Source: Vicinamibacteria bacterium
Lineage (GTDB): Bacteria > Acidobacteriota > Vicinamibacteria > Vicinamibacterales > JAENWD01
Direction of reading: 5' to 3'
NCBI GenBank assembly: GCA_963763095.1
Contig: CAVXNR010000006.1
Span: 70,125-134,124, forward strand
DNA: 64,000 nucleotides
Part shown: one piece after another, positions 1 through 64,000 of the stretch
Position numbering within the stretch: the first letter of the stretch is position 1
Layout: every line of letters starts with the position of its first letter
Translations under genes and position numbers: made by a program
Notes under the pieces: generated by a model
The model's input: the letters and a program-made list of their open reading frames with translations, nothing else
Database searches by the model: none
Told to the model about the DNA's origin: nothing

Positions 1-353
1 GGCGCAAATACGTGATCTGGGGATCGATTCTCGGTGTGCTGCCGTTCACCCTTGCACTGCCCTACGCGAACCTGGCCGTTGCAGGCGCGCTGAGCGCGAT
101 CATCGGGCTCATCCTCGCGTCCGCCTTCTCGGCGATCATCGTCTACGCGCAGGAGCTCGTGCCCGGAAAGGTGGGCACTATCGCCGGCCTCTTCTTCGGG
201 CTCGCATTCGGCATCGGCGGCCTGGGCGCGGCCGCTCTCGGCGTGCTGGCCGACGCCACCAGCCTGATGTTCGTCTTCAAGGTGTGCGCCTGGTTGCCCG
301 CGCTGGGACTGCTCACGGCTTTTCTGCCCGATCTGGAGCCGCCGACGGTCTGA
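1..353 (+). CDS. MFS-type transporter, C-terminal fragment (5' end lies upstream of the window)
   Basis: The frame of ORF 12..353 stays open to the window edge. The product is almost entirely hydrophobic helices (..LILASAFSAIIVYAQELVPGKVGTIAGLFFGLAFGIGGLG..), like the last helices of MFS permeases. Stop TGA 351-353. Confidence 0.55.
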   Translation, partial: RKYVIWGSILGVLPFTLALPYANLAVAGALSAIIGLILASAFSAIIVYAQELVPGKVGTIAGLFFGLAFGIGGLGAAALGVLADATSLMFVFKVCAWLPALGLLTAFLPDLEPPTV

Positions 354-402
354 GATCGGTCTTCAACTCGCAACAGGAAGCACGCCGCTCGCATGGGAAG
401 TA

Positions 403-2874
403 TTACTGCTGCGAGAGTGCCGCCACCGGACTGACGCGTGCGGCGCGTCGTGCCGGCGCCAGGCAGGCAACGCCCGCTGTCAGCGCCAGCACGCCAGTGA
501 CGCTGATCATCACAACGGGGTCGAGAGCACCGACACCGTACAACTGCGACGCGATGAACTGGCGCAGCGCCACCGCGCCGAGGCCGCCCACGGCGAGGCC
601 CACCAGGACCAGCCCGACGCCTTCACGAAAGACCAGGCCCAGCACGCCGCGCGTGTCGCAGCCGAGCGCCATCCGGATCCCGATCTCGCGTGTGCGCTGG
701 CTCACCTGGTACGCCAGCACGCCGTAGATGCCGATCGATGCCAGCAGCAGCGCCACGAGACCGAACGCCACGGAGAGCAGCATCGGCGTCCTCCTCGACG
801 TCAACGACCGCTCCACCCGGTCAGGCATGTTGAGCACGTCCGAGAGCTGCACCTCCGGATCCAGTGCGGCCAGTGCGCGCCGGACCGCGCCGGTGACGGC
901 CGCCGGGTCTCCCGTCGTGCGGATCGCAAAGGCGACGCCGCGCTGCGCGTCCTGCGCGTAGGGGTAGTAGTAGGCGCCGATCCGGGCGTCCTCCCCCTCG
1001 ATCAGGCCCTTGAGTTTGACGGTGCCCACGACCCCGACCACCTGCAGCCACAACGAGTCTGGACCGGGTTTCGCGACTTCCTCCGGCCGCTGGGGTCGGT
1101 ACATCCGGCGGCCGATCGGATCGGCGTCGCCCCAGAACCGCTTGGCCAGCCGTTCGTCGACGATGGCGACACGCGGTGTGCCATCCGTGTCGCTCTCGGT
1201 GAAGCCCCGCCCTCGCTTGATCGGCATGCGCATCGCTTCGAAGTAGCCCGGGGTCACACGAAGCACGTTCGGCGATACAACCGACTCGCCGGGTGCCGGC
1301 ACATAGCCCTCGGGAATGATGACGCTGCTGTCGCCGTCGAGACTGAACGGCAGGAACGTGGTGACACCGGCGGCCTCGACGCCCGGCAGCGCACGGATGC
1401 GGTCCAGTGCCCGGCTGGTATAGGCGCGAACCGACGCCATCTCCGGGTAGCGGGTTTCGAGCAGCGTCGCGCGACCGGTCAGCACATGCTCCGCGGTGAA
1501 GCCCGGGTCCACCTTCAGCAACTGCTGAAAGCTTGCGAGCAGCAACCCGGCGCCCACGAGCAGCACGAACGCCAGCGCCACCTGCGCCACCACCAGGCTG
1601 CGCCGCACGGCCCGTGCGCCCCGGCCCGCAGTGCCGGACCGCCCCTCATCGCGAAGCACCGCGCTCAGATTGAGGCGCGCGATCTGCGCGGCGGGTACGG
1701 CGCCCACGATGACGCCAAGCACGGCGGCCATGCCGAGGATCGAGGCCACGACGACAGCATCGATGCGAATCTCGTAGCTCCGCGGGATCTCCGCAAACCC
1801 GGCCGACGAGAGCGCGTCGATGCTCCACGCCCCCAGGGCGAGGCCAATCGCGCCGCCGATAATCGTGAGCAATGTCGTTTCAGTGATCAGCTGCCGCGTG
1901 ACGCGCGCCTGTGCCGCGCCGAGGGCGTGGCGCGTGGCCAGCTCCCGCAGGCGTCCACTCGCGCGCACGAGTGCGAGGTTGGTGATGTTCACGCCCGCGA
2001 TCAGCAGGACGAACAGAACGCCGCCCCAGAGCAGGTGCAGGCTGGACCGCACGCTGCGGACGACATCCGCCTGGAGCGGCAGGAGCCGCGTGTGGTACCC
2101 CGCGTCCCGCAGTGCGGGGGCGAGGGCTCCCGCCCGCTGCATGTTGATGGCATTGAGCGCGTCGACACGCGCCTGCGCCTGCGCGAGCGTCGCACCCGGC
2201 GCGAGACGCGCGATCAGTTCATGGTTCTGGCTGTAGCGGGCATCTTCGGCGCGCTCCTCGGGGCTGAAGGCGAGCGGCGTCCAGATACGGACGTCCGGGT
2301 TGAGGAATCGGAAGTCGGCCGGAAGCACGCCCACCACCGTGTGAGGCCGATCGTTCAGCCGCAACTCGCGTTCGAGAATGCCGGTGACGCCGCCCGGGAG
2401 CCGTGCCGCGAAATCGTGACTCAGTAGAGCGACGTACTGACGGCCGGGCTGCCCGTCGTCGTCTGTGAGCAGGCGGCCGTGGGCCGCACGTGCGCGGAGA
2501 ACGCGAAAGAAGGACGGCGTGACCTCCATCGACGTCACGCCCTCGGCACTCTGTCCCGTGCCGACACGTAGACCACCGAACCGATAGAGAGCAACGGACT
2601 CGAAGACCTGCGTCAACGGGACCCGATCCAGATAGTTGGGGACGGACGTGCCGGCACGTTCGACGCCGGCGCCCGGAAACGCATCGTAGGCCACGATCAG
2701 GCGATCGGCCTCGGCATACGGCAGCGGTCGCAGCAGCACCGATCGCACGACGGTGAAAATCGCCGTATTCGCGCCGATACAGAGCGCCAGCGTCAGGATG
2801 GTGGTCGCGGCGAAGGCGCGATCCTTGTGGAGCAAACGCAAGGCGAAGACGAGATCCTGTCGCAGTCTGTCCAT
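403..2874 (-). CDS. ABC-transporter permease, MacB/FtsX type with duplicated permease module (ADOP-like orphan permease)
   Basis: Single 823-aa ORF. The N-terminus MDRLRQDLVFALRLLHKDRAFAATTILTLALCIGANTAIF is the canonical MacB/ADOP start. There are two FtsX-like 4-helix blocks, each after a large periplasmic domain. No ATPase gene is adjacent. Confidence 0.8.
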   Translation of the reverse strand: MDRLRQDLVFALRLLHKDRAFAATTILTLALCIGANTAIFTVVRSVLLRPLPYAEADRLIVAYDAFPGAGVERAGTSVPNYLDRVPLTQVFESVALYRFGGLRVGTGQSAEGVTSMEVTPSFFRVLRARAAHGRLLTDDDGQPGRQYVALLSHDFAARLPGGVTGILERELRLNDRPHTVVGVLPADFRFLNPDVRIWTPLAFSPEERAEDARYSQNHELIARLAPGATLAQAQARVDALNAINMQRAGALAPALRDAGYHTRLLPLQADVVRSVRSSLHLLWGGVLFVLLIAGVNITNLALVRASGRLRELATRHALGAAQARVTRQLITETTLLTIIGGAIGLALGAWSIDALSSAGFAEIPRSYEIRIDAVVVASILGMAAVLGVIVGAVPAAQIARLNLSAVLRDEGRSGTAGRGARAVRRSLVVAQVALAFVLLVGAGLLLASFQQLLKVDPGFTAEHVLTGRATLLETRYPEMASVRAYTSRALDRIRALPGVEAAGVTTFLPFSLDGDSSVIIPEGYVPAPGESVVSPNVLRVTPGYFEAMRMPIKRGRGFTESDTDGTPRVAIVDERLAKRFWGDADPIGRRMYRPQRPEEVAKPGPDSLWLQVVGVVGTVKLKGLIEGEDARIGAYYYPYAQDAQRGVAFAIRTTGDPAAVTGAVRRALAALDPEVQLSDVLNMPDRVERSLTSRRTPMLLSVAFGLVALLLASIGIYGVLAYQVSQRTREIGIRMALGCDTRGVLGLVFREGVGLVLVGLAVGGLGAVALRQFIASQLYGVGALDPVVMISVTGVLALTAGVACLAPARRAARVSPVAALSQQ

Positions 2875-2893
2875 GGCTCCCCCCGCCCGTGCC

Positions 2894-2979
2894 CCGTTAA
2901 CGGTTGACCGTTGACCGTCGACCGTCAGCCCTCAGCCTTCAGCCTTTGGCCCTTGGCCTTGGCCCTTTAGCCTTTGCTC
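2894..2979 (-). repeat. 12 tandem heptads drifting stepwise GTTGACC>GTCGACC>GTCAGCC>CTCAGCC>TTCAGCC>TTTGGCC>CTTGGCC>TTTAGCC, preceded by the palindrome CCGTTAACGG
   Basis: Read directly: phase-7 units from 2896 to 2979. The fumarate hydratase stop (TAA, 2969-2967 on the minus strand) lies inside the array. In minus-strand (mRNA) sense the units read YRARGGC/AAGGGCC. Confidence 0.85.
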
Positions 2980-4487
2980 AACGCCGCCAGCGCCTCTGCC
3001 GAAGCAGCCTCGATCTCCTTGTGCAGGCTGTTCCCATGCGCGTCCATCGTGACGATTGCGGGAAAGTCCTTCACCCGCAGGTGCCACATGGCTTCGGGCG
3101 TGCCGAACTCGAGCAGCGAGACTCCTTCCACCGCTTCAATCGTGCGGGCGTAGAACTGTGCGGCGCCGCCGACGGCGTTGAGGTAGACCGCCCCCGTCTC
3201 CCTCAGGCCTTCAAGCGTCCTGGCGCCCATTCCGCCCTTGCCGATGACGATACGGACGCCATACCGGCGCAGCACCTCCGCCTGGTACGGTTCCTCGCGG
3301 ATGCTGGTCGTCGGTCCCGCGGCCGTGATCCGCCACCGATCCCCCTCCTTCTGCACGACAGGGCCGCAGTGATACAGCGCGGCCCCGTGCAGATCGACGG
3401 GCGGTTCGTGCTTCATCAGGTGGGCATGCACGGCGTCACGCCCAGTGAACATGGGACCCGAGATCAGCACGACATCCCCCACCTTCAGGGTGCGCACGGT
3501 GGTCTCGTCGATCGGGGTCGTCAGCGCCACTTCGAGACCGGTGCGCACGAAGCCGGCCTGATCGAGCATCGGCACGATCGGGTTCACCGGATCACGGTAC
3601 AGCCAGTGCGCGATCCCGCCGCTTTTACCATCGAGCACCACTCCCAGACGGCGATAGGCCCAGCAATCGTACGCAACCGACACGAAGAAGCTGGCTGGCA
3701 GCCGATTGAGTGCGCCGACCTTGCAGGCGATGAGGGAGACCGCTCCGCCGAAACCCATCGTGCCCACGCCCAGCCGGTTGGCCGTACCCATGATGGTGGC
3801 CTCGAGCTCGGCGAGCCGCGGGTCGCTGTTCAGGTCGTCGATCGTGCGGAACAACTGCTCCTTGGCATGCAGGTACCCGGACGTGCGATCGCCCCCGATG
3901 CACACGCCGACAGCACCGGGGCTGCACCCTTTCCCCTGCGCCTGCCAGACCGCGTGGAGGATGCACTTCCGCACGCCCTCGAGCGTGCGGTCGGCCCGTC
4001 CCAGGTTCGGGAGCTCGGCGGGAAGCGAGTACTGCGCGTTCATGTTCTCGCATCCTCCGCCCTTGAGCAGCAGCTTCACCTCGATGACGTCGTGCTCCCA
4101 CTGGTGGAAGTGAATGATGGGCGTGCCGGGCCCCAGGTTGTCACCCGAGTTCTCGCCCGTGATCGAATCGACTGAGTTCGGACGCAGCAGCCCGCGCCGG
4201 GTCGCCTCGGCTACTGCTTCGCGGATCTGCTGGCGCATCCAGATCTGATTCGCGCCGACCGGCGCCTGCACCTCGAACGTCGGCATGCCGGTGTCCTGGC
4301 AGATAGGCCCCTCGTCGGCGGCCGCCTGATCGATATTCTCCGCGATGATGGTCAGTGCCTGCGCGGACCGCGTTCCGCCCGGCTCGGCCGTCATCGCCAT
4401 TCGCATCGCGGCGCGCACATCGGGCGGCAATTCGGTCGAGGTCGCAGCGATGAGTTCGAGCACGCTGGAGAAGAAGGACGGCAGCAT
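2967..4487 (-). CDS. Class I (Fe-S) fumarate hydratase / tartrate-dehydratase-type hydro-lyase, fused alpha+beta
   Basis: 506-aa product from ATG at 4487 (MLPSFFSSVLELIAATSTELPPDV..). The ORF-track ORF runs upstream to 4955 without support. An N-terminal alpha-type region and a C-terminal beta-type region (..IVIGKGGMGARTLEGLRETGAVYLNAVGGAAQ..) sit in one chain. Confidence 0.8.
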   Translation of the reverse strand: MLPSFFSSVLELIAATSTELPPDVRAAMRMAMTAEPGGTRSAQALTIIAENIDQAAADEGPICQDTGMPTFEVQAPVGANQIWMRQQIREAVAEATRRGLLRPNSVDSITGENSGDNLGPGTPIIHFHQWEHDVIEVKLLLKGGGCENMNAQYSLPAELPNLGRADRTLEGVRKCILHAVWQAQGKGCSPGAVGVCIGGDRTSGYLHAKEQLFRTIDDLNSDPRLAELEATIMGTANRLGVGTMGFGGAVSLIACKVGALNRLPASFFVSVAYDCWAYRRLGVVLDGKSGGIAHWLYRDPVNPIVPMLDQAGFVRTGLEVALTTPIDETTVRTLKVGDVVLISGPMFTGRDAVHAHLMKHEPPVDLHGAALYHCGPVVQKEGDRWRITAAGPTTSIREEPYQAEVLRRYGVRIVIGKGGMGARTLEGLRETGAVYLNAVGGAAQFYARTIEAVEGVSLLEFGTPEAMWHLRVKDFPAIVTMDAHGNSLHKEIEAASAEALAALSKG

Positions 4488-4562
4488 CAGCGCAGTATAA
4501 TTCCTGTGTCGCGTCACTGGCTCCACGTCAGGCACCCGCGTTGGACACGCCCCCCAACTGCC

Positions 4563-5963
4563 ATGCAGCGCACAGAACGGGATCCCCTCGGCGAGCGGCA
4601 AGTGCCCGCGGACGCGTACTACGGCATCCAGACGCTGCGGGCGCTCGAGAACTTTCCGATCAGCGGCTTGAAGGCCGCGCCGGATTTCGTCACGGCAACC
4701 GTCCTGGTCAAGAAGGCCGCCGCGGAAGCAAACGGGGCACTCGGGCGGCTCAAACCGGAGGTCGCTGCCGCGATTGTGCGGGCCGCCGACGAGGTGCTCG
4801 CCGGGGCCCTGCGAGACCAGTTCGTCGTGGATGTCTACCAGGCCGGCGCCGGCACGTCGCACAACATGAATGCCAATGAGGTGCTGGCGAACCGGGCGTC
4901 CGAAATCCTCGGCGGGCGGCGCGGCGAATACACGGCGGTGCACCCGAACGATCACGTCAACATGGGACAGTCGACCAACGACGTGTTTCCCACCACGACG
5001 CGGCTGGCACTGTTGATGGGGACACCACGGCTGGTGGCCGCCGCTCGGACGCTGGCCGAATCACTCGAGCGCAAGGCCGTGGAATTCGTCGACGTGCTCA
5101 AGGTCGGACGCACGCACCTGCAGGACGCGGTGCCGATCACGCTGGGCCAGGAGTTCAGCGGCTGGGCGGCGTGCGTCGCCCGCGGAGCCGATGATGTCGA
5201 GCGTTCGGCCACGCAACTGCTGGAGCTGAACCTGGGCGCCACCGCACTCGGCACGGGCTTGAATGCGGGCGATGACTACACCGGAGCGGCCATCGCCAAC
5301 CTCGCCCGATACACCGGCGCGCCGGTCGTGCCCGCCGTCAACCGCTTCCGCGTGACCCAGAGCATGGGTGACGTCGTCGCATGGTCGGGTGCCGTGCGGC
5401 GTCTGTCGGTGGAGGTTGGAAAGGTAGCGAGCGACCTGCGGCTGCTCAGCATGGGGCCGCGAGCCGGGCTTGCGGAGATCGTGCTGCCGGCCGTGCAGCC
5501 CGGGTCGTCGATCATGCCGGGCAAGGTGAACCCATCGATCCCCGAGATGGTCAACCAGGTCTGCTTCCAGGTGATCGGGTGCGATGCGACGATTACCGCG
5601 GCGGCGGAGGCGGGGCAGCTCGAGCTGAACGTCATGATGCCGGTCATCGCCTGGAATGCGCTGCACGCGTGCACCATCCTGACGCAGGCGCTCGTGGTGC
5701 TCCGGTCCCGCACGGTCGAGGGCATCTCCGCCGACCGTGATCGCTGCCGGGAGCTGCTCGATCGCAGCACCGCGATCGCGACCGCGCTCAGTCCATACAT
5801 CGGGTATGCAGCAACCGCGGAGATGGCAAAGGAGTCGGTGCGGACGGGCCGTCCCATACGCGAGCTGGTACTCGCGCGCGGCCTGCTCGAGCCGGGGCGG
5901 CTCGATGAAATTCTCGCGCCGGAGTCGATGACGCGTCCCGGGATACCGGGTGGGGGACACTGA
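4563..5963 (+). CDS. aspA: Aspartate ammonia-lyase (fumarate-lyase superfamily)
   Basis: GSSIMPGKVNP lyase signature. RDPLGERQVPADAYYGIQTLRALENF and AGQLELNVMMPVI resemble aspartase more than FumC. Start ATG 4563 chosen by family N-terminus. Divergent from the fumarate hydratase gene across a 75-bp spacer. Confidence 0.75.
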   Translation: MQRTERDPLGERQVPADAYYGIQTLRALENFPISGLKAAPDFVTATVLVKKAAAEANGALGRLKPEVAAAIVRAADEVLAGALRDQFVVDVYQAGAGTSHNMNANEVLANRASEILGGRRGEYTAVHPNDHVNMGQSTNDVFPTTTRLALLMGTPRLVAAARTLAESLERKAVEFVDVLKVGRTHLQDAVPITLGQEFSGWAACVARGADDVERSATQLLELNLGATALGTGLNAGDDYTGAAIANLARYTGAPVVPAVNRFRVTQSMGDVVAWSGAVRRLSVEVGKVASDLRLLSMGPRAGLAEIVLPAVQPGSSIMPGKVNPSIPEMVNQVCFQVIGCDATITAAAEAGQLELNVMMPVIAWNALHACTILTQALVVLRSRTVEGISADRDRCRELLDRSTAIATALSPYIGYAATAEMAKESVRTGRPIRELVLARGLLEPGRLDEILAPESMTRPGIPGGGH

Positions 5964-5965
5964 CG

Positions 5966-6832
5966 GTGATCGGGCAGGTCGGCGACGGGCCGCGAGGGGC
6001 GGGCGCAGCATCGGCATTGGGCCCGGTGATCGCGAACACGTGGCGCGGCCCGGAGTGTGGGACGGTCCTGGGATCAGCCTTCGGCGGGACACTCGCCCTT
6101 GCTCGCGGATTGTGCATGGCGCTCGTCTGCACGACCCTGGTCACCACCGCGGTCGCACAGGAACGGCGGCGTCACGGCCCCCTGTTCAAGCCCGAGGCCC
6201 TCGGCGAACTGGAAGGCCCTGACCGCGACGCGTGGCAGATGCCCGACGCGGTGATGGACGCCCTCCGCATCGCGGACGGCTCACACGTGGCGGACATCGG
6301 GGCCGGCGGCGGCTGGTTCACGGTGCGGCTCGCGCGGCGCGTTGGCCCGAATGGGCTGGTGTATGCGGAGGACGTGCAGAGTCAGATGGTCGAAGCGATC
6401 CGCCGACGGGTCGACCGCGAGGGGCTCCGAAACGTGCGCACGGTGCGAGGCATCACAACGGACCCCCGGCTCCCGCCACAGAGCATCGAGGCCGCGCTGA
6501 TCGTGGATGCCTACCACGAGTTCGGCGATCCCGTGGCAATGCTCCGCGGTATCGCCGCCGCTTTGAAGCCCGGCGGGAGCCTGGGCGTGGTGAATTTCAA
6601 CAAGAGCGGCGGAGGCCCCGGGCCGCCGAGCGATGAACGGGTGGACGCAACGCTTGTAATCCAACAGGCGAGCTCTGCGGGCCTGACGCTGCTGCGGAAG
6701 GAGACCTTCCTGCCCTTCCAATACTTTCTGGTGTTCGGGCGGGCTGACGACCCGTCAGCCGGCAGTACCGACTGCCCAGACCCGTTAGGCGCCAGAGACC
6801 CGGCAGCAGCGTGGCCGCGGCGCAGACCTTGA
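5966..6832 (+). CDS. Class I SAM-dependent methyltransferase, probably exported
   Basis: Motif I VADIGAGGGWF, plus LVYAEDV and LKPGGSLGVVNF. A hydrophobic N-terminal stretch ends ..TTAVAQE. Start is uncertain (GTG 5966, GTG 6026 or ATG 6116). The 3' tail overlaps bioY. Confidence 0.65.
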   Translation: MIGQVGDGPRGAGAASALGPVIANTWRGPECGTVLGSAFGGTLALARGLCMALVCTTLVTTAVAQERRRHGPLFKPEALGELEGPDRDAWQMPDAVMDALRIADGSHVADIGAGGGWFTVRLARRVGPNGLVYAEDVQSQMVEAIRRRVDREGLRNVRTVRGITTDPRLPPQSIEAALIVDAYHEFGDPVAMLRGIAAALKPGGSLGVVNFNKSGGGPGPPSDERVDATLVIQQASSAGLTLLRKETFLPFQYFLVFGRADDPSAGSTDCPDPLGARDPAAAWPRRRP

Positions 6833-7391
6833 GGATGTCGGGGAGCACGAACGGGTAGAACCCCGCGTGCAGAGCGGCCTCTAAGCCGCCAGCGAACTGG
6901 GCAAGCCACAGGACTCCGCCGGTGAACACGACAACCAGTCCGGCCAGCATGGTAAGTACCGCGGTCAGATAGCGGCGATCGAACCCGCGGGAAGCCAGCC
7001 ACCCTACGAGGAACGCGGCCACCGGGTACGCCATCAGGTAACCACCCGTGGGACCGAGCAGACGCGCGCCGCCCTGTGGGAGGGTAAGCGACGCGGCAAA
7101 CACAGGCAGACCGGCAATGCCCGCAGCGAGATAGAGGAGCTGGCTGCACGCGCCCAGCCGTGGGCCCAGCAGCGCGGCGCCCAGCAGCACGACCAGCGGC
7201 TGGAAGGTGAACGGCACCGGCGTGAAGGGCAGCGGCACGCTTATCTGGGATGCTGCGGCCGTGAGCACCGCGACGAAGATCACCGCTGCCGACCGGATTC
7301 CAATACCAAGGGCGTGATCGCCCGGCGCACCCGCAGCCGCCGCTAGAAACGTGGCTGGCTCAAGCGGGACGGTGACGGCATTCCGCGGCAT
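6597..7391 (-). CDS. bioY: Biotin transporter BioY (ECF S-component)
   Basis: ..AASQISVPLPFTPVPFTFQPLVVLLGAALLGPRLG.. and GPTGGYLMAYPVAAFLVGW are typical BioY motifs. The last ~70 codons are non-BioY-like and overlap the convergent methyltransferase. Confidence 0.7.
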   Translation of the reverse strand: MPRNAVTVPLEPATFLAAAAGAPGDHALGIGIRSAAVIFVAVLTAAASQISVPLPFTPVPFTFQPLVVLLGAALLGPRLGACSQLLYLAAGIAGLPVFAASLTLPQGGARLLGPTGGYLMAYPVAAFLVGWLASRGFDRRYLTAVLTMLAGLVVVFTGGVLWLAQFAGGLEAALHAGFYPFVLPDILKVCAAATLLPGLWRLTGLGSRYCRLTGRQPARTPESIGRAGRSPSAAASGPQSSPVGLQALRPPVHRSAARGLRRSC

Positions 7392-7474
7392 GAGGCCGGA
7401 TTATATCAAGACCGTTACGTCTCGATGCGTCTGATGCGGTTTCGTTGAGGACTCCCACAATCCTCGCTCCACCG

Positions 7475-7666
7475 CTACTCCAGCGTGCCCCCCAGCGGCA
7501 GCACGCCCGGTTTCGGAACCGTCCACGTTTCGGCGCAGTTGGCACAACGCACATACAGCACGAACGCGGTGCGTGACACCACCTTCGGATCGTGCCCACA
7601 GTGCTGGCATGGGTGGATCACGGCTCGACGGATCCGCTTTTCAGTGAAACGTGTGGGGGTCGCCAT
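7475..7666 (-). CDS. Small hypothetical zinc-ribbon protein (63 aa)
   Basis: The ORF carries CxxC..CxxC (HPCQHCGH ... RCANCAETW). ATG at 7666. There is no convincing SD, so coding status is uncertain. Confidence 0.35.
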
Positions 7667-7869
7667 GAGACACCGGCGAACCAATTATCGGGGTTTGTTC
7701 GCGCCAGCACTCACGCTCCACGGGCATGGCGACAATCCGTGTGCAGCAGCGGCCCTCTGGCGACCTCGGGCGGTGTTTTGACAAAGATCGGGCAATCTGA
7801 GCAGCTGGAAACAAAGAAGGCCTAGAATTGGCCTGTTTGGGGCGGTTTGTAGATGGCCGGATTTCAGGT

Positions 7870-8664
7870 ATGCACCACGTGCTGACAATTGCCGGCAGCG
7901 ATTCCGGCGGCGGTGCCGGCATCCAGGCAGACCTGAAGACTTTTGCGGCCCACGGCGTATACGGCACGTCGGCCATCACGGCGATCACCGCGCAGAACAC
8001 CGAGCGCGTCAGCGACGTCCACGTGCTGCCGGCAGCCACGGTCGCGGCGCAGATCGAGGCCGTAGCCTCCGACATCCGGATCGATGCGGTTAAAACCGGG
8101 ATGCTGGCCAACACCGCCATCGTCGAAGTCGTGGCCGCTGCCCTCACCCGCTGGCGCCTGCCGCATCTCGTGGTGGATCCCGTGATGGTGGCGAAGAGCG
8201 GCGATCACCTGCTCGAGCCAGCGGCGGCGGCGGCGATTCGCGAGGTGCTCATTCCGCTCGCAACCATCGTCACGCCCAATCGGCCAGAGGCGGAAGTGCT
8301 CGCGGGCCGCGCCGTCGCAACTCTCGCGGACGCCCGCGAGGCGGCGCGACGGATCACGGACGCGGGCTGCCGGGCCGTCGTGATCAAAGGGGGGCACTTC
8401 GAAGGCACGCGGCTGGTGAACCTGCTGTTCGACGGCCGGGATTTCACCGAGGTTGTCACGGACCGCATGCAGACGCGGAACACGCACGGCACCGGCTGCA
8501 CCTTCGCCGCAGCGCTGGCCGCGCAGCTCGCGAAGGGACGGCCCCTCACCGAGGCCGTGCAGGATGCGACGGAGTACGTAGCCGGCGCGATCGCGAACGC
8601 GGTATCGGTCGGCCATGGGTACGGCCCGGTGAATCATTTCTGGAGAGGGTGGACGGGGGGGTAA
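7870..8664 (+). CDS. thiD: Hydroxymethylpyrimidine/phosphomethylpyrimidine kinase
   Basis: [44 protein letters not shown] is the canonical ThiD N-terminus. ATG 7870 chosen inside ORF 7828..8664. Confidence 0.85.
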
Positions 8665-8729
8665 CGCCGACCGCCTACCGCCGATCGCGGCATCCCGCCC
8701 GCCGCCCGCCGTGACGCTATACTCCCCTG

Positions 8730-9215
8730 ATGCCCGCCGCACGCCTTGCGCTCACGGTGGATCCACTCGATGTGGTGACCGTGACCACCGCCGTAACCGA
8801 GTCCACGCGGGGCGCTACGGGGGCGATCGTGAGCTTCATCGGGCTGGTGCGCGGCGAGAACCTCGGCCGCCGCGTCTGGTTCCTCGAATACGAGGGCTAC
8901 GAGCCGCTCGCCCTGCGCGCGTTCGAGCGGATCGAGCAGGAGATCCACTCGCAGTGGGTGGCGGCAACCCTGGGACTCCACCACCGCCTCGGCCGGCTCG
9001 AGATCGGCGAGGCCAGCATCGCGATCGTCGTGGCGTCGCCACATCGCGCCGAGGGATTCGCTGCGTGCCGCTACGCGATTGAACGGGTGAAGCAGATCGC
9101 TCCCATCTGGAAGCACGAGCACTTCGAGGGTGGCGCGTCGTGGATCGAGGGGGCGACGGCAGACCCGGATGATGAGGGTGCGCGCGCCGAAGCGCTGAGG
9201 CGTGCGTGCGCGTAA
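8730..9215 (+). CDS. moaE: Molybdopterin synthase catalytic subunit
   Basis: 161-aa MoaE-like product (..[56 protein letters not shown]..). Confidence 0.85.
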
Positions 9216-9481
9216 CCATCCGCCTGTTTGCGCGTCTGCGGGAGATCGCAGGGGCCGGAGAACTGGTGCTGGATGTGCCGGCGCCCGCAACGCTCGGTGC
9301 GGTCTGGGCCGAGCTCGCGAGCCGTCACCCCGAGCTGGCACCGTATGCCGCATCCGTGTCGGTTGCGCGCAACCTGGAGTACGCGCGCATGGACACCGCC
9401 GTGTCGGATGGCGACGAGATTGCGTTCCTGCCGCCCGTGTCCGGCGGTACATGCGGCCCGCGGCCTCGCATGTCGGAATAA
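9206..9481 (+). CDS. moaD: Molybdopterin synthase sulfur-carrier subunit (MoaD/ThiS beta-grasp) with a 10-aa extension after the GG motif
   Basis: [16 protein letters not shown]...[14 protein letters not shown] followed by [10 protein letters not shown] and a stop. Overlaps moaE by 10 nt. Confidence 0.8.
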
Positions 9482-9495
9482 GCACGACATCACGC

Positions 9496-10578
9496 ATGCT
9501 GGACAAGCTCACATCCATCGAACACCACTACACGGAGCTGGCGAGCCTGCTCGCCGAGCCCACGGTGCAGGGCGATCCCTCGGAGTACCGCAAGCACGCA
9601 CGGGCTCTCGCGGAAATCGAGCCCACCGTCGAACGGTTCCGCGAGTACAAGAACGTCGTCGCGGAACTGGCGCAGGCGCAGGAGCTCGTGCGCTCCGGGG
9701 ACGCCGAGATGCGAGCGCTCGCGCAGGAGGAGCTCACGATGCTGGAGGCGCGACGTGACGCGCTGCTCCAGGAATTGAAGCTCCTGCTCGTTCCGAAGGA
9801 CCCGAACGACGAGAAGAACGTGCTGCTCGAGATCCGCGCCGGCACGGGCGGCGACGAGGCCGCACTGTTCGCGGCCGAACTGTTCCGGATGTATAGCCGC
9901 TATGCCGAGCGGCAGGGCTGGCGCCTCGAGCTGATGTCGATGAGCGACACCGGGATCGGCGGCATCAACAAGGTGGTCGCCTCAATCGAAGGCGAGCGGG
10001 TGTACAGCCGGCTGAAATACGAGAGCGGCGTGCATCGCGTCCAGCGCGTGCCGGCAACCGAGGCGAGCGGGCGCGTGCACACGTCGACCGCCACTGTCGC
10101 GGTACTGCCGGAGGCGGAGGAGGTGGACGTCCAGATTGACCCCAAGGACATCCGCATCGACACGTTCTGCTCGAGCGGACCAGGCGGCCAGAGCGTGAAC
10201 ACGACATACTCGGCGGTGCGGATCACGCACATCCCCACCGGGGAAGTGGTCTCCCAGCAGGACGAGAAATCCCAGATCAAGAACCGGCAGAAGGCCATGA
10301 AGGTGCTGCGCACGCGTCTGTACGAGAAGGAGCTGCGCAAGCAGCAGGACGCGATCGCGAAGGAGCGGCGCGGCCAGGTGGGCACCGGCGAGCGGTCCGA
10401 GAAGATCCGCACGTACAACTTTCCTCAGAACCGGATCACGGACCACCGGATCAACTTCACGACGCACCAGCTCACCGATGTGATGAATGGGGATCTCGCC
10501 GAGCTCGTCGACTGCGTGGTCTCCCATTACCAGGCAGAGAAGCTGAAGGATGCGACAGAGGACGGAGCCGGTGTCTGA
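9496..10578 (+). CDS. prfA: Peptide chain release factor 1
   Basis: [19 protein letters not shown].. start at ATG 9496. RF1-type PAT tripeptide ([14 protein letters not shown]) and GGQ motif ([12 protein letters not shown]). Confidence 0.95.
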
Positions 10579-11500
10579 CCAGGTGGTGGCCACCCCGGTG
10601 ACCCTGCACGACCGCGTTCGCGCCGCGCGCGAGCGGCTGGTGGCAGCGGGTCTGGCCGAGCAGCACGCCACCATCGATGCCGAGGTGCTGGCGCGCCTCG
10701 CGCTCGGCTGGGACAGGGCCGAGTACCTGGCCCGTCGGAGCGACGCACCTCCCTTGGGCTTCCAGTCCGCCTACGAGCCGCTGGTCGCACGACGCGCACG
10801 TCGCGAACCGGTGGCGCAGATTGCAGGGTACCGGGAGTTCTGGAACCGCGACTTCGAGGTCAGCCGCGACGTGCTCACCCCGCGCCCGGAAACCGAGCTG
10901 ATTGTGGAAGAGGCGCTCGCAATCCATGCATCCGCGACTGGCGAGGCATCGATGGTGGCGCCGTCGTTGCTGCGCGCCGCGAAGCCGTGGCGCCTCGTAG
11001 ACGTGGGAACGGGTAGCGGGTGCCTCGCCGTGACGCTCGCCCTCGAGCTGCCAGGAGTGGACGTGCTCGCCACTGAGATCTCGGAGCGCGCGTTGGCCGT
11101 GGCGCAGCGAAACGCGATTCGCCTGGGCGCCGCCGATCAGGTGCGGTTCGTCTGCACGAGCCTGCTCGAGGGCGTGGCACCCGGGATCGACATGATCGTC
11201 TCGAATCCGCCGTACGTGCCCGCTGCCTACCGGTCCGGCCTGTCATCCGAGGTCCGCGACTACGAGCCTGCAGAAGCGGTGTTCGGCGGCGCGGACGGCT
11301 TCGAGCTGATACGCACGCTGCTCCAGCAGTCCGCCGCACTCCTGGTTCGACGGGGATGGCTGCTCATGGAGTTCGGCGCGGGGCAAGACGACCAGGTCCG
11401 TGCCATTGTCGCGGAGTATCCGCCGCTGGCGGTCGAGGCGATTCGCGACGATCTGCAGGGAATCCCCCGCATGGCCGTGATCCGTCGAGGCGGCAGCTGA
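10550..11500 (+). CDS. prmC: Release-factor glutamine N5-methyltransferase
   Basis: Follows prfA with a 29-nt overlap. GTGSGC SAM motif and IVSNPPYVP (NPPY) catalytic motif. Confidence 0.85.
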
Positions 11501-11578
11501 CCAGTTGCGCCAGAATCCGTTGTGGCGTGGAACTGGGACTTCAGTTCCGGCGGACATCCGCCTTGGAGGTTCAACGAC

Positions 11579-11923
11579 ATGAGCGACTGCCTCTTCTGCA
11601 GCGTCGTCAGCGGGGACATTCCGGCCTCAATTGTCCGGGAGGACGCGGAACTCGTAGCCTTCAACGACATCAACCCGCAGGCGCCGCTGCACGCGCTGAT
11701 TATTCCGCGCCGCCACATCGCGACCCTGAACGACCTCGGCGAGTCGGACGATGCGCTCGTGGGGCGGATGCTGCGCTTCGCCGCGACGATAGCCGCGGAG
11801 GCGGGGTACGCTGACAGAGGCTACCGCACGGTGTTCAACTGCAACCGGGAGGCGGGCCAGTCGGTGTTCCACATCCACCTGCATCTCCTCGCCGGACGCG
11901 GCCTCCGCTGGCCCCCCGGATAG
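11579..11923 (+). CDS. HIT-family nucleotide hydrolase/transferase
   Basis: MSDCLFCSVVSGDIPA.. and histidine triad HIHLHLL. ATG 11579 chosen inside ORF 11522..11923. Confidence 0.85.
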   Translation: MSDCLFCSVVSGDIPASIVREDAELVAFNDINPQAPLHALIIPRRHIATLNDLGESDDALVGRMLRFAATIAAEAGYADRGYRTVFNCNREAGQSVFHIHLHLLAGRGLRWPPG

Positions 11924-11954
11924 AGCCACGGCGTTTTGCCGGCCCGGTTCCTGT

Positions 11955-12659
11955 TCAGATCAGGGCTGGCAGCTCCGTGAGCGACCGGATCACCGGCACA
12001 TCCGCGCTGACGGCCGCAGCGCTCGCCACGCGGCCCGGACCGATGTCGGCCGACCTCCGCACGAGCACCCCCCGCATGCCAACCTGGACGGCGCCCTCGA
12101 TGTCGTGCGTGAGGCTGTCCCCCACCATGACCGCGTCTTCGGCCCGCACATCCAGCAGACGGAGCGCAGCCTCGAAGATGCTCGGGTGCGGCTTCATGTA
12201 CCCGTGCTCCGAGGAGGACACGGCAGCCGAGATCAACCCCTCGAGTTCGAAATGGCTCCCGAAGGAAGCCAGACACCGATGGCTGTTCGAAATCAGGCCG
12301 ATCCGCATCCCGCGTCGGGCGATCTCCCGCAGCGTGTCCGGCACGTCGTCATAGAGCTCGAAGTGGTGACTGCCGGCCCACTCGTCGTAGATCTCACGGG
12401 CGCAGGCGTCCAGCTGCGGCCCCTCGCCTCCCATGCCGGTGATGATGGCCGCGGTGTATCGATGGAAGAGGGCCGCTTCGTAAATGTGGCCGCGGGCCTC
12501 CTCCAGCACGGCCGAGGCAGCAGCCACCGCCGCCTCGAAGCGCGAGGGATTGACGTCGATGCCGTGACGGGCACAGAACTGCTGATACCCCTCGCCGCGG
12601 AACGTCGGACCAGGGTGGATGAGCGTGAAGTCGACGTCGAAGAAGACCGCGTGCGTCAC
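11955..12659 (-). CDS. HAD-superfamily hydrolase
   Basis: Motif I FFDVDFTL (DxDxT), motif with LISNS, and motif IV VGDSLTHD. Confidence 0.75.
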   Translation of the reverse strand: MTHAVFFDVDFTLIHPGPTFRGEGYQQFCARHGIDVNPSRFEAAVAAASAVLEEARGHIYEAALFHRYTAAIITGMGGEGPQLDACAREIYDEWAGSHHFELYDDVPDTLREIARRGMRIGLISNSHRCLASFGSHFELEGLISAAVSSSEHGYMKPHPSIFEAALRLLDVRAEDAVMVGDSLTHDIEGAVQVGMRGVLVRRSADIGPGRVASAAAVSADVPVIRSLTELPALI

Positions 12660-13954
12660 CGAGGTGAGGGAGCGTCGACGTGCGCCGCCGGATCGTACGG
12701 GCCGGCGATCACGACCGATGCGCGATCGGGGTGCAGGATCCGCCGTGTCGCCGCGTGCACGTCTTCGAGCGTCACGGCGTCGAGCAGCGCCGGCAGCCGC
12801 TGATCGTGGTCGTGCCCCAGCCCGAAGAACTCCGCCGTATGCAGGAACGAGGCGATTCCCGAGTTGGTTTCGAGGTTCCTCGGCATCGACCCGATCAGGT
12901 ATCGCTTGGCATCGGCCAGTTCCGAGGGCGTCACCCCGTCGCGGACGATCGTCCGGACCTCCTCGTCGATTGACGCCACCGTGCGATCCACGTTTTGCGG
13001 CGCTACGCCCGCCCGGATGACGAGCGGTCCTTCGGCCAGGTTGCCGTCGAAGCTGCTGAAGGCGTAGTACGCCATCCCCTGCCGCTCGCGGATGCTGTCG
13101 CCGAGCCGCCCGCCCAGCCCGTACTGCCCGAGGACATTGTTCATCAACGTGAGCGCGTAGTAGTCCGGATCGCGCCGTGTGACCGTGACGAACCCGTACG
13201 CCACGTCCGCCTGCGCCTTGTTCATCATGGGGAGTACCAGATGTCTGCGACCGGCGGCGGGGCCGAGCGGCGGAAGCGCAAGCGGCAGGGACCTGGGTGT
13301 GTGCCAGTCGCCGAACACCCGTTCGGCGGCAGCAATGGCACGCGGCGCGGACACGTCCCCGACGATGACCACCATGAGATGTTCGGGCGAGAACCGCGCC
13401 CGGTGGTAGGCCACCAGGTCCGCGCGCGTTGTCGCTTCCACCGTCGCCACGACGCCTTTGGTTGGCCGGCCGTAAGGGTGCCCATCCGGATACAGCAGCC
13501 CCATCAGCCCTTCGACGGCCATCGTCGCGGGGCTGTCTTCGTCCTGGCGGATGGCCGTGACGATCTCACCGCGCCGGGTGTCGACTTCGGCCGGGGGGAA
13601 CGTGGGCCGTCGCACGACGTCGCCGACGAGTCCGATCATGTCGTCGAAATCCTCGGCCAGACACGTACAGCCGAGCGTCAGCAGGTGACGTCCCACGCTC
13701 GAGTTCAGCGTCACTCCGCGGCCATCGAGCGCCTCCGCTATCGCATCGCCGCTTCGCGTCTCGGTGCCGCGATCGATCACCTTCGAGACGAAATGGGCCA
13801 GTCCCAATCGGTCGGCGGGATCGTGGGCGCTGCCGGCGCGCACGGCAACCAGCATCGTCACGGCCGCATGTGTCACGGTCTGCTGCGCCAGCACGACCGC
13901 CCCATTCGCGAGTGCGGCGCGAGTCGGCGCGAGGCCCTGAAGAAGCGTGCTCAC
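12656..13954 (-). CDS. M16-family peptidase, non-catalytic-type subunit
   Basis: M16 N- and C-domains, but the HxxEH position reads HFVSKV. GTG start at 13954 overlaps the upstream M16 stop (GTGA). Confidence 0.8.
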   Translation of the reverse strand: MSTLLQGLAPTRAALANGAVVLAQQTVTHAAVTMLVAVRAGSAHDPADRLGLAHFVSKVIDRGTETRSGDAIAEALDGRGVTLNSSVGRHLLTLGCTCLAEDFDDMIGLVGDVVRRPTFPPAEVDTRRGEIVTAIRQDEDSPATMAVEGLMGLLYPDGHPYGRPTKGVVATVEATTRADLVAYHRARFSPEHLMVVIVGDVSAPRAIAAAERVFGDWHTPRSLPLALPPLGPAAGRRHLVLPMMNKAQADVAYGFVTVTRRDPDYYALTLMNNVLGQYGLGGRLGDSIRERQGMAYYAFSSFDGNLAEGPLVIRAGVAPQNVDRTVASIDEEVRTIVRDGVTPSELADAKRYLIGSMPRNLETNSGIASFLHTAEFFGLGHDHDQRLPALLDAVTLEDVHAATRRILHPDRASVVIAGPYDPAAHVDAPSPR

Positions 13955-15275
13955 TGCGCCTCCGCGCTGCCGGCCGTCGGCTTGAACCAACCCACCGTGC
14001 GATTGCTGGCGCGCAAGCACGACGCGGCGGCACGGGCGACCGCGTCGAGGCTGACCGCGGCAATGGCGTCCCACGATCGGTGATAGAGGTCCACGTCCGC
14101 GATCGTCTGGAAGTACCCGAGCTGGTGGGCGATGTTCGTGCCGCTGTCCGACTCGAACACGAGCCTCGCCCTCAGCTGGTGCTTCGCGCGCTGGAGCTCG
14201 CCCGCTGTGATGCCGTCTGCCCGCACCGCGTCGAGCACGTGGACCGCCGCTTCTTCCACCGCCTCGAGCGGAACGCCTTCCGCAGCCGTGACTGCTACCG
14301 AGTACAGGAAGGGATGCTCGGTGGGCATCAGCGCGCCGAATACAGAGGACGCGAGGCGGCGATCCACGAGCGCGCGATACAGCCGGGCACTCCGCTGGGG
14401 AGGATTGCGGAACGAGGACCAGAGGTTCACTCCCTTCGCGCCCGTGAGCACGGCGTCGAGGACGAGCATCGGGAAGAAATCGGGGTGCTTCGCCTCCGGC
14501 GCGTGGTACGCAAGTTTCAGGTACGCCGTCGTGCCTTCCTTTTCGATGGTGACGCGGCGCTCCCCCACCTGGGCGGGCTCGAGCGTTCGAATGCGGGAAG
14601 GCACGCGCCCCGGGGGATCCGGCCGAAGTGCGCCTCTACCCGGCGGAGCACGTCGTCGGTCTCGACGTCGCCAACGACCACGAGCGTCGCGTTGCCAGGA
14701 ACATAGAAGTCGCGATAGTGGCCGTAGAGATCGTCGCGGGTCATGGTCTCGAGGTCGCTCAGCCACCCGATCGTCGGATGCCGATACGGGTGCGCCTTGA
14801 AGGCGGCGGCGGTAACCTCGGTATCGAGCAGCTGCTCGGGATCGTTGTCGCCCCCCTGCAGCTCCGCGATGATGACCGTGCGCTCCGATTCGCATTCCTC
14901 CGGATCGAACAGGCCGTTCGCCATCCGCTCGGCTTCGATGAAGAGCATGCGATCGAGCGCGTCGCGCGTGGCGGTCTCGAGATAGGTGGTCTGATCGATC
15001 CACGTGTAGCCGTTCCAGCTGCCCCCGAACTGCTCGATGATCCCTTTCACCTGGTCGCGCGGGATATTGGTCGTGCCTTTGAAGTTCATGTGCTCGACCC
15101 AATGCGAGACGCCGGTCAGACCGGGGCGTTCGTCTTTCGATCCGACTTTGTACCAGCACCAGACCGATGCGAGCGGTGCCGTGTGCATCTCCTGCACGAG
15201 AACGGTGAGCCCGTTATCGAGCACCACTTCACGCACTGGCAGCATCGACGGGAGAGCGGGAACCTGCGTGGCCAT
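13951..15275 (-). pseudogene. M16-family zinc peptidase (catalytic-type, HxxEH), interrupted by one -1 frameshift
   Basis: The N-half sits in the frame of ORF 14517..15359 (start ATG 15275; SHWVEHMNFKG). The C-half sits in the frame of ORF 13951..15159. The join FGRIPRG|RVPSRIRTLEP requires one extra nt in the C5G4 run at 14608-14616. Confidence 0.8.
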
Positions 15276-15452
15276 GGGTCGATTATATGAGGGAGAAGCG
15301 TCCCCTCCGGAGGTCAATTCCCGCAAAAACATTAGAATTTCCGCGACATTGCACGCCACGACAGTAATAAGCTGTGGCCGCGCGTTTGCAGTGAGGGACT
15401 ACGTCATCGGCGCGGTCGCCAGCTCGGCAGATTTTTCAGGAGGAGGATACAA

Positions 15453-16304
15453 ATGAGGCGTTCTTTGGCAGTGGCTGCGAGCACGGCGCTCGCCTTGATT
15501 TTGACGTTGCCAGCTCTGGCTCAGCAGTCGGCCATGTTCATGTTGCGGTCGGGCGAGCAGGTGTCCGGTCAGCTCGTGGATATGGGCGGTTCAGGATTCG
15601 AGGTCCGGGTCGGCGGGGCCGCCCGCCAGCTCTCGACCGGAGACGTGGCCGTCATCGACTTCAGCGGGAGCACCAGCTTCCCGGATAATGAGGTCAACCA
15701 GATTCAGGCTGGCAAGCACCTGATTGTGCTCTCCAATGGACAGATCGTTAGCGGCAACCTCTACGATATCGGCGGCGAGCAGCCAAAGCGCATCTCGGTG
15801 CACACCGACACCGGTAACCGGGACTTCCGCTCGAACGAGGTGCGGCGCATCTACCTCGCGCGCCCGAGCGGCGCGCGCGCTGCTACGCCGGTCCCGCCGG
15901 CCGCGCTGGGTTCTTCGACCCTCCCGGCAACCGGCGGACAGATTCGTGTGCCTGCCAACCAGCACTGGACCGACACCGGAATCACGGTGCGCCGCGGCGA
16001 CAGGGTGACGTTCAATGCCAGCGGCCAGGTGCAGTTCAGCGCGAACGCCAGCGACAAGGCGACCTCGGTCGGGGCGAGCAGCGGACAGCGCCCATCTGGA
16101 CCGATGGCCAACGTGCCCGTGGGCGCGCTGCTCGGACGTGTGGGTCCGGTGGCGGTCTTTGCGATCGGCAACCAGACCACGCTGCCGATGCCGGCGGACG
16201 GACGGCTGTTCCTCGGCGTGAACGACGATCAGATCACCGACAACCAGGGCGAGTTCACGGTCGACGTGCGGCCCGATCCGACGTCTGCCACCAGGCGCCG
16301 CTAG
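15453..16304 (+). CDS. Secreted hypothetical protein with internal ~50-aa duplication and beta-rich C-terminal domain
   Basis: Strong SD AGGAGGAGGA. Signal peptide [25 protein letters not shown]. Repeated module [16 protein letters not shown].. / [16 protein letters not shown]... Confidence 0.6.
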
Positions 16305-16313
16305 TCTTCGACA

Positions 16314-16344
16314 GACGAGCGCCCGGGATCCCCGGGCGCTCGTC
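16314..16344 (+). terminator. Perfect 14-bp GC hairpin after the secreted-protein gene
   Basis: GACGAGCGCCCGGG-atc-CCCGGGCGCTCGTC starts 10 nt after the stop. There is no U-tract, so termination efficiency is uncertain. Confidence 0.45.
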
Positions 16345-16390
16345 CTCTGATCCGTCGTCGACGGGGTGCGGAGTACAATCCACAGTTCAT

Positions 16391-19213
16391 ATGGCGGATT
16401 GGAAAGACACCCTGAACCTGCCTCGCACGACCTTTCCGATGAAGGCCAATCTCCAGGCTGCCGAGCCGGAGATGATCGCGTGGTGGGACGACATCGATCT
16501 GTATGAACGCATCCGGGAGGCCCGTGCGGGTCGGCCCCGGTTCGTTCTGCACGACGGTCCGCCCTACGCGAACGGCCAGATCCACCTCGGCACCGCGCTC
16601 AACAAGATCCTCAAGGACTTCGTCGTGAAGTCGCGGTGCATGTCGGGCTTCGACACGCCGTACGTCCCGGGATACGACTGCCATGGCTTGCCCATCGAGC
16701 TGAAGGTCGATCGCGAGCTTGGGCCGAGAAAGCGGGAGATGACGCTCGCCGACGTGCGACGAGCCTGCCGCGCCTACGCGGAGCGCTTCATCGGCGTGAT
16801 GACGGAAGAGTTTCAGCGGCTCGGGATCTTCGGCGACTGGCAGCATCCCTACCTGACGATGAACTACCGGTACCAGGCGGCAATCGCGCGTGCGCTGGGA
16901 CGGTTCGTCGAGCGCGCGCTGGTCTACAAGGGGAAAAAGCCGGTCCACTGGTGCATCCACTGCCGTACCGCCCTCGCGGAGGCCGAGGTCGAGTACGCGG
17001 ATCACGTGTCGCCGTCCATCTACGTCGAGTTCGCGCTCGCCGCGTCGAGCGCTGAGGACGCCGGCGGGCGGATCCCTGCGCTCGCCGGGCGCAAGGTCTC
17101 CGTCCTGATCTGGACGACCACGCCATGGACCATTCCGTCGAACCTGGCCATCGCCTTTCACCCCGATTTCGAGTACGGCGCGTATGAGGTCGACGGCCGC
17201 GTCGTGATCATTGCGACCGCGCTCGCACCGGCCGTCACCGACGCCGTTGGCCGCCCCCTGGATCGACCGATCGCGCGGTTCAAGGGCGCGGAACTCGAAG
17301 GCCTGGTGTTCCGCCATCCCTTGTACGAGCGCGACTCGCTGCGCCGTGCTGGGTGACTACGTGACGCTCGAGCAGGGCACCGGGGCCGTGCACACCGCAC
17401 CCGGTCATGGCGCGGACGACTTCCTCACCGGCCGCAAGTACGGACTCGAGATCTACGCGCCGGTCGGACCCGACGGTCGCTTCACCGACGAGGTGGGCCT
17501 CTTTGCGGGGGAGCAGGTGTTCGAGGCCAACCCGGCTGTGATCGAGGCGCTGAACGATCGGGGACGCCTGTGGCACCACCACTCGTTCACGCACCAGTAC
17601 CCGCATTGCTGGCGCTGTCATAACCCGGTGATCTTCCTCGCGACCTGGCAGTGGTTCGTGCGCATGGACGGAGAGCCGTCGGTCGGAGAGGACGGCGCTC
17701 GGCGCACCCTGCGCGATGCCGCGCTGCATGCGATCGCCGAGGACGTGTCATGGGTTCCGGCATGGGGGCGGGAGCGAATCCAGAGCATGGTCGCGAACCG
17801 GCCGGACTGGTGCATCTCGCGCCAGCGTGCCTGGGGCGTTCCCATCCCGGCTGTCGACTGCACGTCGTGTGGCGAAGCCCTGCTCACCACAGCGCTGATC
17901 GAGCGCGCGGCCGGGGTGTTCGAGCAGTACGGCGCAGACGCGTGGTACGAGCGGCCGATCGAGGAGTTCCTGCCGGAGGGGCTGGCGTGTCCGGCGTGTG
18001 GCGCGGGGTCGTTCGTGCGCGAGCGCGACATCCTGGACGTGTGGTTCGACTCGGGATCGAGCCATGAGGCCGTGCTGCCCTTCCGCCCGGAACTGACCTG
18101 GCCGGCGGACCTGTACCTGGAGGGGAGTGACCAGCACCGCGGCTGGTTCCAGAGTTCGCTGCTCGTCGGGCTCGCAACACGGGGAAGACCGCCGTTCCGC
18201 GAGGTGCTGACGCACGGGTTCCTCATCGACCTCGACGGACGGAAGATGTCGAAATCCGTGGGCAACGTGATCCTGCCGCAGGAGATCATCGAGGAGAGCG
18301 GGGCGGAGGTGCTGCGCCTGTGGGTCACCTCGACCGACTACCGAGACGAGCTGCGCGTCAGCAAGGAGATCCTGGCGCGGGTGGTCGAGGCGTACCGGAA
18401 AATCCGGAACACGTGCCGCATCCTGGTGGCCAACCTGTACGACTTCGATTCGGCTACCGACTCGGTCCCGCCGGACGCACTCGAAGCGGTCGATCGCTAC
18501 GCGCTGGCCAGGTATGCGGAGGCCGCCTTGAAGATGCGCCGCGCCTACGACGCGTACGATTTCCCGGTGATCTTCCACACGCTGAACGCGCTGGTGACGG
18601 TGGACCTGAGCGCCTTCTACGTGGATGTCTCGAAAGACCGCCTGTACACGCTCGCGGCGCGGTCGCGCGAGCCGGCGCGCCGCGCAGACGGCCATGTACA
18701 CGATCGTCGACGGGCTCGCCCGGCTGATGGCGCCGATGCTGCCGGTGACGGCCGAACAGCTCTGGAAGGTGTTGCCTGGCGGACGGGAGACATCCGTGCA
18801 CATGGCGCTGTTTCCGGATGCGGCGATGCTCGAAGGACTCGCCAACCCTGCTCTGATGGAGGACTGGCATGAGCTCCGCCTGCTACGCGACCAGGCGAAC
18901 GTGGAGATCGAGCGCCAGCGCAAGGCAAAGGTGATTGGCACCTCGCTCGGCGCACGACTGACGGTCGAAGCCGCCGGCGAAGACTACCAACGGCTGCAGC
19001 GGTATGCCGCCGGACCTGCCGACGCTGTTCATCGTGTCCGAGGTCGCGGTGCTGCAGGGCAACGACGGCCCGCCGCGCTTCGTCGCGGAGCGTGCTACCG
19101 GCAGCAAGTGCGATCGCTGCTGGCGATACGTGCCGCGCGTCTCGTCGGAACCGGGACGAGAGGGACTCTGCGACCGCTGCGTCGAGGCGCTTGGCGAGCC
19201 CGTCGCGTCGTGA
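16391..19213 (+). pseudogene. ileS: Isoleucine--tRNA ligase, reading frame broken three times (+1 each)
   Basis: Four ORF pieces: 16391..17356, 17211..18872, 18625.., and 19004..19213. HIGH-type [17 protein letters not shown] (GRKMSKSVGN), and C-terminal Zn ribbon CDRCWRY..CDRC. Joins are at ~17339-17347 (DSLR|VLGDYV), ~18669-18687 (SREPARR|QTAMY) and ~19006-19014 (QRYAA|DLPTLFIV). Confidence 0.9.
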
Positions 19214-19761
19214 GCACACGACGGCTGCCCCGCGTGCTCGTCGAACGGCGGTTCGAATGGCCCCTGATCGCGCTGGTCGTGATCGCCGACCAGATCACGA
19301 AGCTGCTGGTCGTGCTGGAGCTGGGTCTCCACGAGAGCCTGCCCGTGATCCGCGGGTTGCTGGATCTCACGCATGTCCGGAACACAGGCGCCGCGTTCGG
19401 CTTCCTGAACACCGCGGATTTTCCGGGTAAGCCGGCCGTCATTGCCGTCGTGGCACTCGGGGCACTCGTCGGTGTGTCCTGGTACGCCCGGCAACTGCCT
19501 GCGGCGCACTGGCTTGCGCGGCTCGGCCTGGCACTGATCCTCGGGGGCGCGGCCGGGAACCTGATCGACCGGGTGCGGCAGGGATACGTCGTAGATTTCG
19601 TGGACGTCTATTGGGGCGACTGGCACTTCTGGGCGTTCAACGTGGCCGACGCGGCGATCTCGGTTGGCGTCGGCATCATCATCCTCGACCTGCTGCGGCC
19701 GGCGCACGCGGGGTCATCGTCCGACACGGCACACGAGAGCGAGTCGTCCAGTGTTTCCTGA
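19210..19761 (+). CDS. lspA: Lipoprotein signal peptidase (SPase II)
   Basis: GTG 19210 overlaps the ileS stop (GTGA). Motifs NTGAAFGF and FNVADAAISVG. Confidence 0.85.
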   Translation: MSTRRLPRVLVERRFEWPLIALVVIADQITKLLVVLELGLHESLPVIRGLLDLTHVRNTGAAFGFLNTADFPGKPAVIAVVALGALVGVSWYARQLPAAHWLARLGLALILGGAAGNLIDRVRQGYVVDFVDVYWGDWHFWAFNVADAAISVGVGIIILDLLRPAHAGSSSDTAHESESSSVS

Positions 19762-20566
19762 GCTCTTTTCCCTGGGCCCCGTCACCGTCTACACCTACGG
19801 CGTGCTGCTGGCGGCGGCATACCTGCTCGGGCTGAAACTCGCCATGAGCCGCGCGCGGGCGCGAGGGCTGGACGCGACGCGGATGCTCGACCTCGGCATC
19901 TATATCATCATCAGCGCGCTCGTCGGCGCGAAGCTGCTGCTACTGATCGTCGACTTCGATCAGTTCCGCAGGGACCCGGCGGAACTGCTCTCGCTCGCGC
20001 GCTCCGGCGGCGTGTTCTATGGCGGGTTGATCCTCGCCGTTGCGGTGGCCTTCTGGTTCATGCGAAAACATCGCCTGCCGCTGTGGCAGACGTGTGACGT
20101 CTTCGCACCTGGGATCGCCCTCGGCCATGCCGTCGGCCGTTTCGGATGCCTCGCCGCGGGCTGCTGCTACGGAAAGCCAACCACCGTGCCCTGGGCGGTG
20201 ACGTTCACGAACCCCCTCGCTGCGGCGAACGTGGGGACGCCGCTCAACGTGCCGCTCCATCCCACGCAGATCTATGAGAGTGCGGCCGAGGCGCTGATCC
20301 TGCTCGTGCTGCTCGCGACAGAGAAGAAGGGCCGCGCCTACCCGGGGCGTACGTTCTGGCTCTATATGCTCATGTACGCGGTCTCCCGGTTCATCATCGA
20401 GTTCTACCGGGGAGATGAACGCGGGCTGGTGTTCGGCGCTGTCTCTACATCGCAGTTCATCTCCATCGTGCTCGTGCCCCTGAGCGTGGTGATGCTGGTG
20501 TGGTTGTCGCGCAGGCCGGAGACATCCCCCGACGTGGCGCGAAAGCCGGCCAGGCGCGCGTCCTGA
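19751..20566 (+). CDS. lgt: Phosphatidylglycerol--prolipoprotein diacylglyceryl transferase
   Basis: GTG 19751. Motifs VFPELFSLGPVTVYTYG, GRFGCLAAGCCYG and HPTQIYE. Confidence 0.85.
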   Translation: MFPELFSLGPVTVYTYGVLLAAAYLLGLKLAMSRARARGLDATRMLDLGIYIIISALVGAKLLLLIVDFDQFRRDPAELLSLARSGGVFYGGLILAVAVAFWFMRKHRLPLWQTCDVFAPGIALGHAVGRFGCLAAGCCYGKPTTVPWAVTFTNPLAAANVGTPLNVPLHPTQIYESAAEALILLVLLATEKKGRAYPGRTFWLYMLMYAVSRFIIEFYRGDERGLVFGAVSTSQFISIVLVPLSVVMLVWLSRRPETSPDVARKPARRAS

Positions 20567-20571
20567 CGGCG

Positions 20572-21531
20572 ATGGGACGCGTGGAGCTCGCTGTGACCGA
20601 TGAGCACGCAGGCGAGCGGCTCGACCGATTCCTCGCCACAGTGCTGCCAGGACACTCGCGCTCGCAGATCCAGCGATTGATCAAGGACGGGCCTGGTGCA
20701 GGTGGGCCCGCGCCCGGTGCGCGCCAACGCGAGCGTGCGGACGGGCGACACGGTCATCGTGGACGTCCCCGCGCCAACCGTCGCGGAACCTGCCGCCGAG
20801 GACATCCCGCTCGACATCGCCTATGAGGATCCGCACCTGATCGTGGTGAACAAGGCCGCGGGAATGGTCGTGCACCCCGCCGCCGGACACGCCAGCGGCA
20901 CGCTCGTGAACGCGCTGCTGCACCACGTCGACGATCTCAGCGGGATTGGCGGCGAGCTGCGGCCCGGCATCGTGCACAGGCTCGATCGCGGCACGTCAGG
21001 ACTGATCGTCGTGGCGAAAGCACGATCGGGCCCACGAGTCGCTCGCCAGGCAGTTCCACGATCGGGAGGTCGAGAAGGAATACCTCGCCCTGGTCTGGGG
21101 CGTCGTGCAGGCGGGACGCCGCATCGAAGCGCCGATCGGACGTGACCCTGTAAACCGCCAGAAAATGTCGGCGCGCTCGAGGCGGGCTCGCACGGCCGTG
21201 ACGCGGATCACGCGCGTCCAGCACCTGAAAGGCGTCACCCTCACGCAGATCGCGATCCACACCGGACGCACCCACCAGATCCGCGTGCACCTGAGCGGGA
21301 TCGGCCACCCGATCGTCGGCGATGCGCTCTATGGCGGATCCCGCCGGCGTATGCCAGCCGATCTCCGGCCCATTCTCCGGCTGGAACGGCCATTCCTGCA
21401 CGCCGCACGCCTTGCGTTCACGCATCCCGATCGACGGGCGCCGCCTCGAATTCACCGCCGCGCTGCCACGCGATCTGCAGACGGTGTTGGACGAGATTGT
21501 GCAACTACAGGAGGCCGCGGGCGACGGATAG
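20572..21531 (+). pseudogene. rluD: 23S rRNA pseudouridine synthase RluD-type, three +1 frameshifts
   Basis: S4 domain ([26 protein letters not shown]), catalytic [15 protein letters not shown], and C-terminus ..FLHAARLAFTHP|IDGRRLEFTAALP... Shifts at GGG 20689-20691, AAA 21017-21019 and CCC 21426-21428. Confidence 0.85.
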
Positions 21532-21547
21532 GCGGGCGTTTCCCGCC
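21531..21547 (+). terminator. Short hairpin directly after the rluD stop
   Basis: GGCGGG-cgttt-CCCGCC starts at the last base of the TAG stop. No U-tract. Confidence 0.3.
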
Positions 21548-21610
21548 TGGAGCCTGGCGCCTGGAGCCTGGAGCCCGGAGCCTGGCGCCTGGAGCCTGGA
21601 GCCTGGAGCC
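21548..21610 (+). repeat. 9 tandem heptads (6x TGGAGCC, 2x TGGCGCC, 1x CGGAGCC), with a 28-bp super-period x2
   Basis: Read directly. The array ends 9 nt before the Nudix ATG (21620). Each unit contains the SD-like GGAG. Confidence 0.9.
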
Positions 21611-21619
21611 TTCGCGAAC

Positions 21620-22175
21620 ATGCCTGAGAAACCCCACGTCCTCCACTCCCACGTCGCCTACGACGGCAAGATCTTCCAGGCTGTCGTGGAGCGCGTGCGT
21701 CTGCCCGGCCGTGACCGCGACTCGCAGGTCGAGATCGTCCGCCACGCGGGGTCGGTCGCGATTGCAGCCATGCCGTCCGATGACGCTGTGCTCCTGGTGC
21801 GGCAGTACCGGCATCCGGCCGGCGGCGTGCTGTGGGAATTGCCCGCGGGCAGCATCGATCCCGGCGAGGACGCCGAGACGGCGGCCAGGCGTGAGTGCCA
21901 CGAGGAGCTGGGGATGATTGCAGGCAGGGCCGAGCGTCTCGGTGAGGCATGGCCGCTGCCCGGCTACTGCACCGAGTACATGACGTTCTTCCGCCTGACG
22001 GACCTGCGCAGCCCAGGTGCCGGTGACGCGGCAAGCGCACCAGGACGAGGACGAGGAGATCGAGGCGCAGGTATTCACGCTGGAACAGGTTCGGGAGATG
22101 GTCCGGAGCGGCGAGATCAAGGACCTGAAGACGGCAGCCGTGCTGGCGCTGCATGTAGCGAAGGCTAAGGGCTGA
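21620..22175 (+). pseudogene. Nudix hydrolase (ADP-ribose pyrophosphatase-like), one +1 frameshift
   Basis: Nudix box GSIDPGEDAETAARRECHEELG. The C-terminus continues in the +1 frame (..QVPVTRQAHQDEDEEIEAQVFTLEQVREMVRSGEIKDLKTAAVLALHVAKAKG) after the CCC run at 22012-22014. Confidence 0.8.
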
Positions 22176-22320
22176 AGGGCCAAGGGCTGAAGGGCTAAGG
22201 GCTAAAGGAAAGTTGACAGCCGGACGCAGCCTTGTTCACGCCCGCTCAGCCTTAGCCGTTCGCCCTTAGCCCTTGGCCCTTTAGCCCTTAGCCCTTAAGC
22301 CCTTAGCCCTTTAGCCCTTA
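22160..22320. repeat. Opposed arrays of AAGGGCT-type heptads (left arm 22160-22208, right arm 22247-22320) filling the nudix-lon convergent spacer
   Basis: Read directly. The right arm is the reverse complement of the left arm. Both stop codons lie inside repeat units. Confidence 0.9.
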
Positions 22321-24750
22321 CTGCAGTGTCCCCTGGATGCTGTGCTCGCGGGGGCGGTCGGTCGAAGGCGGCGCAGGAGAGAGCGCCAGGAGGAGCACCT
22401 CGGTGATCTCCGACACGAGGTGAATCGTGATGTCGGCCCTGAGCTCGTCATTCAGGTCCTCCATTACGTTCTTCTCGTTCTGCCGTGGAAGAATCACCTC
22501 CCGTACGCCCGCCCGCCGTGCGGCCAGCACCTTCTCCTTGATGCCACCTACCGGGAGCACGCGGCCGGACAGCGTGATTTCCCCGGTCATCGCGATGTCG
22601 CCCCGCACCGGGCGGCGGGTCAACTCCGACACGAGCGCCGTCACCATCGTGACACCTGCCGACGGGCCGTCTTTCGGGATGGCGCCCGAGGGCACATGGA
22701 AGTGGACCTCGGCGTTCCTGTAGAAGTCCGCATCGACGCCGTACTCACCGGCATGCGCGCGGAACCAGGAGAGCGCGGTCCGCGCGGACTCCTTCATCAC
22801 GTCGCCGAGCGAGCCAGTCAGGGTCAGCGTTCCGGTTCCTGCCATCCGCGACGCTTCGATGAACAGCACCTCGCCCCCGGCCGGTGTCCAGGCGAGACCG
22901 ATAGCCACGCCAGGGTGCTTCGTGCGCTCCTCCATCTCTTCGTCCAGAAAGCGCGGCGCACCGAGCATCGCCACGACGACGTCCGGCGTGACGGCAAGGG
23001 CTGTTTCATCGCCTTCTGCCCGCCGGCGCGCGGCTTTCCGGCAGATCGAGCCGATCTCGCGTTCGAGATTCCTGACGCCCGCCTCGCGCGTGTACCCGCG
23101 GATCATGCACCGGAGCGCCGCGTCTGAAAACGTCAGCTGCTCACCCGTCAGGCCGTGGTTCGCGACCTGCTTCTCGACGAGGTGCTCGCACGCAATCTTC
23201 AGCTTCTCCTCTTCCGTGTATCCGGGGAGCTCGAGCACCTCCATGCGATCGCGCAGGGCAGGCGGCACGGGATCCAGGACATTCGCGGTCGTGATAAAGA
23301 GAACCTCCGCCAGGTCGAACGGGACGTCGAGGTAGTGATCGCGGAACGTGTCGTTCTGCTCCGGGTCCAGCACCTCGAGCAGCGCCGAGCTCGGGTCGCC
23401 GCGAAAGTCGGAGCCCAGTTTGTCGATCTCATCCAGGATGAACACCGGATTTTTCGACTCGGCGCGCCGCAGCCCCTGGATGACCTGCCCCGGCAGGGCA
23501 CCGATGTAGGTCCGGCGATGCCCGCGAATTTCGGCCTCATCCCGCATGCCGCCAAGCGACACGCGGACGAACTTCCGGTCGAGCGACGTCGCGATCGATT
23601 TCGCCAGCGAGGTCTTCCCCACGCCGGGGGGGCCGACGAAACAGAGGATCGGTCCCTTCACGTCGGGATTGAGCTTCCGGACGGCGAGGTACTCGAGGAT
23701 CCGGTCCTTCGCCTTCTCCAGTCCGGAATGTTCGTCGTCCAGGATCCGTTTGGTCCGCGCGAGATCGATCGTCTCTTCCGTGCGCTTTTCCCAAGGCAGT
23801 GCGACCAGCCAGTCGATGTAGGTGCGTGAGACGGTGTATTCGGCAGCGGCGACGGGCATGCGCGCCAGCCGCTCGAGCTCACGAAGCGCCTCTTTCAGCA
23901 CGAGCTCAGGCATCTGCGCGGCTTCGATCTTCTCCCGGAGCTCATCGATCTCCTTCGTCTGGTCGTCGCCCTCGCCGAGCTCCTTCTGGATCGCCTTCAT
24001 CTGCTCGCGCAGGAAGTACTCGCGCTGGTTCTTGCCGACCTCCGATTGCACCTGAGACTGAATCTTGGACCCGAGCTCCAGGACCTCGAGCTCCTTGATC
24101 AGGATCCGGTTCAGCGTATCCATGCGGGCGCGGACGTCGAGCGTTTCCAGCACCTCCTGCTTCACCGGCGTGGCGATGGTGCTCAGGCTTGACGCGATGA
24201 AGTCGGCCAGACGTCCCGGCTCCGTGATGTTGAGCGCCAGGGTCTGAAGGTCGTCAGAGAGCAGCGGCGACAGCGAGACGACCTTCTGGAAGTTGCTCTT
24301 GATGTTGCGCTGCAGCGCATCGATCTCCAGACGGTCATCGTCGCTCAGCTCGTCTGGCGTAGCGCTCACCTGGGCGCGGAGGTACGGGCGCACGGCCACG
24401 ATGTCGTCGAGGCGGATGCGGGCGAGCCCCTGGACAATCAGGCGCAGACTGCCGTCCGGGAGCCGGAACATCTTGTGGATGTGCGTGGCCGTGCCAATCG
24501 GGTACAGGTCCTCCTTGTGCGGTTCGTCGAGCGCGGCGTCGCGCTGGGTGAACACACCGATGACCTTGCTTGCATTGATGGCCTCGTCGATCAGCCGCAC
24601 GGAGCTCTCGCGCGCAACCGCCAGCGGCATGAACGAGTTGGGGAACAGCACCGTGTCGCGCAGCGGCAACAGCGGGAGCTCAGGCGGTATCGAGGGCGGC
24701 CGTTCGCCCGAGACCTCTTCGAGAATCGGGGTCTCGTCCTGATCGCCCAT
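22318..24750 (-). CDS. lon: ATP-dependent Lon protease
   Basis: 810 aa from ATG 24750. LON N-domain, Walker A GPPGVGKTS, and protease motif PKDGPSAGVTM. Confidence 0.95.
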   Translation of the reverse strand: MGDQDETPILEEVSGERPPSIPPELPLLPLRDTVLFPNSFMPLAVARESSVRLIDEAINASKVIGVFTQRDAALDEPHKEDLYPIGTATHIHKMFRLPDGSLRLIVQGLARIRLDDIVAVRPYLRAQVSATPDELSDDDRLEIDALQRNIKSNFQKVVSLSPLLSDDLQTLALNITEPGRLADFIASSLSTIATPVKQEVLETLDVRARMDTLNRILIKELEVLELGSKIQSQVQSEVGKNQREYFLREQMKAIQKELGEGDDQTKEIDELREKIEAAQMPELVLKEALRELERLARMPVAAAEYTVSRTYIDWLVALPWEKRTEETIDLARTKRILDDEHSGLEKAKDRILEYLAVRKLNPDVKGPILCFVGPPGVGKTSLAKSIATSLDRKFVRVSLGGMRDEAEIRGHRRTYIGALPGQVIQGLRRAESKNPVFILDEIDKLGSDFRGDPSSALLEVLDPEQNDTFRDHYLDVPFDLAEVLFITTANVLDPVPPALRDRMEVLELPGYTEEEKLKIACEHLVEKQVANHGLTGEQLTFSDAALRCMIRGYTREAGVRNLEREIGSICRKAARRRAEGDETALAVTPDVVVAMLGAPRFLDEEMEERTKHPGVAIGLAWTPAGGEVLFIEASRMAGTGTLTLTGSLGDVMKESARTALSWFRAHAGEYGVDADFYRNAEVHFHVPSGAIPKDGPSAGVTMVTALVSELTRRPVRGDIAMTGEITLSGRVLPVGGIKEKVLAARRAGVREVILPRQNEKNVMEDLNDELRADITIHLVSEITEVLLLALSPAPPSTDRPREHSIQGTLQ

Positions 24751-24857
24751 GGAGCGATCCTCCTTAGCGGACCAGTCGTGGGGGTCCGGGGAAACAGCCG
24801 GTGGGGGAGGCACAGGCCCCACCCACCGGCGGAGCCTGCTTCGTCGGTGCGCGCAAA

Positions 24858-25310
24858 CTAACTGGACATGTCGTAGAACAACGAGGATGAGCCGCGGCGC
24901 TGCGACGACCGCTCACGCTGCTCGGCCACCTCGCGGGCCTCCTCGCAATCCTTGCAGCGGACCGCGAAGGGCAGCGCGCGAAGCCGCTGCTCGGCAATCT
25001 CGTCTCCACACTCGAAGCAGAAGCCGTACTTGCCGTCTTCCAGGCGGGACAGCGCCTCATTGATCTTCTGCAGGGTCTCGGCCTTCATCTGGATCAACGC
25101 GAACTCGATATCTTCCTGGATATCGGCTTCCGAGCTCTCACCCGCATCGAACACGTCGTTCACCTTCGACGTGCCGCCTTCGGCCCGCACGTCACGGATT
25201 CGCCCCTGGACCTCGCTGACGATCTCCCGGCGACGGTCTTCGAGGATCTGTTTCAAGTCCGCATAGCGGGTTCTCTGCACGTCTGCCGGTTCCGCCTTCT
25301 TGCGCTTCAT
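24858..25310 (-). CDS. DksA/TraR-family C4 zinc-finger transcription factor
   Basis: Coiled-coil region followed by CFECGDEI...RCKDCEE. Confidence 0.8.
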   Translation of the reverse strand: MKRKKAEPADVQRTRYADLKQILEDRRREIVSEVQGRIRDVRAEGGTSKVNDVFDAGESSEADIQEDIEFALIQMKAETLQKINEALSRLEDGKYGFCFECGDEIAEQRLRALPFAVRCKDCEEAREVAEQRERSSQRRGSSSLFYDMSS

Positions 25311-25799
25311 GACGCCGTACTCCTTTTGGCATTGGCCTGCGGGGCCTGCCGATATGATGTGCGTGCTCCCTGCAATAAACCTGCCTGGAGATTGATCCGC
25401 GGATTCTACTCGAAACCGCAGCGGCTGGCGAGAATGAAAAGGACTGGAGGACTCTGGAGAGGACGGGCGGTGTGAGGACTGTCCTCACATCAGGTCACCG
25501 TTTTGCCACCGGTCCATCTCATCATCCCGTTGTCCCCCAGCAGTTTACGGGCGACATCCGCCCTGCAACCGGCTCTGCCTTCCCGGTTTTACAGCATTAG
25601 ACGCCCAGCCGTCGCATTCGGTTCGAGTGTTCTTCCGGGGCCTCCGAAAGATAGGGGCAGCGTCCGCCGGTCGTCGGGGCTTCGGGATTGGCAGCCGCAC
25701 CACGGCGTCCGAGCAGACGCGGGCGGTGTGGACGACTACCCGTCGGATCAGGATCTCCGCACCGCGGTGCCGGCGCCGGTGGCCTCGTCCGCGGGAGCC

Positions 25800-26387
25800 T
25801 CAGTGAAGGAATCGGGTGGTCAGCGAACTGTTCGGGACGATGCCGCGCTCCAGCAGCAAATCGCCATTCCGCGGACTGCGTGTCCGGAGCCACTTTTCGT
25901 ACAGCCGCAGAAGATCCGTGCTGGAGTTCCTTGCGCTGCGGTCGCTCACCTCAGACAGCACATCAACGAACCGCGTGAACTTTTCCGCGAGTTCCGAGAA
26001 GATCGGAGCGCAGCCGTCATCCTCCCGGCGACTGAGGTGCCCGTAGGCGTAGCCGCCCAGCGTCACGTAGTAGTCGACGTCGACAAGCTTGCGGGCGAGG
26101 CTGTCGGAAAAGAATCCGGCAAGGAAGAGGGAAACGTCGCCGACCTGGCGCAGCCCCTCGCGCTGCTGAACGCCGCCCGTCTGCAGCGCGCGGGCGAGCC
26201 GTAGGGCGAGCGGCTCCTGCAAGGCATCAGCGGTCTCCCGCTGCGGGCAGACGAACGCGGCGAGCAGGTTCACGACGTAGAACGTCGTGTGCTCGGAGGA
26301 CTGGACTCGCTGGTGTGCGAGCGCGCCCTCAACCAGCTGCTTGAAGTACTCCATGGGCGTTTCGTCGTGGACCAGCTGTTCTGCCAT
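25800..26387 (-). CDS. Hypothetical protein (~195 aa)
   Basis: Long ORF with typical codon bias. ATG 26387 has a GGAG 5 nt upstream, and an alternative ATG lies at 26405. No family recognised. Confidence 0.5.
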   Translation of the reverse strand: MAEQLVHDETPMEYFKQLVEGALAHQRVQSSEHTTFYVVNLLAAFVCPQRETADALQEPLALRLARALQTGGVQQREGLRQVGDVSLFLAGFFSDSLARKLVDVDYYVTLGGYAYGHLSRREDDGCAPIFSELAEKFTRFVDVLSEVSDRSARNSSTDLLRLYEKWLRTRSPRNGDLLLERGIVPNSSLTTRFLH

Positions 26388-26605
26388 ACCGTCTCCACCG
26401 GGCATCGCACCCGCCCAACCCGATCAGGTGTGCTGCAACTGCCGTTCCCGCCGCGCTTTGCGTGATGAAAGGTTCTATCATGGCGCGCCACTGCACGCCC
26501 ACGACCTGCTGCCAAGGTCGAGGCGTGGAGGCCTCTGACGGCACGGCGCCACCCGGCGCCAACCGATTGACGGCCCCTGTACGCTATGCGAAGCTCGGGA
26601 CCGAG

Positions 26606-27268
26606 ATGATGTGTCCCCTGTGTGGCGCCCGTAAGGCGAGGCGTGCGTGCCCGGGCGTGGGCCAGGAGATTTGCGCAATCTGCTGCGGGACCAAGCGGCT
26701 CGTCGAGATCCGGTGTCCTTCGACTTGTGGTTACCTGCAGATGGCACGCGCGCATCCCGCCGCAGTCGAGCAGCGACAGCGCGAACTCGATGTGGCCGTC
26801 ATCGCTCCTGCCCTTCGGGATCTCACCGAACGGCAGCAGCAGCTGTTCTTCCTCCTGCTCAGCGTCACTCGCCGGCAGGCAGACGACCCGCTCCGCCCTC
26901 TACTCGACACCGACGTGGCTGACGCGGCGAGTGCCCTGGCCGCGACGTACGAGACGAGCGCGCGGGGCGTGATATACGAGCACCAGACCCAATCGCTGCC
27001 GGCCCAGCGACTCGTGTCCGGGCTGCAGGCCGCACTGGCGGACATCAGCCGCGAGGGGCGTGAGCGCCTCGTCGAGCGCGAGGCGCCGCACGCGCTTCGA
27101 GCCATCGAGCGCGGCGTACGGGCCGTCGCGGCACTGCCGGGCGCCACCCGCACCGCGTATCTGGAGCTGGCGGGGCGGGTGCTCGGTCCGCCAGCCGGAG
27201 CGGAGGCGAGCCGGCCGGATGTCCAGGCACCGGCTGCGCACGCCGGGCTCATCCTTCCGCCGGACTGA
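26606..27268 (+). CDS. Hypothetical protein with N-terminal 8-Cys cluster
   Basis: MMCPLCGARKARRACPGVGQEICAICCGTKRLVEIRCPSTCGYL, then a helical Ala/Arg-rich domain. ATG 26606 chosen inside ORF 26462..27268. Confidence 0.5.
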   Translation: MMCPLCGARKARRACPGVGQEICAICCGTKRLVEIRCPSTCGYLQMARAHPAAVEQRQRELDVAVIAPALRDLTERQQQLFFLLLSVTRRQADDPLRPLLDTDVADAASALAATYETSARGVIYEHQTQSLPAQRLVSGLQAALADISREGRERLVEREAPHALRAIERGVRAVAALPGATRTAYLELAGRVLGPPAGAEASRPDVQAPAAHAGLILPPD

Positions 27269-27353
27269 GAAGACCTGCTATAATCCGGCGTTTGCGCCCG
27301 CTCACGGCAACCGGCCAGTGATCGCACCCGGCGCAGGATCCCAGGAAGACCCC

Positions 27354-27545
27354 ATGGCAAAGCGCTGCGAAATCTGCGACAAGGGACCGGTCGTCGGCCG
27401 GACGATCAGTCACGCCCACAACGTCCGGCCCCGCCGGTTCGAGCCCAACCTGCAGACGGTTCGGGCGCTGGTGAACGGCGGCGTTCGCAGGCTCCGCGTC
27501 TGCACGCGGTGTCTGCGGTCCAACAAGGTCGTGAAGGCCGCATAG
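27354..27545 (+). CDS. rpmB: 50S ribosomal protein L28
   Basis: 63 aa: MAKRCEICDKGPVVGRTISHAHNVRPRRFEPNLQ... Perfect TATAAT at 27279-27284 upstream. Confidence 0.9.
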   Translation: MAKRCEICDKGPVVGRTISHAHNVRPRRFEPNLQTVRALVNGGVRRLRVCTRCLRSNKVVKAA

Positions 27546-27552
27546 CGCTCCC

Positions 27553-27939
27553 ATGCGTGACGTGGTCACCACGGACGCGGCGCCGAAGGCTATCGGTCCG
27601 TACTCCCAGGCGGTCGTGGTGGATGGCTGGCTGTTCTGCTCCGGCCAGATCCCGCTGGACCCTCGCACGGGGCAGATGGTCGACGGCGATGTCCGGAGCC
27701 AGACACGGCAGGTCTTCGCCAATCTCGAGCACGTCCTGGCGGCTGCGGGCGCCGGCTTCGATTCTGTGGTGAAGACGACCGTCTACCTCGCGGACATGAA
27801 CGACTTCACGGCCATGAACGAGGTCTACGCGACCGTGTTCGCGTCGCCGGCCCCTGCCCGGTCCACCATCCAGGCGGCCAGGTTGCCCCGCGACGCGCGC
27901 GTCGAGATCGAGGTCATCGCCCATCTCCCGCGGGGATGA
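27553..27939 (+). CDS. ridA: RidA/YjgF-family enamine/imine deaminase
   Basis: AAPKAIGPYSQAVVVDGWLFCSGQIPLDP...ARSTIQAARLPRDARVEIEVIA. Confidence 0.85.
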   Translation: MRDVVTTDAAPKAIGPYSQAVVVDGWLFCSGQIPLDPRTGQMVDGDVRSQTRQVFANLEHVLAAAGAGFDSVVKTTVYLADMNDFTAMNEVYATVFASPAPARSTIQAARLPRDARVEIEVIAHLPRG

Positions 27940-27950
27940 TCTCGATCGGG

Positions 27951-28032
27951 GCGCTTCGGCCCCGGTCCTACACTGCAGGCCCTTCGGCCCTGGTCCTTCA
28001 CTGCAGGCACCTATTCGCTTCGGCCCACTTCC
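27951..28032 (-). repeat. 28-bp tandem repeat x2 plus a partial third unit (CTTCGGCCC core x3) filling the ridA-relA convergent spacer
   Basis: Unit 1 at 27951-27978 is GCGCTTCGGCCCCGGTCCTACACTGCAG. Unit 2 at 27979-28006 is GCCCTTCGGCCCTGGTCCTTCACTGCAG. A partial unit runs to the relA stop at 28033-28035. Confidence 0.85.
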
Positions 28033-30189
28033 TCACCTGACGGCACGTTCGACGTCTAGGACGCCGGCGATTGCCCGCAGCGACTTCATGACTTTCTCGA
28101 GGTGCTTCAGGTCGTGGATTTCGACTGTCATGTCGATGCGCCCGCGATGGTCGGCGTCCGTGGTGGCCTCGACGCTGGTGATATTGGTGTTGATGTCGGC
28201 GACCTTCGAGCTGACGTCCGCCAGGATCCCCTTCCGATCCTCCACCTGCATGGTCAGTCGCACCGTGTAGCGCGACACGTCGACGGCGGTGTCCCACTCG
28301 ACGTCGATCCGGCGCTCGGGATCGTAGTGAAGATTGATCACGTTCGGACAGCGGGCGGAGTGGACCGACACACCCTTGCCGCGACTGATGTAGCCGACGA
28401 TCTTCTCGCCCCGAATCGGGTTGCAGCACCGGGCCCTGAATACCATCAGGCCGTCGACGCCGCTCACCTTGATGCGGTCTTCACCGCTGCCGAGCACTCG
28501 CCGGACAGCCGAGACGACCTTTCCTTCGGGGGGACGTTCCTGCAGCTGATCCTGCGGGACGAGCTTGCTGAGCACCAGACGTGCGGCGAGCTTCCCATAC
28601 CCGATGGAGGCGAGGAGTTCCTCCGTTCTTCCGCCGCCGTACTCCTCGGCGACCTTCACCATCGCCTCGCTCTCGAGCAGCGTCTTCATGTTCAGGCCGA
28701 ACCGACGTGCCTCCTTCTCGAAGATGCGGCGCCCCAGCTCTATGCTGCGGGCCTTCTCCTCCGCCTGGACGAAATGCCGGATTTTGTTCCGTGCGCGCGC
28801 GGTAACCACGAAACTCAGCCAGTCGCGGCTGGGCGTGTGGGTCGCCTGCGTGATGATCTCGACGATGTCGCCGTTCTTCAGACGGGAGCGGAGCGGCACC
28901 ATCTTTCCGTTCACGCGGGCGCTGACGCAGCGGTGGCCCACATCCGTGTGGATGGCGTACGCGAAGTCGACGGGCGTGGCGCCGCGGGGGAGCGCCTTGA
29001 CCTCCCCCTTGGGGGTGAACGTGTAGACCTCCTCGGGGTAGAGATCCAGCTTCAGATCCTGGATGAACTCCTGCGCGTCGCGGACCTCCTGCTGCCATTC
29101 GAGGAGTTGCCGCATCCACTGGAAATACCGCTCGTCCCGCTCATCGCCGACGCGGCCCTCCTTGTATTTCCAGTGCGCGGCGATCCCCTCCTCCGCCTGG
29201 TTGTGCATCTCCAGCGTGCGGATCTGCACCTCGAACGGCGTGCCTTGATCGCTGATCACCGACGTGTGCAGCGACTGGTAGCCGTTCGGCCGCGCCATGG
29301 CGATGAAGTCCTTGATGCGGCCGGGAATCGGCGACCACAGGTTGTGGATGATGCCAAGCACCGCGTAGCAGTCGCGCACAGAAGTCGTGAGGACGCGAAG
29401 GGCGGCGAAGTCGTAAACCTGCTCGAGCTCGATCTTCTGCTTCTTGAGCTTCTGGGCGATGCTGTACAGGCGTTTCGTGCGGGCTTCGATCCGCACGATC
29501 GGCACCTGCGCGTCCTCGAGCTTCGTCGCGAGCGTACGCTTGAGCTCCTCGAGCGTGGCCTCGGTCGTCTTTCGGCGCGCTTCCACGCGCGTGCGCAAGG
29601 ACTCGTAGTACTTGGGCTCGAGGTACTTGAACGACAGCTCCTCCAGCTCGTTCTTGACCTTGCTCATCCCGAGCCGGTTCGCGATGGGCGCGTAGATGTC
29701 GAGCGTCTCCTGGGCAATCTTCACGCGCCGCTCTTCCGGCAGGTGGTGCAGCGTCCGCATGTTGTGGACGCGATCGGCGAGCTTCACGAGGATGACGCGG
29801 ATGTCATCCACCATCGCCAGCAGCATCTTCCGGAAGTTTTCGGCCTGCCGCTGCTCGCTGGACTGGAACGGGATGGCGCCAATCTTGGTGACGCCCTCGA
29901 CGACGTGGGCCACCTCCGGCCCGAATCGCTCGGCGATGACGTCGATGGTGGTCAGCGTGTCCTCGACCACGTCGTGGAGGAGTCCTGCGGCAATCGCGAC
30001 AACGTCGAGCTTCAGGTCGGCCAGGAAATCGGCCACCTCGAGCGGATGAACCATGTACGGCTCACCGGAATGGCGGACCTGCCCCTTGTGCTCGAAGGCG
30101 GAGAAGACGTACGCCCCGCGCAGCAGCTCGAGATCGGCATCCGGGCTGTACGAGCGAACCTTCTCGAGGAGATCCTCGAAGCGAATCAT
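28033..30189 (-). CDS. relA: Bifunctional (p)ppGpp synthetase/hydrolase (RelA/SpoT homologue)
   Basis: 718 aa. HD hydrolase domain (HDVVEDT), RelA/SpoT synthetase domain, and TGS and ACT regions. Confidence 0.95.
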   Translation of the reverse strand: MIRFEDLLEKVRSYSPDADLELLRGAYVFSAFEHKGQVRHSGEPYMVHPLEVADFLADLKLDVVAIAAGLLHDVVEDTLTTIDVIAERFGPEVAHVVEGVTKIGAIPFQSSEQRQAENFRKMLLAMVDDIRVILVKLADRVHNMRTLHHLPEERRVKIAQETLDIYAPIANRLGMSKVKNELEELSFKYLEPKYYESLRTRVEARRKTTEATLEELKRTLATKLEDAQVPIVRIEARTKRLYSIAQKLKKQKIELEQVYDFAALRVLTTSVRDCYAVLGIIHNLWSPIPGRIKDFIAMARPNGYQSLHTSVISDQGTPFEVQIRTLEMHNQAEEGIAAHWKYKEGRVGDERDERYFQWMRQLLEWQQEVRDAQEFIQDLKLDLYPEEVYTFTPKGEVKALPRGATPVDFAYAIHTDVGHRCVSARVNGKMVPLRSRLKNGDIVEIITQATHTPSRDWLSFVVTARARNKIRHFVQAEEKARSIELGRRIFEKEARRFGLNMKTLLESEAMVKVAEEYGGGRTEELLASIGYGKLAARLVLSKLVPQDQLQERPPEGKVVSAVRRVLGSGEDRIKVSGVDGLMVFRARCCNPIRGEKIVGYISRGKGVSVHSARCPNVINLHYDPERRIDVEWDTAVDVSRYTVRLTMQVEDRKGILADVSSKVADINTNITSVEATTDADHRGRIDMTVEIHDLKHLEKVMKSLRAIAGVLDVERAVR

Positions 30190-30279
30190 GGGCTGCGGTG
30201 TCTAAACCCTGTGTGGCGATGGAACTTGTCTCATCATAGAACAGCGGGCGGAGCTCGGGAAAAACGGCGTGTGGGTTGC

Positions 30280-30309
30280 TTGACTTGAGTTTTTAGCGTT
30301 CACTATACT
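30280..30309 (+). promoter_or_regulatory. Sigma-70-like promoter TTGACT-N18-TATACT
   Basis: TTGACT at 30280-30285 and TATACT at 30304-30309, about 110 nt upstream of the TPR lipoprotein gene. Confidence 0.4.
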
Positions 30310-30418
30310 GGCGCGGCTCTGGCGAGGGCGCGACATGCGCCGACCCGCCGCCACGTCGCCGGTGCATCTCACCGGCCGGTCCTTTTGACGGATTCACGAG
30401 AGGTACAAGGGGGCACTG

Positions 30419-31384
30419 ATGCGCACGCGATTGAGCCGAGCTGTAAGGGCTGGCGCGACAGGCCTGGCGGTCACGGCGCTTCTGGGCTGTAGCCAGTTCT
30501 CGGGCCTGAAAGCGAAAATGGCGCTGAAGGACGCGAACGCCGCGTACGGCGCAAATGACTACCGGAAGGCCATTCCCAAGTACGAGGAGGCGATCAGCCT
30601 CGACCCATCGCTCACGCAGGCGTACTTCTACGTGGCAAACAGCTACGACAATCTCTACAAGCCGGCCAAGAAGGGCGAGGCGGCGAACGACCAGATGCTG
30701 ACCAAGGCCATCGAAGGATACAAAGCGGCTGCCGAGAAGTCGACCGACCCGAAGCTCAAGAAGCTGTCCCTGGAATACCTGGTGGCGGCGTACCGCGACA
30801 AGCTGGAAGACCCCAGCCAGGCTGAGCCCGTGGTCGAGCGGATGATCGAGATGGAGCCGAACGAGCCGACCAACTATTTCGCTCTGTCGAAGATCTACGA
30901 AGACGCCGGCAAGTACGAGGAAGCCGAGGCGACGCTCGTCAAGGCGCGCGACGCCCGGCCGAACGATCCGACGGTCTACATGCAGATGGCCGGGTTCTAC
31001 AATCGGCAGGGGCAGTTCGATAAGACGATCGAATCGCTCGAGCAGAGGGCCTCCCGGGAACCGAACAACCCGGAGTCCTATTACACGATTTCCACCTACT
31101 ACTGGGACAAGGCGTTCCGGGACTTCCGCCTGAAGGAGCCCGAAAAGCGCGAGTACGTGCAGAAGGGCATCGAGGCCTCCGACCGCGCCCTCAAGATCAA
31201 GGGCGACTACATGGAGGCGATCGTCTACAAGGGCCTGCTGCTGCGGCTCGCGGCCAACCTGGAGAAGGATCGCGGCCGACAGGAGCAGTACCTGAAGGAG
31301 GCCGACCAGCTCCGCGACAAGGCCAAGGCCCTGCAGAAGGCGAAGAGCGCCGGGGCTGGAGCCGGCACGGGGGCAGGCAACTAA
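30419..31384 (+). CDS. TPR-repeat lipoprotein
   Basis: Lipobox ..TALLGCSQF. Multiple TPR-like units (AIPKYEEAISLDPSLTQAYFYVANSY, NYFALSKIYEDAGKYEEAEATLVKARDARPNDP). Confidence 0.7.
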   Translation: MRTRLSRAVRAGATGLAVTALLGCSQFSGLKAKMALKDANAAYGANDYRKAIPKYEEAISLDPSLTQAYFYVANSYDNLYKPAKKGEAANDQMLTKAIEGYKAAAEKSTDPKLKKLSLEYLVAAYRDKLEDPSQAEPVVERMIEMEPNEPTNYFALSKIYEDAGKYEEAEATLVKARDARPNDPTVYMQMAGFYNRQGQFDKTIESLEQRASREPNNPESYYTISTYYWDKAFRDFRLKEPEKREYVQKGIEASDRALKIKGDYMEAIVYKGLLLRLAANLEKDRGRQEQYLKEADQLRDKAKALQKAKSAGAGAGTGAGN

Positions 31385-31410
31385 GCGCACCTCCACGACG
31401 CCACATCATC

Positions 31411-31446
31411 AAGGGCCGCCCACCACCGGGCGGCCCTTCGTGTTTC
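31411..31446 (+). terminator. Intrinsic terminator after the TPR lipoprotein gene
   Basis: AAGGGCCGCCC-accacc-GGGCGGCCCTT (11-bp stem) followed by CGTGTTTC. Confidence 0.6.
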
Positions 31447-31608
31447 ACCGGCAAGGCTCTGCCCCGCCTTCGCGCGCTGATTTCGCGGAGCGCGTGATCG
31501 AAGGGGGGAATGACGTCGCCATTATCGGGCTTAGTCCCGCCTTCACATCGACACTGCCTGGTCTGGGGCCGGAACTTCAGTTCCGGCCGGTGGAACCCGG
31601 CGCCCACG

Positions 31609-31638
31609 TTGACAACCAGCCACGACGCTCCGGATAAT
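31609..31638 (+). promoter_or_regulatory. Sigma-70-like promoter TTGACA-N18-GATAAT
   Basis: TTGACA at 31609-31614 and GATAAT at 31633-31638, about 80 nt upstream of the CsgG-like gene. A 9-bp hairpin at 31567-31588 sits just upstream. Confidence 0.4.
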
Positions 31639-31717
31639 TCGGGCCACGCCAGCTGTTTTTACCAACGCACACCGTTCGAGACAGGAACCGGGCCCGGGAG
31701 GTTCAGGAGGAGTACAG

Positions 31718-32635
31718 ATGAGGAAGTGGTCCGCCCGCGCCGCCAGTGCGGCTCTGGTCCTGGCGACAGTGCTCGCGCCGGTTGGGACAGAGGCGCAAGG
31801 AAAGATCAAGGTCGCCTTGATGGACTTCGACAACAACGCCGAGCGCACCTGGTGGTTCTACGACCAGCTCGGCCCGGCCGCGCGCAACCAGATTGACACC
31901 GCCTTTTCGGAGAACGGCGAGCTGGCAAAACGGTTTTCGGTGATCGAGCGCGAGAAGCTCGCCCTCGTCATGAAGGAGCAGGGGCTCGCCACATCGGGCG
32001 CGGTGGATCCACAATCGGCCGCCAAAGTGGGTCGTCTCCTCGGCGTGAAGTACATCGTCACGGGCGGCGTCGACAAAGTCGCGGTCAACAAGACGGGCGC
32101 GGCGGTCTCGAAATTCGGTGGCATCGGGGGCAACGTGGTGACGGCCGACGCGGCCATCAACATGCGGTTCATCGACACCACTACCGCAGAACGTGTGCTG
32201 TCGATTTCGGCCGAGGGCACGGCCAAGAAGGGCGGCGGGTTCTTCAAGGGCACGAGCTTGAGCCGCGAAGCAGAGTGGGGCCTCGCCAGCGAGGCGCTCG
32301 AGAAGGCGTCGACTGCGGTGGTGGAGAAACTGCTGACCGGCGGCTATCTCGATCGGATCAACACGGCTGCGGGCGGCGGCAGCGTCGAGGGCAAGGTCAT
32401 CAAGGTGGATGGCACGCGGGCGTGGGTCAGCGTGGGTGCCGCAGCGGGCCTCAAAGTCGGCGACACGTTGAAGGTGATCGACCCCGGCGAGGACCTGGTC
32501 GACCCTGACACGGGTGCGAAACTCGGCTCCACCGAACAGCCGACCGGCACGGCGGAAGTCGTCGAAGTGCAGGACAAGTTCGCGATCGTGACGTTCACAG
32601 GTACCGCGAAGCCCAAGAGCATCGTCCGCAAGTAG
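31718..32635 (+). CDS. CsgG/HfaB-family periplasmic/outer-membrane protein with extra C-terminal beta domain
   Basis: Signal peptide. KIKVALMDFDNN...FSVIEREKLALVMKEQGL...GVKYIVTGGV pattern typical of the CsgG fold. SD GGAGGTTCAGGAGGAG. Confidence 0.7.
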   Translation: MRKWSARAASAALVLATVLAPVGTEAQGKIKVALMDFDNNAERTWWFYDQLGPAARNQIDTAFSENGELAKRFSVIEREKLALVMKEQGLATSGAVDPQSAAKVGRLLGVKYIVTGGVDKVAVNKTGAAVSKFGGIGGNVVTADAAINMRFIDTTTAERVLSISAEGTAKKGGGFFKGTSLSREAEWGLASEALEKASTAVVEKLLTGGYLDRINTAAGGGSVEGKVIKVDGTRAWVSVGAAAGLKVGDTLKVIDPGEDLVDPDTGAKLGSTEQPTGTAEVVEVQDKFAIVTFTGTAKPKSIVRK

Positions 32636-32650
32636 GTCTGTGCACCGCGA

Positions 32651-32672
32651 GCGCCGCCCGCGTGGGCGGCGC
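32651..32672. terminator. GC hairpin between convergent genes
   Basis: GCGCCGCCC-gcgt-GGGCGGCGC (9-bp stem). No U-tract on either side. Confidence 0.4.
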
Positions 32673-32688
32673 ATCCGTGCAGCTGATA

Positions 32689-34699
32689 CTATCCGCCGAC
32701 CCGCTTTGTCCAGAATGTCTGAATCCGCTCGAGGGCTGCGCCGGCCATCAGCCTCCCTTGCTCGGCCGCACGTTCGCCGCCGAAGCGTCGATCGAAGCTG
32801 AACGTCGTGGCGGCGGGCATGCTCACAGCCGACCCGTCACGAGCCGCTTCCGCCCGCAGTTCGAGACTGAATGTCTGCACGACGAAACTGGTGCCGTACT
32901 GCTGGTCCTGGTGGGTGTCGAGGAGCGTGGCGCTCGCGTTGACCAGGATCTCGGCGCCGTCCGGACGTGCCGCACGGGGCAGCCCTTCGCGTTCGAGGGC
33001 CTGCTCGAAGGCTGTCGTCAGCGCACCACACACGTCCGCGGCGCCGGTGCATTCGAAATAGATCGGGGGTTGCTTCGGTAGCGCGGGCGATGGCGACGCT
33101 GCCGCGGCCGCCGATGCAGGGGCAACCGCACCAACCTCTCCGCCTTCGGCGACGGGTGCTGCTGCCGAACCCCGCGCCGCGGGCGCGGAGCCGCCGCTCT
33201 TCTCTGTTCCTGCAGGTCCCCCCGCGATGGCGTTCGCAGCCGGTGAGCCTCCCGCAGTCGCTACTGGCTGGGGCTGTGCGGGAGATGCTGCGGCCCCTCC
33301 CGCACCCGAATCCCACAGTCGCGGGCGATGCCGCCGATGGTGTGGCCGGCGGCGGAGCGGTGTCGGGCGCCATCGAGGGCACAGACCTCGCGGCCGGATC
33401 ACTCGAAATGGTCTCGGCTGTGATCCCGCGCGAGCGTGACGTCCACACGCGGTACGCGCCGTAGCCGCCGAGCGCGACGGCCACGAAGAACAGCGCGGCG
33501 AGGGCAAGGAGCGCGGCGACCAGAAGTCCTTTCCTGCCAGGCGAAGACGGAACCGCGGCGGGTAGCACGGCGGCTTCAGGCGCCTTGATTGTGGGACGGC
33601 TCGCCGGTCGTTGCGATGGAAGCGGCGGCGGAACAGCGACCGAAGACGTCTCCGCCGGTACGGCAAGAGGCGGCGCCGTGTTCTCAGGCAGAGGAGGGAG
33701 TAGCGCGAGGGCGGTCGCCGCGTCCGGCGCTGGCCCGAGAGCGACGGCGGTACCCGCCGGCACGGCGCGCTCGAGGGCCTCACTGAATTCCTCCGCGGTC
33801 TGGAAGCGGTGGGCGGGGTCCTTTTCGAGACAGCGGAGCGCGATGACTTCGAGCGCGGGCGGTATCGCCAGATCCGGCCTGCGCCTCGACGGCGGCTCCG
33901 GTGCGTCTTTCAAGTGCATGACCAGAATGGCTGGAGCAGACGCCGCATTGAACGGAACATCGCCGACCAGCATCTCGTACAGAATCACGCCGAGGGCGTA
34001 GATGTCCGCACGGCCGTCCACCTCCTCTCCGACGGCCTGCTCGGGCGCCATGTAGTGCGGAGTGCCCAGCGAGTAGCCGGAGGCCGTCAACTGCGTCGTC
34101 GTGCCTTCCTGGAGCGATTTGGCGATGCCGAAATCGAGCAGCTTGATGTGCTCCTGGCCGCTCGCATCGACGGCGATCATCAGGTTCTGAGGCTTGAGGT
34201 CCCGGTGCACGATCTGACTCCGATGGGCGCGCGCCAGCGCACTGGCCACCTGTGTGAGAAGCCGAGCGATTCGTGCGGCTGGCATCGGCCCCGATCCGCG
34301 GATGGCATCCTTCAGGTTGAGCCCGTTCACGAACTCCATGGCGATGTAGAGCGCGCCGTCCTCGGCCTGTCCGAGGTCGTAGACAGCCACGATGTTCGGG
34401 TGCTCGAGGCTGGTGGCCGCCCGTGCCTCGCGCTGGAAACGGTGCGCCATCTCCGGGGAGCCGATCAGGTCAGGCTTGATCGTCTTGACGGCCACGGTCT
34501 TGTTCAACATGACGTGGGTCGCCCGGTAGACCGCTCCCATGCCGCCACGGCCGATCACGCCGTCGATGCGATATTTCCCGGCCATCACGCTGCCGACGCT
34601 CGGATCCGTCGTGGGCTCGTGGGCGAGCACCATCCCGTCGACGGCACAGATCGATACCTGCGGCGGGTACGTCGCGCCGCACTGGGGACAGGTACTCAT
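32689..34699 (-). pseudogene. Membrane Ser/Thr protein kinase (Hanks type) with N-terminal zinc ribbon and uncharacterised extracytoplasmic C-terminal domain; one +1 frameshift in the Pro/Ala linker
   Basis: ATG 34699. CPQCGATY, GRGGMGAVYRA..VAVK, HRDLKPQN, DFG, APE, and TM helix GLLVAALLALAALFFVAVALGG. The C-terminal domain (PPIYFECTGAADVCGALTTAFEQALERE...ERIQTFWTKRVGG) is in the frame of ORF 32689..33783, which has no start codon of its own. Shift at about 33290-33330. Confidence 0.7.
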
Positions 34700-34855
34700 G
34701 GTCGAAAATCTCCGAGACGGAATCGGCGTTCCCCCGCCGGACATTGCGTGAAGGTGATGGCAGTGTCTGATGGTGCCCACGCAACGCGTGAGCGTGCAGC
34801 ATAACAGCGCGGGCGTTCGGCAGCGCAATGCGGGGGGCGGTGAGCGGCGCGTACG

Positions 34856-34889
34856 CAAAAAGGGCCACCCGCGAAGCCGCGGAGTGGCC
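34856..34889 (-). terminator. Intrinsic terminator of the tonB-exbB-exbD-exbD operon
   Basis: Minus-strand reading: GGCCACTCCGCG-gctt-CGCGGGTGGCC followed by CTTTTTG, 27 nt after the exbD stop. Confidence 0.65.
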
Positions 34890-34915
34890 ATCCAACTGGC
34901 AGTCGTCGGCGTTGC

Positions 34916-35422
34916 CTAGTTACCCGGGGGGGCCGCGCCGCCTCCCTGTGCGCCGCCGCCCTGCCCGCCGCCTCCCTGGGCTTCGGCCCGCATACCTTCG
35001 GTGACGATGCCGACCTTCTCAACGCCGGCGCCCTTGGCCGCGTCGATGACGTCGACGATCTCGCCGTAACGCAACGACGGCGCACCGGCGATGAACATCG
35101 TCTTGTCTTTGCGCTGCTCGAAGACGGTGCGCAGCCGGCTTTCGAGGTCGGTCAGCACCACATCCTGCTTGTTGATGCTGATGCGGCGGTCGGCGGTGAA
35201 CTCGAGCACGATCTGGCTTACCGATTCTTCCGGCGGCGCGGCTGACGTTTCCGCCGGGAGATTGATGTCCACGCCCTTTTGTGTCAACGGGAGCGCGGCC
35301 ATGAAGATGACGAGCAGCACGAGCAGCACGTCAATGAGGGGTGTGACGTTCATGTCGGCGCTGACTTTCGGCGCCTCTCCCCTGACGACGGTCTCTGCAC
35401 CATGGTGGGCGTGGGCGGCCAT
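34916..35422 (-). CDS. exbD: ExbD/TolR-family biopolymer transport protein
   Basis: DMNVTPLIDVLLVLLVIFM TM helix followed by a periplasmic domain. Gly/Gln-rich tail. Confidence 0.85.
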   Translation of the reverse strand: MAAHAHHGAETVVRGEAPKVSADMNVTPLIDVLLVLLVIFMAALPLTQKGVDINLPAETSAAPPEESVSQIVLEFTADRRISINKQDVVLTDLESRLRTVFEQRKDKTMFIAGAPSLRYGEIVDVIDAAKGAGVEKVGIVTEGMRAEAQGGGGQGGGAQGGGAAPPGN

Positions 35423-35862
35423 TACTTGCCTCCCTGGGCCGGTGCCCCCTGCTGCGTCTTGCGCTCGGCGATCAGCCCGATGTTCTCGACGTTGGCCTTG
35501 CGCAGGGCGTCGAAGGCCGCCATCACGCGGCCATACGGCGCGTCCTGGTCCGCCTTCAGGTAGACGATCTTTTCCTTCTTCGATTCGAGCGCCTCGTTGA
35601 GACGCCCCGGCATGTCCGCGTCCGGCACGGAAACCTGGTTCAGGTGCATGCGTCCGTCAGCGCTGACTGCCACGACGGTCTGTTCCTGCGTCTCCGGCTT
35701 GTCCTGCGTGTTGATCGCCGTCGGCAGTTTCACGTCGACGCCCTTCTGGAGCATCGGCGCGATGATCATCATGATGATCAGCAGAACCAGCATGACGTCG
35801 ACAAGCGGCGTGACGTTGATGTCGGACTTGACGCCGCCCTTGCCGCCCAGTTGCATTGCCAT
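35422..35862 (-). CDS. exbD: ExbD/TolR-family biopolymer transport protein
   Basis: SDINVTPLVDVMLVLLIIMM. Its stop overlaps the next exbD start (TAATG). Confidence 0.85.
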   Translation of the reverse strand: MAMQLGGKGGVKSDINVTPLVDVMLVLLIIMMIIAPMLQKGVDVKLPTAINTQDKPETQEQTVVAVSADGRMHLNQVSVPDADMPGRLNEALESKKEKIVYLKADQDAPYGRVMAAFDALRKANVENIGLIAERKTQQGAPAQGGK

Positions 35863-35926
35863 GGCGCGTTACTCCCACAATGGAAATCGGGCCGGCGACG
35901 CATCGCCGGCCCGGTGTCGCCCCGAT

Positions 35927-36613
35927 TTACGCGGTCTTCTTGATGAAGTAGTCCACCAGCTCCGAGGACGAGTTGTCCATCTCGACGTTGAAGTAGTCGA
36001 GACGGCCGGTCAGGTAGTTGTAAAACCACACAGCGGGAATCGCCACCAGCAGGCCAAGGGCGGTCTCGACCAACGCCTCGGCGATACCGGCCGACACCGC
36101 GCCGATGCCTCCGGAGCCAGTGGCCGCGATGCCGACGAACGCGTTGATGACGCCGACGACCGTGCCGAGCAGTCCGACGAACGGCGCCGTCGTGCCAATG
36201 GTGGCGAGGGAGTTAACGCCCTTCTTCAGGTCTGACTGGGTGAGCGCGGTCGCGCGCTGGATGGACCGGCGCACCGAGTCGACCAAGTCGTCACGACTGA
36301 GGCCCCCTCCCGCCTCCTGCTGGAACTGGTACTCCTGGAGGCCGGCAAGCACCACCTTCGCAAGATGGCTGTAGCGGAAGTTCTTGGATGCCGACAGCGC
36401 GATGGCGTCCTTCAGACGGCCGTCCTTGAGGTGCTTGGCCACCTGCGGCGCGTAGAGCTTCGACTGTTTGCGTGCCTGCGAGAAGGTGTAGATGCGCTCC
36501 ATGGCCACGCCGATCGACCACATCGACATGATGAACAGGACCAACGCGACGGCCTTGCCCACCCAGGTCATCTGGTTCCACATTTCGATAAGATTCAGAC
36601 CGCCTTCGCCCAT
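35927..36613 (-). CDS. exbB: MotA/TolQ/ExbB proton-channel protein
   Basis: 228 aa with three TM helices. ..LATIGTTAPFVGLLGTVVGVINAF.. motif. Confidence 0.85.
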   Translation of the reverse strand: MGEGGLNLIEMWNQMTWVGKAVALVLFIMSMWSIGVAMERIYTFSQARKQSKLYAPQVAKHLKDGRLKDAIALSASKNFRYSHLAKVVLAGLQEYQFQQEAGGGLSRDDLVDSVRRSIQRATALTQSDLKKGVNSLATIGTTAPFVGLLGTVVGVINAFVGIAATGSGGIGAVSAGIAEALVETALGLLVAIPAVWFYNYLTGRLDYFNVEMDNSSSELVDYFIKKTA

Positions 36614-36651
36614 CGTTCTATCCTCCGAAGTGAGTTACCGATGTCTCGTGC

Positions 36652-37377
36652 CTACTGCAGCGTGAACTGAACGGTGACGGTCATGATGACCGGTACGGGG
36701 ACGCCGTTGAGCAGCGTCGGGGTGAACACCCACTGCCGCACGGCATCGAGTGCCGCGTTGTCGAGCAGCGGGATCGACCGGAGCACTTTCGCGTCGGCGA
36801 CCTTCCCGCTCGGACCGATGGTGGCCTCGATGATCACGATCCCCTGGACGCGCGCTGACTGCGCGATGGCCGGGTACGTCGGCCGCACGTCCTTCGTCTT
36901 CACCGGCGCCTTGATGTTGCCTCCGACGCGCACCGGTGCGGCGGGCGGCGGCGGCGGCGGCGGGGCTTCTGGCAGGCCGCCGACCACGCCTCCCACGACG
37001 CCGCCGGGGACGCCGCCCTCGACGCCGCCCGCAACCCCCATGTCGATCCCCGCGTCGATACCCGACTCTTTGCGTATCTCCTTCGGAGCCTCAATCGGCG
37101 CCGCGTTGGGGTTCGCCTGGACGATTGGCTTGACGGGTTGAGCGGCCGCCGCGGGGGGAGGCGGAGGCGGGGGAGGTGGGGGTGGCGGCGGGGGCGCGGC
37201 AACGAAGGCCATCATCGACGGCACTTCGGGCATCATGTCGGTCGCCATCAGGGGGATGATGATGATGGCGGCGATGATGGCCGTGTGAACGACGATTGAC
37301 AGGGGTACCGTGTACCACTTCTGCCCGCCGACCCGGATTTGGGGCGCGACGACATCATTGAACAGATCGCGTGGCAC
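36652..37377 (-). CDS. tonB: Energy transducer TonB
   Basis: GTG 37377 with GAGGAGGG 9 nt upstream. N-terminal TM helix, poly-Pro spacer, and C-terminal TonB domain (..ARVQGIVIIEATIGPSGKV..VFTPTLLNGVPVPVIMTVTVQF). Confidence 0.8.
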   Translation of the reverse strand: MPRDLFNDVVAPQIRVGGQKWYTVPLSIVVHTAIIAAIIIIPLMATDMMPEVPSMMAFVAAPPPPPPPPPPPPPPAAAAQPVKPIVQANPNAAPIEAPKEIRKESGIDAGIDMGVAGGVEGGVPGGVVGGVVGGLPEAPPPPPPPAAPVRVGGNIKAPVKTKDVRPTYPAIAQSARVQGIVIIEATIGPSGKVADAKVLRSIPLLDNAALDAVRQWVFTPTLLNGVPVPVIMTVTVQFTLQ

Positions 37378-37426
37378 GGGGACTATCCCTCCTCAGACCC
37401 TAACGACCTGGCCGACAGCGGCCGAT

Positions 37427-37452
37427 AAAAGCGACACGGACTCATCCGTGTC
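37427..37452 (-). terminator. Terminator-like hairpin 2 inside the hppA-tonB spacer
   Basis: Minus-strand reading: GACACGGA-tgag-TCCGTGTC followed by GCTTTTAT, only ~50 nt before the tonB start. Confidence 0.5.
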
Positions 37453-37523
37453 AGCAACTCGCGACCAACGTCCGGCGTGCCGCAAGAGTCGCGCCGGTTA
37501 CAGGGCTTAGACACCGCCCATCC

Positions 37524-37558
37524 AAAAGCGGCCCACCCCCGACTGAACTGGGGCGGGC
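37524..37558 (-). terminator. Terminator-like hairpin 1 inside the hppA-tonB spacer
   Basis: Minus-strand reading: GCCCGCCCC-(10-nt loop)-GGGGTGGGC followed by CGCTTTTGG. The stem has a G-U pair only on the minus-strand reading (A-C mismatch on plus). Confidence 0.5.
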
Positions 37559-37608
37559 TTCCGAATCAACCCCCGGCCGTCTGCCAGTACCAGCCCCAAA
37601 GCCGGGCG

Positions 37609-37637
37609 ATTGTATCGACCGCTCCGGAGCAAGTCAA
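37609..37637 (-). promoter_or_regulatory. Sigma-70-like promoter TTGACT-N17-TACAAT
   Basis: Minus strand: TTGACT at 37637-37632 and TACAAT at 37614-37609. The -35 box begins 9 nt after the hppA stop. Confidence 0.5.
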
Positions 37638-37645
37638 ACGCGCGC

Positions 37646-40174
37646 TCAGGTACTTTCCGGCGCGTTCGTGATGCGCATCGCGTAGAACGAGCGCCACACG
37701 AACGTCATCCCTATCAGCAAGAATACGACCGCCAGCACATGGGTCAGCGTCGACCCCTGCGACCCGCTCAGGAACACGCCGAGCTCGACGGCCAGCAGGC
37801 CGAACAAGGTCGTGAACTTGATCACCGGGTTCAACGCTACCGACGAGGTGTCCTTGAAGGGGTCGCCCACCGTGTCGCCCACGATCGAAGCGTCGTGCAG
37901 TGGCGTACCCTTCATCTTCAGCTCGGTCTCCACGATCTTCTTCGCGTTGTCCCAGGCGCCACCCGCGTTTGCCATGAATATCGCCTGAAACAGGCCGAAG
38001 AGCGCGATCGAGACCAGATACCCGATGAAGAAGAAGGGCTCCACGAAGGCGAACGCCAAGGTCGAAAAGAACACTGCCAGGAAGATGTTGAACATCCCCT
38101 TCTGCGCGTACTGGGTGCAAATCGCGACCACCTTGCGGCTGTCCTCGACCGACGCTTTCGTGCTGTCCTCCAGGCGGATGTTCCGCTTGATGAACTCGAC
38201 GGCGCGGTAGGCGCCCGTCGTCACCGCCTGCGTCGAGGCGCCCGTGAACCAGTAGATCATCGCCCCGCCCGTGATCAGCCCCAGCAGGAACGGCGGGTGC
38301 AAAATCGACAGATTGTTGATGCCGGTCGTCAACCCCTGCGTCAGCGCCATGATGATCGAGAAGATCATCGTGGTGGCACCCACCACCGCGGTGCCGATGA
38401 GCACGGGCTTTGCCGTCGCCTTGAACGTGTTGCCGGCGCCGTCGTTCTCCTCCAGCAGGTCCTTCGCCGCGGCAAAGTTCACGTCGAACCCGTAGTCGCG
38501 CTTGAGCTCCTGGGCAATTCCGGGCAATTGCTCAATGGTGGACAGTTCGTACACAGACTGGGCGTTATCCGTCACAGGCCCGTAGGAGTCGACCGCAATG
38601 GTGACCGGACCCATGCCGAGGAAACCGAACGCCACCAGGCCGAACGCAAAGATCGCGGGCGCGAGCATGATCGGGCGGCCGTCAGCCCCATGCGTACTCG
38701 TCAGCCCCAGGGTGCTCACCCCGTAAGCGACGGCCATCAAGCCCATGATGGTGAGCCCGAGCCAGTAGGCGCTGAAGTTCCCGGCCACGAACCCGGACAG
38801 GATGTTCAGCGACGCCCCGCCTTCACGAGACGAAGTGACCACCTCCCCCACATGGGCCGACTTCGTCGATGTGAAGACCTTGACCAGCTCGGGGATGATT
38901 GCGCCCGCCAGGGTGCCACAAGTCACCACCGTGGACAGCTGCCACCAGAGCGAGCTGTTGCCGCCCAGGTCCGGGATCAGCAGCAGCGAGAGGATGTACG
39001 TGAGCACCACCGAGACGATCGAGGTGACCCAGACAAGCAGCGTGAGCGGCGCCTCGAAGTGCATGCGCGCCACCGAACCGTACCGGGCCCGGCTGATCGC
39101 GTTCGTGCCCAGATAGGACGCGCCGGAGGCCACCACCATCACGGCGCGGAGCATGAACATCCAGACGAGGAGCTTCACCTGGATGAGCGGCTCGGGAACC
39201 GCCAGCACGATGAACGAGATGAGCGCGACGCCCGTGACGCCGTAGGTCTCGAAGCCATCGGCCGTGGGGCCGACCGAGTCGCCGGCGTTGTCCCCCGTGC
39301 AGTCGGCAATCACGCCGGGGTTCCGCGCATCGTCTTCTTTGATCTTGAAGACCACCTTCATGAGGTCGGAGCCGATGTCGGCGATCTTCGTGAAGATGCC
39401 GCCCGCGATCCGCAGCGCCGCCGCGCCGAGCGATTCGCCGATCGCGAACCCGAGGAAGCACGGACCGGCGTACTCGCCAGGAATGAAGAGCAGGATGGCG
39501 AGCATGAAGAGGAGCTCGACGGAGATGAGCATCATCCCCACGCTCATGCCGGCGCGCAGCGGAATGTCGCAGACCGGCCAGGCCTTGCCGCTGAGGCTGG
39601 CGAACGCCGTGCGCGAGTTCGCCAGCGTATTGATGCGGATGCCGAACCACGCAACCCCGTAGCTCCCGCCCATCCCGATGAGGGAGAAGATCAAAATGAT
39701 TGCGATTTTGTACGCCTCGAAGCCGATCATCCAGAAGTACGCAACGATGATCGTTCCGATGAACAGTTCGAGCACGAGCAGCAGCTTGCCCTGCTGCACC
39801 ATGTAGGCCTTGCAGGTCTCATAAATCAGGTCGGAGATCTCGGCCATGGACGGGTGCACCGGCAGCCGCTTGACCCCGGCGTAGGTCCATGCGCCGAAGA
39901 GCAGTCCAAGGACGCACACGAACAGGCCAGACATCAGGATCTGATGGCCGTCGATACCGAGGAACTCGCCCTGCGACAAATCGGGCAGCTGGATGTTGAC
40001 CTCGCCGCCTGGCCGATGGGCCTGACCATCGGCGGCCGATTCGGTCGGCGCGGCGGGATGAGCGGTCTCCGGCTGAGCGGCGCGCACCGGCTGTGCGACG
40101 GCGGCGAGGGCGAGCAGCAGCGCCAGACAGGCGAGCGTGCGCCCCGGAACGGTGAACAGCTTCGTCGATGACAT
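37646..40174 (-). CDS. hppA: Membrane-integral proton/sodium-translocating pyrophosphatase with ~65-aa signal-peptide-like N-terminal extension
   Basis: 842 aa. Motifs GGIFTKIADIGSDL, DCTGDNAGDSVGP, GGAWDNAKK and GDTVGDPFKDT. Confidence 0.9.
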   Translation of the reverse strand: MSSTKLFTVPGRTLACLALLLALAAVAQPVRAAQPETAHPAAPTESAADGQAHRPGGEVNIQLPDLSQGEFLGIDGHQILMSGLFVCVLGLLFGAWTYAGVKRLPVHPSMAEISDLIYETCKAYMVQQGKLLLVLELFIGTIIVAYFWMIGFEAYKIAIILIFSLIGMGGSYGVAWFGIRINTLANSRTAFASLSGKAWPVCDIPLRAGMSVGMMLISVELLFMLAILLFIPGEYAGPCFLGFAIGESLGAAALRIAGGIFTKIADIGSDLMKVVFKIKEDDARNPGVIADCTGDNAGDSVGPTADGFETYGVTGVALISFIVLAVPEPLIQVKLLVWMFMLRAVMVVASGASYLGTNAISRARYGSVARMHFEAPLTLLVWVTSIVSVVLTYILSLLLIPDLGGNSSLWWQLSTVVTCGTLAGAIIPELVKVFTSTKSAHVGEVVTSSREGGASLNILSGFVAGNFSAYWLGLTIMGLMAVAYGVSTLGLTSTHGADGRPIMLAPAIFAFGLVAFGFLGMGPVTIAVDSYGPVTDNAQSVYELSTIEQLPGIAQELKRDYGFDVNFAAAKDLLEENDGAGNTFKATAKPVLIGTAVVGATTMIFSIIMALTQGLTTGINNLSILHPPFLLGLITGGAMIYWFTGASTQAVTTGAYRAVEFIKRNIRLEDSTKASVEDSRKVVAICTQYAQKGMFNIFLAVFFSTLAFAFVEPFFFIGYLVSIALFGLFQAIFMANAGGAWDNAKKIVETELKMKGTPLHDASIVGDTVGDPFKDTSSVALNPVIKFTTLFGLLAVELGVFLSGSQGSTLTHVLAVVFLLIGMTFVWRSFYAMRITNAPEST

Positions 40175-40270
40175 GCGGACGGTCTCCGGGATGGAATGAA
40201 GACGGGGTACGCGGCCGTCCCCTCAGGCATGGCAGATCGGCCGCGCCCAAACCCGCGAATTATATGCGAA

Positions 40271-41005
40271 TCATCCGGGCTGCGATCCGCTCCGGGCCTG
40301 TTCCGCGGGGTCCTGGATGACGCTGCTCGACGGTCCAGGCGGCTCGCCCGCAGGCACGCCCTCGACGACCGGGTTGCGCGTGGGTGCTCGTCCGAAGGAC
40401 GTGCCGGCCGTGCTGTGTTGCGCAACCAGATGCAGCGGCAGGGCCATGCCACCGGTCAGGAAAATGCGCACGCCATCCTCCACCGTGAGCTCCGGAAACA
40501 GCACCCGCTCGGGTGGGTAGACCACGATGTCGCCCAGATAGAGGTGATTGGTCGGGACGTACACCGCCAGCAATGTGTCGGCGCCGTGGATGCCCTGCAG
40601 CGTGAACTCGCGCGTAAGAAACCCGAGGACGTAGCCGCGCCCCGGTTCCTGCACGAGCACGACCCGTTTGAACCCGTACTCGTTGTCGGGAGAAAAGGCA
40701 GCGACCAGCTGCTTGACCGGCGCGTACACGGTCCTGAAGAGGGGGATGTGCAACAGCCCTGCCTCCGCCCGCTGGAGCACGCGCTTGCCGACCATGTTCG
40801 TCGCCGTGACGCCGACCAGCAGGACGAGCAATCCCGTCATCGCCAGGCCGAGACCCGGCACCGCGCGCCCCACCCACTGGGACACCAGCGGCTCGGTGAT
40901 GCCGTCGATGACGCGGAAGATCCAGACGAGTGCGGCCACACTGATGATCAGCGGAACGGTGACGAAGAACCCCGTGATGAAGCGGCGCCGCAGCCAGGAG
41001 ATCAT
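40271..41005 (-). CDS. DUF502-family membrane protein
   Basis: MISWLRRRFITGFFVTVPLIISVAALVWIF.. then ..IPLFRTVYAPVKQLV.. and GFLT, typical of DUF502. The start lies 5 nt after the uppP stop. Confidence 0.7.
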   Translation of the reverse strand: MISWLRRRFITGFFVTVPLIISVAALVWIFRVIDGITEPLVSQWVGRAVPGLGLAMTGLLVLLVGVTATNMVGKRVLQRAEAGLLHIPLFRTVYAPVKQLVAAFSPDNEYGFKRVVLVQEPGRGYVLGFLTREFTLQGIHGADTLLAVYVPTNHLYLGDIVVYPPERVLFPELTVEDGVRIFLTGGMALPLHLVAQHSTAGTSFGRAPTRNPVVEGVPAGEPPGPSSSVIQDPAEQARSGSQPG

Positions 41006-41009
41006 GGCG

Positions 41010-41857
41010 TCAGCCGAGTCCAGCGATGAGCCACACGGCGACCGCGGCTGATAGCGCGATTCGGTACCACGCGAACACCGAAAGCGAGTGCGACGCCAGA
41101 TAGCGCAGGAAGTACTTGATGGTGATGTACCCGACGATGGCCGACACGGCGATGCCGATCAGGAACAGCTGCGCGGTCCCGTCCGCGAGAGGCTCCCGCA
41201 GGAGTTTCAGACCCTTCGTGGGCGGCTGCCGCCGCGATGGCCGGTACGCCGAGGAGGAAGGAGAAGCGCGCGGCTGCGTCACGGCGGAGCCCGAGGAACA
41301 ACGCGACCGTGAGCGTCGCGCCCGAGCGCGACACGCCGGGCACGAGCGCCGCCGACTGTGCCCAGCCGAGCGCGAAGGCCTCCCCCGTCCCGAGATCCTC
41401 CGCCTGCCGCACCCGTCTCGACGCCCGATCCGCCCACAACAACAGCACTCCGCCGACCGCCAGCGTGACGCCCGCGACGGCTGGCCTTCGCAACGCGTCC
41501 TCGACGTCCCGGAGGAGCAGGCCGACGATGACGACGGGAATCGTGCCGATCGCGATCAGCCACGCCATCCGGGCAGGCTCGTCCTGCTGGCGCGAGAGCA
41601 CGCGGGGCGCCGCAATCGCCATCCGTAACAGATCCTGCCGGAAGTAGAGCGAGCACAGCCAGCAAGGTTCCGAGGTGGCAGGCGACATCGAACGCCAGCC
41701 CGAACCTTTCGGTGTCCCAGCCGAAGAATGCCTTCGCGAGAATCAGATGGGCGGAGCTCGATACCGGCAGGAACTCGGTGAGTCCCTGGATGACACCGAG
41801 CAGCACCGCTTCGAGCAGAATCACGGCGTGTTGCGCGGTGGAGGGGGTGGTGCGCAC
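41010..41857 (-). pseudogene. uppP: Undecaprenyl-diphosphate phosphatase, two +1 frameshifts
   Basis: Three ORF pieces. N-terminus [20 protein letters not shown]. Middle [37 protein letters not shown]-terminus LFLIGIAVSAIVGYITIKYFLRYL. Joins are at ~41645-41656 and ~41212-41224. GTG 41857 is the proposed start. Confidence 0.8.
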
Positions 41858-41897
41858 GACCGGCCGGCACTCGCGGCCGGCCGGCGCGGTGAAGTGG

Positions 41898-42902
41898 TCA
41901 GGAGACCCGCACGTTGCGCCCGGGCTTGCGCGGCACGTCGGGCGTGGACGACGCCTGCCGCGTGGTGCCCTGGGCCTGCGCAATGGTCGCCCGCCGGCTG
42001 AACTCGCGGCGGCTCAGGATGATGGCGATCGCCGCAGCGATGAAGACCGTCGAGTACGTCCCTGTGATGACACCCACCAGCATGGCGAACGCGAATCCGC
42101 GCAGCACCTCCCCGCCGAACAGGTAGAGGGCGAGCACGGCGAACAGGGTCGTGCCGGCCGTCAGGAGCGTCCGCCCGAGCGTCTGGTTCACGCTGGTATT
42201 CACGATCTTGTCGAGCGGCTCACGCCGCATCGACCGCATGTTCTCACGCACCCGATCGAAGATCACGATCGTGTCGTTCACGGAGTACCCGGCAATCGTC
42301 AGGATCGCCGCGACCACATTCAGCGAGAGCTCGTATCCGGCAAACGACATCATCGCCAGGACCACGAAGATGTCGTGGAACGTGGCCACGAGCGCGCCGG
42401 CAGCGAAGATCAACCGGAACCGCAGCGCGATGTACGCGCTGATGCCGAGGATGGAGGCGAGCGTTGCGTAGATGCCCTTCCGCTGCAGGTCCTTCCCGAC
42501 AACCGGGCCGACGACCTCGGTGCTGAGCACGTCGAACTTGCCGATGTTCGCCTTTTGGATCGCCGCGATCGCCTGCTGCGAGCTGGCCTCGAGCCCGAAC
42601 CCCTGCTCCTGGCTGTGCGTCTGCGGGAACCGAATCAGAATTTCGTGCTGGGCAGGGTCGCCGTACTGCTGCACGACCTTCTCGCCGGGGAGCACGTCGA
42701 GCGCACTCCGCACGGCGGCGTCGCTGACCGGCTGCTGGAAGCGGAGCACGACGATGGTGCCGCCGGTGAAGTCGATGCCCAGCGGTATGCCGTTCCGCGC
42801 GAGCGTGAACGCGAGGCCGCCGATGATGATCACAGATGACAGCAGCAGCGCGTGCCACCGCCATCGGATGAAGTCGTAATTGGCGTTCTTGAATATCTGC
42901 AT
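41898..42902 (-). CDS. secF: Protein translocase subunit SecF
   Basis: 334 aa. [16 protein letters not shown].. and GIDFTGGT, plus an RND-like 6-TM core. Confidence 0.9.
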
Positions 42903-42923
42903 GGACCGTTGCCTTTCGCGCCC

Positions 42924-44486
42924 CTAGATGCTGAGCGAAGCGGTCTGCCGTCGCGCAAGCGCCAATTCGAAGAGCGTGCGCGAGACGAACACGGACGTGA
43001 ACACGTTGGTGAGCAGTCCAATGCTGAGCGTCACCGCGAAACCCCGGATGGGCCCGGTCCCGAACTGGAACAGGAACGCCGCTGCGATGAGCGACGACAC
43101 GTGCGTGTCGAGGATGGTGAGAAACACGCGATCGAACCCCGCCGCCACGGCGGCCTTCACGCCGCGCTGTGCGGCGAGCTCTTCCTTGATCCGCTCGAAG
43201 ATGAGCACGTTCGAGTCGACACCCATGCCAATGGTGAGAATGAAGCCGGCGATACCCGGCAGAGTCATCGTCGCGCCGAAATAGGCCATCAACGCGAGCA
43301 GCACGAGCAGGTTGATGGCCATGGCCACGATGGCATTGATGCCCGACAGCTTGTAGAAGACCAGCATGAACACGACGACGAGACCGAGGCCCACGAGCGA
43401 CGCGAAGACCCCAGCCCGGATGGAGTCGCGGCCAAGGCTCGGGCCCACCGTGCGCTCCTCGAGGTAGGTGAGCGACGCCGGCAGTGCGCCCGATCGCAGG
43501 GTCAGCGAGAGATCGCCGGCTTCCTGCTGGGTGAAGCTGCCGGAGATCCGGCCTTCATCCGTGATACGGCCCTCGATCACCGGCGCCGAATGCACCCGCT
43601 TGTCCAGGATGATCGCGAGGCGACGTCCGATGTTGGCGTTGGTGGCGTTCCCGAACTTCACGGCCCCGTCCTGCTTCAGGGAGAAGCTCACCGCCGGCTT
43701 GTTGTACTCGTCGAGCGTTGGCCGCGCGGTCCGGAGATCGCGGCCGGTAATCACGGGCGCCTTCTGCACCAGGTAATACATCGTCGAGGGCCGCTGGCCG
43801 GGCGCGGCAGCGTCGCCAATCCCGGAGACCACCTCCTGGCCGGGAGGCTCGGCGCCATTGGTGGCCTGGAGCAGCGCCTCTCGGGTGTCGGCAGGTCCCT
43901 TCTCGACCAGCTTCAGCTCGAGGAGCGCTGTCGATCGGATGATCTCCTTGGCGCGGCCAACATCGGTGACGCCGGGGAGCTGGACGAGGATCTGATCGGC
44001 GTCGCCATGGCGCGCCACCACGGGCTCGGCCACCCCAAGCTCGTTGACGCGGTTCTCAATCGTGCGAATAGCCTGCGTCACCGTGTCGTCCGCCATCTGC
44101 ACCGCGATGTTGGGCTTCATGACGAACCGATAGGTGCCGCCCGCGCCCGACTCACGGTTGAACGTGTGCTCGATCTCCGTGGCCAGCTGCCGGACCAGTG
44201 CGGTCTGTGCCTCCGGCACACCACGGATTTCAAACGTTGTCGGGGCAACCAGGGTGGCTGTGACACCGGTGGCTCCCGCCTTGGCGAGCTCGCTTCGGAG
44301 GCGCTCCATGGAGGCCTCACTCTCGACCCGCAGCGCTTCGTCGGTCTGCACGCGAAGCACCAGGTGCACCCCGCCCTTCAGGTCGAGACCGAGCCGGACC
44401 TTCTGGTCGAGCGGGTAGATCATCCAGACTCCGAGGGCGATCACGGCGGCGATCGCGAGGAGCCTCCAACGCAGGTTCTTTGCCAT
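42924..44486 (-). CDS. secD: Protein translocase subunit SecD
   Basis: 520 aa. LGLDLKGGVHLVL and a C-terminal 6-TM core. Directly upstream of secF. Confidence 0.9.
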   Translation of the reverse strand: MAKNLRWRLLAIAAVIALGVWMIYPLDQKVRLGLDLKGGVHLVLRVQTDEALRVESEASMERLRSELAKAGATGVTATLVAPTTFEIRGVPEAQTALVRQLATEIEHTFNRESGAGGTYRFVMKPNIAVQMADDTVTQAIRTIENRVNELGVAEPVVARHGDADQILVQLPGVTDVGRAKEIIRSTALLELKLVEKGPADTREALLQATNGAEPPGQEVVSGIGDAAAPGQRPSTMYYLVQKAPVITGRDLRTARPTLDEYNKPAVSFSLKQDGAVKFGNATNANIGRRLAIILDKRVHSAPVIEGRITDEGRISGSFTQQEAGDLSLTLRSGALPASLTYLEERTVGPSLGRDSIRAGVFASLVGLGLVVVFMLVFYKLSGINAIVAMAINLLVLLALMAYFGATMTLPGIAGFILTIGMGVDSNVLIFERIKEELAAQRGVKAAVAAGFDRVFLTILDTHVSSLIAAAFLFQFGTGPIRGFAVTLSIGLLTNVFTSVFVSRTLFELALARRQTASLSI

Positions 44487-44566
44487 GCTGCTTCTTCTTC
44501 AGACGAAACGGCGTCACACGACGCCCCTCGAGGGGACGGTGAGGCCGTGCGTCCGAACCTTCCGTG

Positions 44567-44923
44567 CTACGTGTGGGTACTCTCCGGGACCACCGGGTCC
44601 TGGCCCTGGTAGCCGACGATCGCGCTCCGCGAAACCTCGACGCGCACGCGGTCGGCAATCTGAACCTGGAGTGCCTTGTCGCCCAGCTTTGTCACGACAC
44701 CGTAGAGCCCGCCCGTCGTGACCACCTTATCGCCGACCTTGAGCGCGTCGAGGAACTCCTGGACCTTCTTCTGTCGCCGGCGCATCGGGAGCAGGATGAC
44801 GAGGTAGAAGATCGCCAGGATCAGCGCGAACGGCAACAGCTGTATCAGCGGGCTCACGCCACCCTCGGGCGGCGCACCCATGGCCAGCACGAGGCGTGCG
44901 TCGAACGGGAATACGGATGTCAT
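44567..44923 (-). CDS. yajC: Preprotein translocase subunit YajC
   Basis: ..LPFALILAIFYLVILLPMRRRQKKVQEFLDALKVGDKVVTTGGLYG... ATG 44923 overlaps the tgt stop (ATGA). An alternative ATG lies at 44881. Confidence 0.8.
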   Translation of the reverse strand: MTSVFPFDARLVLAMGAPPEGGVSPLIQLLPFALILAIFYLVILLPMRRRQKKVQEFLDALKVGDKVVTTGGLYGVVTKLGDKALQVQIADRVRVEVSRSAIVGYQGQDPVVPESTHT

Positions 44924-46077
44924 GAACGTGACGATCGGCGGGACCAGGCCTGATGAAACTCTTGTCTGAATACTTCGAAGCGATCGAATTCAATAGCCTC
45001 CCTGATCGATTGCATGGTGTCAAGGTAAAACTGGACATTGTGCAGCGTATTGAGCGTGGCCCCGGTCATCTCCCCCGCCATGAACAAGTGGCGCAGATAG
45101 GCCCGTGAACACGTGCGGCAGGTGTAGCACCGGCACACCTCGTCCGGAGGGCGCTCGTCCTCGGCCCAGGCCGCGTTCTTGATGTTGATGCGGCCGTTCC
45201 GCGTGAAGAGCTGGCCGTTGCGAGCGTTTCGCGTCGGCATCACGCAGTCGAACATGTCGATTCCGCGTGCCACGCACTCGACCAGGTCGACCGGAGTGCC
45301 GGTGCCCATCAGGTAGCGCGGGCGGTCCGCCGGCAGGCTGGCGCACACGCCCTCCGTGATGCTGTACATCAGGTCGACGGGCTCGCCCACGCTCAGGCCA
45401 CCGATCGCGTACCCCTCGAACCCGATCCCCAGGGTGCCCTCGACGCTGCGCTCGCGCAGATCCGGGAACACGCTCCCCTGCACGATCCCGAACTGCGCCT
45501 GGCCGCTGTTGGTGACGGTGACGTCGCTGTCGCCCCCCGCCTGCACCGCGAGGAACCGGTCCCGGGCGCGGCGCGCCCAGCGCAGGGTGCGCATCATGGA
45601 GGTGTCGGCGTCCTCGGGTGTCGCCGGGTACGAGAGGCACTCGTCGAACGTCATCGCGATGTCGGACCCGAGGCGTGCCTGGATGTCGACGGCACGCTCG
45701 GGCGACAGGACGTGCAGGCTGCCGTCGAGATGCGAGCGGAACGCGACGCTCTCTTCCGTGAGCGTCCGGCGGCCGCTCAGGCTGAACACCTGATACCCGC
45801 CGCTGTCGGTGAGAATGGGGTGCGTCCACCCGGTGAACCGGTGCAGGCCGCCGCAGCGGGCTATCAACGAATCGCCGGGGCGCAGGTGCAGGTGGTAGGT
45901 GTTGCCGAGAATGATCTCGGTGCCCGCCGTTTCGAGTTGGGCATGCGTGAGCGCCTTGACCGCACCTTGTGTGCCAACGGGCATGAACACCGGGGTCTGC
46001 ACCACGCCATGGGGTGTGCGCAGCGTGCCGCGGCGGGCGCGGCCGTCGGTATGAAGCAACTCGAAGGCAAAGGACAT
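44920..46077 (-). CDS. tgt: Queuine tRNA-ribosyltransferase
   Basis: 385 aa. TPHGVVQTPVFMPVGT, DSGGYQV, and zinc site CRCYTCRTCSRAYLRHL. Confidence 0.9.
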   Translation of the reverse strand: MSFAFELLHTDGRARRGTLRTPHGVVQTPVFMPVGTQGAVKALTHAQLETAGTEIILGNTYHLHLRPGDSLIARCGGLHRFTGWTHPILTDSGGYQVFSLSGRRTLTEESVAFRSHLDGSLHVLSPERAVDIQARLGSDIAMTFDECLSYPATPEDADTSMMRTLRWARRARDRFLAVQAGGDSDVTVTNSGQAQFGIVQGSVFPDLRERSVEGTLGIGFEGYAIGGLSVGEPVDLMYSITEGVCASLPADRPRYLMGTGTPVDLVECVARGIDMFDCVMPTRNARNGQLFTRNGRINIKNAAWAEDERPPDEVCRCYTCRTCSRAYLRHLFMAGEMTGATLNTLHNVQFYLDTMQSIREAIEFDRFEVFRQEFHQAWSRRSSRS

Positions 46078-46212
46078 GGTCGTTGCGCCGGCGCGCGCGG
46101 AACGCGACAGCTATGCAGGTATATTAGTGGGGCCACCCGGCAGCGCCCGCACCAGAACGCGCCTGCCGCGAGGTGCGCGCCTGCATCCTGCGGCCCGGAG
46201 GCCACGTCCGGC

Positions 46213-47368
46213 GTGAAGAAACTTCGCATCGGCATCATTTACGGCGGCCGCTCCGGTGAGCACGAGGTCTCGATCGCGTCGGCCGCCTCGATCTTCAAGT
46301 ACCTCGACCGCAATCGGTTCGAGCCGATTCCGATCCGCATTGAAAAAGACGGGCGCTGGCTGATCGCGGATCGGCCGCCGATGGCGCTCGCGGCCTCGGA
46401 GGTCATCGAACAGGCACGCGTCCAGTCGTCGCACGCCGTACGCGGCGGCCGGCAGACGCACATGGTCGCGTACCCCGCCGACGAGCCGCTGCTGACGATC
46501 GAGCGCAGCCGGTCGGACGAAGGGAGGAACGCCTACGTCACCGGCCTGAGTCTGGACGTGGTGTTCCCCGTGCTGCACGGGCCCCTCGGTGAGGACGGCA
46601 CGGTGCAGGGACTGCTCGAGCTCGCGAATCTCCCCTATGTCGGCGCCGGGGTCCTGGCCTCGGCGGTCGGCATGGACAAGGCGGTCATGAAAGTCGTCTT
46701 TGCCGCGGCGGGTCTGCCGGTCAGCCCGGGACGGGTGGTGCTGCGCCACCAGTGGGATCGGGATCGGGACGCCATCGCCGCGGCGTGCGCCGCCACGTTC
46801 GGGTACCCGCTCTTCGTCAAGCCCGCAAACCTCGGATCGAGCGTTGGCATCTCGAAAGCGTCCGACCTCGACGCGCTCGTCCACGGAATCGATCTCGCGT
46901 TCGAGTTCGACCGGAAGGTGCTCGTGGAGCAGGCAGTGCCGGAAGCGCGGGAGATCGAGGTCGCGGTGCTCGGCAACGAGGATCCCGGAGGCCTCGGTGC
47001 CCGGCGAGATCGTGCCGCATCGCGAGTTCTACGACTACGAAGCGAAGTATCTGGACGACCAGTCGGCCATCATCATCCCGGCGCCGCTTCCGGGTGAACA
47101 GCAGGACACGATCCGCCGCATGGCGGTCGAGGCGTTCCGCGCCATCGACGCCGCCGGCATGGCGCGGGTCGACTTCCTGCTGTCGCGGCGCACCGGTCAG
47201 CTGTTCGTGAACGAGGTGAACACCATTCCCGGGTTCACGACCATCAGCATGTTCGCGAAGCTCTGGGTTGCCAGCGGCCTCGAGTACCCCGCGCTGCTCG
47301 ATCGCCTCATCCGGCTCGCCCTGGCGCGCCACGCCGACAAGCAACGGCTGCGGACGAGCGTGGTGTGA
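46213..47368 (+). pseudogene. ddl: D-alanine--D-alanine ligase, one +1 frameshift
   Basis: GTG 46213. KKLRIGIIYGGRSGEHEVS, FPVLHGPLGEDGTVQGLLE. The C-half (..VPGEIVPHREFYDYEAKY..NEVNTIPGFT..) is in the frame of ORF 46700..47368. The join NEDP|EASVPGEIV falls at CCCGG 46984-46988. Confidence 0.85.
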
Positions 47369-48919
47369 CCGTCGCGCGCGCGGGGCTGGTACTCGCGGCG
47401 CTTGCGACGCTCGCCGGCGGAGCCGCCAAGGCGGCCGCGCCGCTCACCGAAGCCCCCCGCCTCGCCGCGATCTACGACCTGATTCTGGACGCCGCCTTCG
47501 ACACGGCGGCCGCCGCTACCGAACGGGCCTGCGGCCCGGCGCCCCCGGTGGCGTGCCAGCTGCTCGACGTCACTGCTCTCTGGTGGCAGATCCAGCTCGA
47601 TGACCAGAGCACCGCCTTTGACGCGGAGTTCAAGCGCAGGGTCGATGCGGCGATCGCGGCTGCCGAGGCGTGGACCGTAAGCGATCCGGACCGCGCGGAA
47701 GCGTGGTTCTACCTGGGAGCTGCCTACGGCGCGCGCGTGCAGTGGCGGGTGCTGCGTGCCGAGCGCGTGGCGGCCGCTCGCGACGGCAAGCGGATCAAGG
47801 AGGCGCTCGAGCAGGCGCTTGCACTCGACCCGTCCCTCCACGACGCGCGCTTCGGGATCGGTCTCTACAAGTACTACGCGGATGTCGCGCCGGCTGCCGC
47901 CAGGTTCCTGCGCTTCCTGCTGTTGCTGCCCGGCGGTGACCGGGTCGAGGGGCTGCGCGACATGCTGTTCGCGCGCGAATACGGTGCGCTGCTGCGCGGC
48001 GAGGCGGACTACCAGCTGCACTGGGTCTATCTGTGGTACGAGGAGCAGCCGCAGCGCGGCCTCGAGATGCTGCAGCGCCTGCATGCCCGCTACCCGCGCA
48101 ACCCGCTCTTCCAGCAGCGCATCGCAGAGGTCGAGCAGCAGTACTTCCACGATCCATCGGCCAGCCTCGCCACGTGGCAGGAATTGCTGGCAGCGGCCGA
48201 CGCCGGACGTGTGCACGCGGCACCGCTCGCGGCGGCGCGCGCACGCCTCGGGTCGGCCGAGCGGCTCGATGAGCTCTATGAAACCGATCGCGCCCTCGAG
48301 CTCGTCGACGCCGTGATTCGCCAGGCGCCGGCAGCACCCTACGGCGCGCTCGCGCGCGCACACCTGCTGCGCGGACGGTTCGAAGCGCGGCTGGGCCGGC
48401 GGATGCAGGCACTCGCTGCCTTCCGTGCGGCCATCGCTGCAGCCCCGGCGCGCGATCCCGACCGACGTGGCCGAGGCCGCGCGCGAGGGGCTGCGCCGGC
48501 CTGCGGATCCCGTGACCGGCCAGGCCTACGCGCTCTCGCTCGCCGGCTGGCGCGCGTGCGAACGCGGCGCGATCGGGGAGGCGGAGCGCGCCCTCGATCG
48601 GGCACTCGCGTTGCGCCCGGGCGATCCGGTCGCGCTGTTCCGCAGGGCGCGCGTCCACCGCGCGCGCGCCGAGATCGGCCGCGCCATCATCCTGTTCGGC
48701 CGCGTCATCGCCGCGCGCCCGGTGGCGCCGCCCGTGTTCCTCGCGCGCGCGTATGTCGAACGCGCCGCCCTGCTCGAGTCGTCGCTCGATCGCGCCGGCG
48801 CGATCGAGTCCTACCGCAATGCCAGCCGCGTGTTCGGCGCCGACGCGCGTACACGGCAGCTCGCCGCACGCGCCGTCGTGCGGCTCCAGGCACACGCGCC
48901 TCTTCGCACCCCGCGCTGA
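47365..48919 (+). pseudogene. Exported TPR-like hypothetical protein, one +1 frameshift
   Basis: GTG 47365 overlaps the ddl stop (GTGA). Signal-like MTVARAGLVLAALATLAGGAAKA. The C-part sits in the frame of ORF 48425..48919 (..AYALSLAGWRACERGAIGEAERALDRALALRPGDP..). Join at CCC 48457-48459. Confidence 0.55.
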
Positions 48920-49081
48920 TCGTTGTCAGCAACGCGATCGGCCGATACAACAGTCATGCACGCGCGGACGCGCGAGCGAAGCGCACGACATCGGCGCGCG
49001 TCCGAGCTCGACTTGACAACGAATGCTCAAAAATGATTGCAGCTCCAGCGGATCTTTTTGACAATCTCGCGCACTTTATGC

Positions 49082-49109
49082 TTGACACACGATTTTTCTC
49101 ATCCATAAT
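49082..49109 (+). promoter_or_regulatory. Near-consensus sigma-70 promoter TTGACA-N16-CATAAT in an AT-rich island
   Basis: TTGACA at 49082-49087 and CATAAT at 49104-49109. Two more TTGACA boxes lie at 49013-49018 and 49058-49063. GC content drops locally across ~49000-49120. Confidence 0.55.
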
Positions 49110-49203
49110 CTACATCTTGTATGAGGGTGGACGGCTCAGACCACCCGTTGTTACAACCCGATAACGGTGGGCACGCTGAGCAACCACCGCTCCTGGAGGA
49201 GAA

Positions 49204-49266
49204 ATGGCGAAGAAAGCTGCGAAGAAGGCCGCTGGCGGTAAGAAGAAGGCCGCGAAGAAGCGGTAA
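49204..49266 (+). CDS. Micro-ORF 1: 20-aa Lys/Ala-rich polycationic peptide MAKKAAKKAAGGKKKAAKKR
   Basis: SD GGAGGAG at 49195-49201, ATG 49204, TAA 49264-49266, terminator 7 nt downstream. The paralogous copy differs only by synonymous changes and in-frame indels. Not in the ORF track (<60 aa). Confidence 0.55.
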   Translation: MAKKAAKKAAGGKKKAAKKR

Positions 49267-49272
49267 GCCGCA

Positions 49273-49303
49273 GGGGGTGTTCAGCAGAACACCCCCCTTT
49301 TTT
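49273..49303 (+). terminator. Strong intrinsic terminator
   Basis: GGGGGTGTTC-agca-GAACACCCCC (10-bp stem) followed by C and TTTTTT. Confidence 0.85.
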
Positions 49304-49450
49304 GTACAGGGCTCGCCGTTGTTCCTCTCCGCGGGACGCGGCATAGACGCGAGGGCATCCGGCAGCCGTGACGCGTGCCAGGCGGCAGCTCACCAGCGCT
49401 GGCGCGGATGACCCGGTCGCACATCCAAACGGACGAAAGGGGGGATTCGC

Positions 49451-49507
49451 ATGGCCAAGAAAGCAGCCAAGGGTGGCAAGAAGAAGGCAGCCGCCAAGAA
49501 GCGGTAA
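49451..49507 (+). CDS. Micro-ORF 2: 18-aa Lys/Ala-rich polycationic peptide MAKKAAKGGKKKAAAKKR
   Basis: SD-like AAAGGGGGG 6 nt upstream, ATG 49451, TAA 49505-49507, own terminator downstream. Confidence 0.55.
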   Translation: MAKKAAKGGKKKAAAKKR

Positions 49508-49527
49508 GACCCGAGACCGTTCTGCGT

Positions 49528-49557
49528 GGGGCGCGAAGGTTTGCGCCCCCGTTTTTT
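49528..49557 (+). terminator. Strong intrinsic terminator
   Basis: GGGGCGC-gaaggttt-GCGCCCC followed by CG and TTTTTT. Ends 9 nt from the convergent PPIase stop. Confidence 0.8.
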
Positions 49558-49565
49558 GTACGCCG

Positions 49566-51706
49566 CTAGCGCACGCCGTCCCACACGCGCACACGCCGCA
49601 CCACGTCCCACGGCCGCAGCTGCTCGACGACTTCCATCCCGCTGATGACGTGGCCGAACACGGTGTAGCGCCCATCCAGGTGCGGCTGCGGACCGTAGGT
49701 GATGAAGTACTGGCTCCCGCCGGTCTCCTTCCAGTCCAGCGCCATGCCGACCGTGCCGCGCAGGTACGGACGCTCGTTGATCTCGTCACGCAGGGTGTAA
49801 CCCGGGCCGCCTTCACCGTCGCCGCGGGGATCGCCGTCCTGCAGGACGAACCCGGGCACGACGCGGTGAATGCTCAGCCCGTCGAAGAAGCCCTTGCGCG
49901 CGAGCGTGATGAAGCTGAACGCCGTCAGCGGCGCATCGAGCACCGCGAGCTCGATCTGGAAGGTGCCCTTGTCGGTGTCCACGTACACGTGCGTGGAGTA
50001 CGGCGGCGACACGACCGGGCTCGACGCAATCGTCGCCGCGTCGACGGTGGTCGGGGCGGGTCGGATGACGGTCGCCGTATTTCGAGCGGGATCGATCGCC
50101 TGCAGCAGCGACGCCGCGCGCACGCGCACCGCCCAGTCCTTGTCCGCGAGCGCCGCAGTGAGCGTGGGCTCGGCCGCCGGGCGCTCGTACTTCGCCAGCG
50201 CGCCGATGATGGCGCCACGGGCCACATAAGTGGGGTCCCGCTCGGCCGTGCGATATGCCGCCGCGAGCGCCTCGGCACCGGCCGGCGGACGCAGCTCGCC
50301 GAGTGCGGTCGCCGCGGCGGCGCGCACGGCGGGATCGTCAGCCTTCAGATGATCCAGGAGCAGGCGTTCGACGTCGGGCGCCTTCACGGCGGCGAGCGCG
50401 GCGAGCACCGCCGGCACCGCGCGCTGATCCTGATCCTTCAGCAGGGGCATCAGCAGCGGCACGGCCTGCTCCGCGTCCAGCGTGCCGAGCGTCGAGGCCA
50501 CGGCGGCCCGCACGGTCCAGTGCCGATCCGGCTCGAGCCCTGAGAGCGCCGAGAGGAAGCCTTCGCGGTCGATGGCGCCGAGCGTGCGGAAGGCGGCGGC
50601 CCGGACTCCGGCCGCCGGGTCGGTGAGAAAGTCCAGCAGCGGCTGGCTGTGCTCGCTCGATCCAACCCGTCCCAGCGCGGTGATCACCTCGGTTCTGAAT
50701 GCGGGGTCGAGCGCAGGCCCCCCCATCACGCGCACGAGGACAGGGGCCGCGGCTGGCGCCTCGAGGGCCGCGAGCGCCCGCACCGCCTCGAGCGCCACCA
50801 GGGGCTGGCGCGCGACGTCTTCCGCGAGCGGCAGCAGCACGGGCACCGAAACTGAGGCCTTGACCTGACCCAGCCCTCGCGCGGCGAACGCGCGCGTGTA
50901 CATCCCACCGCTCCGCGTGAGTGCGGTCAGCGCCGCAGCGGCACGTGGATCCTCCGCGCGTCCGAGCGCGTACGCCACGGGCCACCACTCGGAGACCGGT
51001 TGCCCGTCAGGCGTGAGCGCGATCGAAGCAAGCGCGTCGTACGCTTTCAGGCGTGCGAACGCATACAAGCCGAGACGAACCGCCTCGACCTCGGGAGCGA
51101 GCGGAAAGGTCAGATCGTCGGGCGCGATCGCGCGCAGCACGCCCGCATCGACGTGCGGCCGCATCATGGCCGCGATGTCCGCCGCATGCGCCTTCGCCCC
51201 GATAGCGCCGAGGGCCTCAGCCGCACGACCCTGCACGAGCGGCGACGGGTCCTTCAACGCCGCCACGAGGGCCGCGGTTCCAGCCTCCTGACCGATGAGG
51301 CCGAGCGCGAACGCCGCCATCTGCCGCACTTCGGGGTCCGCGTCGGTCGCCACGACGCGCGTGAGCGGAACGATGCCCTCCACGAGCCCGACCCGCCCCA
51401 CCGCCAACGCCGCGCGCCGGCGTACGGGGCGGATCGCCTTGCGTGAGCGCAGCCAGGAGGTCGGGCACCGCCGGCCGCGACGGATGGGGCTGCGGGCGCG
51501 CGGCGGTTGCGCGGGTCGGCAGCTGCCTCGGGCGGTGCGGCCGGGGCCGCGCCGCGGAGCATGCGCTGATCTTCGAGCCGCACGATCCAGGCGAGCGATT
51601 GCTCGAACGTCGGAGGCGGAGGTCCGGCGGGTCGACGTGGCGCCGACGCACACCCGTACGCGAGGAGGCCCGTCGCAAGGATGGAGAGCGAGATCGTGCG
51701 TGTCAC
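49566..51706 (-). pseudogene. Lipoprotein fusing HEAT/PBS-lyase-like repeats to a C-terminal cyclophilin-type peptidyl-prolyl isomerase; two +1 frameshifts near the 5' end
   Basis: GTG 51706. Lipobox LLAYGCAS. HEAT-like units (DPEVRQMAAFALGLIG, DPSPLVQGRAAEALGAIG, ...). Cyclophilin end FHRVVPGFVLQDGDPRGDGEGGPGY..GTVGMA..QYFITY. Shifts at ~51470-51510 and at CCCC (plus-strand GGGG) 51426-51429. Confidence 0.8.
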
Positions 51707-51876
51707 GGCTGTGTCAGTGTCTCCACGCGGAGGGCGGCGGGCAGCACGCCACTGCCGGGCGTGCGGCGGCCAGGAGGCAAGCGCGGCGTCCGCGATGCCG
51801 CGGGGCCGCATGATAGCACGTGGCTGAGCGTCGGCTTGCCGCTCGCGCGGGCGGGTGGCTATACTCGCGCGACCTC

Positions 51877-52516
51877 ATGTTCCGGCACATCGCGATTGAA
51901 GGGCCGACAGGGGTCGGCAAGTCGGCCCTCGCCGAGCGCCTCGCCACGCGGCTCGACGCGACGCTCGACCTCGAAGACACGCGAGAACCCGTTTCTCCCC
52001 GACTTCTACGCCGAGCGGCCGGGTGCGGCGCTTCAGGCGCAGCTTTTTTATCTCCTCAGCCGCCATCGGCAGCAGAGTGCCCTCGGTCAGGCAGACCTTT
52101 TCAGCCAGCAGACGGTCAGCGACTATCTCTTCGACAAGGACAAGATCTACGCATACCTGAATCTCGACGACAACGAGTTGTTCATCTACCAGCGGCTCTA
52201 CGATCTCCTGTCGCGCGACGTGGTGCCGCCGGATCTCGTGATCTATCTGCAGGCCCCCACTGAGGTGCTGCTCAAGCGCACGCGGGAGCAGACAGTCGAG
52301 GGCGATGGCGATCGAATCGTGCCCGACGAGCAGTACCTCCAGGAGCTGAACGAGGCGTACCATCACTTCTTCTTCCATTACGCCGCCAGCCCGCTGCTCG
52401 TCGTCGAGACCTCCCAGTTTGCGCCGGCCTCGAGCGACGACATGCTCGACGACCTCGTCCGGCAGATCGACACCATGGGGAAGGGCACCCGCTACTACGT
52501 GCCGCGCACGGGTTAG
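51877..52516 (+). pseudogene. Deoxynucleoside kinase family protein, one +1 frameshift
   Basis: ATG 51877. P-loop IEGPTGVGKS. Continues in the frame of ORF 51443..52516 (..RENPFLPDFYAERPG..DYLFDKDKIYA..). Join at about 51970-51990. Confidence 0.75.
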
Positions 52517-52580
52517 AGTGTCTCGCGGCGGGCCGCCGATTCCTTGACCTCAGCCCGCCAACCTTCTAAGCTCGCCGGTC

Positions 52581-53480
52581 ATGGCCTGGTTCAAGAAGAG
52601 CCGCAAGCCGATGGAGTCAGCGCCCCCGAAGGCAAGCAAGATTCCCGAAGGCCTCTGGGTGAAGTGTCCCGGCTGCTCGCAGGCGATCTATAACAAGGAC
52701 CTCGCGGCCAGTCTCCACGTCTGCCCGAAATGCGGATACCACTTCCGGATTGGCGCGGCCGACCGCCTGCGGATGCTGCTGGACGGCGGGCGGTTCGTCG
52801 CGTACGACGAGGGCCTGGCCTCGGTGGACCCCCTCAAGTTCGTCGACACGAAACCGTACGCGGATCGGTTGCGGTCCACGCGGCAGGCCACCGGGGAGAA
52901 GGACGCCGTGATCTCCGCCACGGGCGAGATCGACGGTCAGCCGTGCGTGGTCGCGGCGATGGAGTACACGTTCATCGGCGGCAGCATGGGGGTCGTCGTC
53001 GGGGAAAAGATCACGCGGTCGATCGAGCGTGCGATTGAGCGGCGCCTGCCCGTGGTGATCGTTTCCTGCTCCGGCGGGGCCCGCATGATGGAAGGCGCGC
53101 TCTCGCTGATGCAGATGGCCAAGATCAGCGCGGCGCTCGCCCGGCTCGACCGCGCCAGGCTGCCGTATATCTCGGTGCTCACCGACCCCACCACCGGCGG
53201 GGTCACGGCGAGCTTCGCGATGCTGGGCGACCTGAACATTGCGGAGCCGCGGGCGCTCATCGGGTTTGCCGGGCCGCGCGTCATCGAGCAGACCATCAGG
53301 CAGAAGCTGCCGGAGGGCTTCCAGCGCAGCGAATTCCTGCTGGATCACGGGATGATCGACATGGTCGTCGACCGCCGTGAGCTGAAGGACACGCTCGCGC
53401 GCGCGTTGCGGTTCATGTGCACCGCTCCGGAGGTGGCGACCCGCGAACCGCCGGTCGCTGAGTCCGCGGGCGTGCGGTGA
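52581..53480 (+). CDS. accD: Acetyl-CoA carboxylase carboxyltransferase beta subunit
   Basis: Zn ribbon CPGCSQAIYNKDL..CPKCGYH. Carboxyltransferase domain ..FIGGSMGVVVGEKI..GGARMMEG... Confidence 0.9.
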   Translation: MAWFKKSRKPMESAPPKASKIPEGLWVKCPGCSQAIYNKDLAASLHVCPKCGYHFRIGAADRLRMLLDGGRFVAYDEGLASVDPLKFVDTKPYADRLRSTRQATGEKDAVISATGEIDGQPCVVAAMEYTFIGGSMGVVVGEKITRSIERAIERRLPVVIVSCSGGARMMEGALSLMQMAKISAALARLDRARLPYISVLTDPTTGGVTASFAMLGDLNIAEPRALIGFAGPRVIEQTIRQKLPEGFQRSEFLLDHGMIDMVVDRRELKDTLARALRFMCTAPEVATREPPVAESAGVR

Positions 53481-54783
53481 ACGGCCCGTCCGCCCGGCGC
53501 GACCCACGCGCCTGGCTGACCACCCTCGAACACTTCGGCATCAAGCTCGGGCTCTCGAGCATCCGGACACTCTGCCAAGCCCTGGGCCACCCCGAGCGGC
53601 AGTTCCGCTCGGTGCACATCGCCGGCACCAACGGGAAGGGCTCCGTGGCCGCCATGGTCGACGAGGCCTTGCGGGCGGCCGGCCACCACACCGGACGCTA
53701 TACCTCGCCACACCTCGTGCACCTGGAAGAGCGCATCGCGGTTGCCGGCGCGTCAGTGACCGCGGCACTGCTCGACGGTGCCCTCGACACGGTCAGCACA
53801 GCCGTCGAGGAGCTGCGGGATGCAGGCTCGCTCGAGGTGCACCCCACATTCTTCGAGATCATCACCGCTGCGGCGTTCGTGGTCTTCGCGCGAGCAGGTG
53901 TGGACGTCGCGGTCATCGAAGTCGGGCTCGGCGGGCGCTTCGACGCCACCAACGTCGTCGATCCTGTGGTCGCGGCGATCACGTCCATCGCGCTGGACCA
54001 CGAGCAGCATCTCGGCGCGACCCTGGAGGCGATCGCGTTCGAGAAGGCAGGCATCGTGAAACCCGGAGTTCCGGTGGTCGTCGGTGAGCTGCCCGAGGAG
54101 GCGCGCGGGATCGTTCGGCGTGTCTGTCAGGAGCGCGGCGCGCAGCTCCACGACACAGCGGTCGAGTGCGTCGTGGCACGTGCACGCCAGAATGGCCGGA
54201 CGATCCTCCGCCTCACGACGCCCCGGCGCGTGTACCCGCCCATCGTGCTCGCCCTCCGCGGCGATCACCAGGCGCAGAACGCCGCGGTGGCGGTTCGACT
54301 GCTCGAACTGCTGGACGAGCGCGGCGTGCAGCTATCCGAAGGTGCGATTGCGGCCGGCCTCGCAGGTGCCCGCTGGCCGGCCCGGCTCGAATCTGATCTC
54401 CGGTGGGAGGCGGGCGCGAGGTGCTCGTCGACGGCGCCCACAACCCGGCGGGTGCTGCGGCTCTGGAGGCATACGTCAGGTCGGAGTGGCCGGACGGGTT
54501 GCCGCTGGTGTTTGGCGCCATGCGCGACAAGCATGCGGCGGACATGTTGCGGCCGCTCGCGACAATCGCGCAGCCGCTGATTCTCACGACCGCCCCGGGA
54601 CCACGGGCGGCCGACGCGGAGAGTCTCGCCGCCGTCGCCCGGTCAATCGGCGTCTACGATCCGATCGTGTGCCCTCGTATCCCGCAGGCGCTCGACGCAG
54701 GATGGGAACGCGCGCCGCGGATCGCGGCGGCCGGATCTCTGTACCTGGCGGGCGAGGTCCTCCGATTGCTCGTCGACCAGTGA
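53477..54783 (+). pseudogene. folC: Bifunctional folylpolyglutamate synthase/dihydrofolate synthase, one -1 frameshift
   Basis: GTG 53477 overlaps the accD stop (GTGA). P-loop HIAGTNGKGS. The C-part (..GGREVLVDGAHNPAGAAAL..) is in the frame of ORF 54403..54783. An in-frame TGA at 54394-54396 in that frame confines the shift to 54397-54405. Confidence 0.85.
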
Positions 54784-54927
54784 AGCGCGGGCGGTCACGT
54801 GCATCCGCCGCGACGCCGACGACCTTGGCCGGCCTCGGGACGCGTGATATTCTGCGGCCGCCTGCACCTGCTCCTTCGCTCCGCGTGCGTGTGCCCCGCT
54901 GCGCACGTGCCCGTGCCTGTGCCCGTG

Positions 54928-57220
54928 ATGCGCTACACCCCTGGAATTCTGGTCGTGTTCTGTCTCGCGTTCTGTGCTGCGCCGCCAGCAGCCGCGCAGG
55001 AACTCGCCGGCTGCAAGGCTCACACGTCCCGGCAATGGACGATGGAGCGCCTCGGCACCGAGCACTGGAAGCTCGTGGGGCAGGTGGAAGTGACCTGCGT
55101 CGACGAGACGTTCTTCGCCGATGAGATCGAGCTGTTCACGGATCAGGATCGGCTCGTCGCGACGGGGAACGTGGTGTTCACGTCGGGCACGAGCCGGATC
55201 GCCGCCGAACGGCTGGAGTTCAACACCCGGACCAAGACGGGCACCTTCTACAACGCGAGCGGCAGCGCCACCATCGGACAACCGGAGGCGGAGCCCGGGC
55301 CCGAGGACCGGAGCGTGTTCGGCACGCAGGAACCCGACGTCTACTTCTACGGCGAGACGCTGCAGAAGCTGGGCGAGCAGAAATACAAGATCACCCGCGG
55401 CGGCTTCACAACGTGCCTGCAGCCGACGCCGCGATGGGAGCTGACGTCACGGTCGGTGACCCTCAACCTGGAGCACTACGCCATGCTCACCAACTCGTTG
55501 TTCAAGGTGAAGGGCGTCCCGGTGTTCTACATGCCGATCTTCTATTACCCCGTCCAGAAGGACGATCGCGCGACAGGGTTCCTGATTCCCACCTACGGGT
55601 CCTCGGATATCAGAGGCCAGTCCCTGAGCAACGCGTTCTTCTGGGCGATCAGCCGCAGTCAGGATCTCACGCTGCTGCACGACTGGTACTCGCAGACGGG
55701 CCAGGGCTTCGGTACCGAATACAGGTACGTCCGTGGCCCGGGCTCCGATGGCTTCCTGCGCTTCTACAATCTGCAGGAGCACGAGGCGCAGTACCGACGA
55801 CACGACAACCCCTGAACGCCAGAGCTATGAGGTCCGCGGTGCGGGCACGCAGCGGATAGGAAGAGCGGTGCGGGCCAGATTCCGCGCCGACTACTTCTCC
55901 GACATCCAGGTGCAGCAGACGTACCACCAGAACGTGTACGAGGCGTCGCGGCGACAGCGCGTCTTCAGCGGGTCAGTGGGCGGGGCCTGGCGCGAGTACA
56001 ACATCACCGGCACGGTCGATCGCAGCGAGTATTTTTACGGCACGACGAGCTCCACGGTCCGCGGCGGGGCGCCGCGCCTGCTGGTGAACCGGAACGAACG
56101 GCCGTTGTTCGGGAGCTTCGCCTACCTCGCGGTGAATACCGAGTACAACCGCCTGATCGTCCAGCGGAAGACCGAGACCGAGCTGGTGGACCAGAGCCTG
56201 ACGCGGTACGACATCCTGCCGCGAATCCGTGTCCCCTTCACCAAATGGCAATTCCTGACGGCGAACTCCACGGTGGCGTTCCGCTCGACTCACTGGACGG
56301 AGAGCCGCGACCCCCTTGGCCAGCAGGTCGATCAGGGTGTCTCGAGGAACTATTACGAGCTGCAGTCGCAGGTGACCGGCCCGGTGCTGAACCGGATCTG
56401 GACGTTCCCCGGGAGCAAGTACGCGGAAAAGCTGAAACACTCGATTCAGCCGTTCTTCAACGTCGGGCGGATCTCGGGCGTCGACAACTTCGAACGAATC
56501 GTTCAGATCGACTCAGCAGACACCGTGGTCGGGAGCACCACGCGCGTGGCGTATGGAGTAACGAACCGCGTGTACCGCAAGCCGGCAGGCGGCGGCCAGT
56601 CCCGCGAAATCCTGAACGCGACGGTCGGGCAGAGTTACTACACCGATGAGCGGGCCGCACAGTACGACCGGTATTACCAGACAAGCTTCAACGGCACCGC
56701 ACCGACGAAGTTCTCGCCCCTCGCGATCGCGATACGCACGCTGCCGACCGACTACATGACGACGAACTTCCGCGCCGAGTACGACACGCGGTTTCACGCG
56801 TTCCGGACGATGGCGGCTGACGGGACGATCGACTGGCACGGATGGGTGCAGGCGAGCGCAGGCTGGAGTCAGCGGCGGTTGGTGGAGGGGCTGTCCGGTT
56901 TCGACGACCCTGATCGACTGGATCACTACATCAATGGGCTCACGAACGTGCGCCTGAAGCAGAACCGCTACGGCGTGATGCACCAGTTCAATTACGACCT
57001 GCTGCGCAGCAGCTTCCTGCAGCAGCGCATCATGGCCTACTACAATGCGCAGTGCTGCGGGTTCGCGGTGGAATACCAGGCGTACGACTTGAGCCAGCTC
57101 GGGTACAGTCCCGTGCAGAAGGACAACCGCCTGAACTTCTCGTTCACCCTGGCGGGCATCGGAACATTCGCCAATTTCTTCGGCGCCATGGGCGGGCCCT
57201 CCGGCAACGGCGGGTACTGA
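54928..57220 (+). pseudogene. lptD: LPS-assembly outer-membrane protein LptD (OstA family), one +1 frameshift
   Basis: ATG 54928 with a signal peptide. OstA N-domain (..ADEIELFTDQDRLVATGNVVFTSGTSRIAAERLEFN..). The beta-barrel part continues in the frame of ORF 55733..57220. Join at about 55790-55812. Confidence 0.8.
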
Positions 57221-57244
57221 CGCGCGGAGACGAACGGATCTTCA

Positions 57245-58261
57245 ATGATCGACGTGCTCGTCACGGGCGGGGCAGGGTTCATCGGCAGCAACTTCGTGCG
57301 TCACGCGTTGGCCGCGCATCCCGACTGGCGTGTCACCACCCTCGACAAGCTCACGTACGCCGGACGGCTCGAGAACCTGCACGACGTCCTGGATCATCCG
57401 CGGCACGCGTTCGTGCGTGCCGACATCTGCGACAGCGCTGCCATCCGCCCCCTCGTGGCCCGCTCGGCCATCGTCGTGCACTTCGCGGCCGAAACACACG
57501 TCGATCGCTCCATCCAGGCGGCCGGCGACTTCATCCGCACAGACGTGATGGGCACGTTCGTGCTGCTCGAAGCAGCGCGTGATGCTCCGGGGCTCCGTCG
57601 CTTCGTCCAGATTTCCACCGACGAGGTCTACGGCAGCGTGCCCGCGGGCGCCAGCCGTGAAGGCGATGAGCTACGGCCGCGAAATCCGTACTCGGCCAGC
57701 AAGGCGGGCGCGGACCGCCTGGCATACAGTTATTTCGCCACGTATGGCGTCCCGGTCATCGTCACCCGTGCGTCCAACAATTACGGGCCGTACCAGTTTC
57801 CAGAAAAGCTGATCCCGCTGTTCATCACGAACGCGATCGACCGGCTTCCCGTGCCGCTGTATGGCGATGGCGGCAACGTTCGCGACTGGCTGCACGTGCT
57901 GGACCATTGCCGTGCCGTAGATCTGCTGATCGAGCGCGGCGAGCCGGGTGAGGTCTACAACGTCGGCGGCGGCAATGAGGTGGCGAACCTCGAGATCACG
58001 CGGCGGATCCTCTCGCTTCTGGATCGTCCCGACACTCTGATCCGCCACGTCCCCGACCGCCAGGGCCATGATCGGCGGTACTGCGTCGACACCTCGCGAG
58101 TGCGGGCGCTGGGCTGGGCGCCGCAGGCGGATTTCGAAACGGGCCTGAAGCAGACCGTCGACTGGTACGCCGCGAACGAATGGTGGTGGCGGCCGGTGAA
58201 GGAGCAGGACCCAGCGTTTCGGGCGTACTACCAGCAGCGGTACGGCACGACGCTCACCTGA
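57245..58261 (+). CDS. rfbB: dTDP-glucose 4,6-dehydratase
   Basis: VTGGAGFIGSNF, YSASKAGAD (YxxxK), and RASNNYGPYQFPEKLIP. Confidence 0.9.
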   Translation: MIDVLVTGGAGFIGSNFVRHALAAHPDWRVTTLDKLTYAGRLENLHDVLDHPRHAFVRADICDSAAIRPLVARSAIVVHFAAETHVDRSIQAAGDFIRTDVMGTFVLLEAARDAPGLRRFVQISTDEVYGSVPAGASREGDELRPRNPYSASKAGADRLAYSYFATYGVPVIVTRASNNYGPYQFPEKLIPLFITNAIDRLPVPLYGDGGNVRDWLHVLDHCRAVDLLIERGEPGEVYNVGGGNEVANLEITRRILSLLDRPDTLIRHVPDRQGHDRRYCVDTSRVRALGWAPQADFETGLKQTVDWYAANEWWWRPVKEQDPAFRAYYQQRYGTTLT

Positions 58262-59227
58262 TGTTCACCGGACCTGTGCTCGTGACGGGCGCCGCCGGCT
58301 TCGCCGGCAGTCACCTGCTCGACGCCTTGCGCGGGCGCGGCGCCGCGGTAGAAGGCTGGGCGCGCCCGGACACACCCGTCGTTCTTCCGCCATCTTCCGC
58401 CAGGCGTGTTGTGGCGGCACGTCGAGCTGCTGGATTTCCCAGCCGTCCGCCAGGCGATCGCCGAGTCCCGACCGTCGCTCATCTTCCACCTCGCGGGCGC
58501 GGCCCACGTCGGGCAGTCGTGGCAAGCGGTCGCCCCGACGCTCGAGGTGAACGTGATGGGCACGGAGAACATCCTCGCGGCAGACCGGCAGCTCGGGCTC
58601 GGCGCAAGCATTCTGGTGACGGGGTCCGCCAGCGTCTACCGGGACTCCGAACACCCGCTGACCGAAGAGTCGGAGCTCGCACCCGCCAGCCCGTACGCAG
58701 TCAGCAAGCTTGCGCAGGAACAACTCGCGGTTCGGGCCGTCGGCGACGGGCAGCGTGTGTTCGTGACTCGTCCGTTCAACCACATCGGACCTCGCCAGGC
58801 GCCTTCATTCGCCACGGCAAGCTTCGCGCGGCAGATCGCGCGCATCGAGCGGGGCGGGGAGCCGCCGTTGATTCGTGTCGGCAACCTCTCTCCCCGGCGC
58901 GATGTGACGGACGTGCGTGACACCGTGCAGGCCTACATCGCCGTGATCGAACGTGGCACGCCGGGCATCGTGTACAACGTCTGTTCCGGCACTGCGCCGA
59001 GCATGCAAGAAGTGCTCGATGGCCTGCGCCGTCGAGCATCCGTCCAGGTCGACGTCGAAATCGACCCGGCGCTGGCTCGCCCGCACGACGCGCCGGTGGT
59101 CGTCGGCAATCACGAACGCCTGACACACGACACCGGCTGGCACCCAACGATCACTCTCGAGCGGACGCTTGACGACCTCCTCGCGTTCTGGCGGGATACT
59201 GTCGAGCGGGACGAGATCGGTTCCTGA
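58261..59227 (+). pseudogene. NAD-dependent sugar epimerase/dehydratase (GDP-sugar reductase-like), frameshifted by a 10-bp tandem duplication
   Basis: ATG 58261 overlaps the rfbB stop (TGATG). VTGAAGFAGSHL, YAVSKLAQE (YxxxK). CTTCCGCCA occurs at 58384-58392 and again at 58394-58402. Deleting one 10-nt copy restores ..VVLPPGVLWRHVELLD... Confidence 0.8.
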
Positions 59228-59320
59228 TCGCCCGTCGGGAACTGCTTGACAGGCGCGCCCTCATCGCGACATCATCAACGAACAAAAGGCGAAACTCCTC
59301 CGCATCGCGCCACTTCCACC

Positions 59321-60351
59321 ATGGCTGCCAGAAGCGCGCCCCTCTTCCCGCTGGAGCTGCATCCCACCACGCGGGACGTTGCGCGGATGGTGAAGGATGG
59401 GGGCGCGGATGCCCTCACGGAGGCACAGCGACGGGCGGACGATGCGAGGTATCAGGAAGTGCGGTGCCGTTCCGCGCTGAATCCTGTGGAGGGCATGCCG
59501 TTCCGATGGACGCTCAACCCATACAGAGGGTGCACCCACGGGTGTCATTACTGCTTCGCACGGCGCTACCACGAGCAGTTCGAGCTTGGAGCGGGCGACG
59601 AGTTCGCCACCGTCATCCTGGTGAAGACAAACCTCCCGGAAGTGCTGCGCCGCGAGCTCGCACGGCCGGCCTGGACGCGCGAGCAGGTGGCTGTTGGCAC
59701 GGCGACGGACCCGTACCAGCCGATCGAAGGCCACTACAAGCTGACCCGGCAATCGCTCGAGGCGTTGTGTGCCGCGCGCACGCCGGTGGGGCTCGTGACG
59801 AAGGGACCGATGGTCGTGCGCGACGCCGACCTGTTCACCGCAATCGCGGCGTGGCCTCGTGCACGGTCTATGTGAGTGTCCCGTCGGTCAACGAAGATGC
59901 ATGGCGCCGTCTCGAACCGGGTACCGCGTCACCCTGGCAGCGGTTGAAGGCTGTGCGAGCGCTGGCAGACGCGGGTGTGCACGTCGGCGTGCTGATGGCA
60001 CCGCTCGTCCCGGGCATCACGGCCGATCGCGAGTCGATTGAAACGACAATCCGTGCGGTCGCCGACCACGGCGCACGCTTCGTTGGTGCAAACGTGCTCT
60101 ACCTGCAAGGTGGCACGCGCACCCACTTCCTGGAGTTTCTCGGGCGCGAATACCCGGAGCTCAGCGCGGCATACGACGAGCTCTACGCGGGGGGATCGAA
60201 GTACGCCAGCCGTGATTATGCGACCGAGGTGCAGGGCATGGTTCGCACCCTCAGGGCACGCTACGGCATGACGACGAGCGAGCGCCCGTCGCGGGAGGTG
60301 CCAGTGGCTCCGCCACCTCCGCGCGAGCAGACCGCGTTCGACTGGGGATGA
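59321..60351 (+). pseudogene. Radical SAM protein, one -1 frameshift
   Basis: CTHGCHYC (CxxxCxxC) cluster motif. The C-half (..CTVYVSVPSVNEDAWRRLEPGTASPWQRLKAV..) is in the frame of ORF 59464..60351. Join at about 59838-59860. ATG 59321 is preferred over TTG 59246, which is part of a TTGACA box. Confidence 0.7.
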
Positions 60352-60408
60352 GGGTACACACGAAAGGCCGGAGCGACGCCCCGGCCTCTCGTGCTGCCGC
60401 CTCAGACG

Positions 60409-62718
<2,310 letters not shown>

Positions 62719-62915
62719 GTTCGCAGCCTCCTGCGTTTGTACGTGGAGCAAGTTTAGGGCCACTAGCGTGAACGCCCCGCTGGCCGTGCGGACAAGGGGT
62801 TGCTGGCGTTCGGGTTGCGGTTCGGGACGGGCGCGGTGCCGCACGGAAGGCCCCGCGTGCGGAACGAGACGCGAAGGCGCTCCGTGCGGGGAAAGGAAGG
62901 GCGATGAACTGCCGA

Positions 62916-63742
62916 TTACGAGCGTCCGAGCAGCGCGGCCACGCGCTGCTCGGTAGGCGGATGCGTGCTGAAGAGCGCCATCATGCCGCCCGCGCTGAAG
63001 GGCTTGATGATGAACATGTGCGCAGTAGCCGGGTTGGCCTCGAGCGGCACGCGGCGCGCGACGGCCTCGATCTTCCGCAGCGCGTTGACGAGCCCATGAG
63101 GCGATCCCGCGATCGCCGCCCCACCCGCATCGGCGGCGAACTCCCGTGACCGTGAGATGGCGGCCTGGATCAGGCCGGCGGCCACCGGCCCGAGGATCAT
63201 CATCAGCAGCAACGCCGCGGGATTGGCGCCCTCGCGGTCGTCCCGGCTGCCTCCGAAGAACATCGCGAACCGCGCCGCCATCATGATCGCCGCGGCGATC
63301 GTCGCGGCCACCGAGCTGATGAGGATGTCGCGGTGCTTCACGTGCGCGAGCTCGTGGGCAATCACGCCATCGAGTTCTTCCGGACCGAGCGCTCGCAGGA
63401 TGCCCTCGGTGGCAGCCACCGCCGCATGCTGCGGGTTGCGCCCGGTGGCAAACGCGTTCGGGCGAGCTGTCCGGGATGATGTACACCTTGGGCATCGGCA
63501 GGCCCGCGCGTCTGAGCAAGGCGCGCCACCGTGGCGTACAACGGATGCCCCGCCCCGACCTCCTGTGCCCGATACATCCTGAGGACGATCTTGTCCGAGT
63601 AGAAGTACGACACGAAGTTCGTGCCCGCGGCAAAGAGGAACGCAATCAGCAGTCCCTGCGCCCCGCCCAGCACCTCACCGATGAACAGCAACAGGGCGCT
63701 CAGCGCCCCGAGGAGCAACGTCGTCTTCAGTGTGTTTGTCAT
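62916..63742 (-). pseudogene. htpX: Zinc metalloprotease HtpX, two +1 frameshifts
   Basis: ATG 63742. N-terminal TM helices, then ..[17 protein letters not shown]|[21 protein letters not shown].., and HELAHV (HExxH). Joins at ~63505-63517 and at CCC (plus-strand GGG) 63460-63462. Confidence 0.85.
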
Positions 63743-64000
63743 GGCTGTTTGAACGTGGCCTCCTCGGCCGCGGTGCAGCAGAAACGAAATCGTGCAGGCG
63801 CACCTCGTCGGACGAGCCCGTCTCCGATTCAGAACCCCAGGCGTGGACGGGAAATTCCCATCCGCTGGCTCCGATCGACACTGATGCGATCCGCGTGCCT
63901 GAGTAGCTGGTCGCGTTTGGGCCGGCAGCGCTTCAGCCCTGCACAGATGCGGGATGTGAGGTTAGGTGGCGGCGCTCCTCACCAGTGCAACCCGTGGCGC

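Follow-up and report, generated by a model that had tools for sequence, protein, structure and literature searches.

What are the two opposed arrays of short repeats that fill the spacer between a Nudix hydrolase gene and lon in a Vicinamibacteria bacterium, and does the spacer serve the two convergent genes or only collect repeats between them? The locus lies on contig CAVXNR010000006.1 (assembly GCA_963763095.1), in the 64,000-nt stretch that was analysed as a whole and is here called the window; all coordinates refer to it.

Opposed heptad arrays in the window

Both arrays are made of AAGGGCY-type heptads, and they flank a short unique segment. The spacer and the two genes that converge on it comprise the following features.

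21620..22175, plus strand: Nudix hydrolase gene, with ATG at 21620 (Pfam NUDIX, frame translations, alignment)
22160..22208, plus strand: nudix-sense G-rich arm, about 6.5 heptads of AAGGGCY type, in which 7-mers alternate with 8-mers to give a period of 15, 5 GGG tracts (sequence, TRF score 78)
22209..22247, no strand: unique central segment, which makes the 39-nt loop of the hairpin (spacer comparison, folds)
22248..22320, minus strand: lon-sense G-rich arm, C-rich on the plus strand, about 10 heptads, 8 GGG tracts, lon stop included (TRF score 103)
22318..22320, minus strand: lon stop codon TAA, within the first repeat unit (CAG TAA GGGCT...) (sequence)
22318..24822, minus strand: lon, coding for ATP-dependent protease La (Pfam Lon_C, LON_substr_bdg, AAA)

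On the plus strand the left arm reads GAAGGCT AAGGGCT GAAGGGCC AAGGGCT GAAGGGCT AAGGGCT AAAGG, and the sequence, when read again, is identical to the transcription given in an earlier note on this DNA. The right arm is the reverse complement of about 10 AAGGGCY-type units; its content had been correctly described, but it begins at 22248 and not at 22247. TRF detects periods of 7 and 15 in both arms, the latter being the sum of a 7-mer and an 8-mer. The heptamer AAGGGCT is found 18 times in the 64-kb window, against 4.0 expected, a number reached by none of 100 shuffled sequences, and 10 of the 18 copies reside in the nudix-lon spacer.

Both arrays begin at or in stop codons, as had been observed before. 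The more specific claim, that both stops are part of a repeat unit, is true for the lon TAA (22320-22318). For nudix it is true only of the frame in which the gene ends in this assembly, where the stop is TGA 22173-22175. The window nudix begins in one frame and ends in another, and alignment with four relatives reveals two 1-nt insertions, near 22030 and 22153. In all four relatives the protein ends with VLALL at a TAG matching 22156-22158, so placed that the stop abuts the first degenerate unit rather than lying within the array. The pseudouridine synthase gene beside nudix is also split in the window, according to Pfam matches, and the frame breaks of the two genes are probably indel errors of long-read sequencing. 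The longest lon ORF measures 834 aa, compared with 810–811 aa in database homologues.

Arrays of AAGGGCY type are present in 2 of the window's spacers, and heptads of another kind in 2–3 more. The relevant features are listed below.

2894..2976, minus strand: composite heptad array, from the fumarate hydratase stop to before the start of a MacB/FtsX permease gene (sequence, TRF, Pfam)
2967..4955, minus strand: class I fumarate hydratase (Pfam)
21545..21611, plus strand: (GCCTGGA) x9.6 heptad array, from the pseudouridine synthase stop to the nudix ATG (TRF score 113)
27940..28032, no strand: ridA-relA convergent spacer, with a 28-nt repeat in two copies and small GGCC hairpins (TRF)
28033..30189, minus strand: RelA/SpoT (Pfam)

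The core found between nudix and lon had been thought to recur after the fumarate hydratase and relA stops. The fumarate hydratase case is sound: TAA 2969-2967, on the minus strand, sits inside a sense AAAGGCT/AAAGGGCC array, the unit of which drifts from AAAGGCT/AAGGGCC to GACGGTC/AACGGTC. The relA case is weak. The repeat there is the 28-nt GGCC hairpin unit, loosely akin to the heptad core through one GAAGGGCC and one CAGGGCC only; the ridA-relA spacer, too, varies in length between strains.

Heptads of different composition mark the same genome and its clade, where equivalent arrays or opposed pairs are formed by GCCTGGA/TCCAGGC, CCGTTGA and ATGAAGG. The spacer upstream of nudix features an opposed TCCAGGC/GCCTGGA pair in three related contigs (L001, L119 and L121), and an ATGAAGG/CATCCTC pair was identified in a fourth (L122). 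In the clade and all loci sampled, 7 is the commonest tandem-repeat period, accounting for 198 of the 423 arrays with at least 3 copies, and about half of the 198 are not AAGGGCY. Arrays such as those of GCCTGGA and ATGAAGG imply that the feature held in common is not the GGG tract, but the heptad periodicity together with the architecture of inverted pairs.

Orthologous spacers in relatives

Orthologous loci were found by exact-protein look-ups, and the contigs were drawn from ENA and JGI records. Lon homologues at 83–85% identity are labelled Vicinamibacterales, and one MAG of this order is 76% identical at the nucleotide level over 1.3 kb. The spacers between lon and nudix are sorted below by the state of their arms; percentages denote Lon identity to the window protein, and repeat units are given for the lon side and the nudix side, in this order.

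Window (query): 10 and 6 units
L001 (100%): 6 and 4 units
L119 (100%): 7 and 4 units
L120 (99%): 13 and 9 units
L276 (98%): about 5 and about 5 units
L121 (97%): 14 and 4 units
L122 (92%): 6 and 6 units
L277 (91%): about 6 and about 3 units
L278 (87%): relics only, on both sides
L123 (89%): no heptads on either side
L124 (84%): no heptads on either side
L125 (83%): no heptads on either side

Seven related assemblies thus share the element with the window. In these eight spacers the arms vary from 3 to 14 units and keep one arm order, and the central loop is nearly identical among close strains while the arms vary. Over 15 kb the window shares 98.2% identity with L001. The two differ by 6 indels of at least 4 nt, every one of them in one of three repeat-bearing spacers; two of these indels, of 16 and 30 nt, fall in the two nudix-lon arms. 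Whole units are gained or lost between near-identical strains, which, as the comparison of their sequences shows, is what replication slippage would produce. The statement that the arrays reflect a role in RNA or transcription "rather than random slippage" was accordingly too strong, the variation between strains being exactly of the slippage type.

The 8-mers interspersed among the heptads differ by arm, the nudix side using GAAGGGCY, which has an additional G, and the lon side AAGGGCT preceded by an additional A or T. These arm-specific variants, and the 15-nt (7+8) sub-period that each arm has of its own, indicate that each arm expands independently, and is not copied from the other. The origin of the second arm by arm-to-arm copying (template switching) was considered and is not favoured, as the 8-mer variants differ between the arms.

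Spacers lacking heptads are not necessarily devoid of secondary structure. The heptads are replaced by an ordinary GC-rich hairpin of unique sequence both in L123 (-39 kcal/mol, z about -7) and in L125 (-31 to -33 kcal/mol, z about -3). In L124, a gene of the histone-deacetylase family is interposed between lon and nudix; a short inverted GGGGCTGA...TCAGCCCC was spotted by eye in this contig. The extreme variation in copy number, and the absence of heptads at Lon identities of 89% or less, agree equally well with function and with a repeat portion that drifts neutrally.

Structure predictions and arm order

Folded as RNA, the 186-nt region reaches -98 kcal/mol (z = -6.6) when read from the plus strand, and -107.5 kcal/mol (z = -7.2) when read from the minus strand. 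The two arms form an imperfect, multi-register hairpin of about 50 bp. The MFE structure has a frequency of at most 0.004 (no more than 0.4% of the ensemble) in folds of the nudix-lon spacer, as expected if many pairing registers are possible. Both the hairpin between the convergent genes and its pairing in many registers had been anticipated in the earlier note, and are borne out by these predictions, in which the hairpin is very stable. The same hairpin had been called terminator-like; as a canonical intrinsic terminator it fails, since it has no T-tract site. A promoter and terminator scan returned no promoter, and 0 terminator-like sites between 21400 and 22600, and the 3' arm features only UU(U) inside each unit. 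A search of the spacer against Rfam assigned it to no family, and retrieved only hits below threshold to the mir-4788 hairpin model; these were treated as spurious.

The motif for G-quadruplexes, (G3N1-7)x3 G3, is matched by both arms, which carry 5 (nudix-sense) and 8 (lon-sense) GGG tracts; the counts and the motif had been reported correctly. When quadruplexes are enabled in ViennaRNA, none appears in any MFE structure, whether a single arm or the full spacer is folded. Isolated arms are predicted to form canonical self-pairs through GGCC (-15.8 and -23.9 kcal/mol), and the full spacer is predicted to form the inter-arm hairpin, at the same -98 and -107.5 kcal/mol.

The unit has been searched for in other microorganisms by a scan for three AAGGGCY units, with one genome per species. 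More than 117 three-unit stretches were found, against about 9 chance matches estimated from the degeneracy of the pattern and the size of the database. The matches listed include several Vicinamibacteria, other Acidobacteriota, Phycisphaeraceae and Chromatiaceae; among them, at least 7 loci belong to Thiohalocapsa and at least 5 to Desulfoluna. The related Vicinamibacteria MAG MFD00392 hosts at least 7 AAGGGCY-type arrays, 5 of which lie in one 8-kb locus. In IMG/VR, three perfect AAGGGCY units occur in 11 stretches, and composition-matched controls in 9, 26 and 104. On this ground AAGGGCY was rejected as a special unit, and with it any sequence-specific explanation.

Inverted heptad-array hairpins have been seen in MAGs of Acidobacteriota, Gammaproteobacteria, Planctomycetota and Desulfobacterota, as in viral contigs of IMG/VR. 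Of the 123 inverted heptad pairs at the loci sampled, 115 have their G-rich arm 5' on either strand, 3 have the opposite order, and 5 are unclear. The G-rich-arm-first order extends over many units, including those featuring GG only, such as AGGCAGY. Plain inverted repeats in the window include few intergenic cases, and the order given here is that of heptad pairs.

Gene context of the 117 cross-genome loci was assigned by a crude ORF/GC3 caller. Among the matches listed, 16 arrays reside in convergent spacers and 1 in a divergent spacer. The first crude count gave 79 sense to 38 antisense arrays; this bias was discarded as an artefact, since the way of counting makes every array in a convergent spacer a sense array. 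For co-directional spacers only, the same caller gave a sense to antisense ratio of 34:27 among the matches listed, and stricter ORFs placed the G strand in sense in 13 and in antisense in 12. The arrays had been said to lie always in sense orientation. In convergent spacers this is automatic and hence uninformative, since any array there is sense to one gene, and the 13:12 ratio in co-directional spacers among the matches listed runs against a general rule. Position is a different matter: among the matches listed, sense arrays have a median distance of -1 nt from the stop codon, antisense arrays lie about 62 nt from it. Arm order and position are the informative non-random features of the arrays.

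Known repeats and competing explanations

The arrays resemble heptamer repeat families already on record, as had been recognized; the belief that no equivalent occurs in a high-GC lineage was mistaken. Rehm et al. 2015 (PMC4692102) described G-rich heptamers, GGGAATC in Xanthomonas (coding GC about 65%) and GGGGAYT in Nostoc. These are biased to intergenic DNA, where they lie nearer the 5' neighbour, at 50 bp or less from the stop on the coding strand, some overlapping the stop. Inverted pairs in convergent orientation number 70 in Xcc and 75 in Xac, and 16% of the repeats are found in convergent spacers compared with 7–8% in divergent ones. Location and type (single or pair) are kept between Xcc and Xac, while length varies. 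G-rich heptads form quadruplexes by CD in a K+-dependent manner, with a preference for 4 units; hairpin and quadruplex would compete within inverted pairs, and no function was established for the repeats. According to the introduction of the same paper, longer runs of repeats go with genomes that are large and exceed 60% G+C.

The nudix-lon arrays share with this class head-to-tail 7-nt units with a G3 tract, in both arms in runs of at least 4 (as the quadruplex motif demands), location at or over the stop and nearer the 5' neighbour, inverted convergent pairs, a locus that is kept while its length varies, and a high-GC host; the excess in convergent over divergent spacers is shared by the arrays among the matches listed. 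They differ in the unit, AAGGGCY, in the acidobacterial host and in the heptad families without G3 tracts found alongside. In contrast to the 4 units preferred there, arms reach 10–14 units here and give no sign of such a preference. The element is a new example, and not a new kind, of the G-rich heptameric intergenic repeats already published as forming convergent inverted pairs in Xanthomonas and Nostoc; its unit and its phylum are new to that class. The literature searched gave no match to AAGGGCT or AAGGGCC tandem strings, and no paper linking heptamer repeats with Acidobacteria.

Other known repeats are more remote. The survey of Mrazek et al. 2007, for which PMC4679880 and PMC4692102 provide summaries, found heptanucleotides as long SSRs in large high-GC genomes, excluded from coding sequence; the top ten genomes for 5–11 nt repeats include Burkholderia, Actinobacteria and Xanthomonas. 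In these summaries the survey shares with our data the dominance of period 7, but is statistical and features neither the inverted-pair hairpin architecture nor this lineage. TAACTGA repeats, described by MacGregor 2015 (PMC4679880) in Beggiatoaceae, cyanobacteria and Bacteroidetes, are likewise intergenic tandem heptamers with rules of orientation and position, and in forward orientation place a stop in each of the three frames and may overlap the stop codon upstream; unlike the spacer arrays, they are AT-rich, mostly located just upstream of starts, and direct (one indirect repeat was reported). The STRR elements mark heterocystous cyanobacteria, while the host here belongs to the Vicinamibacterales, and the unit is AAGGGCY. 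STRR consensus units differ from it.

An E. coli REP has been shown to combine partial termination with stabilisation of mRNA, and the presence of REPs between convergent genes to correlate with higher expression of the two genes (bioRxiv 2026, 10.64898/2026.03.23.713779). REP and BIME sequences are, as the element studied here, imperfect palindromes located in 3' UTRs or convergent spacers, at strain-variable locations. They derive from one consensus, some 35 nt in length, by copying, whereas the nudix-lon arrays are tandem heptads growing in place; the units differ from one neighbouring spacer to the next, the loop is orthologous and specific to this locus, and Rfam gives no match. Bidirectional intrinsic terminators, too, are GC-rich hairpins that serve a pair of convergent genes and work on either strand, but have stems of 5–14 bp and loops of 3–8 nt, compared with about 50 bp and 39 nt here, where neither side has a U/A tract.

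We read the nudix-lon spacer as a pair of inverted AAGGGCY arrays in which a slippage-prone repeat is built into a conserved, putative transcript-end hairpin, and assign to this reading a probability of about 0.6. Against it, the spacer has no T-tract terminator, and its stem and loop are far outside canonical terminator geometry. A neutral origin, by which slippage junk accumulates in unconstrained spacers, and hairpin and gene-end position are functionless, is possible, if on the unlikely side. It agrees with the differences in unit number among strains whose Lon proteins are 97–100% identical, with the loss of arrays at 89% Lon identity and below, with the many unrelated units in use, with the ordinary frequency of AAGGGCY in IMG/VR, and with the attribution of the heptamer excess to polymerase slippage in the Mrazek survey, as summarised in PMC4679880. 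It does not predict that one unit should be found inverted in both arms, nor the 115 to 3 excess of the G-rich-arm-first order in the loci sampled, the 16 convergent arrays versus 1 divergent among the matches listed, or a hairpin that persists at the nudix-lon spacer once heptads are gone. A role of the GGG tracts themselves, which in sense orientation would form quadruplexes in RNA or non-template DNA and thereby make transcription pause or end, or serve in 3' UTR regulation, appears quite unlikely. The motif matches in both arms, the K+-dependent quadruplexes and 4-unit preference reported for other G-rich heptads (PMC4692102), and the sense arrays abutting stop codons in the matches listed speak in its favour; yet canonical pairing prevails in the quadruplex-enabled folds, GCCTGGA, CCGTTGA and ATGAAGG, which lack GGG, form arrays or opposed pairs in this genome and its clade, units with GG alone obey the same arm order, the G strand is as often antisense as sense (12 and 13) in co-directional spacers among the matches listed, and unit number ranges from 3 to 14 instead of being kept near 4.

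Two further explanations carry little weight. The spacer might host a mobile or copied element, a MITE- or REP-like hairpin spread by a transposase (e.g. RAYT) or by recombination and not grown in place, as the presence of the AAGGGCY heptad in many spacers of many phyla, and the similar location of REPs at gene ends, could suggest. RAYT transposases are the proposed agents of REP mobilisation. At this locus, however, loop and flanks are orthologous and conserved and unit number alone changes, the sequence has neither terminal inverted repeats beyond the arrays nor a target-site duplication, neighbouring spacers host different units, and no transposase adjoins the spacer, the IS481-family gene of L122 lying about 9 kb off; spread of this kind is very improbable. 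An artefact of long-read metagenome assembly is compatible with the single-base indels that break the nudix and pseudouridine synthase genes of the window, but the arrays are found, in the same arm order and with differences of whole units, in the window and in seven related contigs (L001, L119–L122, L276, L277), and the chance that they are artefactual is close to negligible.

In the favoured reading, that of a slippage-prone repeat built into a transcript-end hairpin, the selected feature would be the hairpin at the shared 3' ends of the nudix and lon transcripts. As a REP-like structure it would limit read-through into the opposing gene, protect mRNA 3' ends, or both, and the heptad make-up would be a mutational overlay that changes stem length. 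With the G-rich arm coming first on either strand, the last part of the hairpin to be made in each transcript would be a pyrimidine-rich CCCUU(U) arm. The RNA:DNA hybrid formed by this arm should be weak, and might, speculatively, aid RNA release in place of a long U tract. A broader generalization, that G-rich-arm-first heptad hairpins make up a widespread class of bidirectional transcript ends devoid of a U tract, in which slippage retunes stem length and provides an evolvable read-through dial between convergent genes, is in our judgement unlikely. Alternatively, the second arm may arise by a fold-back or transcription-coupled mechanism, of which the strict arm order would be the trace.

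Among the long simple repeats of many large high-GC genomes, heptanucleotides are the most frequent. What remains new here is the arm-order rule, which holds across phyla, and the natural series leading from a plain hairpin to a heptad hairpin. Annotators should be aware that a stop codon may be provided or displaced by arrays of this kind, which can also confound long-read assemblies. For the biology of the repeats, one soil lineage offers a natural series from a plain hairpin to arms of 3–14 heptads, in which the question of structure, sequence and slippage is testable with reporters.

Repeat arrays in other spacers of the window

Besides the opposed AAGGGCY arrays that separate the convergent nudix and lon genes, repeats mark four more intergenic regions of the window.

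2894–2976: composite heptad array, between the fumarase stop and the start of a MacB/FtsX permease gene
8665–8711: C-rich heptads, from the stop of a phosphomethylpyrimidine kinase (ThiD-family) gene to moaE
21545–21611: (GCCTGGA) array of 9.6 units, immediately 5' of the nudix ATG
27940–28032: two copies of a 28-nt repeat composed of small GGCC-stem hairpins, in the convergent ridA-relA spacer

Units of the composite array drift stepwise along its length, from AAAGGCT through AAGGGCC, GAAGGCT, GAGGGCT, GACGGTC and AACGGTC to AACCGTT. The heptads preceding moaE are degenerate (CGCCGAC-like, 73% matches). Among relatives in which ridA still adjoins relA, the spacer between the two genes measures 20–135 nt.

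All GCCTGGA units feature a GGAG core, which resembles a Shine-Dalgarno sequence. The pre-nudix position is occupied in relatives by an opposed TCCAGGC/GCCTGGA pair, the arms being separated by about 60 nt (11402–11637 in locus L001, identical to the window in Lon). Compared with this pair, the spacer of the window lacks one arm through loss, and its remaining arm has grown longer.

Inverted heptad pairs in other genomes and viral contigs

In IMG/VR viral contigs, arrays of AGGCAGY, one of three composition-matched control heptads, are about 10 times commoner than AAGGGCY arrays (104 vs 11 stretches), and are often found as close inverted pairs, G-rich arm first (loci L146–L225). In a Phycisphaeraceae MAG (locus L061), (AGGGTTT)n and (ACCCTAC)n arrays form an inverted pair at 5188–5259 and 5439–5499; their repeat unit corresponds to TTTAGGG, the heptad of plant-type telomeres, here serving as an internal hairpin-forming repeat.

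Small indels and gene order

Compared with its counterparts in four relatives, the window nudix gene (21620–22175) has gained a single nucleotide at each of two sites, near 22030 and near 22153, and the RluA-type pseudouridine synthase gene (20696–21531) is split into two overlapping ORFs. Window and L001 differ by 34 gaps of 1–3 nt over 15 kb. All these differences probably denote indel errors of long-read assembly, rather than pseudogenes.

In locus L122 (92% Lon identity) an IS481-family transposase gene (rve domain) is inserted at 2256–3413, upstream of relA, at the position that the kinase and CsgG-like genes occupy in other strains. In locus L124 (84% Lon identity) a histone-deacetylase-family gene (12577–13500) resides between lon and nudix, and the convergent lon/nudix pair is therefore not universal within the order.
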